A DNA stretch of 64,000 bases, from IMG/VR virus record IMGVR_UViG_3300038828_000048, positions 32,001-96,000 of that record; one strand, 5' to 3'. This document shows, piece by piece, positions 1 through 64,000 of this stretch. The stretch's first letter is position 1. Every line of letters begins with the position of its first letter. Under the pieces are notes generated by a model that did no database searches, was not told where the DNA came from, and saw nothing but the letters and a program-made list of their open reading frames with translations. The position numbers and the translations under genes are program-made. Origin of the DNA: a virus. Its lineage: Duplodnaviria > Caudoviricetes.

Positions 1-585
1 AAATGATACATTTGTTTCAGGTATAGTTAGAAATGGTACATTAATATTTACATCACTAGAATTTACATTTTTATTAGAATCTAATATAGGTAATCCAACA
101 TCTAATTTCAAATCTAAATCTTTAAGTACATATTTTCTAAATTGATCTAAAGAGATTTCTATACCATATACTTCTAATGTCCAATAACCCCAACCTAAAT
201 CATACACACTTTCAGAAGTTATATATCCATTATTTAAAGATAATTCTCTCAAATGTTTAAATACAGCATACGATTCTGGTGTTACTTTTAAGCACCATTT
301 TTCAGGTAATATAGAATCAAAATCATCATGTGTAATTTTCGGTATTAAAATTTTATCAGGATGATTGTCTGGAAGATACTCATCAATTTCTAATAAATCG
401 GTTATTTCTGTTAAACCCGACGATGGTATTCTCCAATAAAATATTTCGTTAAAACATTGATATCCATCATCAAAATTAATTCTTTCATTATAATAGATAT
501 AATCATACTTGTTCATTACTGCTTTACAAGCTATCTGGTTATTATTACTAAAACCTTTATACCATTTACCAATTTCTATTTCCAT
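1..585 (-). CDS. Hypothetical phage protein, 3' end outside window
   Basis: Not in the ORF track. Manual translation from the ATG at 585 (MEIEIGKWYKG...EYLPDNHPDK...LPEKWCLKV...EISLDQFRKYVLK...) stays open to position 1. Confidence 0.8.
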   Translation of the reverse strand, partial: MEIEIGKWYKGFSNNNQIACKAVMNKYDYIYYNERINFDDGYQCFNEIFYWRIPSSGLTEITDLLEIDEYLPDNHPDKILIPKITHDDFDSILPEKWCLKVTPESYAVFKHLRELSLNNGYITSESVYDLGWGYWTLEVYGIEISLDQFRKYVLKDLDLKLDVGLPILDSNKNVNSSDVNINVPFLTIPETNVSF

Positions 586-596
586 ACTCGAATTAT

Positions 597-1076
597 TTAA
601 TCTATTTTAGTTAATAATTTTTGATGTATTATTTTTATGTCACCATTGGATTTATAAACAGAATATTTATCATTTCCTTCATATTTTTTAATAGTACCTG
701 TCCAATTTTCCCAAGGTTGTTCTAACTCTACAACATAAACCATATCGTTTGATTTAAATAGCAGTGATGATGTACGACAAGTTTGATTTTTTACAATGTT
801 TTCTATCTCATTTGCTCCATTTTCATCTTTGTATATTTCAGATATTATTTTAGATGTAAGTAAGTTTAAAGCTACTATTCCAGATAAAGATAATAATGAA
901 ATAACAGTACTAATATTTCTCTCTACTATAGATATATATCCTGGTTGCTCCTTATCTTCATTCTTATCTAATAATCTTTTAAACATAACCACATAATTAC
1001 CATCTTCTTTTTGATAAATTATAGCTCTTTTATTCTTTTCTTTTATTTGATATGAATATGGATGTTTATTCACCAT
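597..1076 (-). CDS. Hypothetical protein
   Basis: 159-aa ORF in the minus-strand gene run with an AT-rich leader. Confidence 0.7.
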   Translation of the reverse strand: MVNKHPYSYQIKEKNKRAIIYQKEDGNYVVMFKRLLDKNEDKEQPGYISIVERNISTVISLLSLSGIVALNLLTSKIISEIYKDENGANEIENIVKNQTCRTSSLLFKSNDMVYVVELEQPWENWTGTIKKYEGNDKYSVYKSNGDIKIIHQKLLTKID

Positions 1077-1112
1077 AATGATATTATTTAATTGTTTAAA
1101 AAAATATTAATC

Positions 1113-1156
1113 AAAAAAAAAACTGAATGATGAATAATTAAATTCACCATCCAGTT
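1113..1156 (-). terminator. Intrinsic terminator
   Basis: 15-bp stem (1121-1135 / 1142-1156) that pairs fully only with G-U wobbles on the minus strand, followed by a U10 tract. Confidence 0.75.
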
Positions 1157-1322
1157 AACCTACTATGCCCACCAAACTAGGTTTTGTTATGATAGCATTT
1201 TTTCTAATTCTTCTATTGAAAGATTAGATAATACATCATCTTTTTTACTTTAAATAATACCCTAAATCTATTTTGTTTGGGGATATTAGAAATATTGATG
1301 GTTTTGTTTATAGGCAACATTT

Positions 1323-2537
1323 TTATGTAGTTTTTATTCCTAAATTTAAATGCTTTTTAATAAAATCTATAACTATAGACGAAGAAGTGTTACTATTAAA
1401 CAATATATTAGCTCCATGTTTATCTAAATAAACAGCTCTAATTAAACCATCTTCATAAGTATCCATATTAGAAACAGTATTAATACCACACTCTAAAGAA
1501 CCACATTGAAACATTTTTTGTGGTGTAGTTTTAATAGTACCTTCAAGTTTTAAAGGGTTATGTGTATGAATAATACAATCATATCCTGGATTTTCTTTAA
1601 ATATCATCCATTGAGATCTAGCACCAACAGATGCTTTTTTATCTCCTACAACTGTAAACTTATCATCTTTAACTATAACTAAAGACATACCATTTTTAAA
1701 AACTTCATTATGGTTAGCCTTTCTTTGTGAAGAAACAAAAGTAGTTTCAGAAGTTTTATAACAAAAATGTCCAGGAGTAAATCCGTTCCCATTATTTTCC
1801 ATAAAACCCCGATTATCAACTAAAAATTGAATAACTTCTTGAAAAGATTTAGGAGCTTTTTGCATAAGAACATTTTCAGAAGTTTTTATAAAATTAGTTG
1901 GATTATAGTTTCCTTGACTTCTTGCAATAGTCATTTCTACTAATTCTTTTAAAGTTTCTTCTCTCGTTGATTGTTTATAAATAGTTTCTTCAGCTGTAAT
2001 AATAAAATTATTTCGAGTTATTGTATCATTACAAAACAATAAGTTGCATTTTACTGATTTCATCATTTTTAATCCTATAGAAAACTGTTCTTCTTCAGTT
2101 TTATTTGTAGTAGTTTTAAACCCGACTAAAAATATATCAGGTCTTTGTTTTCTAATTTTACTTATGATTTTGTCTGTAGGAGTTAATTCTAATGAAATAT
2201 TACCATTAGATGTTAATAATCTTTCTGCATGACTATTATTTTCTATGTTATCAATAGGTAAAGATGTATAATCACAAAAAGCTACATTTAAAATGATAGT
2301 TCCAACCTCTTCATTTAATAATAACTTATCAATTAATTTCTCTACGTCTTCATTCGTAATTAAATTAGAAGTATTTTCAGCCATTTTAGTTAAATATGAT
2401 TCATATATAACTTTATTTTTTTTATATATTTCAGTTATTTGTCTAGCAGTATTGCCAAAAGCAGGCGCTGCTAATGATAAATGATTTCTTATAGGTTGAA
2501 ATGTTCCTCCACCTAATATAATTGTTTTTCTAATCAT
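1323..2537 (-). CDS. Fusion of a CoaB/DFP-like (phosphopantothenoylcysteine synthetase-like) domain and a class II aldolase/adducin-like domain
   Basis: N-terminal motifs IILGGGT, LNVAFCDY, LELTPTDKII, FLVGFKTTT and FCND follow the CoaB motif order. C-terminal IIHTHNP and LDKHG fit the class II aldolase His triad. Start placed at ATG 2537 because the longer start lies inside a terminator hairpin. Confidence 0.75.
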   Translation of the reverse strand: MIRKTIILGGGTFQPIRNHLSLAAPAFGNTARQITEIYKKNKVIYESYLTKMAENTSNLITNEDVEKLIDKLLLNEEVGTIILNVAFCDYTSLPIDNIENNSHAERLLTSNGNISLELTPTDKIISKIRKQRPDIFLVGFKTTTNKTEEEQFSIGLKMMKSVKCNLLFCNDTITRNNFIITAEETIYKQSTREETLKELVEMTIARSQGNYNPTNFIKTSENVLMQKAPKSFQEVIQFLVDNRGFMENNGNGFTPGHFCYKTSETTFVSSQRKANHNEVFKNGMSLVIVKDDKFTVVGDKKASVGARSQWMIFKENPGYDCIIHTHNPLKLEGTIKTTPQKMFQCGSLECGINTVSNMDTYEDGLIRAVYLDKHGANILFNSNTSSSIVIDFIKKHLNLGIKTT

Positions 2538-2553
2538 GTTTTTATTTTTAATT

Positions 2554-2601
2554 AAAAAAAAGGATAGAAACTTTAATACTATAAAGTATTTGTTTCTATC
2601 C
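2554..2601 (-). terminator. Intrinsic terminator
   Basis: GGATAGAAAC (2562-2571) / GTTTCTATCC (2592-2601) plus an A8 run (U tract on the minus strand). Confidence 0.7.
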
Positions 2602-2652
2602 ATTCTAAAACAGTAAAACAGTAAAATATATATATAAGAATAGAAAAGTAAT

Positions 2653-2844
2653 TTAATTATGATATCTTAGAAACTGTCTAGTATCATTACCTAACCTTCT
2701 TGTTTCTATTATTGCAAAAACCATTATACCACCTTGAGTATAATCTTTTACTTTGATTTGTTCTCTTTTAACTACAACAGCTATTTCTGCTTGTTCTTGA
2801 GATTGTGTTTTTTGATAAGAATGTGCTCTTTCTACTTTTGACAT
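2653..2844 (-). CDS. Small hypothetical protein
   Basis: 63-aa ORF with ATG start and AT-rich leader. Confidence 0.6.
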   Translation of the reverse strand: MSKVERAHSYQKTQSQEQAEIAVVVKREQIKVKDYTQGGIMVFAIIETRRLGNDTRQFLRYHN

Positions 2845-2881
2845 TGGATGTTATATTTAATAAGTTAATAAATTAATAAGT

Positions 2882-3424
2882 TTATTCTTTATCGACAGGT
2901 TTATCATGCAAACGATATTTCCAAATATTATTGATAGAATCTTGAATTTCTTCAATCATACATTTTGATGAACCAATAAGTTTTCTATTATCAGAAAATC
3001 CTTTTACTGACCCTAAAGATCTTATATAATGAGTGGATAAAGTATATATATTTTCTTGAAATTCATTCAACGCTTCTTCAGAAGAAATATTATTACTTAC
3101 AATCAAGATTATAGATTGTGAATCGTTTTTATCAACTAATTTCTTTAATCTTAATAATTTAGGATCAAGATTAATAGGGAGATAAATCTCTTTAATATAT
3201 TTAGAAGTAAAACACCATCTTGCAAATAAAAGCATAGTTATTGCAATTATCAGTGCTAAAATTAAAGTTCTTACAACACCAAATGTTATAGATGTTTTAT
3301 CTATTTCATACGGACAAGGTTTTGGAAAAATATATCCACATTCATAATTAGTAGTAAAGATAATTGTAAATATTACAAAACCTACTAAATAAAGAAGATG
3401 TATTGGTTTAAATATATACTTCAT
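2882..3424 (-). CDS. Membrane protein (2 predicted TM helices)
   Basis: Hydrophobic stretches LLYLVGFVIFTIIF and TLILALIIAITMLLF. Confidence 0.7.
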   Translation of the reverse strand: MKYIFKPIHLLYLVGFVIFTIIFTTNYECGYIFPKPCPYEIDKTSITFGVVRTLILALIIAITMLLFARWCFTSKYIKEIYLPINLDPKLLRLKKLVDKNDSQSIILIVSNNISSEEALNEFQENIYTLSTHYIRSLGSVKGFSDNRKLIGSSKCMIEEIQDSINNIWKYRLHDKPVDKE

Positions 3425-3454
3425 AACGATTTGATTTTAATTAATAATGTTAAT

Positions 3455-3491
3455 AAAATAGTATTGTGGAGATGCGAGATCTCCACAATAC
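3455..3491 (-). terminator. Hairpin/terminator
   Basis: Perfect 13-bp inverted repeat GTATTGTGGAGAT (3461-3473) / ATCTCCACAATAC (3479-3491). Confidence 0.65.
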
Positions 3492-3525
3492 AGAAACACA
3501 ATAAAAATATAACAATGGCAAATTT

Positions 3526-4017
3526 TTAATCAGTATTATATGATTCCAACCAATTAAGCTTAGTTTTAGGATCATATACTCTTTCCACAGTATTAAATGT
3601 AGCTATTAGATAGCTAGTATCTCTACCAGCATCTATGGTCCAATTAGGACCATCATACAACATTTCACTATATTTTTCATCTTCGTTATATACTGTATTC
3701 ACAGAAATATAACCGTTTTCGATAAGGTAATTTATATCATTTTGATAACCAAGAACAGTACTATTATAAGCACTAGATTTTTCTATAAAATCATAAATTT
3801 CTTGTTTATTATCATACTTATATATTACAGTATCTACTTCAAACGAAATTTGAAGTTTATCAAGATCAATATGTGCAATATCATTACATAGATATTGATC
3901 AAATTGATTTTTACCAGATAATAATTGTGATACACCTATAGATTTAAATATAGTAGTATTTACTCCTGTACCTAAACCAAATAGATAAATTGTTAAAAAT
4001 AATAAAAACTGTTTCAT
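3526..4017 (-). CDS. Hypothetical protein with N-terminal signal/anchor
   Basis: MKQFLLFLTIYLFGLGTG resembles a signal peptide; 163 aa. Confidence 0.7.
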   Translation of the reverse strand: MKQFLLFLTIYLFGLGTGVNTTIFKSIGVSQLLSGKNQFDQYLCNDIAHIDLDKLQISFEVDTVIYKYDNKQEIYDFIEKSSAYNSTVLGYQNDINYLIENGYISVNTVYNEDEKYSEMLYDGPNWTIDAGRDTSYLIATFNTVERVYDPKTKLNWLESYNTD

Positions 4018-4089
4018 TTTAGTTTGTTTTTAATGATGGATAAATAATTGATAATTAATATTTAAGATTATTTAAAGTTATATGTCTTT

Positions 4090-4290
4090 TTAAATTACTT
4101 CTTCATTATACATATAACCAAAACTGTATTCGGGAAAGTTATAATTCCTTATATTTTTATATGAATCTATTACTATGTACGGTTTTTCTAATACACAAGT
4201 ATATCCTATTTTTCCAGAATATAATTCTTCTATTCGCTTGATAATTCCTTTCCAACCATACTCAAATCCCTTACTAAGACTATTCTTCAT
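4090..4290 (-). CDS. Small hypothetical protein, possibly the 3' remnant of a decayed gene
   Basis: 66-aa ORF. The same frame upstream looks coding from ACG at 4356 but contains TAG and TAA. Confidence 0.45.
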   Translation of the reverse strand: MKNSLSKGFEYGWKGIIKRIEELYSGKIGYTCVLEKPYIVIDSYKNIRNYNFPEYSFGYMYNEEVI

Positions 4291-4370
4291 AGCTGACGGA
4301 TCTTACACTAATCTATTAAACTTCTTCTATTTACAAACGTATTCAATGTTTAACGTTTTATTTTAAATAA

Positions 4371-5012
4371 TTAATCAGGAAATATTATTTGAGAGATATC
4401 TACATACTCTTCCATATACGCATGTACAATCCAATGTTGACGATTAAACAAATAATCACCATCATGTAATGCTTGTAAAGCACATAAAAAATCTTTATCA
4501 AATTTTTTCATCCACTCAGGTAACATATTAAATATATGATCATTACCTACACTAGACATTGTTAGAAGATCAAGTTTTTTAGATAGATCTTTTGGTAAAT
4601 ATCTACCAATCGCACAACCTTCAGATAGTGGATTTTTTTTCATAATCATTATTACCATATCTTTATTGCAAAGAATCAAATGATAACCATCATGCAATTG
4701 TTGTAAATCTTCTAAGAAATGCTTTCCTAGTTTTTTTAACCAATCAGGTAGTTTATAAAATATAGCATCATTATAAATAGCTGTGCTATCTATCACACCC
4801 ATATCATCCAATTTTATAGCAAGATCATCAGATATTAATCTACCAATAGCACAACCATTAGTATGATTAATTTTATTTTTACCAGGATAATATGAACACA
4901 ACCCTATATCATTAAAAGATTTTCTTTCAGGTTTACCCCAATAGTATTGTATTGTATCATTCAATAGTTCGATTTGAGTATTAAACTCCTTTAATTCTTT
5001 ATTCGTTTTCAT
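4371..5012 (-). CDS. Hypothetical protein with an internally duplicated domain
   Basis: Two copies of GCAIGR...KLD...IF..LP.W.KK..K.FL..LQ.LHDG. Confidence 0.8.
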   Translation of the reverse strand: MKTNKELKEFNTQIELLNDTIQYYWGKPERKSFNDIGLCSYYPGKNKINHTNGCAIGRLISDDLAIKLDDMGVIDSTAIYNDAIFYKLPDWLKKLGKHFLEDLQQLHDGYHLILCNKDMVIMIMKKNPLSEGCAIGRYLPKDLSKKLDLLTMSSVGNDHIFNMLPEWMKKFDKDFLCALQALHDGDYLFNRQHWIVHAYMEEYVDISQIIFPD

Positions 5013-5056
5013 TGCACTTACTATTTAATATTTACTATTTACTATTTACTATTAAT

Positions 5057-5093
5057 AAAAGAGTAGTATAATATCTTTATACTATACTACTCT
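5057..5093 (-). terminator. Intrinsic terminator
   Basis: AGAGTAGTATA (5060-5070) / TATACTACTCT (5083-5093) next to an A run. Confidence 0.65.
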
Positions 5094-5218
5094 AACTATT
5101 TGAACTTTTACAGACTAAACACTTATGTTTATTCTTCTTTTTTTATTTATTGATAATTATTTATAAGATTATCTTCTCTTACCTTATTATTAACTAATAT
5201 TAGTAGATAATAAGGATT

Positions 5219-5407
5219 TTATACAGTCGGATCTTTATTTTTACCCATAAATAATATCGTTATATAACTAAACTTATATTTATTGCTAAACATTAGTATA
5301 TACTCGATAATATTATTAGTATATGTAGAAGCAAGACTATAATCATCATCATCATAATATGGATAATCTGTACCACAACAATAACAAGTAATAATTGATG
5401 TATTCAT
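5219..5407 (-). CDS. Small hypothetical protein
   Basis: 62 aa; starts immediately after the upstream stop; CYCC motif. Confidence 0.45.
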   Translation of the reverse strand: MNTSIITCYCCGTDYPYYDDDDYSLASTYTNNIIEYILMFSNKYKFSYITILFMGKNKDPTV

Positions 5408-5409
5408 TA

Positions 5410-5814
5410 TTATCTAGAATGCGTGATTGATACTAAAGATTTATATCCTAAAATATCATCTTCAGAACCTACAACAGGATCATCACCAGATAGAAAATCT
5501 GTTCTTTCAGGAAACATGCGAGCAATGATAGGATCTACTACAAAAAATATCCCAAATGTTTGTTTAGGTAATAGATTTATCAATTTATTTCTACATTCAT
5601 GAACTGGTATATCATCAATAGTAACTGTTATAAAATTAGTAACATAATCTACTTTATAACCAAGAATACTCAAACCATCTTCCAATTGATAGGTATAAGT
5701 ATCAATTACAGTTAATATACTCTCATCTTTATTAAAGATAATAATTGGTTCTCCTGTTAAAGAGAATACATGATTAGGAGTTTGTGATCCTTTTAATTCT
5801 AATTCAGTATTCAT
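5410..5814 (-). CDS. Hypothetical phage protein
   Basis: 134 aa. The C-terminus LLP...FFVVD.IIA...PERTDFL...ILGYKSL resembles a widespread small phage protein pattern of unknown function. Confidence 0.7.
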   Translation of the reverse strand: MNTELELKGSQTPNHVFSLTGEPIIIFNKDESILTVIDTYTYQLEDGLSILGYKVDYVTNFITVTIDDIPVHECRNKLINLLPKQTFGIFFVVDPIIARMFPERTDFLSGDDPVVGSEDDILGYKSLVSITHSR

Positions 5815-5853
5815 TATAATATATTTTATTATATTTAATTAATTAAAAATAGT

Positions 5854-5884
5854 AAAAAGGGTTGAGCATTAAACAGCTCAACCC
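5854..5884 (-). terminator. Intrinsic terminator
   Basis: GGGTTGAGC (5859-5867) / GCTCAACCC (5876-5884) plus an A5 run. Confidence 0.75.
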
Positions 5885-5957
5885 AATTTCCAATCCCAAT
5901 TATGTAAGGACAATCGCAAGAAAGTTCAAGCATGTTGAGACAATCATCTGTATTTTA

Positions 5958-6128
5958 TTATGATTTATAAAACTTATATAAACCATTACCTAATTCAGCA
6001 CAAGATGAATAATGCTGGTTAATCATCCATTTAAGTCTGAGTTTCCAATCTTCGGATAACTCATCGAGTTTAGTTAATAGATCTACCAAATAGATCTTTT
6101 TAAGTTTAAGTTTATTATTGGTGGACAT
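5958..6128 (-). CDS. Small hypothetical protein (56 aa)
   Basis: Below the ORF-track cutoff. Manual translation MSTNNKLKLKKIYLVDLLTKLDELSEDWK...; AT-rich leader; lies between two terminators. Confidence 0.5.
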   Translation of the reverse strand: MSTNNKLKLKKIYLVDLLTKLDELSEDWKLRLKWMINQHYSSCAELGNGLYKFYKS

Positions 6129-6194
6129 AATAAATATATTTATATTAAATTAATAAATTAGTGTAAATAAGTATCTCTATCCTTATCTAATGAT

Positions 6195-6231
6195 AAAAAA
6201 AAAGGTAACACACTATTTCTAGCATGTTACC
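6195..6231 (-). terminator. Intrinsic terminator
   Basis: GGTAACA (6204-6210) / TGTTACC (6225-6231) plus an A9 run. Confidence 0.65.
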
Positions 6232-6266
6232 AATTTCTTTAGAGCAAAAAATTCTAGGATGAGAGA

Positions 6267-6677
6267 TTAGATTGTATCATCATCATCTTGTAAAACTGGT
6301 TCTGTTGCTACCACAGGAGCACTAGAACCACTTAACCCCTTGGATACCAATCTTTTAGGAGTACCAAGCTCCTTCTCTGCACTGATTAATTCAAGCACCG
6401 AAATCTTACTAATGATTTCAGTATTCCATGCTGGAGTAGTAACTCCAGTTGTTCGATTAGTAACAGTTATTCTGTTACCATCCTTCCCCATTGCTGGGGA
6501 ATTCTTGCAAAGGTATAATGTACCTTCTACATAATTACCATTTTGGAATACAGTTCCATTGATGATGGATGAATGATATTCTCCAGCAACAACGTTACCT
6601 ACCATTGGTAAATTACCATTGGTATCTTGATCGAATGTTTCTTGGTTTCTTGGTTGTGAAAATGATGCAATGAACAT
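6267..6677 (-). CDS. Hypothetical protein, possibly ssDNA-binding
   Basis: 136 aa, beta-rich, with a flexible linker and acidic tail (LQDDDDTI). First gene after the non-coding region. The function is inference only. Confidence 0.7.
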   Translation of the reverse strand: MFIASFSQPRNQETFDQDTNGNLPMVGNVVAGEYHSSIINGTVFQNGNYVEGTLYLCKNSPAMGKDGNRITVTNRTTGVTTPAWNTEIISKISVLELISAEKELGTPKRLVSKGLSGSSAPVVATEPVLQDDDDTI

Positions 6678-6942
6678 GATTAAATGATTTAAAAGTTATG
6701 GTACATAATCCCCAATGTACCGTGATAATTGGATTCTAAACACTAACGGGGGGATTAACCGATAGCAAAAATGTACCTGGGGGGTTGGGATTAACTAGTA
6801 CGAAAACTAATTCATACAATAATTTTTCAAAAAATAATATAGTAGTACGGGGATATCAATGAATTATTAAAATTGAATTATTGAAAATCACTTTTCCCAA
6901 AAAAAAATTAGGGTATATCACCTTTATGTTATTTTTTTTATT

Positions 6943-6950
6943 TAATTTTG
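6943..6950 (+). promoter_or_regulatory. Bacteroidota-type -7 promoter box for the candidate ncRNA
   Basis: TAATTTTG matches TAnnTTTG and lies just before the first helix of the structured region. No clean -33 TTTG. Confidence 0.55.
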
Positions 6951-6952
6951 TA

Positions 6953-7355
6953 TTACCGTTTACAAGTAACGCTTTTCAGCAAGTATTCTTGGGATTGAAT
7001 AAAACGGTAAAAGTGTTCAGTTAGATTCCTACACCCTAAGTTTGAAAATCGAAAGATCTGGTTAATAAGGATTTTGTAGGATGCGCTGTTTGAAAGTTGG
7101 TTATATGGGTGATTACCGCCGTGTTAAAGATAGTTTTTAACTTAGAAGTCAATACAATACTTAGAAGTTAATGTAAATCTCGGTAGGGTTCTAGAGTAAT
7201 CATTCGGAATAAAAAGTATATACACCTGTGGATGGTCCAAAAGTAATATCTATGGTGTACGCTTACAACACTTCCCTAAGTACCAACTAACGCTTTATAA
7301 GGTTAACTCGCTGTTATCAAACAAGGAAAAATTCCTGAGTTATAACCTTTTTTTT
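6953..7355 (+). ncRNA. Candidate large structured non-coding RNA (about 400 nt)
   Basis: No ORF of 60 aa or more; higher GC than other intergenic DNA; at least 8 nested helices including long-range ones; a GAAA tetraloop; ends in a hairpin plus U tract. Confidence 0.65.
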
Positions 7356-7499
7356 ATTCAATGTAATTGATATGTTACATATAGTAAACATTTGTAATAA
7401 CGATGCTGGGGATGCTCCCTTTAAATAAAATAAAGAGTAAATTTTAAAATCTGATGCGTATGAAGTGATTTAATCGTTTTAATTTTAGTTAATTTGCGT

Positions 7500-7540
7500 A
7501 GAGTTCTGGGGTTAAAGATATCCCAGAACTCTTTTTGTTT
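7500..7540 (+). terminator. Terminator between convergent units (possibly bidirectional)
   Basis: AGAGTTCTGGG (7500-7510) / CCCAGAACTCT (7522-7532) followed by TTTTGTTT. Confidence 0.8.
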
Positions 7541-7740
7541 TATAGCTTAGTTTTAGGTTTCATAGCTTTATAAAGTCTTTTAAATTCTTCATCAATTGCT
7601 TCTCCATATATACCATGTAGGTTTACATTAACGTTGGATTTTGGAATATCAACCCATTTACCTTTTAATGCTTCTGCAAGCATAGCAAAACTGGCTACTG
7701 GATCACTACTAGCTTTTGGATTATTAACTATAGGTGAATC

Positions 7741-8619
7741 CTAATATTTACCAATCATATCTTTCATAATATCCATGCTAAAACCAGAATTAGGATGTGT
7801 AGGTGGATCTATAGTAAATTTATTATCTATATTACTTATATTATCACTATATAATTTATATTGAGAAGCTATAGCTTTAAGTTTCTTAACTTCTACTAAT
7901 GCTTTAGTATGTACCCTACTAAAATTATGATACATGTCTGTTACTAGTTTATTATAATCATTATCCTCTATCATATTCTCTATATTAATAATAGATGTTA
8001 ATCCTATTAAACATGTATCTTTATTAAATAGATATTGTACTAAAATATCTATTTGATCTAAATCAATATTAGCATACTTGTGTATTAAATCTCTAATAAC
8101 TAAATCATATTTAGTAGCTATACTATTTACTAATTTACAACTCGTATTAAAATAGCACGCTCTGAGGTTCTTTTTTAACTCTATGTTGGGAATCCCCGAA
8201 TTGATATTTGTATAATCTGTTTCCAGAAACCCTACATCTGCTGATTTATAATTCTTTAAATATGATAATAGTGCTAATATTGATGACCCTGTTCCACTAG
8301 TTATTATTGAATCTGGGGTATATTTAAGACCATTATCAGGAATATGCTCATCATTAACTAAGGAACTAAATAACTTCTTATTATAATTTCTATATCTTAT
8401 ATATCCTTCTAAAGGTAGTATTGTTTTAAAATATGGTGGTACGAACGTGGGAGTTTCTGGTGGTCCACCAACATTAGCGGAAATAGCATTTGGATAAGTA
8501 TTAAGTGTTCTTTCATCTCTTAATTTAGCACTATATTTAAATACACCATATTGACCTTTAACTCTAATAACAGATAGATATGGTTTGTATTCACTATTGT
8601 TTTTATTTAACTTACTCAT
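7741..8619 (-). CDS. Hypothetical protein, paralogue 3 of a tandem family; possible read-through to 7540
   Basis: Shares the motif D.I..L..Y....T..IG...I..IE..I....Y..LV with the next two ORFs. The frame stays open 66 codons past the TAG. Confidence 0.75.
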   Translation of the reverse strand: MSKLNKNNSEYKPYLSVIRVKGQYGVFKYSAKLRDERTLNTYPNAISANVGGPPETPTFVPPYFKTILPLEGYIRYRNYNKKLFSSLVNDEHIPDNGLKYTPDSIITSGTGSSILALLSYLKNYKSADVGFLETDYTNINSGIPNIELKKNLRACYFNTSCKLVNSIATKYDLVIRDLIHKYANIDLDQIDILVQYLFNKDTCLIGLTSIINIENMIEDNDYNKLVTDMYHNFSRVHTKALVEVKKLKAIASQYKLYSDNISNIDNKFTIDPPTHPNSGFSMDIMKDMIGKY

Positions 8620-9353
8620 ATAAGTATTGTTTTTGATTCGTAATTAATATTTATTTGTATTTTATAATGATTTAGTTTGTTACAAAACTCAACAGTATCA
8701 TCTACTAATTCTCTATAATGATTTGGATGAATTTTCATTTCTAATTGTGTAATTAACTCATATCCTATTTTACTAGTAGTGCTTTGTTGTAAATAATTTA
8801 GCATTATATTTATATTATCGATAGAATCTCCAGTAAAGAATACTATCTTATGAATTAGATACTCTCTAAAAGCAAGTATATCAGCTTGTATATAAGTATA
8901 GTATTCATGTATTTGAGCATTAATTCCACGATTTATAGTGTCATCTAATCTTACATCTGTTTTATATTCAGGAGTATCTGGTTTATATTCTATATTATAT
9001 ATACTTATTACTTTTCTATCAAATAATACACTATCTAATTTTTGTATATATTCATTACTCATTTTATTTATCTGATTCCGAGTTGGTAAACAAAACAATA
9101 ATTGTTGAAAAACTAATAATGGTATTATAGGAATATCATATTCCCAACTTAAATATTTTAATGTTTCAAATTGTTGATTATATGATATTTTAACACTATA
9201 ATGTGCAGATGAATAAGTATAAGTATATAAATTGGTTAAAATGCTATTATTATTTTTAAAACAAAATGTATCAGGTGTGCTATTTGATTGTTTTTCTAAT
9301 TCTAAAAATTTTATAAATATATTTGCAATAATTGTTTTTGATTCTGATTTCAT
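8616..9353 (-). CDS. Hypothetical protein, paralogue 2 of a tandem family
   Basis: DNINIMLNYLQQSTTSKIGYELITQLEMKIHPNHYRELV; ATGA overlap with the downstream gene. Confidence 0.75.
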   Translation of the reverse strand: MKSESKTIIANIFIKFLELEKQSNSTPDTFCFKNNNSILTNLYTYTYSSAHYSVKISYNQQFETLKYLSWEYDIPIIPLLVFQQLLFCLPTRNQINKMSNEYIQKLDSVLFDRKVISIYNIEYKPDTPEYKTDVRLDDTINRGINAQIHEYYTYIQADILAFREYLIHKIVFFTGDSIDNINIMLNYLQQSTTSKIGYELITQLEMKIHPNHYRELVDDTVEFCNKLNHYKIQININYESKTILI

Positions 9354-9357
9354 AAAT

Positions 9358-10143
9358 TTATTTTTTTGTCATTGTAAATCCAGCAATATAATGAATTTGA
9401 TTTATAGTTGTTTTAACTAATTGAGAATATAACTCTGGTTCAACTATTTTTTCTATATTTAATAATAATGTTCTCCCTAAAGCTCTTGTATCTAGATTAT
9501 TATAATACTTTAATATATTATCTATTCCATCTGAATCATATTTATCTTTAATATTATCTTTTATTTTATCTATAGTTGTATTATGTAATAATATCATAGC
9601 ATGTATCGTAGATTCAACCAAAGTATCAAGGTTATATATCATATATCTATCTGATACAATACTAGGTGTTATATTATTCTTTATTACATCTAATCTATCA
9701 CCTCTTGGAGTATTATGCAGTATATACTCTTTTAAATTACTAATATCGACACTACTTAATATATCAATTATTTTCTTTTGAACTACTATTAAAGATTCGA
9801 TATCTGTCTCATAACCATCTTTTATATCTATAAAATTTGATGTTAGAGTAAATTTTAATATACCATTGTTTAAATTAGGAGGAGCTATATTATTATATGG
9901 TAAAAAATAAGTTATAAGATGTACATTAGTTAAATCTTTATAAGTTGGCATAAGAATATCGAATGATGCAATGAACATGTATGATTTGATGTTAAACTTA
10001 AATATCTGAAAGACTACATCATCTCTAAAATCTTTAATTATACGTTTATCTTTTGTAACTTTAATATCTTCATTATCATCTTTATCAATTAGTTTGGATT
10101 TTGGATTATAAAATATCCTTAATAATTTTGAGAGTGTTCCCAT
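9358..10143 (-). CDS. Hypothetical protein, paralogue 1 of a tandem family
   Basis: DGIDNILKYYNNLDTRALGRTLLLNIEKIVEPELYSQLV. Confidence 0.75.
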   Translation of the reverse strand: MGTLSKLLRIFYNPKSKLIDKDDNEDIKVTKDKRIIKDFRDDVVFQIFKFNIKSYMFIASFDILMPTYKDLTNVHLITYFLPYNNIAPPNLNNGILKFTLTSNFIDIKDGYETDIESLIVVQKKIIDILSSVDISNLKEYILHNTPRGDRLDVIKNNITPSIVSDRYMIYNLDTLVESTIHAMILLHNTTIDKIKDNIKDKYDSDGIDNILKYYNNLDTRALGRTLLLNIEKIVEPELYSQLVKTTINQIHYIAGFTMTKK

Positions 10144-10169
10144 TTTTTTTTATATTAATGTTTATTAAA

Positions 10170-11078
10170 TTAAATATTAATAGTTATATCCATAACTATC
10201 TCATTCATTTCATGCCTAATGTAATCAAAATCATAATTTTCTATTTCCCAGCTATCTGTAACCTCATCATACATTGAGTGCATTAATCTATTACCCATAC
10301 AAGTATATCCATATTCCTCTAGAATATAGGAATATACTCCCAATTGTATTCTATAATGGTTGTAGTTACAGTCATCAAAATGATTAATTGGATATTTCAT
10401 TTTCTGAAAAGGATTATTCATATTCATTTTTTCATTTGTTTTATGATCTCCTATCCAGAATACTATATTACCATTAAATTCTTCAACCCATAGTTGATCT
10501 ATTTGTCCTAATAACATACCAGAATATACAATTAATTCTGTGTAAAATCCTGGTTTTAAATCTTTTAAATCTACAACTAATCTTTTTAAATCTTGATTTA
10601 TAAATTCATTACATTGTATAACAGGAAGTTTATTTCCCGTAAAAGGATTGATCATAAAATCTTCTTGTAATGCATTAAATTCTTCGTTTGAATGATATTT
10701 TCCACCTTTGATTAATGAATTTTTATTTTTCTCATCCCAACTCTTTAATATATAAGATTGAATCTTCTTTACTTCATTCTCATCAGCATACATTCGTAGA
10801 TGTTTAAATAATCGATAGTCTGTTCCTATATATCCTTTCTTATATGGTTTAAAATAATCCTTTGGTTCTTTTGGTTTATTTAATAAATAATCATCTATAT
10901 GCAAAGTAGGATCTACATCAGTTTTATATAACAAAAACTCATATGCTTTATATAAACTCCAAAATACATCGTCAAATTCTTGCGAATATCGTTTCGAAAC
11001 AGAACTTGCTGAGATGTATTTGAAATTTTCATCTGGAAAATTTTTATAATATTTGTGGATTGATTCGATAAAATACAT
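10170..11078 (-). CDS. PD-(D/E)XK (Cas4/RecB-like) nuclease
   Basis: G..YH...E, E, GQIDQL, IGDHKTN and HYRIQLGVY (QxxxY) motifs. Such nucleases are commonly found near the terminase region of crAss-like phages. Confidence 0.85.
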   Translation of the reverse strand: MYFIESIHKYYKNFPDENFKYISASSVSKRYSQEFDDVFWSLYKAYEFLLYKTDVDPTLHIDDYLLNKPKEPKDYFKPYKKGYIGTDYRLFKHLRMYADENEVKKIQSYILKSWDEKNKNSLIKGGKYHSNEEFNALQEDFMINPFTGNKLPVIQCNEFINQDLKRLVVDLKDLKPGFYTELIVYSGMLLGQIDQLWVEEFNGNIVFWIGDHKTNEKMNMNNPFQKMKYPINHFDDCNYNHYRIQLGVYSYILEEYGYTCMGNRLMHSMYDEVTDSWEIENYDFDYIRHEMNEIVMDITINI

Positions 11079-11086
11079 TACTTTTG
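11079..11086 (+). promoter_or_regulatory. -7 promoter box for the plus-strand virion module
   Basis: TACTTTTG matches TAnnTTTG; TTTG upstream at 11052-11055; about 50 nt before ATG 11137. Confidence 0.5.
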
Positions 11087-11098
11087 AGTTTTATTCTG

Positions 11099-11106
11099 CA
11101 AATTTA
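11099..11106 (-). promoter_or_regulatory. -7 promoter box for the nuclease operon
   Basis: TAAATTTG(CA) on the minus strand, 20 nt before ATG 11078. Confidence 0.65.
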
Positions 11107-11136
11107 CGGAAATTTATCTAAAAAAATAAATAAGAT

Positions 11137-11499
11137 ATGTTTAAATGCAAAAATTTTGAAGAATTTTTATCTATTCAGATCGAATTGTTATTTTTGTTAA
11201 AAATTAAAAATAAAAAACTTCAATTAAAATCTAAACCAAAGAAATTTTATATTCATTGTATATACCTTCATGCTCAAAATATTGATATTTCATCAATTGA
11301 TGCAGCAGAAATGCTTCGTGATTATATGGGATGGATGACTTCTGATAATGTATATTCTTATAGAACTAATCTTAAAAAAACAGGTTGGTTTGTAGATGAT
11401 CCATCAGCAAAAGGTGGATATAATATATTACCGATATTTAGATATACTCAACTACCTACATCAAAAGAATATAAATTTGAATTAACTTATGACATATAA
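11137..11499 (+). CDS. Putative winged-helix DNA-binding protein
   Basis: LRDYMGWMTSDNVYSYRTNLKKTGWF resembles an HTH plus wing. Confidence 0.5.
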   Translation: MFKCKNFEEFLSIQIELLFLLKIKNKKLQLKSKPKKFYIHCIYLHAQNIDISSIDAAEMLRDYMGWMTSDNVYSYRTNLKKTGWFVDDPSAKGGYNILPIFRYTQLPTSKEYKFELTYDI

Positions 11500-11809
11500 G
11501 GATAAATTTGAAAAAGAGGTGGTTCAGAATACAGCATTAAAAAGTAATTTATCAGAAGAACATGTATATATAATATATAAGATTACCTTTGTGACGTTAT
11601 ATAGATTGATGGTTAATCCATTTACCGAAAGAATTTGTTTACCAGTAATGGGTAAATTTTGTCTTAATATGGCAAGATGTAGGAGAATGGAAGATAAAAT
11701 ATATCATGATATTAATCAGAAATCTAAAGTTGCTGATAGAGTTTTAAGAGCTAACTTTAATTTATTAGCTAATGTTAAATTTTTTATAAATAAATATGGT
11801 AAGCGATAA
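11489..11809 (+). CDS. HU/IHF-like DNA-binding protein
   Basis: Helix-turn-helix (VVQNTALKSNLSEEHV) followed by ICLPVMGKF, similar to the HU i.l..fG.F strand; IHF-like genes are typical of crAss-like phages. Confidence 0.6.
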   Translation: MTYKDKFEKEVVQNTALKSNLSEEHVYIIYKITFVTLYRLMVNPFTERICLPVMGKFCLNMARCRRMEDKIYHDINQKSKVADRVLRANFNLLANVKFFINKYGKR

Positions 11810-12020
11810 TCAACAAATAGATATTCAATTAGATAATGAACAATATGTAAAGTATTTAATTAATTATCTTGATATTTTACAAAAAGGAAGGGTAAAACCT
11901 AATTCATCAAAAGAAGCACAAGTACCTGTTATCTATGATTCGATTGATAATTTACCCGACATAAAGGGTGTAAAAAATAGATTAAACTTTATTTTTTCAG
12001 TAGCACCAGTTAACAACTAA
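11796..12020 (+). CDS. Small hypothetical protein
   Basis: 74-aa ORF overlapping the upstream gene within the operon. Confidence 0.6.
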   Translation: MVSDNQQIDIQLDNEQYVKYLINYLDILQKGRVKPNSSKEAQVPVIYDSIDNLPDIKGVKNRLNFIFSVAPVNN

Positions 12021-12059
12021 GTATTATTAACATTATTAAATATTATAAACATTATTATT

Positions 12060-12701
12060 ATGGAATTTGAAGTTAAAATGAAAGCAGAGTTTTTAGCTTG
12101 GAAACGAGATAGATCATTTATTGATTTATTTAAAGAATCGAATCAAACCATTATAGCTGGAGGAAAACCTAGAGTATTGGTAGAAGCATTTTTATATATT
12201 CCTCCAAAAACTGATACAGATATTCTTACAACAGATACAGAACCGCAAATTTTGGCATTTAGCGATTTGAATTTATCCCAACAAAGAGGTTTAAGATCTT
12301 TACCGTTTGTAAAAGTAATACACTCAATAGGTAGTAGTTTTGAACCAGGTCAAATTTTTGGTGTAAAAGATCAACTTGCTAAGGTTGAATATAATGAAAG
12401 ATATAAAGAATGGAACTCGCAGCGAGCAATGCAACCTTCAATGGAAGGAAAAGTACCTATGCCTCCAATGTACTTTATGGGATGGGATGCTTGGGATGCA
12501 TTTAAATACAAGATTAATAAATTTACAGATGTAGTAACTTGTAAAGATCAAATGGTATTTTTGATACCAGAAGATTTTTTAATTACTAATTGTAATTATG
12601 GAGATGATAATCCTATTTTAGCTAATAAAGCTACAGAACAAGTTGCAAATAGTACATCTGTAGAACAATTAGCTCTTAAATTAGAATATAAGGAGAACTA
12701 A
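12060..12701 (+). CDS. Hypothetical protein, possibly a divergent GroES-like co-chaperonin
   Basis: PRVLV...KVIHSIG..FEPGQ...FLIPEDFLI resembles the GroES strand order, with insertions. Confidence 0.4.
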   Translation: MEFEVKMKAEFLAWKRDRSFIDLFKESNQTIIAGGKPRVLVEAFLYIPPKTDTDILTTDTEPQILAFSDLNLSQQRGLRSLPFVKVIHSIGSSFEPGQIFGVKDQLAKVEYNERYKEWNSQRAMQPSMEGKVPMPPMYFMGWDAWDAFKYKINKFTDVVTCKDQMVFLIPEDFLITNCNYGDDNPILANKATEQVANSTSVEQLALKLEYKEN

Positions 12702-13090
12702 TGGTTATATTAATAACTCTAATATTATTTTATTTAGTAGTTATTATATCTATAATAACTCACACAGATCCTTGGGATTATTTTGATTATAAACGCTGGA
12801 GAAGTGTTAGTATTTGGTTAGCAAAATTATATTTGAAATCACAAGGAGAAACCACCACTTATCTCGATAGAACACAAATATTTAATTATGGATATAGATT
12901 TAGTAAATGTTATCCTTGTGTTATAGCAGGTAAATGTATTAAATGTAATTGTAATATAGAAGGTAGATTTAATAATTTTACTGATACTTGTAGCGATGAT
13001 AAATTCGGAGAAGCTCTTAGTGAAGAAGAAATTGATGAATATTTTTTTAATCCAGATAATAAATTTGAAATAACAGTTAAAGAATCATGA
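12701..13090 (+). CDS. Membrane-anchored Zn-ribbon protein
   Basis: N-terminal TM segment; CYPC..GKCIKCNC...C cluster. Confidence 0.65.
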   Translation: MVILITLILFYLVVIISIITHTDPWDYFDYKRWRSVSIWLAKLYLKSQGETTTYLDRTQIFNYGYRFSKCYPCVIAGKCIKCNCNIEGRFNNFTDTCSDDKFGEALSEEEIDEYFFNPDNKFEITVKES

Positions 13091-13509
13091 TAGAAGTTTT
13101 TTTTAATAAAGGAGGAGTTGCTAATAATAAGAAAAGTTTATCCTTTCAAAATGAATCGATAGTATTAGACACTCCTATAAATGTTGGAGATACGAACGTA
13201 CCGCTTGTTTGGAAATATACAGGTAGTCCGCTAGATATTGTATATGTTAGACCTCATTGTGGATGTACTGCTGGAGTATCGTTTGTAGGTAATACAATTA
13301 TTGCTTATTATAATGATACATCAGTAGCTAATACTACAACTCAACATATTAAAAAACAATTATCAGTATATTTAGATGATGGTAAAGAGTTAAAGATTAA
13401 ACAAGGTTTAAATAGTGTTTTTAATGATAATAAAGCAAAGATTATTATAGAATTTACTGTTAAAATAAATCCATTACCAAAACCTCCTTATAATAAAAAG
13501 GATTATTAA
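13087..13509 (+). CDS. DUF1573-like Ig-fold protein
   Basis: YTGSPLDIVYVRPHCGCTA matches the DUF1573 signature (pL.I..v..sCGCt). Confidence 0.7.
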   Translation: MIEVFFNKGGVANNKKSLSFQNESIVLDTPINVGDTNVPLVWKYTGSPLDIVYVRPHCGCTAGVSFVGNTIIAYYNDTSVANTTTQHIKKQLSVYLDDGKELKIKQGLNSVFNDNKAKIIIEFTVKINPLPKPPYNKKDY

Positions 13510-13510
13510 T

Positions 13511-14041
13511 ATGATTGAAGTAAATCTTAATAAAAAATTTGATGATTGTTTTCCAATTATAGCTAGATCACATGCTATACAAGAGATATATACAAGATAT
13601 CCAAAAATAGCAGATAAGATATTATGGAGTATATTTTTATTACATTATCCAAATCCAGATTTAAATCCTAAAATAAATATTCCTTATAATGAGAGATTGG
13701 TTGATATTAGAACTTCTTATTATGATTTAGATATAGCATCTGAATTAGTAAAAGATGCAATCAAATCATTTATATCACATATCGAACCAATAGAGTTAAA
13801 GTTATATACTATTCAACGTAAGAAGTTAGAAGAACTTACAGAACACTTTGGAGAATTGGATATGAAAGTGGAAAAGGATAAAGATGAATATTTAGCGATA
13901 AGTAAGATACTTCCGTCAATTTGGTCAAATTTTGATAAAGTTAAAAAGGATTATTTAGCAAATATATCTAAAGAAGCTTCTACTGAAATAGAAGGTAAAG
14001 GAAATCTTTCTAAAGCAGAAGAAAGAAGATTAAGAGGATAA
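13511..14041 (+). CDS. Helical protein upstream of the terminase (small-subunit candidate)
   Basis: Immediately upstream of the large terminase; coiled-coil-like C-terminus. Confidence 0.5.
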   Translation: MIEVNLNKKFDDCFPIIARSHAIQEIYTRYPKIADKILWSIFLLHYPNPDLNPKINIPYNERLVDIRTSYYDLDIASELVKDAIKSFISHIEPIELKLYTIQRKKLEELTEHFGELDMKVEKDKDEYLAISKILPSIWSNFDKVKKDYLANISKEASTEIEGKGNLSKAEERRLRG

Positions 14042-14079
14042 ATAAGTATTATTAGTATTATATATATAAGAGTGATTAA

Positions 14080-16497
14080 ATGAGTGATGTAAAAGTTTAT
14101 AATATAAACGGTCATAACATTGTAAGTTTAGCACCTTATATATATAATGCTAAGAATTTTTTATTTAGAGATCATCCTAAATATCATCCTGATAGTAGTA
14201 ATTACTTACCATATTGGGATAATGAAGCAAAAAAAGCTATCGAAGGATTTTGGGGATTGGATCAAAAAGGAAAAACTAATGATGATCAATTTGATCCTTC
14301 ATTACCAGGGGGATGGAGGTTTATAACACCTCAACATTACTGGCATATTAATTATTGTTTTCTACAACACTTACCAGATCCAAAATCTCCACCAATAACC
14401 CAATTAGCAGATTTTAGAGATATAGATACCTATTGGTTTTATTTATATCTTATAGCATGTGGATTTTCAGGATTTTATGGAGATGAAAATAGAAATTGTC
14501 ATTACTTATTAAAAAGGTATGAAGATTGTTTAACTTCCAAAAATAAACATTTTACTCTTACTCCGAAAGAAAAAGATTTATGGGATTCTATACAAGATAC
14601 TATCAAAAAACCAGATGGTTCTTATAAAAAATATATATCTCCTCTTTATTATCTTAAAAGTACATTTTCTAAACCAATGGGTTCTATTATATATGAGAAT
14701 CCAATGTACAATATGGCAGATCTAGAAGCTAGGGGATCTGGAAAAACCTATAGACTAATAGCTGTTGCATCTCAAGCATTTAATTTCTTTGGTGCTAGAA
14801 CATTCGATCAATATTTAAAAGTAAAAAAAGGTCCTACTATTTGTGTAGGTTCTGCATTATCATCCAAATCAGGTGGATTACTTAAGAAATTTGAGTTTAG
14901 TCAGAATATGTTGGTTGATAATTTTGGTGAATGGGATGACGGTGTTACGTTTATACCAGGTTATTTTCATAAAGAAACATCTGGGGTAATATCATCTGGT
15001 AATGAAAAGAACCCATACCGTCATGAATTTAAAGCTAAAAAAGGTAAAACTTGGAAAAAAGCAGGTACATTTACATCTATTGTACATCAGTCTTATGAAA
15101 ACAATCCAGAAGCATTTGTAGGAAATAGATCTATCTTAATGATAGAGGATGAGTTTGGATTAAATGAAAATGCTGAGAAATGTGCTCATGCTGACAATAC
15201 TGTAATGAAAATGTCAGGTGTTAAGATGGGTATTGCAGTTAAATCTGGTACGGGTGGAAACATATTAAAAGTAAAAGGAGCTAAAGCTATCTTTTATAAT
15301 CCAGATGATTTTGGATATTTAAAACTAGAAGATCATTGGGAACATAGTTCTCGTGGTATATCAGTATTTATACCATCATATTATGTCGATAGTTCGTTTA
15401 GAGATGAGAACGGTAATCAAAATATAATTCGTGCATATCAACAAGAGATGCATAATAGAGCAAAACTCATTAATGGTGCTAGCTTAACTATGCTTGATGG
15501 TTATATAATTGACCACCCAATAGTTCCATCTGAAATGTTTTTAGCACCAGAAACAAATATATTTCCTGTAGTATTGCTTAGAGAACATAAAGCAAGATTA
15601 GAAGCTAAAAATGTATTTGAAAAAATTACTAGTTTTGGACATTTAGAATATACTGATAAAACAGAAAAACAAGTAAAGTGGGTTGTTAATACAGATAGAT
15701 ATAGACAACCTATTAAATCTTATGATTTAAAATCTCATGATGGAAATTTAGGAGGTTGTATTAGTGTATTTCAGCATCCTGTAGATGGTATTCCAGATCC
15801 AACATATAATTCATCTTTGTATAAAATAGCAGTTGACCCTGTTCGAGATGATAATGGAGGTATATCTTTGTATGCAATTTCAGTATATAAAGGATATACT
15901 TTAGCTGGATGGAATGATGATTTTCAAAATACAATTGTAGCCGAATATTATGGTAGGTTAGATGATGTTGATGAAATGCATGAAATAGCTATTAAATTAT
16001 GTTTATATTATAATTGTAAAAATCTTCCAGAAACAAATATTCCAGATATTATTAGATACTTTAAAAGGAAGAAAAAATTACATTTATTTCAAGCAAAACC
16101 TTGGGATAGTATATCTCACGCTATTGCATCACCTAGTGCTAAATATGATATAGGTGTAGATATGAGTTCTCCTAAATTAAAAATACAGGGTGAGCAATTA
16201 ATAAATAAATGGTTGAACGAAAAAAGAGGAGTAGATGAAAGTGGAAAAAATATATTAACTTTGCATTCTATAAACTCTTTGAGATTAATAGATGAGTTAT
16301 TAGTATATGATCGTAGTAAAAATACAGATGGTGTAATAACATTGATGCTTATAATGTTTTGGATACATCAGGAAGAATTAGTTCCTGTTCAGAAAAAAGA
16401 TAAAGCATCTCATAAATCAAAGGTTGATGAGTTTTTTGAAAATAATCAAAAACTTAAAGGATTAAATAATATTATGCATAATGAATATATATCATAA
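14080..16497 (+). CDS. terL: Terminase large subunit
   Basis: Walker A (EARGSGKTY), Walker B (LMIEDEFG), coupling region SGTGG, nuclease motif IAVDP, AEYYGR; directly upstream of the portal. Confidence 0.95.
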   Translation: MSDVKVYNINGHNIVSLAPYIYNAKNFLFRDHPKYHPDSSNYLPYWDNEAKKAIEGFWGLDQKGKTNDDQFDPSLPGGWRFITPQHYWHINYCFLQHLPDPKSPPITQLADFRDIDTYWFYLYLIACGFSGFYGDENRNCHYLLKRYEDCLTSKNKHFTLTPKEKDLWDSIQDTIKKPDGSYKKYISPLYYLKSTFSKPMGSIIYENPMYNMADLEARGSGKTYRLIAVASQAFNFFGARTFDQYLKVKKGPTICVGSALSSKSGGLLKKFEFSQNMLVDNFGEWDDGVTFIPGYFHKETSGVISSGNEKNPYRHEFKAKKGKTWKKAGTFTSIVHQSYENNPEAFVGNRSILMIEDEFGLNENAEKCAHADNTVMKMSGVKMGIAVKSGTGGNILKVKGAKAIFYNPDDFGYLKLEDHWEHSSRGISVFIPSYYVDSSFRDENGNQNIIRAYQQEMHNRAKLINGASLTMLDGYIIDHPIVPSEMFLAPETNIFPVVLLREHKARLEAKNVFEKITSFGHLEYTDKTEKQVKWVVNTDRYRQPIKSYDLKSHDGNLGGCISVFQHPVDGIPDPTYNSSLYKIAVDPVRDDNGGISLYAISVYKGYTLAGWNDDFQNTIVAEYYGRLDDVDEMHEIAIKLCLYYNCKNLPETNIPDIIRYFKRKKKLHLFQAKPWDSISHAIASPSAKYDIGVDMSSPKLKIQGEQLINKWLNEKRGVDESGKNILTLHSINSLRLIDELLVYDRSKNTDGVITLMLIMFWIHQEELVPVQKKDKASHKSKVDEFFENNQKLKGLNNIMHNEYIS

Positions 16498-16512
16498 TAA
16501 AATAGATAAATA

Positions 16513-19023
16513 ATGAGTATATTAAATCAAGAAGATTTATTACCTTTTTATAGAAAAAATTCTTATGAGGAGAAATTTGCAGATAATGCAAAATGGATCG
16601 AACTCTGTGTAGATTCTATAGATAAAAATATGGGATATTCCGATATAGCTTATCATACTAAGCTTGATGTAAACTATAGTATTATTAAAAATAAAAGTGG
16701 ATCTGTTGTTTATCAGGATTTAATAAAATCAAGACAAATTATAGATCCTAGTATTACAAATAAAAAACAACATCGAAAAAATTATGATATACTTTCTCCC
16801 ATATATAAATCGATGGTTGGTGAACAACAAAAGAGAGAGTTATTTGCTATTTGTAAAGATATATCTGGATATAATCAATCATTGTATAAAAAGAAAAAGT
16901 TAGATTTATATACGGGACATGTTAAATCTAATATACATGCTCCATTACAACAACAAGCTACACAAGAGATTCTTTTAAAACATCAAATTCAAGATCCCAA
17001 ACAACTAAAACCAGAAGAACAAGATCAGATATCTTTTGAGATAGAAGAATTAATGAAATTCAAAACTCCAAAAGATATTGATAAATTTATGACTGATGAT
17101 TATAAATCTCCTAGTGAAACCCAACTTCAAGAGATTTTAAACTGGGTTATATCCGAATTTAATATCAAATTTATTACAGATGAAGCATTTAAACATTTTA
17201 TTCCATCTGGTAGATCAATTTGTTATACTAATATAGAAAATTTTAAACCTGTTGTAAAGATTATAAACCCTCGTGGTTTTAGATATGTAGCAAAAGATAA
17301 TAGTTACTTTATATCTGAAGGTGAACAATGGATGAATGAAGAATTTATTACTTATGGAGAATTATTATCATCTATTCCTCATGATTCTAATATAGAAAAA
17401 GTTTTACAAGATAGTTTTTCATCTTTTGCGTATGGAGATAGAAGAGATCATCGAAGATATATAACTGGAGAGATGCCATCTAATATTCTTACAGGAATAG
17501 CAGATTATGATTCTCAGCATGATAACTATATTACTAGAAGTTTACCAAATAATTTAGCAACTAATGATGGTCAAGGTTATTTATCATATTTATATTCTAA
17601 ATTTGGTAATACATCATTATTTAATAATAAAATAAGAAAAGTAAATATTTGTTATACTGCATATTCAAAAGGATATCATGTACAGAGATATAATAAATCT
17701 TCTGATACAATGCAGTATTATTGGGTAGGAGAAAATTATGAAACAAACAAAGAGTTAGATGTTAATGTTACTGAATATTGGTTTCCAGAATATTATCAAG
17801 CAGATAAGATAGGATATGATAGTTCTTTGATATATAATAAAAAAAGAGTTGAGTTTCAAAATAGATCAGTTAATAATCCTTGGGATATTACTCCACCTTA
17901 CGATGGAATAGAATATGCAAGATTATTTAATAATACATCGCTAGTTGCTCCGTTAGATTATGGTAAAGCTTATCAAGAAGAATTTAATGATGTTAAAGAA
18001 AAGATTGAAGAATTAGATAAAACTAATATTGGTAGAATTTTTGCTTTACCAGAATCTTTTATTCCTACAGACTGGAGTTTGGAAAAATTTGTAGCATTTA
18101 TTAAAGAACATAAAATCGCTGTTATTAATGAGAATAATAGTAGTATAAACCCAGCAATTGCATCTCAAATCTTAAAATCAATTGATGCAACAAACAATAA
18201 TGATATTATTGGATATATTAATCGTTTATCATCTATACGATCAGAAGCGGAAATAGCAATGAGTTATAGTCCTAGTAGTTTAGGACAAGCTCCTGCTTCT
18301 ATAACAGCTACAACAAATCAACAAAATGTAATACAATCATCTTATAAAACAGAAGATATATTCTCATTACACAGCATGTTTATTAATAGATTACTAACTA
18401 ATGCTGTATTAATGGTGCGAAATGCATTAACTAAAAATGATGAATTAAAACAAGCATTACTTAGTATTCCTAGTTTAGCAGCATTAGATATAGATACAAA
18501 TCTTTTGATCGATTCTGTTCCTTTTATAGATATAATAAATAGAACAAATGAGGTTAAAGCGGTAAATGATGTTAAAGATCTATTACAACCAATGATTCAA
18601 AATCAGATTATCACTAAGATATCTGATGTAATGAAACTTCAATTTAAAAATAATCCTGCTGAAATGCTAAATGTAGCAGAAAATGCAGAAAGACAAATTG
18701 AACAACAAAGACAAGAAACGATAAAACTAGAACAAGAAAATCTTGAAAAAGATAGAAGATCTCGTGAAATGATGGATGATAAACGATTGGAATTTGAAAA
18801 ATATAAATTCGATAGAGAACAAGAAACTAAACGATATATATCCGATAATGATGCTGCTAAATTTGAACGTCAAATGGATGCAGATAATAACGACGTTCCT
18901 GATTCTGTACAAGTTGCGTTGATTAATAGAGATAAAGAATTAGAAAAAGAAAGAATACGATCGGGAGAAGTTGTTAATAAAGCAGCTAATGATGTAAAAA
19001 TAGCTAAGATTAATGCGGAGTGA
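16513..19023 (+). CDS. Portal protein (crAss-like)
   Basis: 836 aa after terL; N-terminal NYDILSPIYKSMVGE; long C-terminal coiled coil with DADNNDVPD. Confidence 0.9.
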   Translation: MSILNQEDLLPFYRKNSYEEKFADNAKWIELCVDSIDKNMGYSDIAYHTKLDVNYSIIKNKSGSVVYQDLIKSRQIIDPSITNKKQHRKNYDILSPIYKSMVGEQQKRELFAICKDISGYNQSLYKKKKLDLYTGHVKSNIHAPLQQQATQEILLKHQIQDPKQLKPEEQDQISFEIEELMKFKTPKDIDKFMTDDYKSPSETQLQEILNWVISEFNIKFITDEAFKHFIPSGRSICYTNIENFKPVVKIINPRGFRYVAKDNSYFISEGEQWMNEEFITYGELLSSIPHDSNIEKVLQDSFSSFAYGDRRDHRRYITGEMPSNILTGIADYDSQHDNYITRSLPNNLATNDGQGYLSYLYSKFGNTSLFNNKIRKVNICYTAYSKGYHVQRYNKSSDTMQYYWVGENYETNKELDVNVTEYWFPEYYQADKIGYDSSLIYNKKRVEFQNRSVNNPWDITPPYDGIEYARLFNNTSLVAPLDYGKAYQEEFNDVKEKIEELDKTNIGRIFALPESFIPTDWSLEKFVAFIKEHKIAVINENNSSINPAIASQILKSIDATNNNDIIGYINRLSSIRSEAEIAMSYSPSSLGQAPASITATTNQQNVIQSSYKTEDIFSLHSMFINRLLTNAVLMVRNALTKNDELKQALLSIPSLAALDIDTNLLIDSVPFIDIINRTNEVKAVNDVKDLLQPMIQNQIITKISDVMKLQFKNNPAEMLNVAENAERQIEQQRQETIKLEQENLEKDRRSREMMDDKRLEFEKYKFDREQETKRYISDNDAAKFERQMDADNNDVPDSVQVALINRDKELEKERIRSGEVVNKAANDVKIAKINAE

Positions 19024-19095
19024 AAAAATACATCATAATTAAAACACAAATCTAAAAAAAAAAATAACCATATATTATTATTATTATTAACCATT

Positions 19096-19103
19096 TAAAT
19101 TTG
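19096..19103 (+). promoter_or_regulatory. -7 promoter box for the head genes
   Basis: TAAATTTG(CA) 4 nt before ATG 19108, which would give an almost leaderless mRNA. Confidence 0.55.
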
Positions 19104-19107
19104 CAAC

Positions 19108-20313
19108 ATGATTTCAGATAATCAATCAAATTATTTAGATATAGATGAGTCTATATTTACCGATGTAGTTCCAAGGGATCTATCAGATAGTGATTTTATT
19201 AAACCAAGTGATAATATCATTCCTGATTCTAATGTTACTCCTGGTATAACACCTATTGAATCTAAACCAGAAACACCTATACCAGCAGATAATAAACCTG
19301 CTCAGGATACTAGTAAACCAGTTGATCCTGCTAATCCCGAACCAAAAGATAAAGATCAGAACAAACCTGATGATTCATCGAATGATGATTTTTCAGATTA
19401 TTCTCAACCAGCATTATTTGCCCAACTTTTAGCTGAGAATAATTTAAACTTTTTTGGTGATGAAATACCAAAAGATTTAGATCCTATAGGTTTTGTAGAA
19501 AAGTTTTCTGAAGCATCTAATGCTTTTATATCAAATGTAATTAATAATAAATTACAGGAGATGGGTGCAATAGCAGATTATATTCAATTTAGATTAAATG
19601 GAGGATCTAACGAAGCAATAGATCCTATTTTGGAGATAGAGAGAGTTGCTAGTTTTAATATAGATGATCCAAATGTTACAGATGATGATCTTATAAGAGT
19701 AGTTTCATCCATGTATGAGAATCAAAATATACCAAAACACTTAATACCCAATTTGATCAAAGTTGATAAAGAAAACGGTGTTTTGGATGTAAGAGCTAAA
19801 GAATCCATTGATTTTCATAAAAAGTATAAGGATGATTTATTTACAAAAGCAAAAGATGATTATGATGTTAGTATTCGTGCAGAACAATATCAGAAAAAAC
19901 TTGAAGCAAATGCTTTTGCAAATAAATTAAAAGAAACAGAGAAGATTGGTACTATTGTGCTTACTGATGTTGATAGAGCAGAAATATTCGATTTTCATCA
20001 TAAACGTGATCAGTTAGTTAAGTACAAAGATGATGCTGGGAATATTGTATCTGATTATGTTACTAAGTATGAGTTGGATATGTATCAAGCAGTAAATGAT
20101 CCAGAAAAATTAATCAAGCTTACTTATTTTTTAAAACATGGATTTGATCTATCGTCGGATTCAAAAATAGTAAGCAATTTAAAAAAAGATGCTAATGCTT
20201 CGTTGCTTAGAGCAATTGAAGGAAATAGATCTAGAGTTGATAACACAAGTACATTAAAGAATAATGCTAATGCTTCTAGAGAGGAGTTTATAGCAGATAT
20301 TGATATTAGATAA
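19108..20313 (+). CDS. Putative capsid scaffolding/assembly protein
   Basis: Acidic, Pro-rich disordered N-terminus then helical; lies between portal and major capsid. Confidence 0.7.
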   Translation: MISDNQSNYLDIDESIFTDVVPRDLSDSDFIKPSDNIIPDSNVTPGITPIESKPETPIPADNKPAQDTSKPVDPANPEPKDKDQNKPDDSSNDDFSDYSQPALFAQLLAENNLNFFGDEIPKDLDPIGFVEKFSEASNAFISNVINNKLQEMGAIADYIQFRLNGGSNEAIDPILEIERVASFNIDDPNVTDDDLIRVVSSMYENQNIPKHLIPNLIKVDKENGVLDVRAKESIDFHKKYKDDLFTKAKDDYDVSIRAEQYQKKLEANAFANKLKETEKIGTIVLTDVDRAEIFDFHHKRDQLVKYKDDAGNIVSDYVTKYELDMYQAVNDPEKLIKLTYFLKHGFDLSSDSKIVSNLKKDANASLLRAIEGNRSRVDNTSTLKNNANASREEFIADIDIR

Positions 20314-20341
20314 TAGACATTAATTAATTAAAAAAATTTAT

Positions 20342-21880
20342 ATGAGTATTAATTTGGTAGAACCTAGTGGATGGAAAATATCCAAAATTGCTGCAAACGA
20401 TTTTGTATATGCGAATTTTACAGACGAAAATGTATTATTCAAACATAATCCATCTTACACTCCTTGGGTTGATCTAACTAGAGGTAAAGCTCTAGAAACA
20501 ATTGCGAGTATATCCAAGAACATATACGGAAAATCATCTAGTATGTTGGATATGTTTAAAACTAATGGTACAACTATGTATTCTGATTCAGAATATATTA
20601 GGTGGTCATTAAAAGGTACTAACAACACTAAAGTGTATGCTTTAGAGAATTTACAACGTGATAATCCTACTCCATGTATCGGATTTTCTCCAATTGTTAT
20701 GAAATTCTCACATGGCTTGTGGGTTAGTTCGGATGTAATATATCCAGAAAATAATCCTAGTATTGAGTTTATGATTAATGAGGTTGTGAGTGATGGTACT
20801 GCTTATAATTATACTCTACAACTTAAAACGAGAAGTGAATATGATTATGTTGAGCAAGATGTATTAGAACCTAATATCGTTTGGTGTAAGCGTGGTGCAA
20901 ATCATTCAGAATCATCTGGAGAATATGGTAGTTCTCAAATCAAAGGTGGACCAAGTATTATTACTTTCCAAACTCAATTAGGATCTTATTCTAAATCACA
21001 TGAGATTACTGATAAAGCAGCTCATAACATCTTACGCATGAAAGCCAAAGATGCTCAGAATAATTTGATTCCTAATTTCCCTGATCAGTTTGTACATTTT
21101 GATGAAGCAGAGTTCCATCTCGAAGTAAAACATGAAAGAGCAGCTTCGTTATTCTGGGGTAGAGATGCAGGATATAATCTCATTGATCCTACAACAGGAT
21201 TCCATAGAAGAACATCTCCAGGTGCATTAGAATTTTATGAAGATGGTAATCTTTTAGAGTACGATGAAACGAATTTTACTGTAGATTTTCTTAGAGAACA
21301 ATTTAAGAGTTTCTTCTATGGTAGAGTATCACCAGAAAATGCGAGAATTAAAGTTAAAGCTGGTATTGAATTGTTATCTTTAGTTAATAAAGCATTAACC
21401 AAAGAATATGCAATGAAACCTACACAAAAACCTTATGCTGATTTTGTTAAAGATGGTAAATCGTTCCCTGGATCTAATCAACCTGGAAAACATTTAACAG
21501 ATCCTCAATTTATGGGATTTGATTTGTTCCCTTACGGTACTATTGAATTTGAACACTTCCCTATTCTTGATGATGTAGAAATGAATGGTGGTATGGTACA
21601 TCCACAAACTGGTCGTCCACTTACATCATATTGGGGATTTATTGATGATATAGGAATAGGTGTAGGTAACAATCTAAAGCATTATATACTTAAAGGATCA
21701 GAATATTTTAACTATATTTGTGGTACTTACTCTCCTGCTGGTGCAATTGATGTAAACAACTCTAAAGGTTTTGTTTGTACGCACGGTAAGAGAAGTTACA
21801 AAATGGTATATTCAGTTATTGAAGGGGTAATGATGACAGATACAAAAAGATCGTTGTTCTTACACCCATCTGTAAACTAA
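20342..21880 (+). CDS. Major capsid protein (crAss-like)
   Basis: 512 aa; YIRWSLKG, DGTAYNYTLQL, SESS, LFWGR and PG motifs; follows the scaffold and precedes a strong terminator. Confidence 0.88.
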   Translation: MSINLVEPSGWKISKIAANDFVYANFTDENVLFKHNPSYTPWVDLTRGKALETIASISKNIYGKSSSMLDMFKTNGTTMYSDSEYIRWSLKGTNNTKVYALENLQRDNPTPCIGFSPIVMKFSHGLWVSSDVIYPENNPSIEFMINEVVSDGTAYNYTLQLKTRSEYDYVEQDVLEPNIVWCKRGANHSESSGEYGSSQIKGGPSIITFQTQLGSYSKSHEITDKAAHNILRMKAKDAQNNLIPNFPDQFVHFDEAEFHLEVKHERAASLFWGRDAGYNLIDPTTGFHRRTSPGALEFYEDGNLLEYDETNFTVDFLREQFKSFFYGRVSPENARIKVKAGIELLSLVNKALTKEYAMKPTQKPYADFVKDGKSFPGSNQPGKHLTDPQFMGFDLFPYGTIEFEHFPILDDVEMNGGMVHPQTGRPLTSYWGFIDDIGIGVGNNLKHYILKGSEYFNYICGTYSPAGAIDVNNSKGFVCTHGKRSYKMVYSVIEGVMMTDTKRSLFLHPSVN

Positions 21881-21896
21881 AAAAAGTAGATTATAT

Positions 21897-21939
21897 GAGA
21901 TGATGTAGTTATAATAGATATCTACATCATCTCTTTTTT
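21897..21939 (+). terminator. Intrinsic terminator after the major capsid gene
   Basis: GAGATGATGTAG / CTACATCATCTC plus T6. Confidence 0.85.
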
Positions 21940-21972
21940 ATTATTATTATTATTAAAAAATAAATATTTATT

Positions 21973-23253
21973 ATGAATCTTGAATTTAGACCAGGTTTAA
22001 CAACCTGTAAAACAGAAATCTTTAATAGTTCAACTATTATTAAACCAGCACCAAATTCATCTAAATTTTTTAGAATAGATAAAGGTAGTAAAATTGGTGA
22101 TGCTGTTGTTAACCAGTATGGTATTGATCAATTTGGTCAAGAAGTACTTTTAAACTCTGAACCTTATAAACAAGAGCGATTTGGAGATACTATACAATCT
22201 CACGGATTAGAATTTAATTACTCAAAGAATAAGTGGTTGATTATAGATCCAACAGATCCTATGAAAAAAAGAGTATTAGAATCCAATAGTGATATTATAA
22301 ATGAATTAGTTGAAAAGTGTCGTCTTATCAACCAAAGAATAGATCATCCTGATAGAGGTAAGTACATCACATCTGCTAATATATTTGATAGATATGATCC
22401 TTTTTTTACACACACAGAAGCAAGAATAAGTTTGAATGGTGGTAACGCATTTCTTAAAACAACTAATTCCGATTATCTAAATGTCGTAGTACTTTTGGGT
22501 TTATTAGCTCGAAAGAAATTTCAATTAGGTACTAATACAAAAACTGGTTTAAGTGGTACACAAGTAAAATATATTGTTATAGATACTCAGCTTGAAAGAA
22601 AAGAAAAGAGTGATAAAAGACGAAGGGATGAGCGAGTTAGAGAAACTTTTAGTGCTCTTGATAATGAAAGAAAATTAAAAATATTGATTGCACTAGGTAT
22701 AACAACTATTAATATTGATAATCCAGATTATGATTTAATAGATAATTTGTTATATGATTTCAGTAAAGATTTTGAAACTAAGTATCAAAATACTTTAATG
22801 ACAAGAGGAGAAGCTTATTTAGCAATGGTAGAAAGTCCACCAGATACAATAGAAGCACATTATGCTTTTTATTATGGTAAAAAGACAAATGTAATTACTA
22901 TTCTAAATAAATCATATAATGCTTTTGGTCAAAGATTGGGTGTAACTGTAAAAGAGTGTATTCAATTATTACTATCTCCAAGTAATAATTTACTACAAGA
23001 TATTTTAGCAGCAGCAGAATCTTATCAAAAAGATTTACTTGCCAATAGAGTTAAACCAGTATCTAATAGTAATAATAATACTGATACTATTACTCCTATT
23101 GTAAATAAAGCATCAAAAGTAACTAAACAATCTAAAGCAATTAGTGATACTACTGTTACAGAAGATGAATCTGATGATCAATCTAGTAACATAAGTGATC
23201 CTAATTCATTAGATGATATGACAATAACACCAGATAATTCATTATTAGATTAA
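21973..23253 (+). CDS. Conserved crAss-like protein downstream of the major capsid gene
   Basis: Synteny; YIVIDTQLE followed by a charged helix; acidic tail. Confidence 0.6.
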   Translation: MNLEFRPGLTTCKTEIFNSSTIIKPAPNSSKFFRIDKGSKIGDAVVNQYGIDQFGQEVLLNSEPYKQERFGDTIQSHGLEFNYSKNKWLIIDPTDPMKKRVLESNSDIINELVEKCRLINQRIDHPDRGKYITSANIFDRYDPFFTHTEARISLNGGNAFLKTTNSDYLNVVVLLGLLARKKFQLGTNTKTGLSGTQVKYIVIDTQLERKEKSDKRRRDERVRETFSALDNERKLKILIALGITTINIDNPDYDLIDNLLYDFSKDFETKYQNTLMTRGEAYLAMVESPPDTIEAHYAFYYGKKTNVITILNKSYNAFGQRLGVTVKECIQLLLSPSNNLLQDILAAAESYQKDLLANRVKPVSNSNNNTDTITPIVNKASKVTKQSKAISDTTVTEDESDDQSSNISDPNSLDDMTITPDNSLLD

Positions 23254-23265
23254 TATTAATAAATC

Positions 23266-23991
23266 ATGGTATCAGTACACACATTACATTATAATTTTGA
23301 GAGAGTATGTCATAGATTACATACAAGTATCGAAAAAGATGTATCTGCTGTAGATATCGATTCTTATTTAAATAAAGCTAAAAATATTTTATTAAACAGA
23401 TATGATCAGTTTATCCAAATAAATAGAGAGTTTTCTAAAATTTTAAAAGATATAGAAGTTCATGATAAAGAATTGAAATTATTTAAATCAAATTCAGAAT
23501 ACTCTCTTTATAAATTACCTGATAATTATTATAACTATCTGCGAGTTAATTTAGATGTTTTTACTGATAAATGTACTGATAGACAAGCTATTAGAACAAC
23601 AACTTATGTTACTCAAGATACTCTAAACGAAACTCTAAAAGATTCTTTTAGAAATCCATCTTGGTACTTTAGAAGATGTTTATATACCTTTGTTGACGAT
23701 AAGATAAAGATCTATCATAATTCTAAATATAAGATTGATAATGTTAAACTTTCTTATATAAGATGGATACCTGATGTAGCTGCTGCAAGTTTATCAATAA
23801 AAGGTAAATATCTTTTATCTGATCAAAAAACAGTCATAACAGAAGATATAGATTTAGATGTTTCTGAAAGAAGTATTTTTTGGGATAGAATGGTTGATAT
23901 AGCAGCATATTTGTTTAAAAAAGATGTAGATGATAATTATAAAGTTGATTTAGAATCATATCTTTTTAATCAAAATTTAGGTGTTAATTAA
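23266..23991 (+). CDS. Tail ring (head-tail adaptor) protein
   Basis: DIDSYLNKAK, YKLPDNYY, LSYIRWI and MVDIAA fit the P22 gp4-like crAss ring pattern; synteny. Confidence 0.75.
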   Translation: MVSVHTLHYNFERVCHRLHTSIEKDVSAVDIDSYLNKAKNILLNRYDQFIQINREFSKILKDIEVHDKELKLFKSNSEYSLYKLPDNYYNYLRVNLDVFTDKCTDRQAIRTTTYVTQDTLNETLKDSFRNPSWYFRRCLYTFVDDKIKIYHNSKYKIDNVKLSYIRWIPDVAAASLSIKGKYLLSDQKTVITEDIDLDVSERSIFWDRMVDIAAYLFKKDVDDNYKVDLESYLFNQNLGVN

Positions 23992-24021
23992 TTTGATTTT
24001 TTAATTTTTAAATAATTATAT

Positions 24022-25719
24022 ATGCCGAGCGATCGCAAAATAAGGGAGAATATACTTGTACCTACGGGTACGGTTGTTGCACCAAATAAATATCTATACT
24101 CTTTAGATGGAGAATTAGCATCTCTCAATGATTCTATTGGTTTGGGTGATATTGTATTCTATGATCCTAGAAATAATATGACAGTTGGACCAGGAGTAAC
24201 ACCAACCCAAGTACCTAAATTAGGTATAGCAGTAGCTTTGGATAAAGAGGGAAAAGGATATCCTACAGTACTTAGAAAAGTATTCGGTGATTCGTTGAAC
24301 TCTTTTGCTAGAGATACAATGAAACTTACAACCGAATCTACTTCTTTTGGTTGTAATCACATCATGGATTTTTATACAACTTGTACTTTTAAAGGTGAAA
24401 GTTATAGTATAGAAATTCATACCAGAGGAGCATCACAACTTACAGATAATAACTGGAATGATTGGAGAAAAGAAACTTTTACTGTAAATCTAAAAGATTA
24501 TGCTTGTGAAAGTTGTGAATTTGGTATAGATTGTAAAGCTGTAATGTGTGCATTAGCTCATAAAATTAATTCACATTTTACTAAACGTAATGTAAATAGG
24601 AGTGGTAAATTGCTCAAACGTATGTCAGCTAAAAATGCTGAATCTAGAGAATGGACAGCATATGCATTATTCGAGAATGATTGTATTTATACAATTACAA
24701 ATGCTTCTCCAAATACTTGTACTGATTGTACGCATATCACAGGAATTAACGGTATAACAATAGGTGCTAATCCACCTGTTATCTTTAATACAGCGAGTTT
24801 GATAGGCGGTGTTTCTCTAACATCTAAAGAGAAAAAAGAAAGAGTTCTTGCTTTGATTAATAAAGCATTTAGGGATGCTAAAGTTGAAGGTTCAGCAGTA
24901 TTGGATGAACAATTAGTTGGTTCAGGTGCTCCTTGTGCAGATTTCAAAATAAGAGTAAACTCATGTGTTACATTTGATCTTTTAGATGCGAATAATGCAC
25001 CATTACCAAAAGTTTGTTCTAATCCATTCCAAACTATAACAACCGATCCAGAATGTGTGGGATGTACTCCAGGATCTTCTTGGACACCAACATGTGGTTT
25101 AAGAGTAGTAGCACATCCAACTGAGATTATATGTGATTGTAATGAATTTGATAGAACATATTGGTTTCACAGAGAGATTAGAATAGCTGTTCCAGATAGT
25201 ATGAATAATTGGTCTAAGTTTGTAACCAAAACAATTCAGAAACCTTTAGCACCTAAAGGATTAGGTATTCAATGGCAAAAACGTATCATTGATATGTCAA
25301 ATGGTGGACCAGGATATGCTTACGATAATTTTGTAAACGATGTGGTTGGGTTGTATGGTGCGCAAAGAAAGAATACCGCTCTAAAAGCATCTACACAAGG
25401 TTTGGAATGTAGAGGAGAGTATTGTTCAATCAATATAGAACATGGTCTTAGATTTACTGAAACTGGTGTATCAGATCCATTATCAGAATCTAAAGGTAGA
25501 TCGATAATTTTGGTTAATAACAAACATACAGCTTTATATGCTGCTATTAAAGCAGTATTAGATCCTTGGTTGGGAGCATTAGGTTACAAACCTATTAATT
25601 GCGGAGCTGATGTTGATCAAATTGAACCAATTGATTATGAAACTGAAGTAGTTACCACAGATCCTAGTTATGATCCTAGTGCTGATGAAGGAGAATCTGG
25701 ATTAGGTACTATTGGATAA
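24022..25719 (+). CDS. Structural protein, likely auxiliary capsid/decoration protein (Cys-rich)
   Basis: Follows the ring protein; ALAHKIN and PKGLG motifs; has its own terminator; many CxxC. Confidence 0.6.
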   Translation: MPSDRKIRENILVPTGTVVAPNKYLYSLDGELASLNDSIGLGDIVFYDPRNNMTVGPGVTPTQVPKLGIAVALDKEGKGYPTVLRKVFGDSLNSFARDTMKLTTESTSFGCNHIMDFYTTCTFKGESYSIEIHTRGASQLTDNNWNDWRKETFTVNLKDYACESCEFGIDCKAVMCALAHKINSHFTKRNVNRSGKLLKRMSAKNAESREWTAYALFENDCIYTITNASPNTCTDCTHITGINGITIGANPPVIFNTASLIGGVSLTSKEKKERVLALINKAFRDAKVEGSAVLDEQLVGSGAPCADFKIRVNSCVTFDLLDANNAPLPKVCSNPFQTITTDPECVGCTPGSSWTPTCGLRVVAHPTEIICDCNEFDRTYWFHREIRIAVPDSMNNWSKFVTKTIQKPLAPKGLGIQWQKRIIDMSNGGPGYAYDNFVNDVVGLYGAQRKNTALKASTQGLECRGEYCSINIEHGLRFTETGVSDPLSESKGRSIILVNNKHTALYAAIKAVLDPWLGALGYKPINCGADVDQIEPIDYETEVVTTDPSYDPSADEGESGLGTIG

Positions 25720-25729
25720 ATAATTTAAA

Positions 25730-25767
25730 AAAAGATAGCTCTTAAATAAAAATAAGAGCTATCTTTT
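25730..25767 (+). terminator. Intrinsic terminator
   Basis: 15-bp perfect inverted repeat AAAAGATAGCTCTTA / TAAGAGCTATCTTTT. Confidence 0.8.
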
Positions 25768-25790
25768 ATACCTTTTAAACTTAATTTGTT

Positions 25791-26006
25791 ATGAGTAAAC
25801 CAACCAATAAAGGGGAAGTATTTGTTCCAGGAGCATTTAAAATAGATAGAAAAGGAAATCCTGTCAATGTTCCTTCGATAATTGCGCAAGAACCAACTGA
25901 TTGTTGTGGTATTGATTGTTGTAAAAAGGTTATAAAATTTATAGATGATACTAATGTTCCAAGAGAGATATCTCTACAAGCTATCTATAATTTATTAAAT
26001 CCTTAA
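25791..26006 (+). CDS. Small virion protein with a CCGIDCC motif
   Basis: 71-aa ORF in the structural operon. Confidence 0.65.
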   Translation: MSKPTNKGEVFVPGAFKIDRKGNPVNVPSIIAQEPTDCCGIDCCKKVIKFIDDTNVPREISLQAIYNLLNP

Positions 26007-26032
26007 TTTTAATAATTAATAAGTAATAAGTA

Positions 26033-26512
26033 ATGAGTAATTGTCTTTGTATAATCGATAATGAATTTAATTTCACTATATCATATAGAGACAATTACTT
26101 TATTTTTACTGATTATAGTAGCTGGGGAGAAATAAAAGATGTAAATGATAAGGTGTCAGTTACTATCAAACAAAACGAAATATCTAAAGAAATATTTATC
26201 TATCCAAATCAAGCTAATATTGTTAAATATGATAATTTAATTCCTGGTGAATGTGGATATGATGGGATATATCAATTTATTATAAAAACATGTAGTGATA
26301 CACAAATATTATGTGTTAACTATTATATTCTTAAAAATATCGAGTGTGCTTATAGAACACTTGTTTTGAAAGAAGATTGGGATAATGCTAAAATCTTACA
26401 ACAATATATAGAGCTTATAAAAGCTAATGCATATTTTAAAGATTTTGATAAAGCAAAGGAGTTTTACTCAATAGCAGTAAAATTTATAAAAAAATTAAAT
26501 TGTAATTGTTAA
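26033..26512 (+). CDS. Putative tail hub/fibre-attachment protein
   Basis: Beta-rich N-terminus (DGIYQF) and helical C-terminus ending CNC; synteny. Confidence 0.5.
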   Translation: MSNCLCIIDNEFNFTISYRDNYFIFTDYSSWGEIKDVNDKVSVTIKQNEISKEIFIYPNQANIVKYDNLIPGECGYDGIYQFIIKTCSDTQILCVNYYILKNIECAYRTLVLKEDWDNAKILQQYIELIKANAYFKDFDKAKEFYSIAVKFIKKLNCNC

Positions 26513-26514
26513 GT

Positions 26515-27021
26515 ATGATTAGTAATCCAAATAGATGTGGGTGTATTAGTACTGAGGTAATATCTCCTTGTGATCATCCGAATGATGAATGTTGTTTAAC
26601 AGTTTGTAATATATTAGCTGATAAAGAAACATATCCGTGTGGAGATAGTAGAGTATTGGATATAACTAAATTTATCAAAATACCATCATGTTGCGATAAT
26701 TCTTCAGTACAAATAACCATAAAGGAATCATCTAATAACTTAAAAGATGTAGTTGCATCTTATAATTATACGGCAAAATTATTTTCAGTATCATACACAT
26801 CAAATTATGATGATGGTAAAGATTATAAATCTGCTAAAATTGTATATCAAGTTAAATGTGGATTATTACGTTTAAATGCAACAATAATCATACCATTTAA
26901 ACAACATAATGAGAATCCAGATTGTCCTAGCGAACATTATAACCCTTGTACTGGTGATTGTATAGAAATACAAAACGAAGTATCCATTGGATCAAAAGGA
27001 AATGAAATAACCATATCATAA
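26515..27021 (+). CDS. Cys-rich structural protein
   Basis: Many Cys; ATG at 26515 preferred over TTG at 26506. Confidence 0.65.
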   Translation: MISNPNRCGCISTEVISPCDHPNDECCLTVCNILADKETYPCGDSRVLDITKFIKIPSCCDNSSVQITIKESSNNLKDVVASYNYTAKLFSVSYTSNYDDGKDYKSAKIVYQVKCGLLRLNATIIIPFKQHNENPDCPSEHYNPCTGDCIEIQNEVSIGSKGNEITIS

Positions 27022-27035
27022 AATAAAAATAGATA

Positions 27036-29063
27036 ATGATACAACCTAATAGTATAAGTATTATAAATTCAATAGTTGTTTGGTCTGGTAAAGTTACAAA
27101 CGGTAATACTCAAAATAATGGAGTAAATATACATTTTGATATACCGAATGATTTTGAATTAGTTTATCAACCTACTTTAACAAAAGGAGTATATAATAAT
27201 ATAACATCTACTGTTATAGTAGATATGTCTCCTAATGAAGTTATTGATTTTAATTTTGTTTTAAAACTAGCCAATACAACCCAAGGGTTTAATTATAATT
27301 ATCACTTTATCGCTAGTGTTACTGGTTTAGATACAATATCTACAAATAATATTTTAGATGATATAGTTAATTATAATACAGCAGCTTGTGGTCCATTAGG
27401 AGGAGGAGTGGAAGATTTTTTTGGTTGTTTATGTATAGACGTATCACTTAACGATACTCCTTGCACAGAAGGTACATCTCAATGGGTATTAAATGCATTA
27501 AGTGTTGTAAATTCTAATTCATATAGATGGGATGCAAATACTGGTAAAGGTAGTTTTACACCAATTGATCCGTCAAAACCTGTAACTGGTACTTATAAAC
27601 TTAATTGTATAAATGGATTATCTGTTGTAGAAGTAAGTTGTGGTGTTCCTTTTACAATTTATCCACAATTAGAAAGCAAAAAAATATTTGATCATAAAGT
27701 TGGTTATAAGTGTGGTGTTGATTTAACAGAAGCAGAAATTATCGTACTTCAATCACAAACACAATATGCATTATTAGATAGTAATGAAATTAGATCTTAT
27801 TGTTGGGATATAATATTAAACAATGACGGAGAAATTGTCGGTGGATTTGCATTAACTTGTAATGAAAAACAAAACACTAGAACTTTTTTTGAATGTAGTA
27901 TAGAAGAATGTGTTGTTATAGATCCACCATGTCCAGATTGTAGTGGAAATCCACAAGGAGATTTACCATCTGATGTATATACAGTAATAAGTGCTTATGA
28001 AGATTATTCTCCAGAAATAGGAGATATAGTATATGTATCACATCCTTTACATAACGCTATTTATAAATGGAATGGGAGTCAATGGAAAATATGGGATTGT
28101 GGATGCCAAGCTAAACCAATAAATGTAGTAGGTTTTGCAATTACAGGTACTACTACTAAAACAGCAACTATTACATTAAGTAATGGCACTACTTTAGAAG
28201 CTGTATTTGATGATATAGACACTGACACAGATACTGATACTAATACTACTTACACATTAGACGATACAACTACTCCAGGTACAATATACCTAAAAGATAA
28301 CACAGGTGCTATTATAAGCACAGTAGTGTTACCTACAGCATCAGGTGATAACTGGGGAACACAAGTAATACAACATGCAGTGGGTAGTGCATCAAGTGGT
28401 GGCGGTACAATATTAGATCCGTTATTAGTAGAAAAATGTTTACCTATAGACTTATTTATACCACCCTTTATAACTGATGTTGGAAATAGTGCCGTATTAA
28501 ATGTTTCTGGTATAACTAATGTAGATACATTGTGGAATACATGGATATGGCAAGCAGCAATAAATTATATACCAGCTATAACACCAAATCCTACGTGGAC
28601 AGATGTACAAACAGGTGGGGTAACTTATACGGTTGGAACAGATGATACAATAGTAAGAGTAGTTCTTACAGATGGTAACTGTACATGGTGGTCGAATGAG
28701 AGTGGATATGAACATGCATTTGATGTTATAGAATGTCCTATTAGATTAGAGGCATTTCTGGGATCAAATGTGGATGTATTCCCTGTAATAACGGGACCAA
28801 ATAATATAGAATATAAAACAAATAATTCTCCAATAAGGCCAGTACTCGCACCCCCGTATTCTCCAAATTCTTTTATATTTCAAGAACTTGGGAATCTTGC
28901 AGGTGGACCCGCATTTACCTGGACAGATGTGCAAACTGGCGAAGATCCAGCATCAGATATATTAAAATATGTTGGGGGAGATGGAAAATTTTACAGAATA
29001 AAATATACACATACTGATGGATGTGTATATTATTCAAATATAGTAGGAACGTATTTTGCATAA
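27036..29063 (+). CDS. Tail fibre/spike-like structural protein
   Basis: Thr-rich, DTDTDTNTTY linker, GDNWGTQV motif, two TWTDVQTG modules. Confidence 0.7.
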   Translation: MIQPNSISIINSIVVWSGKVTNGNTQNNGVNIHFDIPNDFELVYQPTLTKGVYNNITSTVIVDMSPNEVIDFNFVLKLANTTQGFNYNYHFIASVTGLDTISTNNILDDIVNYNTAACGPLGGGVEDFFGCLCIDVSLNDTPCTEGTSQWVLNALSVVNSNSYRWDANTGKGSFTPIDPSKPVTGTYKLNCINGLSVVEVSCGVPFTIYPQLESKKIFDHKVGYKCGVDLTEAEIIVLQSQTQYALLDSNEIRSYCWDIILNNDGEIVGGFALTCNEKQNTRTFFECSIEECVVIDPPCPDCSGNPQGDLPSDVYTVISAYEDYSPEIGDIVYVSHPLHNAIYKWNGSQWKIWDCGCQAKPINVVGFAITGTTTKTATITLSNGTTLEAVFDDIDTDTDTDTNTTYTLDDTTTPGTIYLKDNTGAIISTVVLPTASGDNWGTQVIQHAVGSASSGGGTILDPLLVEKCLPIDLFIPPFITDVGNSAVLNVSGITNVDTLWNTWIWQAAINYIPAITPNPTWTDVQTGGVTYTVGTDDTIVRVVLTDGNCTWWSNESGYEHAFDVIECPIRLEAFLGSNVDVFPVITGPNNIEYKTNNSPIRPVLAPPYSPNSFIFQELGNLAGGPAFTWTDVQTGEDPASDILKYVGGDGKFYRIKYTHTDGCVYYSNIVGTYFA

Positions 29064-29077
29064 AATAAAAAACCGCA

Positions 29078-29836
29078 ATGTCACAACTAACAGATAAGCA
29101 TTTAACAGATATAAGCGATGGTGTAAGATCCATCAATAATAAATTGTGTGAAAATGGTTCTTCTGCATCACAAGTAGAAGTTATTAACGATTGTACAAAA
29201 CCTATTCCTGTATTCTTTTGTAATACAGAAACAAAATTGGATCCTGAAGTAGTATGTTTATCTAATGATGGTGGGGTTTCTATAATTAAAGGATGGGAAG
29301 TATTTGATGTAAGTACAAACCCACCAACAAGTAAGTTTTATATTGGTGGAGTAGAAGTTACAGGATATAGTGTAATACCATGTTCTTCAAACATAAAAGA
29401 TAGAGAAATTATTACTGTCTGTGTAGATGGTAAAGAATGGACTAAAGTAATTGTATTTGAAGCTGACTTGCCCGTAAGTTTTTTATGGTTAGATGAAACA
29501 GATGCTCCAGTAGCAACCCCAGATCCATTATTAATAAATAATATTAAATGTTTACCTTTACAACAAATAGGAATAGAACAGTATTCTGGATTAAGTAACA
29601 CAACACAAAATTCAACATTTAGTGCTAATGAAGTTACTATAACTTACGATACATCTACTTTTACTACATCCCCATTGACTATTACTTTAATATCTAGTAA
29701 TGCATTGGGTAGTAAAGAATTTAAGGTTCAACCCAATACTCAAGAAACTCGAAAATTTAAGTATCCAGTTATAACAGGAGTTATTATATCAGGAGCAGTT
29801 GATAGTAATGTAACAGTAGAATTTCAATTGAATTAA
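29078..29836 (+). CDS. Structural/fibre-associated protein
   Basis: 252 aa, beta-rich, in the fibre cluster. Confidence 0.6.
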   Translation: MSQLTDKHLTDISDGVRSINNKLCENGSSASQVEVINDCTKPIPVFFCNTETKLDPEVVCLSNDGGVSIIKGWEVFDVSTNPPTSKFYIGGVEVTGYSVIPCSSNIKDREIITVCVDGKEWTKVIVFEADLPVSFLWLDETDAPVATPDPLLINNIKCLPLQQIGIEQYSGLSNTTQNSTFSANEVTITYDTSTFTTSPLTITLISSNALGSKEFKVQPNTQETRKFKYPVITGVIISGAVDSNVTVEFQLN

Positions 29837-29856
29837 TTTTAAATATAATATATAAT

Positions 29857-30134
29857 ATGACGACTCATAATTTAATAAAAGATACAGAAGTAGCTGTACG
29901 CCAATGTCTTCAAATCATTAATATTGCAACTAAAGCAGTTATATCATCTTGGGAAAAGGTGATTTTAGTACAGGAACAGTAACTATATTAGGTACTAGTA
30001 GTAATATTCAAGCACTTACTGGTACTGTTGGAGCAACTACATCTTTAGGGGCACACTCAGCAGCAGGGTTAGGATTACGACATTCATTTACAGCTGTTAG
30101 TATTGGGGGTGTTGGTGTTTGGATGAGAATTTGA
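29857..30134 (+). pseudogene. Frameshifted small gene (or programmed -1 frameshift)
   Basis: The ATG 29857 frame ends after 41 aa; the -1 frame continues from TGG GAA AAG as GDFSTGTVT...WMRI to TGA 30134. Confidence 0.5.
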
Positions 30135-30168
30135 TTTTCTTATTTAAAATAAAATAAAATACAAAAAG

Positions 30169-30363
30169 ATGTATGAAATTAGAGATAATAAAATAGTAAA
30201 GATAGATTTAATAGAAGTTATTGATGATATAACATCATAATCTATAATAATTGAGATACAATCTATAAATGATACTATCTCTAATTTAACAGATAAAGTA
30301 ACTAAATTAAATGATGATTTAAAAATAGTCATTGATTTAGAGAATCAATTAAATAATAAATAA
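30169..30363 (+). pseudogene. Small coiled-coil gene with an in-frame TAA
   Basis: MYEIRDNKIVKIDLIEVIDDITS*SIIIEIQSINDTISNLTDKVTKLNDDLKIVIDLENQLNNK*; internal stop at 30238-30240. Confidence 0.55.
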
Positions 30364-30373
30364 AGAAAAAGAA

Positions 30374-32713
30374 ATGAGAAGTTGTGGACGAGTAATTTTT
30401 GAGTATAATAATACACCTTGTAATTGTGTTACATCAGAAACAATTAGTGGATTATATATAAACGGAGGTGCAAATTTTCCATCAAATGCAGCTAATAATT
30501 CGTTACATTTTGTAAAATATGACGATAATGTTGTTGTTTATAAAAAAACAAATACTGGTTGGATAGAAGTGCAAAATTATTCAATAGGTGGTAGTGATAC
30601 CGATACTATTATAAGATTTGTTGAAATATTACCTAGTGGAGAATGGAAGTGGGAAGTATTTGATGTGGTGAATAATGTTGTTATATCGAATTTTAATACA
30701 CCACCTGTAATTGCACAAATACAATCGTTTGAAGAACAAAATGTAAATTATACTGGAACACAATTGCCGATTTCTCCAGGAATAAATATAGGAGATACAA
30801 AAAGAGTAAAGTTCTCTAATTTTGTATATGTAAATTATACATGGGATGGTACAATTTGGGTTAAAAAATATCACGAATGGAATCCTTATACTGAATCATA
30901 TTGGGATGATACTATGCTTTGTGAACCCATTGGTGCGATAAATAGTGGTGATGTATATGTAGCACAATATGGAGTAGGTTTTATAGGTATAGATCCACAA
31001 TATATACCAGAAAACGGTGTTATAATAGTAACTAATTCATGTGGTAAACTACACCTACACTGGGATGGTACTAATTTAATTTTTGATGGTTTTCAAAAAA
31101 TAGAAGAATGGTATGAAAAGAGAATATGTCTAAACACAGCAACACCACCATTTACACCAGTAGATCCTAATAACCCTACTATTACAGAAGTAGAAGCGTG
31201 GAAAAATACTAACTTATCTCTACTAGACCAACAGAATGGTACAATATTAACATATTATGATCCTACTCCTATATATACTATACAACCAACGTTAACTATT
31301 AATAACCCTAATTCAGGATTTTCAGTATATTCATATAGAATTACATCATGTATAATAAATAGTACAGAGTTGTTAACAGCTCCTATTGATGTGTGGATAG
31401 CAAATTCTTATGTATATATAGGTCAAATAGGTACTCTTATTAGAAATTATTTTACTAGCAATAATATAATAGGACAAGTAGATGATGGTGCATTTGGTGA
31501 AACAAATGATGTTTTTATATATGGAGTTCAAGGAAGTACGTTAAGTTTTTCAATGACTACCGAATATAGCTTAGATGTAACTCCTACTACATTCGTAACA
31601 ACAACTGTTTCGGGTACTACTACAGCAACATTAGCTCCACAAGTATATGATTGTAATACCCCTTTATACACATTTATTTTAAATAAAAATAATACTATAT
31701 CTAAAATATCACAACCAGAATCTTTGTTTTTTAAAGAACAAACTATTATTGATGCTGGTGTAGATAAATATGGAAGAATATATCGATATGGTTATATAGG
31801 TATAGGTATGAATAGACCTAAAGCACCTTTGCATATATTGGGTTTAGGTGATTCATCAGAACCTTATTTATCAGATGCAGCAATATATATAGGCGGAAAT
31901 GGGAAAAAAATTTATTGGGGGGATAACTTTAAAACTCCTGAAAGTGGAATTAATGTACATAATTTGTCTTTAGGAGAATGGAACGGAGATAGTGACGCTT
32001 TTGCTTTCCACGCTAAAACTGGGCATAGATTTTATCTAAAAGCTTCAGCGTGGGATGATAATAATTCAACTCAATATCCTGCTTTCTTTATTAGGAATGC
32101 TGTGTCAGGTGCAAGTAATGTGGGTAAAATTGGTCTTAATACTAACAATCCTAGAGTTTCAGTAGATTTTGGGAAGCTTACCAACCCTGATGGAGTAATT
32201 GCTAACAAGGATGGTATGATAATTCCAGGAGGTACTATTGCAGAAAGACCATCAACTCCTGTAGAATCTACGATTAGATATAATTCAGATTCCAAATGTA
32301 TAGAATATTATGATGGAGTTAGTTGGAAATCAGATTGTAAACCATACAAGATATATACCGCATTATTATCTCAAACTGGAACTAATGCCCCTGTTGCAAC
32401 AGTTCTGGAGAATGATTTATATAATCCTGTTACAATTACAAGATTATTCGCAGGTTCATATACCATAGACTGTATAGATTTTATAGTAGGCAAAGTTCAT
32501 ATATCTGGGGCAACAGATTGGAATGGCTCTGGAAGTACAGTAATCCCATTGTGGGATGAATCTCAAATAATAGGTTATTTAGAAATATATTGTAATCAGA
32601 GTTCTGGTAAAATTGGATTTGAAGTATTTAATGCGGCATTCACAAGAATTGATTGGAGTGTGTTAATGGGGGCATCTAATTTAAACTTCCCTGAAATTAA
32701 AGTATATCCGTAA
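30374..32713 (+). CDS. Tail fibre / receptor-binding protein
   Basis: GYIGIG..RPKAPLHI, GKIGLNTNNP, PGGTIAERP...IRYNSD...EYYDG.SW and YKIYTALLSQTGTNAP are fibre-type motifs. Confidence 0.8.
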   Translation: MRSCGRVIFEYNNTPCNCVTSETISGLYINGGANFPSNAANNSLHFVKYDDNVVVYKKTNTGWIEVQNYSIGGSDTDTIIRFVEILPSGEWKWEVFDVVNNVVISNFNTPPVIAQIQSFEEQNVNYTGTQLPISPGINIGDTKRVKFSNFVYVNYTWDGTIWVKKYHEWNPYTESYWDDTMLCEPIGAINSGDVYVAQYGVGFIGIDPQYIPENGVIIVTNSCGKLHLHWDGTNLIFDGFQKIEEWYEKRICLNTATPPFTPVDPNNPTITEVEAWKNTNLSLLDQQNGTILTYYDPTPIYTIQPTLTINNPNSGFSVYSYRITSCIINSTELLTAPIDVWIANSYVYIGQIGTLIRNYFTSNNIIGQVDDGAFGETNDVFIYGVQGSTLSFSMTTEYSLDVTPTTFVTTTVSGTTTATLAPQVYDCNTPLYTFILNKNNTISKISQPESLFFKEQTIIDAGVDKYGRIYRYGYIGIGMNRPKAPLHILGLGDSSEPYLSDAAIYIGGNGKKIYWGDNFKTPESGINVHNLSLGEWNGDSDAFAFHAKTGHRFYLKASAWDDNNSTQYPAFFIRNAVSGASNVGKIGLNTNNPRVSVDFGKLTNPDGVIANKDGMIIPGGTIAERPSTPVESTIRYNSDSKCIEYYDGVSWKSDCKPYKIYTALLSQTGTNAPVATVLENDLYNPVTITRLFAGSYTIDCIDFIVGKVHISGATDWNGSGSTVIPLWDESQIIGYLEIYCNQSSGKIGFEVFNAAFTRIDWSVLMGASNLNFPEIKVYP

Positions 32714-33061
32714 ATGTTAATATTAGTCTTCACATTATTATCTGCCATCTACGACAAAGGCAAACGTTTTGAAGATCACAAACTAAGATTTATATTCAGG
32801 GCGGTTATAGTGGCTTTAATTAGCTTAATAGGTGCAGATAGTATGTATGAGTATATAGTAAATTTTGCTTTCAACACAGCTATCTTTTATGCTTTATTTG
32901 ATTATATATTAAATATTTTAGAGTGTAGAGATTGGAATTATATAGGAAGTACAGCAACTATAGATAAAATAACAAATAAATACGGGGATTGGAAAATACA
33001 ACTATTATTTAAAATATTGTTAATAACAGTTACATTTATATTAAAATTTAAAACAATTTAA
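32714..33061 (+). CDS. Multi-pass membrane protein
   Basis: Several hydrophobic helices; FDYILN...YIGSTA.IDK. Confidence 0.7.
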   Translation: MLILVFTLLSAIYDKGKRFEDHKLRFIFRAVIVALISLIGADSMYEYIVNFAFNTAIFYALFDYILNILECRDWNYIGSTATIDKITNKYGDWKIQLLFKILLITVTFILKFKTI

Positions 33062-33062
33062 A

Positions 33063-33254
33063 ATGAATACATTTAGTAAAATTTTAGGATCTTGGGAATT
33101 TTGGGTAATGGTTGGTTTGTTTGCTCTAGGTTATGGATTAATGTCAAAAATCGAAAGTTTAGCAACTCATAAAGATACGCTATTACCAATATTAGGATTT
33201 CTTCCTATAGTAGCAATATGGTATATAGTTTTTGTTAAACCAACTAAAGAATAA
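33063..33254 (+). CDS. Small 2-TM membrane protein
   Basis: Two hydrophobic helices in 63 aa. Confidence 0.7.
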   Translation: MNTFSKILGSWEFWVMVGLFALGYGLMSKIESLATHKDTLLPILGFLPIVAIWYIVFVKPTKE

Positions 33255-33260
33255 TAAATC

Positions 33261-33911
33261 ATGGAAAAATATTCAGTTATATTATTTATAGTAATCGTAG
33301 TCGGTTCTATCTTTTTTAAATCATGCACTAAAGATGATAGTGATATACAATATGTATCAGCTAATACAACGAGTGTTAATGATACATTTGTAAATTTAGA
33401 AGTTAGTACTAGGTATGGTATTACATCGAAAGCAGAAGTATTATTTTTACAATCGGCTACGACAAGTAATTATAGATTTGATAGTTTATTGCATGTATAT
33501 GTAGCTTATAATGCAGAAAAAATAGACAGTTTCGTGCTAGATCAAGTTAGTCCATCTCATGCGTTTATTTATTATACAAACATCGATAAATTCGATGCTG
33601 CAAATTATAATATTCAAATTATATTTAAAGATGGCACTGTTGAGTTTTTACGAGGATTTCTTGCACCATATAAGGGTAGTCACTATGTTTATAAACCAGA
33701 TCCAGACAAAGATCTTTTTTATAAAAGTAAAGCAACAAAACTCATATATAAACAAAAAAAAGCATATAGTCCACAAGAACTTCATCATATAGATTATACA
33801 ACTAAAATTCATGTATGGGAAACATATAAGGATAATATAATGATATCTAAAAAAGAACTACAACCAACTAGAATAACGGATTATGAATTTACATTAGATA
33901 ATAGACCTTAA
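33261..33911 (+). CDS. Putative lipoprotein
   Basis: Hydrophobic N-terminus then FKSC|TKDD, a lipobox-like Cys followed by a Lys/Asp patch. Confidence 0.55.
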   Translation: MEKYSVILFIVIVVGSIFFKSCTKDDSDIQYVSANTTSVNDTFVNLEVSTRYGITSKAEVLFLQSATTSNYRFDSLLHVYVAYNAEKIDSFVLDQVSPSHAFIYYTNIDKFDAANYNIQIIFKDGTVEFLRGFLAPYKGSHYVYKPDPDKDLFYKSKATKLIYKQKKAYSPQELHHIDYTTKIHVWETYKDNIMISKKELQPTRITDYEFTLDNRP

Positions 33912-33923
33912 ATTTAATCATTA

Positions 33924-34409
33924 ATGAGACCTCTTTTGATAGATATATTTCATCTAAAAAATTCCGATTCTGTGTTTATAAGATTGATATTAAGTATTAT
34001 TGGCGCTATAATAGGATATTTTACAAATATGATAAATGAAAATAGTAATGCTTTTGTAGCAATCGGATTGGTAGTATTTGCGGATTTTGGTGCAGGGATT
34101 TTCAAAGCTATTTACACAAATACGTTTGAAATAAAAAAAGCATTAAAAGTGGTTTGGTATTTTGGAGCATATAGTGTACTTTTAGCAATTATGTTGAGTA
34201 TTGAAAAAGGCTTTCAATATGCTTCGTGGATATCAGAAGCAGTAATGTTACCGATTATTATATTTCAAATAATATCGATGTTAAAAAACCTTTCTATTAT
34301 TGGTATAATACCTAAAGGTGTTTTATTAAAAATTTTAGAAAACATCGATAATTATAAAGATAATGTAACCAATATTAATAGTGATATTAATACCGATACA
34401 TTACAATAA
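33924..34409 (+). CDS. Holin (phage holin family 4-like)
   Basis: 3-4 TM helices; FADFGAGIFKA and ISMLKNL..IG motifs; directly before the endolysin. Confidence 0.85.
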   Translation: MRPLLIDIFHLKNSDSVFIRLILSIIGAIIGYFTNMINENSNAFVAIGLVVFADFGAGIFKAIYTNTFEIKKALKVVWYFGAYSVLLAIMLSIEKGFQYASWISEAVMLPIIIFQIISMLKNLSIIGIIPKGVLLKILENIDNYKDNVTNINSDINTDTLQ

Positions 34410-34416
34410 AGATGTT

Positions 34417-34986
34417 ATGGATAATATATCATTAGAACGAATAAATACTTTACATCCTAAATTAAGAGATAAAGCAAAAAAGGATTATCTTGATGCAAAC
34501 AATCTTCTTGGTAAGAATGTAAGATTAAGAATATCTTATGCTAAGAGAAGTTTTGCTGAACAAGCAGCATTATATGCACAAGGTAGAGAAACTCTAGGAG
34601 AGATCAATAGATTACGTCATATAGCAAAGATGCAACCTATTGGTTTCTCTGAATCTCGGAATAAAGTAACAAATGCTAAAGCAGGAGAAAGTTATCATAA
34701 CTATGCGCTTGCTTTTGATATTGTTCTATTGTATGATAAAAACAGTGATGGAATATTTGAAGAAGCATCTTGGGATTTAAAAAGAGATGGTGATAGAGAT
34801 GGTATAGCAGATTGGATCGAAGTTACTAAACTTTTTACAGAAAGAGGTTGGGTTAATGGATTTTGGACCAATGGTAAACATTGGGATAAACCACATTTTC
34901 AATATACATTTGGATTAACTATAAAACAACTACAAGCAAAATATAATCATGCTGATTTTATAAGCAATGATTATGTAAAAATATAA
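34417..34986 (+). CDS. Endolysin, M15 family L-Ala-D-Glu peptidase
   Basis: RSFAEQAALYAQGR, VTNAKAGESYHNYALAFD (SxHxxxxAxD) and DKPHFQ; ATG 34417 preferred. Confidence 0.92.
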   Translation: MDNISLERINTLHPKLRDKAKKDYLDANNLLGKNVRLRISYAKRSFAEQAALYAQGRETLGEINRLRHIAKMQPIGFSESRNKVTNAKAGESYHNYALAFDIVLLYDKNSDGIFEEASWDLKRDGDRDGIADWIEVTKLFTERGWVNGFWTNGKHWDKPHFQYTFGLTIKQLQAKYNHADFISNDYVKI

Positions 34987-35006
34987 ACTTTAATAAAATA
35001 TCTGAG

Positions 35007-35378
35007 ATGATTAATAAAAAAAAGTGGTATAGTGAGTGGTGGGTTAAATTACTCATTGGTATAATTATTATCTTTATTATATATAAGTTAATATCTCCTA
35101 TAATATCTGAATTTAATGTAAATAAAGAATTACAAGATATTATTATCGAAAAGGATAAACAAATAAGAACTAAAGATAGTATTATTCAAAATTCAAAAGA
35201 TAAAATTGTAGAAATTAGACGAATAAGAGAGAAAATTAATGTTAATCTTACCGAAGATGAATTAGAAAAACTCTTTATTCAATTTAATTCTTATAAAAAA
35301 AATAATAATCCGATAATCGACACAACAATTTCTATTGATAAATTATTTTATTATATTGATGAGAATTTAAAAAAATAA
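35007..35378 (+). CDS. Spanin-like membrane-anchored coiled-coil protein
   Basis: N-terminal TM plus coiled coil, after the endolysin. Confidence 0.55.
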   Translation: MINKKKWYSEWWVKLLIGIIIIFIIYKLISPIISEFNVNKELQDIIIEKDKQIRTKDSIIQNSKDKIVEIRRIREKINVNLTEDELEKLFIQFNSYKKNNNPIIDTTISIDKLFYYIDENLKK

Positions 35379-35385
35379 ACAAAAC

Positions 35386-35850
35386 ATGAAATATTTGTTA
35401 ATCATTCTTCTTTTTCTAATATCTACTACTTCTATATATTCTCAAGGGAATTATAGTGATTCTACTTATATATTAAATTATCAGCAATCAATAAACTATT
35501 ATAAAAACAATGAATTGTTTAAATACAAGGTTGGTAATCTAGAACATCAATTGGAACTATTACATAAAATTATTGATAAACAGAACGCTATAAATGAAGA
35601 ATTAACTAAACGAGATTCTCTTTATAAAATTGAAATTGATAATTATAAAATTATGGAAGAATCTTTTTATGAAAGAAATAATCATACCACTGATATAATA
35701 AATACCTATAAATTAGGTAATACAATAAGCGAAAATAATATTAAAAGTTTGCAACAACAGTTAAAAAAGCAAAAATTTGTTACTGGGGTTTATAAAGTAG
35801 GAACTATCTCGTTAGCAGCATTACTAGTTTATGTAATAATTAAACCATAG
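35386..35850 (+). CDS. Spanin-like protein (signal peptide, coiled coil, C-terminal TM)
   Basis: MKYLLIILLFLISTTSIYSQ signal; coiled coil; C-terminal hydrophobic anchor. Confidence 0.55.
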   Translation: MKYLLIILLFLISTTSIYSQGNYSDSTYILNYQQSINYYKNNELFKYKVGNLEHQLELLHKIIDKQNAINEELTKRDSLYKIEIDNYKIMEESFYERNNHTTDIINTYKLGNTISENNIKSLQQQLKKQKFVTGVYKVGTISLAALLVYVIIKP

Positions 35851-35853
35851 GTT

Positions 35854-36177
35854 ATGAAATATAGTAAAAAGATTGATTTATTAAAAAATAGATTCAAAAC
35901 ATCTTTCAAGTTTGTTGGTTTTTTTATGAACGATATATTATTAATAATAATATCAACAATTATTTTATTAATTTTTTTGTTTACTATAAGACAATCAGAT
36001 TTATTATATAATATTATTAAATCTATATTATTGTTAAGCTTTGTTGTCAACATTTGGTGTTATATCGATAATAAATTTATTTATAAATCTTTAAATAAAG
36101 AACCCAAAGGATTTGTTTTATTAATTCTATTGGGTTTATGTTTTTGTTTTAAAGCATATGTTAATAGTATTATATAA
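35854..36177 (+). CDS. 3-TM membrane protein
   Basis: Three hydrophobic helices. Confidence 0.6.
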   Translation: MKYSKKIDLLKNRFKTSFKFVGFFMNDILLIIISTIILLIFLFTIRQSDLLYNIIKSILLLSFVVNIWCYIDNKFIYKSLNKEPKGFVLLILLGLCFCFKAYVNSII

Positions 36178-36199
36178 TAAAGGGAGAATAAATTAAGTA

Positions 36200-36802
36200 A
36201 TGAATCAGTTAACAAATCAATTATATCAAAATATATATTCACTATCAAATAATATACTTAATAGTTTATATTACGATATGTGTTTTGATGATACTGATTT
36301 AAATAAATATATATTAATTTCCAAAGTAACATGTAATAAAAATACAACTCCGTGTGAAAAAACTTTAGATTCTTTAGTAGAGAAGATAGGAATGTTTTGT
36401 AAAAAATCATATGTTCCTAATATGGTTGATGTGATAAAAGATGCATCTATCGAATTTTATATGAAAAATCCAGAATGTACACCTTTACCTTTATGGCAAA
36501 TAATTAGAGATAGGTTATCTTTCCAATATAAACTAAAGATCGAGATTAAGAATATAAATGTTCAAAAACATATACTAACATCGTATATTAATAATAATAT
36601 CAAAGATGCTCCTCCAAATCTTTTAGTTAAGATAAAACCTTCTAAAAATAATAACAAGATTTCTATAACTCAGAAATCAATAAAAAGAGATAACTTTGAT
36701 CCCATATTATCAATTAAATCTTTTTCAAAAGATCTAAAAGATAGCGATTTAAAAATAAAAGTTAAAGAAAATATTATTCATATTTCAGATTGTAACATAT
36801 GA
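36200..36802 (+). CDS. Hypothetical structural protein (second tail-hub candidate)
   Basis: 200 aa; ATGA-coupled to the giant Cys-rich gene. Confidence 0.55.
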   Translation: MNQLTNQLYQNIYSLSNNILNSLYYDMCFDDTDLNKYILISKVTCNKNTTPCEKTLDSLVEKIGMFCKKSYVPNMVDVIKDASIEFYMKNPECTPLPLWQIIRDRLSFQYKLKIEIKNINVQKHILTSYINNNIKDAPPNLLVKIKPSKNNNKISITQKSIKRDNFDPILSIKSFSKDLKDSDLKIKVKENIIHISDCNI

Positions 36803-39800
36803 GCAATTTTATAGAAATTTGTTTTGGTTTAGAAAATTGTACAAACATTCGTATAGAATGGTTATCCAAAGAAGGTGTACAAGTAGCTTGCGATAAAGAT
36901 AATTGCATTCGTTTAGCACCAGATCCTTATGCAGATGGAGAAAAATGTATAGAAGGATGGATACATTGTGATGAATGTAAATCGGGTAATAGCGAACCTA
37001 TATATTTTAAACGATGTTTTTGTACAACTAAAGCAGATTGCTTAGAATGTGAAGAATGTAAGAAATATGGGGATTCTAGTATTTGTGAAGGTGTATTAAC
37101 AGAACAACAAAAACAAGAAGGCAGGTTGTGTAATGGTGATTGCCCACCAGATAAACCATATTTTAATCCTATTGTAGAACGATGTGCTGAGTGCATAGAG
37201 GGATCAATTAATCAAGATAATCCATGTTTAATATGTGTTCAAGGATCTTGGACATTAAAATGTGAAAATTGTGATAAAACTACAGCAGAATGTAAAGAAT
37301 GTTTAACAAATACTGATTGTAGTAAAAATACAGATGGAAGAAATTGTTGTGATTCACAAGGAAAATGCGGATGCTGCCCAGGATTTTATTTCGATTGGAA
37401 ACAAAATAAATGTATTCTTATAGGTCCATGTGGACCAGATAAAGAATGTGGGGATTGTCAAGAATGTGTTGAAGTAATTGCTCCTGATGGTACAATTACT
37501 TATGATTGTGTACCTATTAAATGTCCTCCAGGAACAAAATGTATTAATGGTAAACAATGTATTCCTTGGGAATGCGAATCGGTTTCGTGTGATAATGGAG
37601 CAGATTGTGGTCCGAATTGCGGATGTGTAACTATAAATGGTGTAAAACAATGTGTACCGTGTGAAATATTAGAGTGTTTAGGTTTATGTGCAGAAGCATT
37701 AGGTTGTAGATGCAATGAAGTAACTGATAAATGTGAAGGTTTACCTGCATGTTCAAACCCTGATTGTGATGGTTCATCTCCGTGTGATGATCCAAACTGT
37801 ACTTGTTATAAACAAAGATGTGTAAATTGTGGTAATTTTCCATGTAATGGTGAAGATGGTGGGTGTACATCTTATGCAAATTGTAAATGCTCTGATTCTA
37901 ATAATTGCGAAGGTGGTAAGGAATGCAAGGATAAAATAAAACTTACACAAAAAGAAAATTGTGATAATGTTAATGGGTGTGAACTCGAAGCTGAATTAGT
38001 TTTAGAAAATAAATGTAATTGTGATCAAATAGAATTTAAAACTAGATTGATTGCTAATACAAGTCAAACTGTAGATCCGATTCCTGGAATTTCTGCGTTG
38101 GTGCTACCTGGGTTTGCATCTATAGAAGTAAAGTTATATAAATACGGGGTAGAATATAGTAAGTTTAAAGAATCAGATTTATTTGGTGATGATGAACTTG
38201 TTACTGGTACTATTAATACTATTATTACATATCAAGTTAAAGATTCTTATGGTAAATGGATAAATGTTCCTGAAACATCAAATATTCCTATTAGATCTAT
38301 AAATGTAAATAATATTGTTCCTATAATCAATATTAGTGAAAATTTGATTATAAAAGCTATTGACGGTAAACCAACAAGAGCATTTATAAAAGTTATTGCT
38401 CAGAATATCAAAGTGACATCGAATAATTGTATAAGTTACGAATCTAAAGAACTTCGTACAATGATGGTTGATTTTTCTTTAACAGCATCTCAAGTACAAA
38501 CTTTATTACTAGACTATATATCTTTTAACTCAGTATTTTTAAATGATACAGTTAATGATAGAAAACCATTATTTATTTGGTATAAATCTATTGATGGAGT
38601 TAATAATAAAGTTCAATATAAAAATAATGGAGTTTACGCAAATTCTGGATATTTTAGAAAAAGATATGTTGATAAAGTAGGTAGTACATATAAAGATACA
38701 ATTGCTTCTCCTGTTGATGGATTAGTTCCTAATTATATGTATATGACCAAAGTGAATTGTGGATGTAATCCAAATAACTCAGCACTTACTACTGGTCCAT
38801 TATTGTTCTGTTGTCCAAAGGAATATAATGTAAAATTTGATAATTGTAATACTAAAGTATCTATTGATGCGTTCAATGTTTGTTCGGTAAATGGTAGATT
38901 ATTAGATCACCAATCTCCTAATTTTATATTCCCTACAGAATGTCAAACAAATTATATAGTAATTGTAGATAAAGAAAGTAGAACAGAGAAAACAGTTGAT
39001 TTACGATATGAATCTACAAATAGAGTTAGGAATGTTGAAATAAATTCTCCAACCGATCCTATCGTTGGTATAAGAATCGCTCAAAAATATAATGGTGGAT
39101 TGCTTTCTGGTATTCAATGTATAAAGGAGTTTAAACCACCTGTAGTAATATTTCCTTCATTAGATTTTAAAATTGATTGTGAATTTAGTACAACTAAAGC
39201 AAAAGTTACTGTACAACAAACAAGTGGTGCTGATCTTAGAATATCAGATATAGAATATATATCTGGTAATAAAAATACACAAATATCATTGAATGTAGTT
39301 ACTAATTTAGTTGGAAGCATGTTTGTTACAGAAATTCCAAAACAAGTTAGTAATAAATCGGTATTTCCATTAAAAGCTCTTGTACGATTTGTTGGAGGAT
39401 GTATAAAATATTTTGATATTCCTTCATGTGAAGTAAAATTAAATTTAGAAACACAAGGTAGAACAGTTAGTAATAAACTTTGTCCTATATCTGGTACAGG
39501 AGTAGTTATAAAAGCAACACCTGATTTTTTTGATAATTCTCGACCTATTACTTATACTCTTTCTGGTGGTGATCTTTTACAACCATTGAGTGTTTCAAAT
39601 ACCGATGGATCAGCGTTATTTAACGATTTAGGAGCAGGTACTTATACTGGTATAGCTACTCAAGATGATCTTATAGCAACATCGACCATCATAGTAAATA
39701 ATGCTTCTACACCAAACATTACTATAGCAAATAGTAGTATTTGTCAAGGAGAAACAACTTCTATAAATATAGAAGCAATTCCTGGTAGTGCTTTTACAGT

Positions 39801-41964
39801 ATATAATCCATCTGGTTCGATAATTTCATCACCAATAATTCCAAATACTGGAGTATTTACTATACCAAACATTTCGCTTTCAGGAGAATATTTAGTAACA
39901 TTAAATAATAATGTTGATGGTGCTTATTGTTCTCCTTTTAATAAAACTGTTACATTAAGTATAGGTGGTCAAAATCTAAATCCATCTATAGAGTTTCAAG
40001 TTGGTAATTATTGTATAGGAGATTCCATACCATTTAGAATTACAGATGGGGGTGTAGGTGCTACTTATAGTTTACAAAGTTCATCAGGGATCGTTCCTCC
40101 TACATTACAAGCAACATCTCAAGGGTTTAATGGTACATTTATCCCATCAACAAATCCAGCTTATATATCAATTATTAGTGTAGTAGGTGAATGTAATACA
40201 TTAGCAACAACTCCTATACAAGCATCTATTTCTGGGTTGCTTCAACAAGTAAATATTACAAATATTACTTATCCGTGTAATGGAGATAATAATCATATTG
40301 TAAGTTTTACTGCGATAGGAGCAGTATCGGCTATGATAAATAATGAACCTTGTACAAATCTGGGATCTGGACAATTTACTAAAATTGTAACTGGATCTGG
40401 AGATATAACTATACAAGCAACGAACGGATCGTGTGTTACAACTCAAATTATAACATTAAATAGTTGTGAATCTCCTAATTATTCAGCAAGTATAGGAATT
40501 TCTGGATCTACTTGTGGACAAGGATCTCAAGATATATTTTATACAGCATACACAGCAGGTTTAATAGGTTATAATTATCAACTTCAAAAAGAAATTAGTG
40601 GAGTTTGGGTTGATGTTTCTGGACAATCTGGTATATTTTCAGCACCACCACCAAATACAAATAGTTTCACAGTAAATAATACAATAGGTGTTGTAGAAAG
40701 TTATAGAGTTAAATTCACACAAGGAGGTAATACTTATTATACAAATAGTGTTGAAACATCTTCAATACAACCCCCAAATATTTCTATAATTGGTCAAACT
40801 GTAGGAAATACTACATCTACATACACATTTACAGCACAAGGAGGTTTACTTGGAGTAACAACTTATTCGTGGTCTGGAGCAGGTGTTAGCGGAAATAATG
40901 CAACATCAAATCCTATACAGTTTAATACCCCAGGTGTTTATAATATTGTAGTAAATACTGATACAAATGGTTGTATAGGTACAGCTTCTCATACTATTAC
41001 AATAGAACAATCTTGTGCTAATCCTATTACAGCAAGTATATCAGTATCAGGAAACACAGGTTGTCAAACTTTTAACGCAATTGCATCTGGGGGTTCTGGA
41101 ACACTCACTTATGAGTGGTTGATTGATAATGTAGTTATACATAATGGTATGACATTTTCTGGTCAATCAATTAATGTAGGAGATACAGTATTGGTTACTT
41201 TACGAGTAAGTGCTCTTAGTTCTGGATGTGCTCCATCCGAAGCATCAATGAATTATACTAAGTGTGCTGGAGGATGCGATTGTAATTATACAATTTCTGT
41301 AGTAGATAGTGTAACTGGTATAGATACAATACTATCGACATTTGAAGTTATTGAATTATCAGGAAGACAACAAATTCGACATATTGGTAGAAAAATAGTA
41401 ACAAAACAATGTTTGGGTGGTGTCCCAGAAATATTATTTGATACCACGGGTAATTATAACTATGGTATTACTAAAGTAATTAGTAGAGTTGATTTATTAT
41501 CTACAGAACCTATTACATCTATTGATATGATTATATCAGGATCTTCGGTTACACAAGCAATACCTACATCTTTTGGTGGAGGAAATCCTCAAACATCTCC
41601 AGTACATTTAGCGCAATATCTTAATAATATAACATCTTCAAGTATATTTATCGCAACTAGCAGCTCTGTAGAGTTTACAATATCAAGCGCAAATACTTCT
41701 GGTTTCAATACATCTGGTACATACACAAGAGGATCGAGTACATTGAATTTTAGTAGTGGTGCGAGTGCTACAGCATTTATAACACAAGGATATACTACTG
41801 GATGTGGTACTATAATCACAGATAAATTATATCAAAGTTTACTAGGAACTCCTTATACAGTAACATATAACTCTCTTACTCTTACAGGAACTCCTTCGAT
41901 TTCATTCTCGAATAATTTGGGAACTCATGCACCAACAAGAACTTGTGTGGGTTGTAATTCATAA
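36799..41964 (+). CDS. Giant Cys-rich / Ig-like repeat virion protein (1721 aa)
   Basis: About 65 Cys in the first 410 aa; C-terminal PKD/SprB-like beta-sandwich repeats (SICQGETTSI, TYSWSGAG, PGVYNIVV..NGC, TYEWLID). Confidence 0.85.
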   Translation: MSNFIEICFGLENCTNIRIEWLSKEGVQVACDKDNCIRLAPDPYADGEKCIEGWIHCDECKSGNSEPIYFKRCFCTTKADCLECEECKKYGDSSICEGVLTEQQKQEGRLCNGDCPPDKPYFNPIVERCAECIEGSINQDNPCLICVQGSWTLKCENCDKTTAECKECLTNTDCSKNTDGRNCCDSQGKCGCCPGFYFDWKQNKCILIGPCGPDKECGDCQECVEVIAPDGTITYDCVPIKCPPGTKCINGKQCIPWECESVSCDNGADCGPNCGCVTINGVKQCVPCEILECLGLCAEALGCRCNEVTDKCEGLPACSNPDCDGSSPCDDPNCTCYKQRCVNCGNFPCNGEDGGCTSYANCKCSDSNNCEGGKECKDKIKLTQKENCDNVNGCELEAELVLENKCNCDQIEFKTRLIANTSQTVDPIPGISALVLPGFASIEVKLYKYGVEYSKFKESDLFGDDELVTGTINTIITYQVKDSYGKWINVPETSNIPIRSINVNNIVPIINISENLIIKAIDGKPTRAFIKVIAQNIKVTSNNCISYESKELRTMMVDFSLTASQVQTLLLDYISFNSVFLNDTVNDRKPLFIWYKSIDGVNNKVQYKNNGVYANSGYFRKRYVDKVGSTYKDTIASPVDGLVPNYMYMTKVNCGCNPNNSALTTGPLLFCCPKEYNVKFDNCNTKVSIDAFNVCSVNGRLLDHQSPNFIFPTECQTNYIVIVDKESRTEKTVDLRYESTNRVRNVEINSPTDPIVGIRIAQKYNGGLLSGIQCIKEFKPPVVIFPSLDFKIDCEFSTTKAKVTVQQTSGADLRISDIEYISGNKNTQISLNVVTNLVGSMFVTEIPKQVSNKSVFPLKALVRFVGGCIKYFDIPSCEVKLNLETQGRTVSNKLCPISGTGVVIKATPDFFDNSRPITYTLSGGDLLQPLSVSNTDGSALFNDLGAGTYTGIATQDDLIATSTIIVNNASTPNITIANSSICQGETTSINIEAIPGSAFTVYNPSGSIISSPIIPNTGVFTIPNISLSGEYLVTLNNNVDGAYCSPFNKTVTLSIGGQNLNPSIEFQVGNYCIGDSIPFRITDGGVGATYSLQSSSGIVPPTLQATSQGFNGTFIPSTNPAYISIISVVGECNTLATTPIQASISGLLQQVNITNITYPCNGDNNHIVSFTAIGAVSAMINNEPCTNLGSGQFTKIVTGSGDITIQATNGSCVTTQIITLNSCESPNYSASIGISGSTCGQGSQDIFYTAYTAGLIGYNYQLQKEISGVWVDVSGQSGIFSAPPPNTNSFTVNNTIGVVESYRVKFTQGGNTYYTNSVETSSIQPPNISIIGQTVGNTTSTYTFTAQGGLLGVTTYSWSGAGVSGNNATSNPIQFNTPGVYNIVVNTDTNGCIGTASHTITIEQSCANPITASISVSGNTGCQTFNAIASGGSGTLTYEWLIDNVVIHNGMTFSGQSINVGDTVLVTLRVSALSSGCAPSEASMNYTKCAGGCDCNYTISVVDSVTGIDTILSTFEVIELSGRQQIRHIGRKIVTKQCLGGVPEILFDTTGNYNYGITKVISRVDLLSTEPITSIDMIISGSSVTQAIPTSFGGGNPQTSPVHLAQYLNNITSSSIFIATSSSVEFTISSANTSGFNTSGTYTRGSSTLNFSSGASATAFITQGYTTGCGTIITDKLYQSLLGTPYTVTYNSLTLTGTPSISFSNNLGTHAPTRTCVGCNS

Positions 41965-42011
41965 TAATAAAAGTAAGCGATGGTTTTCATTTTTTCATGA
42001 GTTTTGAGTTT

Positions 42012-42038
42012 AGGAGATGAGAAATTATCTCCTTTCTT
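42012..42038 (+). terminator. Probable intrinsic terminator
   Basis: AGGAGAT / ATCTCCT followed by TTCTT. Confidence 0.55.
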
Positions 42039-42063
42039 AAATAAAAAAAAACATTAAGTTAAT

Positions 42064-42519
42064 ATGGATATTAGTAAGTTAAGAATAGCGGATGAATCAA
42101 CAAATTTAGTATCAAAATCAAATGAGCTAAAAATTGATTTCCAACCAAATAGAATTAAATTTAATTTGATGGAAATTATTCCTACAAATGCTATATTAAA
42201 AAAATATAATATATCTTTATTAGATCCTAATAAAGGAAACAGGATTGTAGATATAGGATTAAAAATTAATACTGATGTATTTCTGGATGATGTTTATAGC
42301 TCTCTTACTTTAAAAGGTAATCTGCTTTATGAATATAAAGATGAAACTTACGAGATTAATATAAATAATAAAATCAACGCTCTTGAAGAAAATAAAATAA
42401 TAAATAATGTAAAACATCTATCATCTGTTATTTTAAATTCTGATGAAGATGTGATCAATTATTTATTGGATAAAATTTCTAGTTTAGAAACTAGAATTAT
42501 AGCGTTAGAATTAAGATAA
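42064..42519 (+). CDS. Hypothetical structural protein with a C-terminal coiled coil
   Basis: Ends INYLLDKISSLETRIIALELR. Confidence 0.65.
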   Translation: MDISKLRIADESTNLVSKSNELKIDFQPNRIKFNLMEIIPTNAILKKYNISLLDPNKGNRIVDIGLKINTDVFLDDVYSSLTLKGNLLYEYKDETYEININNKINALEENKIINNVKHLSSVILNSDEDVINYLLDKISSLETRIIALELR

Positions 42520-42537
42520 TTAAGATAATTAAGATAA
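42511..42537 (+). repeat. (TTAAGATAA)x3 tandem repeat
   Basis: Three exact 9-bp copies spanning the stop of one gene and the start of the next. Confidence 0.9.
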
Positions 42538-43262
42538 TGAGTAACCATAATCATTACGAAACAGTTGGTAAAGTTATTTTTTCTGTAAAAGAGCAAACAG
42601 ACGCTCATTTACTATCTGATGATACTGGGTTTTCTGATGAACAAATTTATTATTATCTTTTACAATGTAGAAGTTTATTTTTATATAGAAAGTATAGAAC
42701 ATATAGAGATGTTAGTCAAAAAGATTATATGACTACACCTTGTATGAATCTCATTGATGCTGATAATCAATGTCCATGTAAACCACCAACTGGGTGCGAA
42801 ATACTAATGACAGAGTTATATCTACCTAATATGATAGGAAATATTATTTCTGTAACAAATCCTGATGGTACAAAGGAATATACTCCTACGGAATCAAATT
42901 TATCGAAATATAGAAAAGATTCAAGAATCAAAAAATTCGCTGATAAAACATCATATTTTCAACTATCCAATAACAAAGGTACAAAATTGTATATAATATC
43001 AGATAAACCCTTAAAAGCAATCAAAGTAACTCTAATACCTCAGTATCCAGAAGAAATACAAAGGATGCCTGATTGTAAAGGAGATAATATAAACGAATGT
43101 GTAGCTACTTATGATTTAGAATGGATTTTAGATCCTGATTTAACAAAAGCATGTATTGATGAAACAATTAATATATTACTTAGAACAAAAAGCAAACTTG
43201 CTGATGTTAAAAATAATGGTGTAGATGATAATATCGCTAATAAACAAGAAATAAATGTTTGA
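42537..43262 (+). CDS. Tail ring protein
   Basis: LSDDTGFSDEQIYYYL..RS, CMNLIDAD..C, KLYI; crAss-like position before the IHF-like and tubular genes. Confidence 0.75.
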   Translation: MSNHNHYETVGKVIFSVKEQTDAHLLSDDTGFSDEQIYYYLLQCRSLFLYRKYRTYRDVSQKDYMTTPCMNLIDADNQCPCKPPTGCEILMTELYLPNMIGNIISVTNPDGTKEYTPTESNLSKYRKDSRIKKFADKTSYFQLSNNKGTKLYIISDKPLKAIKVTLIPQYPEEIQRMPDCKGDNINECVATYDLEWILDPDLTKACIDETINILLRTKSKLADVKNNGVDDNIANKQEINV

Positions 43263-43818
43263 TTTAGGGAGTGAACTCGATAAAACGATTTTTAAGAAAA
43301 ATAAAATATCTACTCCAATAAGTAGAGATCATTCTAATGGATATAATCGAAAATTTAAGGCATTAGATAATAAAAAGAATAAATTTAATAATCACAAAAT
43401 ACTACGATTTGAAGCTTATAAATTATATAGAGAAAAGGAATTACCGAATGATACACACATAAACTATATATCATTTGCTAAAGTATTAATTTATTTGTTT
43501 ACAGAAATAGCTAAACAAGTTATACTTAATAAAAAAGCATGGAACATTAATCGTATTGGTATTATTCGTTTTTCATCAATATATGTTAAGAAAAATGAAA
43601 ATATAATCATTAATAATAGTCCTGAAACAGGTAAAGCTAAAATGGATATGGTCAAAGTGTTTGGAAAAATTAAATATTATAAATCTTCTAATTTATATCT
43701 TAGAAGATTTAGTTTTTTAGTATCAAAAAAGATTAAACTCATGTTTCAAAAAGATCTAAGGGAATATAGTAAGAGTTATACACATAAACGATTTACAGAA
43801 CTAAAAACATACATATAG
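43255..43818 (+). CDS. Basic IHF-like protein
   Basis: FAKVLIYLFTEIAKQVI...INRIGII; very basic; conserved crAss-like position. Confidence 0.6.
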   Translation: MFDLGSELDKTIFKKNKISTPISRDHSNGYNRKFKALDNKKNKFNNHKILRFEAYKLYREKELPNDTHINYISFAKVLIYLFTEIAKQVILNKKAWNINRIGIIRFSSIYVKKNENIIINNSPETGKAKMDMVKVFGKIKYYKSSNLYLRRFSFLVSKKIKLMFQKDLREYSKSYTHKRFTELKTYI

Positions 43819-43842
43819 CAATTATTAATCAAATATTAATTG

Positions 43843-43850
43843 TACTTTTG
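43843..43850 (+). promoter_or_regulatory. -7 promoter box
   Basis: TACTTTTG 19 nt before ATG 43870. Confidence 0.55.
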
Positions 43851-43869
43851 TAGAATAAAATAATGCTTT

Positions 43870-45078
43870 ATGAGTTATAGTGGACAAATTTCAATTAAAA
43901 ATATCATCCAGGATTATATAAATAAATCTGGACATAAAGGTAATTTGAATGAAGAATATGTATATATAGCAGCAGAAGAAGCATTAGATCAAATAATAAC
44001 AGGAAATGGTTATTTCGAGTATATAATATTATTAAATCTTTATAATCAAAAAGCTGAATTACCAGCAAATTTTAAATATCCAACTCAAGTAGCATATAGA
44101 CCACCATACAATATAGAAACACCTGCTAATGATTTAAAAAGATACTTCATTAGTACTATAAATAATAATTATGTCGAAAATGTTTGTTTAGATGCTTGTA
44201 CATCTTGTAAACAAACAAAATGTTGTTGCGAAACAAAAGAATGGTATCCTATTGAAACAACAGATACTTATGTAAAACTTGTTAAAGAACCAATGTTAGC
44301 AACAGGGTATTCAAAATTTCTCTATGGTGTACAAAACGAATATTCAAACAATAAAACTAGTTTTTTATCAGAACTTCCACATAATAAAAGTAACTTAGAA
44401 AAAAATATTGTTCGACATCATATTATTCCTAGTTTTACTAGATCACAAAAATGTCCAGAGTTTCAAGTTGTTAGACCAAGATCAAATTACTTTTTTAATC
44501 TTCCAAACGAATTAAAATATTGCAATCTTCCTAGTTATGATACGAATTTAGAGTATTCTATAGATAATAGAATCATTCAATTGAACAATTATGATTATAG
44601 ATGTAATAAATGTAATTCTTGTAAAAATAGAAATGGTTCTTGTGAAACAAATCTCCCTATGGAACGTCATGGTGAACTTTTGATATCATATATGGGTCAT
44701 AAAGTTGATGAAGAAGGGTTTAGAATGATTCCTGATGAATTATATGTAATTAAAGCTGTTACAGATTATATTATATCATATATAGCTTTTATAGATTATT
44801 CTATCAAAAGAGATCAATCGTCTGAAAGATATTGGATGAATGTAAAAATGGTAGCTGAGAAATCGATTATACAAGCAAGAAGTAGATATAGAATACCTCC
44901 ACCTGATAAAATGGATTTATTCTTTCAAAATATTTGGTCTAAAAAATCACAATATAATTCTAGTTCAGATCAATTAAATAGGTTTTTACCAGAGTTAGAA
45001 GGGAGATTGGTTGGATCTCATTATACAGAACAAGATTATAATAATTATTCTTCCATGTTTCATAATCATACACATTAA
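43870..45078 (+). CDS. Tail tubular/ring protein (P22 gp4-like)
   Basis: ISIKNII, EALDQI, KAELPANF, ISYMG.KVDEEGFRMIPD, AVTDYI; Cys-rich insertions. Confidence 0.85.
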   Translation: MSYSGQISIKNIIQDYINKSGHKGNLNEEYVYIAAEEALDQIITGNGYFEYIILLNLYNQKAELPANFKYPTQVAYRPPYNIETPANDLKRYFISTINNNYVENVCLDACTSCKQTKCCCETKEWYPIETTDTYVKLVKEPMLATGYSKFLYGVQNEYSNNKTSFLSELPHNKSNLEKNIVRHHIIPSFTRSQKCPEFQVVRPRSNYFFNLPNELKYCNLPSYDTNLEYSIDNRIIQLNNYDYRCNKCNSCKNRNGSCETNLPMERHGELLISYMGHKVDEEGFRMIPDELYVIKAVTDYIISYIAFIDYSIKRDQSSERYWMNVKMVAEKSIIQARSRYRIPPPDKMDLFFQNIWSKKSQYNSSSDQLNRFLPELEGRLVGSHYTEQDYNNYSSMFHNHTH

Positions 45079-45080
45079 TA

Positions 45081-48000
45081 ATGGATGATAAACCGATAAT
45101 ATCGATATTTAATAAAGGAATGCATATGGATGCACAATATTCAGTGCAACCAGAAGGTACATATCCTATAGGAATGAATATTATTAATAGAGATGAGTAT
45201 CAAAGTTCTTTTAAATCCAATGAACATGGTACGATTAAGCTAGAAGAATTTCCTGATGTTATAGGAGATGTATTCATGAAAGATCTAAACGAAACTACTT
45301 TTATAACCAAAGATGGAAGTATTAAGATTTTTAACTATGATCAGAATAAAAAAATAGATGTAGCATCTTTCGCAGAATTTGGATGTCCAATGGAAGTCAA
45401 AGATTGCGAGTATATTAATGTAAGATATACTAAAAAAGGTTGTGATTCTTATTTACACTGGTCTAGTAATAATATATATTATTGGGTAAATTTATCTGAA
45501 TTAAGAGATCCTAAAAGAAAAGAATCTTTAATAAAAAAACTTAATGGGGGTGATTGCAAAGATTGCAATACTGGATGTGATTATTTTAAAATATTTAGAC
45601 CAAAAAACGAACCTAAATCTAAATTAGATTCACATCAATATGGAGGTAGTTTACCAGCAGGTACTTATGTAACTGTTCCACGATTAATTAATGAAGATAA
45701 AACTTATACTAATTGGGGAGTACCTAGTAGAACAGTTCATGTGGGATCCGAACATAATATACCTGGAGAAGAATCTACTGGTAGATTAAGTATTACTTAT
45801 GATAATTTGGATTGTAATTATAGTAAAATAGAAATTGTTGTAATATATTACAATGGTTCTACAATTACAGCAAGATCAAATGAATACTATTATAGCAAAG
45901 ATTCCTTTACTGTTGAATATCATCAATTACAAGGTACTGATATTCTTATAGATGAAATATTAATAAAATCACAAGTGAATCTTGAAGGATCTGATTTATT
46001 TAACTATGATGGTATGATGTATTATTTTGGTATTAAACCAAGAAAAGAATATAACATACAAAAAATTGCATCTAAAGTAACTGTAAAATGGATAGCTGAA
46101 AAATATACTTTAGAAGATGCAAAACGATATAACATAAAAACACTACCTTATGGAGAATCAATTGCGTTAGGTTTAGTTATTAATCATGATGATGGATCAC
46201 ATTCTTATGTGGGTCATATACCTTGTGGTGGAGCTGGATCATCTTCATTATCAATAGACTTAGGTTCTAGTACTTCAAATAATAGTTTAACTGGGAATAC
46301 TGGATCGGGTGGTAAAAGTTTAGATATTAATTCATCATCTGGATCAACAGGTACAGGTAGTGGATCTGGTTCAGGATCAACTGGATCTGCATTAGGTAAT
46401 ATTTCAATTCAAAAACAAGGTGAGTATAAGAGAACTAGAACTGCTATACCAGATACACCTAGCGACTTGAGTAACAATGATGAGTTAATAGATATTGAAA
46501 AACAATTAATTGAATCTTATACTACAGATGTATTAGATTTAGTTAATGTTATTAGACCAGCTTGTAGTTGTCAAGGATATACTCCACCAGATCCACCTAT
46601 AGAAGGATGTTGTCCACCACCACCAGATGAATTAAATCAATTCTGTAATGTTTGTAATGGACACAAAGATGCAGATTTAGTTTTAAAAGATATTCAAACT
46701 GCTGAAAAAATAGGTGTTAAATGGTTATCTATCTTAGGAGATTATATTGGTAGAGATGGTAAAACTGATTTAAAATTAGATTTCAAACCAAATACTATAA
46801 AAGAAGTTGCTCTTGATATTATTGATGCTATCAAAAAGAGAGAACGAGTAATTATAGAAAAAACTATATATAAAGTTACAAAAAATGTTAGTTATGGTGG
46901 TGGTAGTAACTCATCATCTATTAATTCTTTAACTGGTTTCGCACCAACATCTAATCCGCAAACCCCAAGTTATCCAAACGGTATTATAGTTGCAACTGGT
47001 AGTACTAAATGTAAAGTAGAATCTAGAGAATATCCTTGTATTAGAGATTGTTATGGTAATCCTATATATGAAGGATTAACTGGTTCTAAAATACGACATC
47101 ATAAATTACCTGATGAAACAGAATTAACATTTTTTGAATCTAAAAGTATAGGTGTTCCATCTATTGCTACTCCTGATGCAGATGAATATGCAGATCATTA
47201 TGGAGTATATTTAGGATTAATATTTGAGAATATTATTATCGATTACGATGATTATTATAAAGTAACTGGTAAAAAGGTTAGTAAAACTAAACCTTTTAAT
47301 ATCGTTCAAGCAGAGTTGAATTATAGTAATAAAACTATTCTTACTAAAGGGTTGATGTTATCCAATTATGTATCATCAAATCAAGGTAAAGAGTATGATT
47401 ATCAACCTCACGCAGTTAATTCTATGGAACGTGTTAACAAATACATAGATATCAATGATTCTAGATGGGATCCAGGTGCAGGTCCTAGTAATACTGTTTG
47501 TATGTATTCATTAGATCAACAAGTATTACAACCATCTATCGCAGGAGCTACTAAGCTCAAAATACTTGGGAGAATGACTGGTAATGGTTTTAGACATTAC
47601 TTATATACAAAAGGTAAAAAAGTTGATAATGCTACATTCGGTAGGAGAATAGATAGAGCTGGATGTGTATCAGCAACTAATCTTTCAACATTTTCTGCAA
47701 AATCTGCTGATTACGATGTTACATTTTATAAATATATAAAAGGTGGTTTAGATTCTGTAGAAGCACCTGGACCAGGAGCAACTCGACCATTAATGAATAA
47801 ATATGGTCAAGATTGTTTATGGATAGGATTAAATTCATCTTATTCTGTAAAAGATGATTCTTTTGTAGGAGATGTATTAGATCATAAAGCTCCTTTATAT
47901 GCTGAAGGTGATTATGCTGTTTTATATAGAGATCTTCCTGATCAATATGGTTCGCTTGAAACTATAAACTATATTCCTATATTGGAAGCTGATGGAGATG

Positions 48001-50102
48001 TTACTACAGCAAAAGGATTAGTTGGTGATAGATTTATATCACCATATAGTTATATTAAAACATCTTGGGTATCAGATAAAGTAGGGAATAAATTTCCTAT
48101 TTCTAATATGGTTGCTGGTAAAGAAGATAGATGTCATTGTGATAATCCAGAAGATGCTATTCATTCTCTTATAGGAAAGTGGTTTTTGACAGAATTACCT
48201 ACTGAAAATGATAAAGCTAATGCTAAAAATTGGGCAGGTACACACACCCCAGGAGATGCACGATCTAAACAATGGAGTGAATCATTTGGAGTAGGTAGTG
48301 AATCGCAATATTATTATCCAGGAACATTAACACATCTTAATACCTTTACTGGAGAAAGCGAAGCAAATCCTTTTATGGTACAGCGTTCAGATAGTTTAGC
48401 TGAACAACGATACCCATATATAAAAACACAATATTTCTTAGAAGCAACTAAACATCCTTGCGAAGATTCTTATTTATCGCAGTTTAGTAGAAGAATAGAA
48501 CAACCATCTGCTGGAGAAAGAATGATAAAAATTTTAATTGATAGTTTAATAAATTTAGGTTTATTAGGTGGTCAAATGATTGATATATTAAATCCAGAAA
48601 GTGCATTAGAATCTATAGGAGATATTACTACTTTCCCAATAACAGTAATTATTTATTTCTTATTATCAAAAGTATTATTTACTAATGATTTTATAGATGA
48701 ATTTTTAGGATTACCTCAATGTAAAATGGATAGTGAAGGTGGTTTAGATTATAAAATCGAAGGATATCACAAGAATTTTAATAAATATTCATTTATATTC
48801 TCACAAAAAAGAAATCTCTATCAATATAGAGGTATGCAAGAATTTACTAATTGTGGATGTAATAAATCTAATATAGATATTGTTTATATTTCTGATAAAC
48901 AAGTTGAAACAAGTTTTATTGATAGTTATAAATCAGTTAGACCAGGAAATTACTTTGTGTTAAATCAAGGTGATGGTAAGTTAATTGATATATTTACTGG
49001 TGTAAATGGTGGTTTATTTGCACATACAACAGATTCTATTTTATCTTTAATTGAACCACAAACACGAACTAGTACTAATGGAATATTTGATATAATTACT
49101 GGTAATAAAAAAATATATCCTGTACGAATATTAGGATCATCTTATGAAGGACATGCTGGTATTTTAAATAGATCACACGCAATTGATTCTCGTTATGGTA
49201 GATTTTTTATTGATTATGAAGCTGATGAGTTATTTTTGTTTAATGGTCGTGGTGTAGAACCTTTAAGTAAAGATAAAGGAGTAGCTACACTGTTTAAAAA
49301 TTATACGAAATACTGTGAACCAAAAGCTTGTAGAGATGAATATACTGGACAACATTATACATTAGGTATTGATCCTCGATTCCATAGATTATTAATCACT
49401 AAATCTGATGATAAAAAATCATGGACAATATCATATGATTTATTAGATAATTACTTTGTTTCATTTCACTCTTATATACCTAGAAAATATCTATTTACTA
49501 GAGAAGATATGTATGCGTTATACGATAATAAACTTTATTCTTTCAAAAAAACACAAGATATTGAATCAAAATATAATAATTATTTTGAAAAACAATATGG
49601 GTTTTATATAGATGTAAAAAGTGTTATAGGATTTCGTACTACTTATGCATCTCATATAATTAGAACCAATATGGAGAAGAATGTAGATGGTAATTTATAT
49701 AAAAATATATTTCAAAGTTTTGATAAAGTATCGTTCTGGGGATCTAATCAAACAGGTGGTGTTCATTTTTTAGATAATAAACTAGTAATTGATAGAGAAA
49801 ATGATTTAAATTTGCAGGATAATTATGGTGTAATACCTATAGATTATATCGATGGTGAGTTTAGATTTAGTGAGTTTTACGATTATACAGATGTAGAAGG
49901 TAATCCTGTAATTAAAAAAGAGAAATGTTTACCATTTATAGAACCAATAAATTATGCGTGTGTAGGTAGAGATTCTCAAAATTGGAGTAAAAGAGTAATT
50001 GCTGATAGTATGTTTTATACAAGATTAGAAAGAACAGAGTTATCAAATGCAAAGTTATATATTAAAACAATGATACTTCATCATAATCATAAAATGAGGT
50101 AA
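45081..50102 (+). CDS. Tail stabilisation/muzzle protein
   Basis: FNKGMHMD...PEGTY..GMN start, IRHHKLPD, GDRFIS, WTISYDL...FVSFHSYIP; follows the tubular protein. Confidence 0.88.
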   Translation: MDDKPIISIFNKGMHMDAQYSVQPEGTYPIGMNIINRDEYQSSFKSNEHGTIKLEEFPDVIGDVFMKDLNETTFITKDGSIKIFNYDQNKKIDVASFAEFGCPMEVKDCEYINVRYTKKGCDSYLHWSSNNIYYWVNLSELRDPKRKESLIKKLNGGDCKDCNTGCDYFKIFRPKNEPKSKLDSHQYGGSLPAGTYVTVPRLINEDKTYTNWGVPSRTVHVGSEHNIPGEESTGRLSITYDNLDCNYSKIEIVVIYYNGSTITARSNEYYYSKDSFTVEYHQLQGTDILIDEILIKSQVNLEGSDLFNYDGMMYYFGIKPRKEYNIQKIASKVTVKWIAEKYTLEDAKRYNIKTLPYGESIALGLVINHDDGSHSYVGHIPCGGAGSSSLSIDLGSSTSNNSLTGNTGSGGKSLDINSSSGSTGTGSGSGSGSTGSALGNISIQKQGEYKRTRTAIPDTPSDLSNNDELIDIEKQLIESYTTDVLDLVNVIRPACSCQGYTPPDPPIEGCCPPPPDELNQFCNVCNGHKDADLVLKDIQTAEKIGVKWLSILGDYIGRDGKTDLKLDFKPNTIKEVALDIIDAIKKRERVIIEKTIYKVTKNVSYGGGSNSSSINSLTGFAPTSNPQTPSYPNGIIVATGSTKCKVESREYPCIRDCYGNPIYEGLTGSKIRHHKLPDETELTFFESKSIGVPSIATPDADEYADHYGVYLGLIFENIIIDYDDYYKVTGKKVSKTKPFNIVQAELNYSNKTILTKGLMLSNYVSSNQGKEYDYQPHAVNSMERVNKYIDINDSRWDPGAGPSNTVCMYSLDQQVLQPSIAGATKLKILGRMTGNGFRHYLYTKGKKVDNATFGRRIDRAGCVSATNLSTFSAKSADYDVTFYKYIKGGLDSVEAPGPGATRPLMNKYGQDCLWIGLNSSYSVKDDSFVGDVLDHKAPLYAEGDYAVLYRDLPDQYGSLETINYIPILEADGDVTTAKGLVGDRFISPYSYIKTSWVSDKVGNKFPISNMVAGKEDRCHCDNPEDAIHSLIGKWFLTELPTENDKANAKNWAGTHTPGDARSKQWSESFGVGSESQYYYPGTLTHLNTFTGESEANPFMVQRSDSLAEQRYPYIKTQYFLEATKHPCEDSYLSQFSRRIEQPSAGERMIKILIDSLINLGLLGGQMIDILNPESALESIGDITTFPITVIIYFLLSKVLFTNDFIDEFLGLPQCKMDSEGGLDYKIEGYHKNFNKYSFIFSQKRNLYQYRGMQEFTNCGCNKSNIDIVYISDKQVETSFIDSYKSVRPGNYFVLNQGDGKLIDIFTGVNGGLFAHTTDSILSLIEPQTRTSTNGIFDIITGNKKIYPVRILGSSYEGHAGILNRSHAIDSRYGRFFIDYEADELFLFNGRGVEPLSKDKGVATLFKNYTKYCEPKACRDEYTGQHYTLGIDPRFHRLLITKSDDKKSWTISYDLLDNYFVSFHSYIPRKYLFTREDMYALYDNKLYSFKKTQDIESKYNNYFEKQYGFYIDVKSVIGFRTTYASHIIRTNMEKNVDGNLYKNIFQSFDKVSFWGSNQTGGVHFLDNKLVIDRENDLNLQDNYGVIPIDYIDGEFRFSEFYDYTDVEGNPVIKKEKCLPFIEPINYACVGRDSQNWSKRVIADSMFYTRLERTELSNAKLYIKTMILHHNHKMR

Positions 50103-50119
50103 TAAAACAATAATCTGAT

Positions 50120-52378
50120 ATGAATCCTATAAGAAAAAAAATAAAACATTTAATTCCATCTTATCAATTTGGAGGAGATACTAATTTTTTCGATTATTTT
50201 AAATCTATTGTACCAAAAATAAAAAGTTATCAAGGTCAAACTAATGGTGAATCTAATTTATACTCGGATGATTCTCAAAAATACTATGCTAATTTGTTAC
50301 GTGTAAATAATTTAGCAGTTAATAATTTACTTGATATACCTAATAGTACCGCAAAATATACAGATAGAGGTACTCAGCGAGAACAAGTAAACGGAGTATC
50401 ACAAAATATATTGGATGATCCTAATTCTACATCTATACGAGATATTTTAGATGCAAATTATGGAGAACTAAATACTGTTTATGGAAATGGTCGTAATGAT
50501 CCATCCAAACCAGGAGAATATTATGAGAAATATCAACCTAAAAAGAATGCAGCTCTAACTGGATTTTATTCTGATTTAGATAAGCAAAGAACAAATCAGA
50601 TGTTAGAAACAGGTGCTAACATTTTTTCTTTAATGAAAGGTCAGGAAACTTATGACAATAAACCAAAAGAATCTTTTGATACAACAAATACAGGATCTTT
50701 CGGTTATAGGTTTCAATTTGGTGGGAATAATAATAATTCATCTTATGATCAAATTCTCAAAAACATAGAATTGGATGCTGCAATTAAAAGTTTACCCGTA
50801 ACAAAACTTGTATCTGCAAACGATCGAAATAAAAAAATATATGATAAAGCTGGGGATCAATTGATATCAGATATAAATTATGTATTTAAAGATAAAAAAG
50901 CTCGTGCTAAAGCAGACCCTATGCTACAATATTTAGCTGAATCTGGAGTAGCTAAAAAGTTAGAGAAATTAGATAATAAGGATGTTTCTTATGTTAAAGA
51001 TACGGTTAATAAAACTGGATTTTTTAGTTTAGGAAATATTGGTGAATATAAAGATCTTTATAAATATATAAAATCAGAAACGGGTTTGACATCTGAAGAT
51101 GCTAAAGGTATTTTGGATAAAGCTATTGAAAAAGAATCATGGGTAAAAAGAGCTGCTATAAAGACAGCTATAAAACCATTTTTACAATATGGAGGTAAAT
51201 TAGATCAACAATCAAATACAGTATTTAATTCTTTAAAATCTAAAGGTTATTTAGAAAATTTTGATACAAATAGTTTTAATCGTTTATCTAAAGAAGAACA
51301 AGATATTCTTTTCAAAAAAGCAGCTTTAGATTTTAATAGTAAACAAAAAATACCCCAAGGAGAAATAATTCAAGAAATTAGAACTCCTTTAATTGCACAA
51401 ATAGATAGTTCTAATATGAGCGCTGATCAAGGTAATTTTGAACAACAGTTTGCTAAAGCAAGAAAAGAAGGATTGGTTGAATTTGAATATAATGGTAAAA
51501 AAATAGCTGTTAAACTTAATCCTAATAGTAAAAAATCAATAGTTTTATCGGAAAAACCTAATTATAAAGTTGATAATTCATCTATAATTGGATATGCTAA
51601 AGATATATTAGCTAATAAACAATATGGTGGTAGCTTTGTAAACAAAACAGGATATACCCCTGGTACTGAATCATATAATAATCCATTTAATATAATTCCT
51701 GGAAATGATATAACCATGTCACAAACTCCTTTTCCTGTATTAGCTAAACCTAATGTTGGAAAACCTGTTGTAATGATTCCAGGTAGAGATTATAAATTTC
51801 CTGGTGCTAGTTCTGTAACAGAAATACCATATAAACAATTTGGTGGTATTAGTGCAAACAATATCGAACAAGTATATAAAGTAGCTAATCAAATGAATCA
51901 AATTGCTAGCAACCCTAATACAAATGGTTTAAATGATTTTGTTGAAAGATTAAATGGTATAGCTGCAAATAATAATGTTAAACCTATACCAAATAGATAT
52001 AATCAAGATGAGCTTGCTGAAATGATTTATACAAGTATTGATAGTAATGCAAATATGAATCCTAATGATGTACAGTATCGACGTGATAAAATGGGTGCTG
52101 AGTTAAATTTACAAGTTAAACCCATAACAGGATTTAAATTAGCAAAAGGTGGTACACAGAAAGTTGCAGAATATCAACAAATGCTTAAAGATAGCGGATT
52201 TAATATAACGGTTGATGGTGCATGGGGAAAAAATACTCAAGCAGCTTATGAAATATTTACTGGTAAAAAAGCACCTAGTAAAACAGCAATAAAAGAAGGT
52301 AAAGCAAAAGTTGCAAGTAATATATCAAAATCAAATAATTTACTAGCACCAATTCCTTTTAAACAAATGATATTTTAA
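50120..52378 (+). CDS. Virion cargo/ejection protein with repeated Q(F/Y)GG motifs and a C-terminal peptidoglycan-binding-like domain
   Basis: Five Q(F/Y)GG motifs; VAEYQQML..SGF...VDGAWGKNTQAA resembles PG_binding_1. Confidence 0.7.
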   Translation: MNPIRKKIKHLIPSYQFGGDTNFFDYFKSIVPKIKSYQGQTNGESNLYSDDSQKYYANLLRVNNLAVNNLLDIPNSTAKYTDRGTQREQVNGVSQNILDDPNSTSIRDILDANYGELNTVYGNGRNDPSKPGEYYEKYQPKKNAALTGFYSDLDKQRTNQMLETGANIFSLMKGQETYDNKPKESFDTTNTGSFGYRFQFGGNNNNSSYDQILKNIELDAAIKSLPVTKLVSANDRNKKIYDKAGDQLISDINYVFKDKKARAKADPMLQYLAESGVAKKLEKLDNKDVSYVKDTVNKTGFFSLGNIGEYKDLYKYIKSETGLTSEDAKGILDKAIEKESWVKRAAIKTAIKPFLQYGGKLDQQSNTVFNSLKSKGYLENFDTNSFNRLSKEEQDILFKKAALDFNSKQKIPQGEIIQEIRTPLIAQIDSSNMSADQGNFEQQFAKARKEGLVEFEYNGKKIAVKLNPNSKKSIVLSEKPNYKVDNSSIIGYAKDILANKQYGGSFVNKTGYTPGTESYNNPFNIIPGNDITMSQTPFPVLAKPNVGKPVVMIPGRDYKFPGASSVTEIPYKQFGGISANNIEQVYKVANQMNQIASNPNTNGLNDFVERLNGIAANNNVKPIPNRYNQDELAEMIYTSIDSNANMNPNDVQYRRDKMGAELNLQVKPITGFKLAKGGTQKVAEYQQMLKDSGFNITVDGAWGKNTQAAYEIFTGKKAPSKTAIKEGKAKVASNISKSNNLLAPIPFKQMIF

Positions 52379-52387
52379 TAATAAGAT

Positions 52388-54100
52388 ATGATAGCGAATA
52401 TAAATAAATTTCCTCTTAAACCATTACAAGCAGAGATAAATGAATGGATATTTACTCCTGATGGATCATTGGTGAAATCCAATGCAAAGAAGAAACATTC
52501 TCAGATGGATGGTGATATAAAAACTGATATAGCACCAACAGAATCTTATGTTTTTTCTAATGATCCTACAATGACTATTTCTAAAGAGGATGCAAAAAAT
52601 ATAATATATGGTTCTGAATATTTTAATTATGTAGAAGGTAAAAATGGAAAATTACCTAAAGATTTAAGTTTCGATAAATTCGTATCTGGTAATAAAAGCA
52701 CAGTAGCAGAAATAGCAAAAAATATCGCAAAAACATATAAAGTTCTTGATGATGAAATTCATATTGACAATCCATTTGTACGACGTGCTAATGAATTTAA
52801 CAAGGAAACTCGTCAGAAACCTATACAAATTGCTATTCAAATTAATGAGCATTTACGTCCAAAAACAGAAGAAGAATTGTATCAACAAGCATCAGGACAA
52901 GTAGCACAACCACAACAAGAATCAATGCAACAATCCGAATCACAAACTCCGCAATATAAATACGGTGGATATCATAGAGCATTAGAACAATATCAAAGTG
53001 GTGGTGAAATCCTTAGTGGTTTAGGTTCTGGTGCAGCAGCAGGTACAGCTATCGCACCTGGTATTGGAACAGTTATAGGTGGAGTAATAGGAGGTATCGG
53101 TTCTCTAATAACAGGTTCTAGTAGTAGAAAGAAAGCTAAACAAGCAGAAGCAGAGCGATTAGCAATGATTGCAAAGCTTAAAGAGAACAATGAAAAAAGT
53201 TACATGGGGTTAAATGCAGCTACATTTGCAAAAGCAGCAACTCCATTACCCAAATATGATTATCTTAATTTAGATGAGAATATAGATTTAGTTAATAATA
53301 GTTATGATAGTATTATTAACAGAAAAGATTCAGATTATCAAAGTGCATTGAATTTAGGTAATGCTGCACAAACATCAGCATTAAGAGCATTAACAGCAGC
53401 AGGAGCATCTCCAGATGAAATTAATGCACAATTAGCTGGATTAAGAGCAAGTGGTATTAGTACATTAAATCAAATGTCCAAAGGAATAAATGATAAATTT
53501 GATAACCTTACACTTGCTAAAGCAAGAGAATTAGGAGATATTAAACGTACTATTGCAGGAGATACTCAACAGGGTAGAAATATTACTGCAAATAATAGAT
53601 ATAATAGAAATCAAAATGTAATTGGAGAATTTGGTAATAATTATCAAACTAGTTTAAATGATGATGAGAATTTAATTATTCAAGATTATAGCACTAAAGA
53701 AGCTCTTAGGAGAGGTTCAGCAGCAGAATCAGCACAAGCACAAGGAGCATTTCAAAATGGATTGTTATCTGTAGGATCTGCTGGAGCAGGATATAAAAGT
53801 GCATTACAAGATACTGAGTTATTTAATCTTAATAAACAGTATATGAATAATTTGATTTCTGGTAGAACAGTACAACCAGCTACTATTACACCTACTAGTA
53901 CTTTACCAAATACTATAAAACAACCATCAATAGCATTGCCTACTTCATATGGATCTTATATTAATCTATTTACACAAACTCCTGGTGAAAGTGTGAATAG
54001 AGGTACACAAGAATATTATAATGGATTACCAGTATATGTTGATTCAAGAACAAATAGAAAATACGTTTTGAGTTCAACAGGAGAAATCCTTTTCATTTAA
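52388..54100 (+). CDS. Virion cargo/ejection protein
   Basis: AE.NE...PDG...H...YVFSN N-terminal pattern; Gly-zipper GAAAGTAIAPGIGTVIGGVIGGIG; Ala/Gln-rich helices. Confidence 0.72.
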   Translation: MIANINKFPLKPLQAEINEWIFTPDGSLVKSNAKKKHSQMDGDIKTDIAPTESYVFSNDPTMTISKEDAKNIIYGSEYFNYVEGKNGKLPKDLSFDKFVSGNKSTVAEIAKNIAKTYKVLDDEIHIDNPFVRRANEFNKETRQKPIQIAIQINEHLRPKTEEELYQQASGQVAQPQQESMQQSESQTPQYKYGGYHRALEQYQSGGEILSGLGSGAAAGTAIAPGIGTVIGGVIGGIGSLITGSSSRKKAKQAEAERLAMIAKLKENNEKSYMGLNAATFAKAATPLPKYDYLNLDENIDLVNNSYDSIINRKDSDYQSALNLGNAAQTSALRALTAAGASPDEINAQLAGLRASGISTLNQMSKGINDKFDNLTLAKARELGDIKRTIAGDTQQGRNITANNRYNRNQNVIGEFGNNYQTSLNDDENLIIQDYSTKEALRRGSAAESAQAQGAFQNGLLSVGSAGAGYKSALQDTELFNLNKQYMNNLISGRTVQPATITPTSTLPNTIKQPSIALPTSYGSYINLFTQTPGESVNRGTQEYYNGLPVYVDSRTNRKYVLSSTGEILFI

Positions 54101-54110
54101 AAATAATCTC

Positions 54111-55523
54111 ATGATATTAACTAAAAAAATACCATCGTATTTAATACCTAGATTCCAACAAGGTGGTTTGGTGTTTAGAGATAATTTATATACCCAACCA
54201 AATGATTTAGGTCGAGTATCTAATATATTAATTACTCCAAGATCTCAAGGATATGAAGAAACAAATAATACTCTACATAATATTCAACAAGAAAGACAGC
54301 TTCGTAGTGCAGAAATGCAAAATAAAAATGAAGTTGTAAATTCTATTATTAGGAATAAAATTCAAACTGATGAAGCAGAAATGAAAAAGAAACAGTATGA
54401 AGATGCAAATCTTCGTTATATACTAAAAGAACGAGCTGATTATGTAGATAAGTTAACAGGGGATGATTTAGATCCTATATTTAATCCTAAAATAAAAGTA
54501 TTACAAGAAAAACATGGTATAGCTAAAGATCGTCCATTAACAATGGATGGATTAGCTGAACAACAAAAAGCAATTTTTGCATACTATAGTGATCCAGAGT
54601 ATAAAAATATCAAAGAATACTCTACACTAATAAAACATGTAAGTACAGAAGCAGAAAAAGTAAATGCAACACTTAATAATTATAAACTAAAAGATCCAAA
54701 AGGGTTTATGGATTATAATCTTAATGATTATGGTAATAAACTAAGAACATTAAGACAAAATCTTATTCAAATAGGTGATGGAGATTTTACAAAAGATGGA
54801 GTATTGGATCAGAATGATATGAATATATTAAAGAATAGTTATTCTGAACTTACAAACATGAATATCGAATTAACCCCACAAGCACAAAAAAGAATTAATT
54901 ATGAAAGAGATGTAGAGATGCAAAAACAAGAAGCAACTTTACAAATACAACAATTAAAGAATAGAAAAACTACAATAGATGTAAAATTAGCAGAAGAACA
55001 AATGAAAGCTCTTGAAGATTTTACAAAAGTAATATCAGATCCAAACTCTACTGATGATGACAAAATAAGAGCTAAAGATATTTTAGCAGCAGCTAATAAG
55101 AAAATTAAAGATATTAGTGGTTTTGATCAATCATCTGGAGAAGCTCCTAAAAATGAATCAGAATTGTTATATAGAGCTGGACAAGGAGATCCAGCAGCTA
55201 TAAAAGCGTTACAATGGAAACAAGCGGCAGAAGTACAATTAAAATCTACTCCTACATATAGTAATAGTAGAAGTAGTAGTAATAATGATTTTAATTATAA
55301 TGCTGATGGTTCTGGTAAATCACATAAAAGCAATAAATCAGGTGATAAAATATACAACGGATATGCGTTAGATAAAGATGGGAGATTTAAATATGGTAAG
55401 TATGGTCCAAATGGATGGTTGATACCACCTACTCAAAGTGCTAAATCTAGAGGAGGAAAAACATATAACAATGTTGTGGATGAAAAAACAAATCTAGTGA
55501 TGAACGCTCTTGACGGGATATAA
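54111..55523 (+). CDS. Virion cargo/ejection protein
   Basis: RFQQGG near the N-terminus; helical; position before the giant gene. Confidence 0.65.
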   Translation: MILTKKIPSYLIPRFQQGGLVFRDNLYTQPNDLGRVSNILITPRSQGYEETNNTLHNIQQERQLRSAEMQNKNEVVNSIIRNKIQTDEAEMKKKQYEDANLRYILKERADYVDKLTGDDLDPIFNPKIKVLQEKHGIAKDRPLTMDGLAEQQKAIFAYYSDPEYKNIKEYSTLIKHVSTEAEKVNATLNNYKLKDPKGFMDYNLNDYGNKLRTLRQNLIQIGDGDFTKDGVLDQNDMNILKNSYSELTNMNIELTPQAQKRINYERDVEMQKQEATLQIQQLKNRKTTIDVKLAEEQMKALEDFTKVISDPNSTDDDKIRAKDILAAANKKIKDISGFDQSSGEAPKNESELLYRAGQGDPAAIKALQWKQAAEVQLKSTPTYSNSRSSSNNDFNYNADGSGKSHKSNKSGDKIYNGYALDKDGRFKYGKYGPNGWLIPPTQSAKSRGGKTYNNVVDEKTNLVMNALDGI

Positions 55524-55555
55524 TAAAATAATTTTAAAGAATATTTTATAACTAT

Positions 55556-55589
55556 AAGATATTGATATTGTTTAATATCAATATCTTTG
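55556..55589 (+). promoter_or_regulatory. 14-bp inverted repeat overlapping a -7 promoter box
   Basis: AAGATATTGATATT (55556-55569) / AATATCAATATCTT (55574-55587); TATCTTTG at 55582-55589. Confidence 0.55.
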
Positions 55590-55613
55590 TGTTTATATTA
55601 AAAATTGTTTATT

Positions 55614-58600
55614 ATGGCTGATACTCAGAATCCAACAGATACTTCATTCAATGATCCATCAAACAACCCAGAAGGAGTAATCCCAAAACTCTATTCTTTA
55701 GATAAAGATTTATATACAAGTAAAGGTGTTAGTTTAGATGATTTTACTTTAGCAATGAGCAATCCTGCTGTTCAAAACAAAGTATTTAATAAACATATCG
55801 ATAAATTTGCTGCAAAAAAAGTTACATTTAGAGATTTTCAATCATCACTTAATATTGAACCATCTAGAGAAAAAGGATCTCTTAAAGATTATATCTATCA
55901 ATTAGAGCATGATCCTAAAAAAGGATATTATTCGTTTAATCCTGATAGTAAATCAGGAGCAGTTGGTGGATATCAAATTATTTATGATAATAATGTCGAA
56001 GAAAAAAATAAGCAAAAATATGGTGTAAATAGAGATCAATTTTTATCAAATCCATTTGTTCAAGAAGAATACATGAGTGATAGAATAAATGATGAATATA
56101 TACCAAACTTAGATGCATTAAAAGAAATAAATAAAGCAAAAGGAAATAAATATAATGATTATGAATTAGCATATCTTATACACCATGAAGGTCTTGCTGG
56201 TGCAAAACATTTTCTTAAAAATGGTAAATCTCTACATGGTAGTGAAAAAGCATTAGAAAGTCAATTTGCAAAAGGTAGAACTTATTTAGAACAAGTACAA
56301 GCTCTTAGTGAAAATAAGATTGATAGTAATCCTAATCAAGATGAAGATAGTAAATTAGCTGAATATTATAAAGCTAATCCGAATACAGGTTCTAAAAGTT
56401 GGTTTAGTAACGCTATTCTTAGCACAGATTTATTTTTAGGAGATGTTAAGAAAACAAAAACTTTAGAAGATGGTACTGAAGTATATCTTAGGGATGGTGG
56501 TGAGAAAGTATATAAACTTCCAGATGGTAGAGTAGTTCGATCATTAACTGATAAAAATAATGCTGCATTAAAAGCAGGAAAAAATATAGTAACCGATACT
56601 ATGATTGGTGGAGTAATCGGTACAGCAGGTATGTTGTTTGGTGCAGCACGAGATATAGGTGAGAAATTAGCATATCATACAACAGATGGTAAAGCTGGTG
56701 ATAATAATTGGGATAGTGTATATAATAACGATCTTTCTGCATTTGCTAAAGATATGAAGCAAAGCTTGAAAATAAATAAACCCGATTTTACACCAGAAAG
56801 ATTGCAAAAAATTGATATAAAAGAAGGGGATGATGCGATAACTAAATTAAGTAAATACGTTAGTTATATTGCAGAGGAATCAGGAAACCCAGATTTTTGG
56901 TATAATGAAGGAGCACAAGGTATTTCTTCTATGTTAGAAATGAGGTTACCATCTATGTTTGTTGGAAAACTTGGTGGTAAAGCTGTTAAAGCTATAATGA
57001 AAAATGCAAACAATGTTGAAGATTTAACAAAACTACAAAAGATTGCAATAAAAGGAACCGAATACGTAACTTATTCAGCATTTAATGGAGCATTGGAATC
57101 CGCTATAGAAGCAGAAAGTATATATAAAACAGTTAAATCTGATCTATATGCTAAAAATAGTTTTCTCCCTGATGATAAACAATTATCTGATGATGAAATA
57201 AATAGAAAAGCATCTAAAAGAGCATCTAGTGGTTTTGTAGATAACTTTGCATTAATTAGTGGTTCTAATTTACTTGAAGCTGATAATTTAATGGGTAATC
57301 TTGGAGGAAGATCTTTTATGGGTAAAGCTGCTAAATTATTGCTTAAAGCTGGATTACAAGCTGGTGTTGAAGCTTTTCAAGAAGTTGGTCAATTTGGTAT
57401 AGAAAAATATGAAACTTCAAAATTAGATAAAAAAGATACTAAACACGAAGGAAATCTATTTCAAAGATTATATTCTGGTGCTGCTGAAACCATTTCTGGT
57501 GTTGCAGGAACTATTAAAGATGAATATGATAAAGGAAGTCCTGAGCTAGCAAAATCAGCGTTTTTAGGTGGTTTATTAGGTGGTGGTATGACAAGTGTTA
57601 CCCAGCTTACCAAAGAAGTAATAAATTATCCTATATCTAAAACTATTAATGAAACTGCTCCTGAATCTATATTAGATTTTTATCAAAAAGATGAAAATGG
57701 AAATATAAAATATAATGATAAAAATGAACCTGTTATAGATAAATCTGCATTATCAACATATCTATCTAAGGTAGATAATGATTATCAAAATATCGCTGCT
57801 AAAAATTTAGCAAATGAAATAGATGACAAGTTGGCAGCAGATGTTATAACAGCAGGATCGTTTGCTAGTTTTATACAAAAACATAAAGCAAAAGATAGAT
57901 CATCGGATCGGTTAAGAGAAGTATTTGATTCATACGCTTTAACAGATGAACAATACAATCTACTTGGTATTAGTAAAAGAAAAGATAAAAAGGAATATGT
58001 TGATGAGCGTAATTCTATGTTTGAAATAGGATTAAGAGCATATGACGAAATAAGTTCTATCAAACAAAAATTAACTCCTGATTCATTCAACAAAGCATTT
58101 GAACATTTTTATAAACAAAAGTTTGTATTTAGTAAGATTCAAAGTAATCAAGCAAAAATTGATAACTATGATGCACAAACACAATTGACTGATGTTGAAA
58201 GCGCAAATAGAGATAATTTAGTAAAAGAACAAGAACGATTAAATGGATTATTTACATTCTATGGTTCTTTAGTTAATTCAAGTATTGGTAAACAAACTAA
58301 AACAAAAGATAATAAAGATAATATTGGGGAAGATACATCTATTCCTAAAGATAAAGAAGATTTTGTGGAAGATAGTCCAAAAGATACTTCAAAAGATACT
58401 AAAAAAACAGAAGATCTTCCTTCTACACAACAAGAAAAAGAAGATCAAAAAGATGATTTATCTAAAGTAGAGATACCAGTACAAGATCCTATAGTAGATT
58501 CATCAAAAGTTGATTTTAAAACTGAACCTAAACCTTTGGTTACTGATGAAGAAGGAAATTTTCTATCACCAGATGAGTTAGACAGTAGTTCAGATATAGA

Positions 58601-61600
58601 TGAGAATAACGGTAATGATAATGCTGATATTAAAGAATCAGTAGTATTTGATGATGAAATTAAAGATAATAATCAAAATGATAATATACCTGTTCCTACT
58701 AATACCACTACTAATCCAGTTTCATCAACCGAAGTTGATCAACAATCAGAAACCCAACCAGTTAATGAATCTGATGTTAGTTCAGAAGAAATTCCTATCG
58801 AACCAACAGATGATGACGTTAGTAAAGCTATTGCATTAGAATCTAGTGATAGAAAAGAAGTTTTAGCATCTATACCAAGAATTAAAATTAATAATTCAGT
58901 ACAACCTGGGGATGTAATTACTAATAAAGAAGGAGTAGAGTTTGTAATAAAGAGTGTAAAAGGTAATAAAGTTACTTATACAACAAAAACAATTGATGAT
59001 GTATTTAATAAGGTTAATAAACCACATCAGTTTGTAAGAACTACTACCATACCAGTAAATGCAAAAGTTTCTGATACTGTTGATAATACAGGATCAGTAT
59101 CTCCTATATCTGAATCAATAGAAACTGATGAAACATTACAACATAGCAAAGTATATGTTTTAAATAATAAAGAATCTAAAGATAGTGTTGGTAGCACATT
59201 AGCTATTTCCCAATTAGATAACTCATCAGTTATCGTTAAAAGAACCGAAAGTATTAATGGAGTAGTAGCATATATAGATTATATATCAAGAGCAGTAGTT
59301 GATAGATTTAAAAAATTATGGAATCCTTATTTTCTTAAACACGAGAATGGAGATTTTAAAGGTTTTTCGATACAAAAATCTGATTTTCCTTATGTTGCTA
59401 TTCCTAATTTTGATATCTCTTATATAACAGATCCTAATGGTAAACCTATAAATTTTAGTAGAGTTGAAGATGGACAATATAAAGGATTAGTATTACTATC
59501 AGAAGTTAAAAAATATTTTGATAATAATAAATTTTTAAGAGTAGGTTATGGTAAAGATGAAACAGCATTTGATATTAAATATGAATTAGTAGATTTTTTA
59601 CCATTTACTACAGTTTTTAGTGGTGTTGATTCTGAAATATTTATTAGACAATCATCATCTCTTACTACAGCAAATACTGATTCATCATCGCTAAGAGAAG
59701 AAATTTTACAACTTCAACAATTACGAAGATATATTCAGAATAAAATAGATAAAGGTGGTTTTGTATCTGCACGAATAACTAAAAAGGATGCTGGGATTAT
59801 GCGTTTAATTGTTCCAAAAAATACATCTGTTGCATCTAAATCATCATTAAACAAAGTATCTCCTATTAGTATATATAGATCTAGTGTAAACAATGAATTT
59901 GATTTACCAATATTAATACCTAATATAAAAAATCCTAATAGAGCATTTATCGATGGAACATTAAGAGAAGTAACGTTGATCGAACGTCTTGGTAAAGAAG
60001 TTGAATATTATAAACCATCAATGTTATATCCAGTAGATATAAATTCTGATGGTGAAGTAGTGTATAACACTATTTATTTAAAAAATAGAAAATTGGGTGA
60101 ATCAAATATTATGGGTACTTATGGATCAGTACCTATAGTAAATGAGCATAGTATTAAAAATACTAATAACTTGATTTATACTGCTGAGTTATTACTTAGT
60201 AGATTATATGGAATAGATCTTACTATAGAAGAAAAAGATTTATTGGATAAGTTGAAAGTTAAAAATACCATCAAAGAAGTAAAAGATTATATAGACAGTT
60301 TTGTACGTTCTGATCTAAAACTTATTTCTGATGGGGTATTAGGATCAAAAGATTCAGCGATTCATATAAGCACTATGTTTCAACTAGCATTATACAATCC
60401 TGAAACAAAAACTCATCAATTATATACTAATCGACCACAAAATCAAGCAAAAGGAATCTCAAGAGAAGCAATAAAAGCAACTCTTAGAGATATGTGGTTT
60501 ACAATGAATTATAATTATGTTATAGGTAATAATACTATAGATGTAATAGATGAAGTTACAAAAGAAGTATTATCTCTAAATTATAGAGAATTAGCGTTCG
60601 ATAATATTTATCCTGATTATGAAATATTTAAAGGAGATGAAGATAGTAAAATCGGTCATACTATATATTCTCCATCAGTAAATAGTAGAATACATTTTGA
60701 AGTTAACGGGTTTGAGTATAAACCAGAAACAATTGCTACAACCACTATTCCAATACAAGTACAATATCCTGTAAAAATAGAATCTACTGTAGTAGAAAAT
60801 GATTTTTCTAATATTCCTGATGAGAAAATTGATACACAAACAATTAACCCATCTTCAGTAGATATAAAAGATGTAGAAGCGCAGAAAGTTGATATACAAA
60901 CTCAATCAGAATTACCAACCGATAGTGAATTTGTTACTGAGAGAACTCTAGATGATGCTGAGAATGAATTTCCAGGAGAAAATCCTAATATAACCTCTCA
61001 GGATATTACAAAACCAACAGAAATTCAAGAATTAGATTTACCAGATAATATTGATGATGATATATTAGCATTTGAAACAGAAGATGATTATTTTCTTAAT
61101 AATTTAACTATCGAGAATAGTAATTCAATTCCTGGTGTTCCACAAGTACATTTAAATAATATAGTAAATATTTTATTAGGTAGAGTTAGTAGATTAATCG
61201 AAAATGGTAAACTTGATAAAGAAAAAGCAAAGGTTTTAGAAATAAATACTATGAAACAGCTTTATGTTAATGCTAAAGCATCTTTAGAATTAACATTAAC
61301 AAAAGCAATACCTGGAACAAAGAAATATGAACAATTGAAATCATATTTAGATATTGTTGAAAAAGTTGTTGATAACTACCATATAGTAGATAGTTTGTTT
61401 AATAAATCATTTTTAGCTATTACAGGAAAGGATTTTGAAAATAATAGTGCTGATAATCAGTACAATGAAGATCGTATTATTACATTAAACCCTAAAGATA
61501 AAACAAGAGCTACTATCAAATTATTTCTTTTGAAAATAAAAGAAATGGATGATAAAAATAATACAAAGAAATTCTTTTTAAATTCTTTGGGTATTAAAGG

Positions 61601-64000
61601 AGCAGAAGATTTATATCAGCATATTGATGTAGATAAAGCATTAAATATATTATTTAATATATTAACTGTTAAAACTGGATTTTACTATGAACCAAATTTA
61701 GAAAATGTAATAAAAATACTGGATGATAATAGTAAATCATATCCTTTTTTAACAGATATAGCATTCTATCTTAAACATACTCCTGAGATTGGACCAGAAT
61801 TTGTAAGAAGTTTTTACTCTATTGATTCTAGGTATAGTAAACTTATATATACTGATGATATTCAAAACGGAGTTACTTATACAACTTTGATAGATAATCA
61901 AACAAATTTTAAATCTGGTGCAACAAAACTAAGAAATAGTTGGAAAAACAATTTAACATCTTTAATCGGTTTTAATAATGTTAATAGATTAGTATTAGAT
62001 CCTAATTCTCAACTAGGAGCTAAATTATTGTTTATAAAAGAATTATTTGGTGATTCTAAATCTAGAATTTTAGATTATAATACTGGAGAAATAAACCTAT
62101 CTAATACAAGGTTATCAGTAAATCAGATAGCAACAATCCAACCTTGGATAGATTCTATTAATAAAACATTAGTTAATTTAAATAATCCAAATGTTGATCC
62201 AAGAGATGTTTTATCAAACAAATTCATTTATACTAAAAAACTTTTAATAAATGAACTATTAAAGAATCTTGGTATAAATTTGGATAATGATGTATTATCA
62301 AAATTAGATAACCCAGATTATAAATTATTATTATCTAATGGTAAATCTGTAGTATTTAATTCAAATAAAATATTTGACAGTAGAAAAAAATTGCTTCAGA
62401 ATATTGATCAATTATTAATCGGTACTTCTGATGTAAATTCTTTATTAAAACAAGATATTATTAGAGAAATTGCATCGTTTGTAGCACAACACTCGAAAAA
62501 TAATAATTTTCATTCGGATAGAATGTTTCAGGATGGTAATAAAAGTGTTTCTGTATTTCAAATCCCAAGATATTTTTATTTAAGAGTTGCTAAACTTACC
62601 GATCTGAGTACTGGTTTTCTTGAAACGCTTATTAGTTTAAGAAATAATAAAAAACATTATAGCTCGAACTCATATTGGAAACATTTAATAAAAACTAATA
62701 ATCTAAATTATTCTACTGCTGCATTGCAAGCAACAGAAGAAATACGAAGAAACAATTCAGAAAAAGATATTCATGAATTTCCTGAAAAGAAATTATTAGA
62801 AGCGATGATTGCTAATTTTTTATCAGGAGTTAATAATACTACATCTAATGTTAAAATGAAGTTGTTTGGTAAAACAATTTCTGATTCTAAAATGATGACA
62901 TATTTTGAAGTACCTAAATTAGATTTATTTTTAGGATACGATGCTGAAACAACTTATATATTATCTGATGAAAATAATGGAGAAGTAATTGGGAAAACAA
63001 AAATATCAGAATTTTTAATTGATCAAATTTTGATGCCTGATGTAAATCGAATATTAAATGATGATACTGTACAATTAAAATCATATAATAAAGATGTATT
63101 TTATTCTGTACCATCCCTAAATGATTTTACAAAATACGGTTTAAACTCTATCAAAGAGGTAGCGTCTGTTATAAGTAATCCAGATATAAACCCTACTGCT
63201 TATAATCTAATAGAAAATGCATTTAAAGAATATCTGAATAATGAAATTAGTGCTACAAAAGAACTATTTCAGAAATATCGCATAGGATATTCTTCTGATA
63301 CTAAATCATGGTCTATGGTTTCAAAAGATGCAGTAGATTACTATACTGAGCGTAGTGTTGCTGGAAGTGATACGAAAATAGCTCCAGAAACCATTCACAA
63401 TCAAATTGTAAAAGATTTTGTACTAAATTACCTTGTTGGATATTCTAATAGTTCTATGTTGATATATGGTGATCCTGCGATATATACTAAAGGTAATATT
63501 AATACTACAATGAATAATGTAATCAAAAGATTAAAAACTTTTGCATCACCAAGAGAAGTATTAGATACAAATATTTATAAAAAATTATCTGGCAAAGATT
63601 CAATTTCTTATTTAGTAGTAAAAGATGATGTATCCCCTGTTAATTCAATCAAATATATTACTAATTTATTAGATGGATTGGAAATAACAGATGAAGAAGT
63701 AAAAATTCTTAGAGATAAAAATTCATCAGTAGATGATAAGAATATTATATACAATAAATATCCAAATAGCTCTGGTTATTTTAAAAATAATCATGCAGAT
63801 GCTCAAGAATTTGTACATTGGAAACATCATCTTGACACTCTAGTTGCACTAGGTGAATTAAAAATTCATGATTATAATAATATAGTTGATATAATAGAGA
63901 ATCATCCTGAAAAAATTAAGAACTCTGATATTTTAAAAGTATTTGCTCCATTCAAACCACTATATTCAGGAACAGTTATCAAAGGACCAATCGAGCAACA
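55614..64000 (+). CDS. Giant virion protein (partial, >2795 aa): lysozyme-like N-terminus, membrane segments, start of the virion RNA polymerase
   Basis: Missing from the track, consistent with no stop before the window end; same frame at both ends. N-terminal SGAVGGYQI, FLSNPFVQEEYM, HHEGLAGA. C-terminal IYGDPAIY...KRL...SP, ADAQEF and PFKPLYSG resemble crAss-like vRNAP motifs. Confidence 0.8.
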   Translation, partial: MADTQNPTDTSFNDPSNNPEGVIPKLYSLDKDLYTSKGVSLDDFTLAMSNPAVQNKVFNKHIDKFAAKKVTFRDFQSSLNIEPSREKGSLKDYIYQLEHDPKKGYYSFNPDSKSGAVGGYQIIYDNNVEEKNKQKYGVNRDQFLSNPFVQEEYMSDRINDEYIPNLDALKEINKAKGNKYNDYELAYLIHHEGLAGAKHFLKNGKSLHGSEKALESQFAKGRTYLEQVQALSENKIDSNPNQDEDSKLAEYYKANPNTGSKSWFSNAILSTDLFLGDVKKTKTLEDGTEVYLRDGGEKVYKLPDGRVVRSLTDKNNAALKAGKNIVTDTMIGGVIGTAGMLFGAARDIGEKLAYHTTDGKAGDNNWDSVYNNDLSAFAKDMKQSLKINKPDFTPERLQKIDIKEGDDAITKLSKYVSYIAEESGNPDFWYNEGAQGISSMLEMRLPSMFVGKLGGKAVKAIMKNANNVEDLTKLQKIAIKGTEYVTYSAFNGALESAIEAESIYKTVKSDLYAKNSFLPDDKQLSDDEINRKASKRASSGFVDNFALISGSNLLEADNLMGNLGGRSFMGKAAKLLLKAGLQAGVEAFQEVGQFGIEKYETSKLDKKDTKHEGNLFQRLYSGAAETISGVAGTIKDEYDKGSPELAKSAFLGGLLGGGMTSVTQLTKEVINYPISKTINETAPESILDFYQKDENGNIKYNDKNEPVIDKSALSTYLSKVDNDYQNIAAKNLANEIDDKLAADVITAGSFASFIQKHKAKDRSSDRLREVFDSYALTDEQYNLLGISKRKDKKEYVDERNSMFEIGLRAYDEISSIKQKLTPDSFNKAFEHFYKQKFVFSKIQSNQAKIDNYDAQTQLTDVESANRDNLVKEQERLNGLFTFYGSLVNSSIGKQTKTKDNKDNIGEDTSIPKDKEDFVEDSPKDTSKDTKKTEDLPSTQQEKEDQKDDLSKVEIPVQDPIVDSSKVDFKTEPKPLVTDEEGNFLSPDELDSSSDIDENNGNDNADIKESVVFDDEIKDNNQNDNIPVPTNTTTNPVSSTEVDQQSETQPVNESDVSSEEIPIEPTDDDVSKAIALESSDRKEVLASIPRIKINNSVQPGDVITNKEGVEFVIKSVKGNKVTYTTKTIDDVFNKVNKPHQFVRTTTIPVNAKVSDTVDNTGSVSPISESIETDETLQHSKVYVLNNKESKDSVGSTLAISQLDNSSVIVKRTESINGVVAYIDYISRAVVDRFKKLWNPYFLKHENGDFKGFSIQKSDFPYVAIPNFDISYITDPNGKPINFSRVEDGQYKGLVLLSEVKKYFDNNKFLRVGYGKDETAFDIKYELVDFLPFTTVFSGVDSEIFIRQSSSLTTANTDSSSLREEILQLQQLRRYIQNKIDKGGFVSARITKKDAGIMRLIVPKNTSVASKSSLNKVSPISIYRSSVNNEFDLPILIPNIKNPNRAFIDGTLREVTLIERLGKEVEYYKPSMLYPVDINSDGEVVYNTIYLKNRKLGESNIMGTYGSVPIVNEHSIKNTNNLIYTAELLLSRLYGIDLTIEEKDLLDKLKVKNTIKEVKDYIDSFVRSDLKLISDGVLGSKDSAIHISTMFQLALYNPETKTHQLYTNRPQNQAKGISREAIKATLRDMWFTMNYNYVIGNNTIDVIDEVTKEVLSLNYRELAFDNIYPDYEIFKGDEDSKIGHTIYSPSVNSRIHFEVNGFEYKPETIATTTIPIQVQYPVKIESTVVENDFSNIPDEKIDTQTINPSSVDIKDVEAQKVDIQTQSELPTDSEFVTERTLDDAENEFPGENPNITSQDITKPTEIQELDLPDNIDDDILAFETEDDYFLNNLTIENSNSIPGVPQVHLNNIVNILLGRVSRLIENGKLDKEKAKVLEINTMKQLYVNAKASLELTLTKAIPGTKKYEQLKSYLDIVEKVVDNYHIVDSLFNKSFLAITGKDFENNSADNQYNEDRIITLNPKDKTRATIKLFLLKIKEMDDKNNTKKFFLNSLGIKGAEDLYQHIDVDKALNILFNILTVKTGFYYEPNLENVIKILDDNSKSYPFLTDIAFYLKHTPEIGPEFVRSFYSIDSRYSKLIYTDDIQNGVTYTTLIDNQTNFKSGATKLRNSWKNNLTSLIGFNNVNRLVLDPNSQLGAKLLFIKELFGDSKSRILDYNTGEINLSNTRLSVNQIATIQPWIDSINKTLVNLNNPNVDPRDVLSNKFIYTKKLLINELLKNLGINLDNDVLSKLDNPDYKLLLSNGKSVVFNSNKIFDSRKKLLQNIDQLLIGTSDVNSLLKQDIIREIASFVAQHSKNNNFHSDRMFQDGNKSVSVFQIPRYFYLRVAKLTDLSTGFLETLISLRNNKKHYSSNSYWKHLIKTNNLNYSTAALQATEEIRRNNSEKDIHEFPEKKLLEAMIANFLSGVNNTTSNVKMKLFGKTISDSKMMTYFEVPKLDLFLGYDAETTYILSDENNGEVIGKTKISEFLIDQILMPDVNRILNDDTVQLKSYNKDVFYSVPSLNDFTKYGLNSIKEVASVISNPDINPTAYNLIENAFKEYLNNEISATKELFQKYRIGYSSDTKSWSMVSKDAVDYYTERSVAGSDTKIAPETIHNQIVKDFVLNYLVGYSNSSMLIYGDPAIYTKGNINTTMNNVIKRLKTFASPREVLDTNIYKKLSGKDSISYLVVKDDVSPVNSIKYITNLLDGLEITDEEVKILRDKNSSVDDKNIIYNKYPNSSGYFKNNHADAQEFVHWKHHLDTLVALGELKIHDYNNIVDIIENHPEKIKNSDILKVFAPFKPLYSGTVIKGPIEQ

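Follow-up and report, generated by a model that had tools for sequence, protein, structure and literature searches.

The window analysed here, a 64,000-nucleotide stretch of DNA (positions 32,001 to 96,000 of the virus record IMGVR_UViG_3300038828_000048), carries a gene whose product joins a CoaB-like domain to one resembling class II aldolases. The gene (P0001) occupies positions 1323..2537 on the minus strand, terminates with a stop codon at 1323-1325, and encodes 404 amino acids, which is also the length in the public gene call for the same contig. A longer frame of 426 residues, starting from the ATG at 2603, was rejected because the N-termini of the homologues do not lie that far upstream. 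All 31 aligned homologues begin approximately five residues ahead of the GGGT motif; hence, the start was placed at 2537. A terminator-like hairpin on the minus strand (1121..1156), consisting of 15 base pairs followed by nine T residues, is located ~170 nt past the stop codon, and the gene is probably the last of its transcription unit. The small ORFs flanking the gene in the window gave no Pfam match. In the source phage, the gene sits in a minus-strand block together with an exonuclease, near the replication genes. The window has a G+C content of 25-31% and encodes a large terminase that shares 30% identity with its counterpart in the crAss-like Cellulophaga phage phi14:2; the source of the gene is a crAss-like phage, represented by a 122-kb virus contig with an estimated completeness of 72%. 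An alignment of 32 fusion-family sequences (53-70% identity) contains ~90 invariant columns, and the signal of the ORF and of the family is far beyond chance.

The N-terminal half of the protein (residues 1-212; 1902..2537, minus strand) adopts the fold of CoaB/PPCS (EC 6.3.2.5, PF04127), as indicated by Pfam DFP, phrog_35624, VIA-align and Foldseek. Pfam DFP matches residues 78-198 of the 426-residue frame with 29 bits against a gathering score of 22 (E = 1e-6), and phrog_35624 matches residues 25-228 of the same longer frame with an E value of 5e-43. We built an AlphaFold2 (AF2) model of the fusion protein from 32 homologues, with a mean pLDDT of 89, and compared it exhaustively with solved structures using VIA-align. 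The closest structure is the monofunctional CoaB of S. pneumoniae (2gk4; Z = 21.6, rmsd of 2.2 Å over 189 residues), followed by 4qji (Z = 19.7), 5int (Z = 18.5), 6th2 and E. coli 1u7z; the CoaB matches as a whole range from Z 21.6 to 16 and cover residues 1-211. For the N-half, Foldseek returned CoaB structures exclusively, with E values down to 3e-12 and a probability of 1.00. The sequence identity of the domain to these CoaBs is 12-23%, and the NCBIfam CoaB equivalogs NF005231, TIGR02114 and TIGR00521 score below their cut-offs, at 46.5, 43.5 and 22.1 bits against 265, 217.2 and 219.7 bits, respectively.

Likeness to CoaB extends over residues 1-210 and includes the motif order of a GxT loop, A-x-x-D-Y, P-x-x-K-I, GF(K/A)xxT and ND; every motif listed in a preliminary description of this DNA is present in the order given there. 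The Gly-rich loop GGGTF (residues 9-13) and the following substrate loop FQPIRNHLSLAAPAFG (residues 13-28) are encoded at 2454..2513 on the minus strand. On the same strand, positions 2217..2285 encode VAFCDY (residues 85-90) and HAERL, containing Asp89 and Arg106, and positions 2022..2183 encode the CoaB-type core: TPTDKI (residues 119-124, containing the L..T.KI pattern and Lys123), RPDIFLVGFKTTT (residues 132-144, with Arg132, Asp134, Lys141 and the VGFK motif inside it) and CNDT, in which Asn170 and Asp171 form the ND pair. In alignment with E. coli CoaB, GGGT (9-12) corresponds to AGPT (195-198), Asp89 to Asp279, GFKTTT (139-144) to GFAAET, and Asn170-Asp171 to Asn353-Asp354. The three core motifs do not vary between the fused proteins and relatives that consist of the N-domain only, and the nucleotide-site residues Gly10, Thr12, Asp89, Arg106, Lys123, Arg132, Asp134, Lys141, Asn170 and Asp171, as well as His19, Gly28 and Thr30, form an invariant core common to both forms. 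The HMMER alignment to 5int places the invariant Arg106 opposite the Lys of the NKMKK segment, so that a basic residue would be kept at this position as in CoaB; the hhalign alignment to the E. coli protein is shifted there by 2-3 residues. We take this Lys to correspond to Lys289 of E. coli CoaB, which mutagenesis has shown to be required for acyl-cytidylate formation.

The main departure from CoaB within this domain concerns the loop that handles the substrate and acceptor. Fifteen residues lie between the GxT motif and the conserved Gly that follows it, both in the fusion protein and in the CoaBs of E. coli and 2gk4, so the loop can be aligned without gaps. In this alignment, Glu200, Asp203, Arg206, Asn210 and Ser212/Ser213 of E. 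coli CoaB are replaced by Gln14, Arg17, Leu20, Ala24 and Ala26/Phe27, respectively, and the region of CoaB holding Asp203, Arg206, Asn210 and SSGK therefore appears to be rebuilt, to an extent that depends on the alignment chosen. The preliminary description had proposed that the phosphopantothenate-binding segment is replaced; this is borne out by the ungapped alignment, but a gapped hhalign alternative with a probability of 21% pairs Asn18-His19 with Asn210-His211 of E. coli CoaB.

The C-terminal half (residues 224-404; 1326..1868, minus strand) has a class II aldolase fold according to the VIA-align search. The best VIA-align match of residues 224-401 is T. maritima 1pvt (Z = 13.8, 158 aligned residues, rmsd of 3.0 Å), with 2opi (FucA, Z = 13.2), 4c25 (Z = 13.1) and 1jdi (AraD, Z = 11.3) also found, and hhalign matches the domain to AraD with a probability of 61%. 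The class II aldolase/adducin superfamily (PF00596) comprises FucA, RhaD, the AraD epimerase, the MtnB dehydratase, the OtnC/YgbL decarboxylase and pyruvic oxime dioxygenase; the matches span aldolases, epimerases and decarboxylases with Z values from 13.8 to 10.7, which lie within ~2.5 of one another, and the fold match cannot separate the subfamilies. Pfam Aldolase_II scores 17.5 bits on the fusion protein, under the gathering score of 22.2, and it is therefore the fold match, together with the three His residues, that supports the assignment; precomputed PF00596 matches exist for some of the homologues. The predicted metal site is encoded at 1413..1568 on the minus strand and comprises HTH (residues 324-326, His324 and His326), QCGSLECG (invariant Cys345 and Cys350) and KHG (His374). 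HTH is aligned with His95/His97 of AraD, and all three His residues are invariant in 32 close and seven distant fused sequences, down to 29% identity. Thus both the HxH...H triad and the joining of a CoaB-like domain to a class II aldolase-like domain, as described earlier from the sequence, are confirmed: the first half matches CoaB in Pfam DFP, Foldseek and VIA-align, and the second half matches class II aldolases in VIA-align.

The aldolase-like site is non-canonical as well. In class II aldolases, a carboxylate (Glu73 in FucA, Asp76 in AraD) acts as the fourth ligand or general base. In contrast, no carboxylate occupies this position in the fusion protein, where the alignments to AraD place Gly305 and the alignment to FucA places Gln309, both of which are invariant. 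The C-domain is short (~180 residues) and differs further from class II aldolases in its additional invariant Arg/Lys residues, the two invariant Cys residues of QCGSxxCG and the NNxNGFTPGHF segment. A predicted anion/substrate pocket, encoded at 1611..1787 on the minus strand, would be formed by NGFTPGHF (251-258), SSQRK (269-273) and SVGARSQ (303-309), all of them invariant. From what is known of FucA, this pocket would contain more Arg/Lys residues than the FucA phosphate site. The C-domain contains numerous invariant polar residues and is under strong purifying selection, and its conservation matches that of the N-domain.

These observations bear on a rival reading of the gene, namely an ordinary phosphopantothenate-cysteine ligase that boosts the CoA synthesis of the host and carries a dispensable C-domain. 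The CoaB fold, the monofunctional S. pneumoniae CoaB as the closest structure and the Pfam DFP score above the gathering score are what such an enzyme would give, but the equivalog scores are 5-6 times under their cut-offs, the identity to CoaBs is only 12-23%, Asp203, Arg206, Asn210 and SSG are all replaced in the ungapped alignment, and the C-domain is conserved as strongly as the N-domain. Moreover, the related crAss-like phages in culture infect Bacteroidota, and these hosts should possess a CoaBC of their own. We surveyed 20 whole records of phages carrying the fusion gene (110-482 kb; eight have a completeness of 90% or more) and found the CoaC flavoprotein (PF02441) in none of them, while the same search detected it in all of 14 cellular genomes. 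Pfam likewise finds no CoaC domain in the protein itself. Unlike CoaB, the fusion protein is therefore not fused to CoaC nor, in these records, accompanied by it, and belongs to an essentially viral family. An ordinary CoaB is thus a highly improbable explanation. Because CoaC is missing from all 20 carriers and the CoaB equivalogs lie far below cut-off, it is very unlikely that the fusion protein makes coenzyme A.

The family was delineated by two types of search. A word-indexed search found at least 381 relatives of ~400 residues with 52-69% identity, and an exhaustive search yielded 615 representative clusters at 50% identity, among them over 100 full-length fusions, the most distant at ~30% identity, and many N-domain-only proteins of 200-260 residues. 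The invariant core shared by the fused and the N-only forms indicates that the N-domain can stand on its own, with the aldolase-like domain added in one large branch. Two further candidates were rejected: in Caulobacter phage CcrBL9, the 176-residue gene located after the N-only homologue shows no relationship to the C-domain and does not represent a split gene, and a close stand-alone C-domain family was not supported, with eight short matches in all, mostly fragments at contig ends. Language-model (atlas) clusters of the fusion family are 77-100% viral. Among 185,579 species genomes, ~12 full-length copies were found, every one of them on a MAG contig, from phyla unrelated to one another, and the remaining matches are genuine archaeal CoaBs (24-42% identity) aligned to part of the N-domain. 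Carrier contigs of 265-723 kb encode terminase, DnaB, RNR, SmpB and similar proteins and were therefore assigned to huge phages. Cultured phages contain N-only homologues exclusively (Pseudomonas Otagovirus and Caulobacter Bertelyvirus), all annotated as hypothetical protein; examples are gp126 of Pseudomonas phage phiPsa374 and gp053 of CcrBL9. The only informative match in a BFVD fold search was the class II aldolase of Bodo saltans virus. By these searches, the family is large, strongly conserved, almost wholly viral and uncharacterised.

We analysed the gene neighbourhood in 73 related viral loci and found no conserved operon partner, with the best neighbour cluster present in 11 of them. 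As no neighbour family exceeds this count, the fusion enzyme seems to work without an obligate partner. The recurrent neighbours include an RNA ligase, a DNA ligase, Thg1, a histidine phosphatase, a metallophosphatase, a glutathionylspermidine synthase homologue and a homologue of the anti-CBASS protein Acb3, and also NAMPT-like, Prs-like, PARP-like and ADP-ribosylglycohydrolase (ARH) genes. A dedicated SAM methyltransferase partner is not supported for these loci, as none occurred among the annotated neighbour clusters or, by Pfam, beside the gene in the window.

The first group of neighbours raises the question of whether the protein modifies or repairs nucleic acids, through DNA base hypermodification or the repair or modification of tRNA or other RNA, rather than acting on a free metabolite. 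The position of the gene in the source phage, beside an exonuclease and near replication genes, fits such a role, as do the RNA ligase at 11 loci and the DNA ligase, Thg1, histidine phosphatase and metallophosphatase genes near relatives in other phages. However, the 11 RNA-ligase loci are mostly near-identical copies from one lineage, and none of the RNA ligase, DNA ligase, Thg1 or phosphatase partners is kept across lineages. In addition, we know of no action on polynucleotides for either fold (PF04127 or PF00596), and the Pfam search of the fusion protein found no nucleic-acid-binding domain. We therefore regard a role in nucleic-acid modification as unlikely.

The Acb3 homologue and other counter-defence genes, which lie near relatives in some phages, would suit a different role, in which the protein would act as a sponge, binding an immune signal of nucleotide type or a cofactor without catalysis, and the old active sites would serve as binding pockets. 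The alteration of canonical catalytic residues in both domains is consistent with this, as is the fact that many phages carry the N-domain alone in the company of small early genes. Nevertheless, the metal triad and the nucleotide-site residues are complete and do not vary even in relatives with 29% identity, a pattern typical of catalytic sites, and a two-domain protein of 404 residues is large for such a role. A PADLOC search, whose library has no anti-defence models, gave no match. A sponge is thus improbable, more so than a nucleic-acid enzyme, and all three alternatives, including the ordinary CoaB, are less likely than the explanation that we favour below.

The NAMPT-like, Prs-like, PARP-like and ARH genes point towards NAD+ and ADP-ribose. 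At least one of them lies within 6 kb of the fusion gene in 21 of the 73 loci. In the survey of 20 carrier records, ARH genes are present in eight, and the nearest copy is located within 7 kb of the fusion gene in six of these (five of the seven independent records). Uniform placement would give this closeness with P ~6e-5 for five of seven independent records, a value that applies to a 7-kb threshold picked post hoc and to a null model that takes no account of how phage genomes are organised in modules. PARP-like genes are also present in eight of the 20 records, within 7 kb of the fusion gene in three. Relatives in huge phages are sometimes embedded in NAMPT/NMNAT/Prs clusters, and in a complete 395-kb phage the fusion gene, an NMNAT-Nudix gene and a NAMPT gene follow one another directly in this order. 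Accordingly, phage NAD+ salvage modules (the NadV-NatV type of NAMPT, NMNAT-Nudix and Prs) and ARHs adjoin relatives in several independent huge-phage lineages; none of the enzymes there is related to the fusion protein in sequence or fold, and we know of no step in the known NAD+ salvage and ADP-ribose pathways that requires such an enzyme. Several observations point away from this setting. NAMPT/NAPRT genes occur in 13 of the 20 carriers, yet near the fusion gene in one; the RNA ligase, DNA ligase, Thg1, phosphatase, glutathionylspermidine synthase and Acb3 genes indicate other directions. In the 122-kb record of the source phage (72% complete), no NAMPT/NAPRT, ARH, PARP, Prs or NUDIX gene was found. 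The link to NAD+ and ADP-ribose is thus one of guilt by association, drawn from gene linkage in other phages.

Taken together, we consider it almost certain that the protein functions as an enzyme, predicted to combine a CoaB-type, NTP-dependent carboxylate-activating domain with a metal domain of three His residues. On balance we favour, as the best explanation, a self-contained two-domain protein, part NTP-dependent ligase and part metal enzyme, whose target would be a phosphorylated metabolite of the host, perhaps one belonging to the NAD+/ADP-ribose pool. CoaB activates a carboxylate as an acyl-NMP. By analogy, the N-domain of the fusion protein would bind an NTP and convert a carboxylate into an acyl-NMP, which would then yield an amide or ester; because the acceptor/substrate loop is rebuilt, the substrate is expected to be other than 4'-phosphopantothenate and cysteine. 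It is possible that the Arg at the putative Lys289 position and the changed Asn210/SSG loop could instead support a chemistry other than acyl-NMP formation. The C-domain would hold a divalent metal on its three His residues and carry out enolisation-type chemistry on a phosphorylated keto or hydroxy compound without the usual Glu/Asp base, such as an epimerisation, dehydration, decarboxylation or retro-aldol reaction, although the loss of this Glu/Asp could also mean altered or no catalysis. The extra Arg/Lys residues of the predicted pocket suggest a more anionic substrate, for example, a diphosphate or phospho-acid. Since no phage-encoded partner is needed, the substrate may be a common host metabolite.

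The most plausible place for this two-domain enzyme is among the accessory or counter-defence genes of large phages, and the linkage statistics lean towards ADP-ribose and NAD+ handling. Judging from gene linkage in other phages alone, it would operate in host takeover or counter-defence tied to the NAD+, ADP-ribose or pentose-phosphate pool. More narrowly, and with a low probability, the family could be an unrecognised NAD+/ADP-ribose enzyme, which would act on a product left by the NAD+-consuming immunity of the host or by the removal of ADP-ribosyl groups, and render it reusable for phage or host, or no longer sensed by them. Candidate substrates would be ADP-ribose in its free form, a pentose (di)phosphate that arises from it, or a pyridine nucleotide that has been deamidated; the carboxylate of the last would be activated and amidated. 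If this is true, it would represent a new counter-defence reaction, present even in crAss-like phages without other salvage genes.

The fusion joins two known enzyme folds, and no description of the combination itself was found in the portions of full-text literature searched, including those of the jumbo-phage and NAD+-ADPr surveys by Iyer et al. Database labels for the family are given by domain alone, and an automatic annotation of the gene as 'CoA biosynthesis' or 'aldolase' would be incorrect. Hundreds of diverse phages, including crAss-like phages, jumbo phages and megaphages from gut, marine and freshwater environments, keep this enzyme under strong purifying selection. Finding its substrate would uncover a reaction that phages may require from the start of cell takeover, and might reveal a further step in the contest over NAD+ and ADP-ribose that phages wage with bacterial immune systems.

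In the window, the fusion gene (1323-2537, minus strand) is followed by a 246-nt gap before the next ORF (597-1076). Inside this gap, at 1121-1156 on the minus strand, lies a hairpin with a 15-bp stem and a subsequent T9 run, which is likely an intrinsic terminator, and a second hairpin-type terminator candidate was located on the same strand at 3461-3491. Upstream of the fusion gene, three minus-strand ORFs of 63, 180, and 163 aa occupy positions 2653-4017; none of them gave a match in the family search, and the 180- and 163-aa products have hydrophobic, membrane-like N-terminal segments.

Among the related viral loci carrying a fusion-gene relative (L-numbers, locus-internal coordinates), the commonest neighbor, found at 10 loci in three lineages, is a family of 198-222 aa with an HE(M/I/V)AHG (HExxH-type) motif and zero matches in the Pfam search (for example, L022 7760-8356, L033 4639-5307, and L077 5328-5984). 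Four related phage contigs (L057, L058, L061, and L062; ~4800-5980) have a gene of the glutathionylspermidine-synthase family (PF03738, E 7e-145) directly 5' of the fusion gene. One phage lineage has a DXD glycosyltransferase (PF04488), in up to three tandem paralogues, that is convergent with the fusion gene (L051 7242-9244; L059 and L076, minus strand). A 198-kb phage (L047, 4531-5442) encodes, two genes 5' of the fusion gene, a 304-aa protein homologous to the CBASS inhibitor Acb3 (Pfam PF25187, E 9e-29).

The CoaB-like N-domain also occurs in other combinations among the homologues from the exhaustive search: P0245 (456 aa) joins it to an M23 peptidase domain in place of the aldolase-like domain, and P0208 (585 aa) and P0234 (351 aa) bear other extensions.

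Two loci, L060 and L034, contain ADP-ribosylglycohydrolase genes (4967-5992 and 4812-5864, respectively) immediately 5' of the fusion gene and on the same strand, separated from the start of the fusion-gene match by ~8 nt and ~136 nt; given these short gaps, the two genes are probably co-transcribed in each locus. In L065 (6001-10250), from the 395-kb record IMGVR_UViG_3300032132_000001 with terminal repeats, the fusion gene is directly followed by genes encoding a 316-aa NMNAT + Nudix (NatV-like) protein and a 494-aa NAMPT-like protein, and then by a conserved gene of small size. These genes form a compact NAD+ salvage cluster with the fusion gene at its head.
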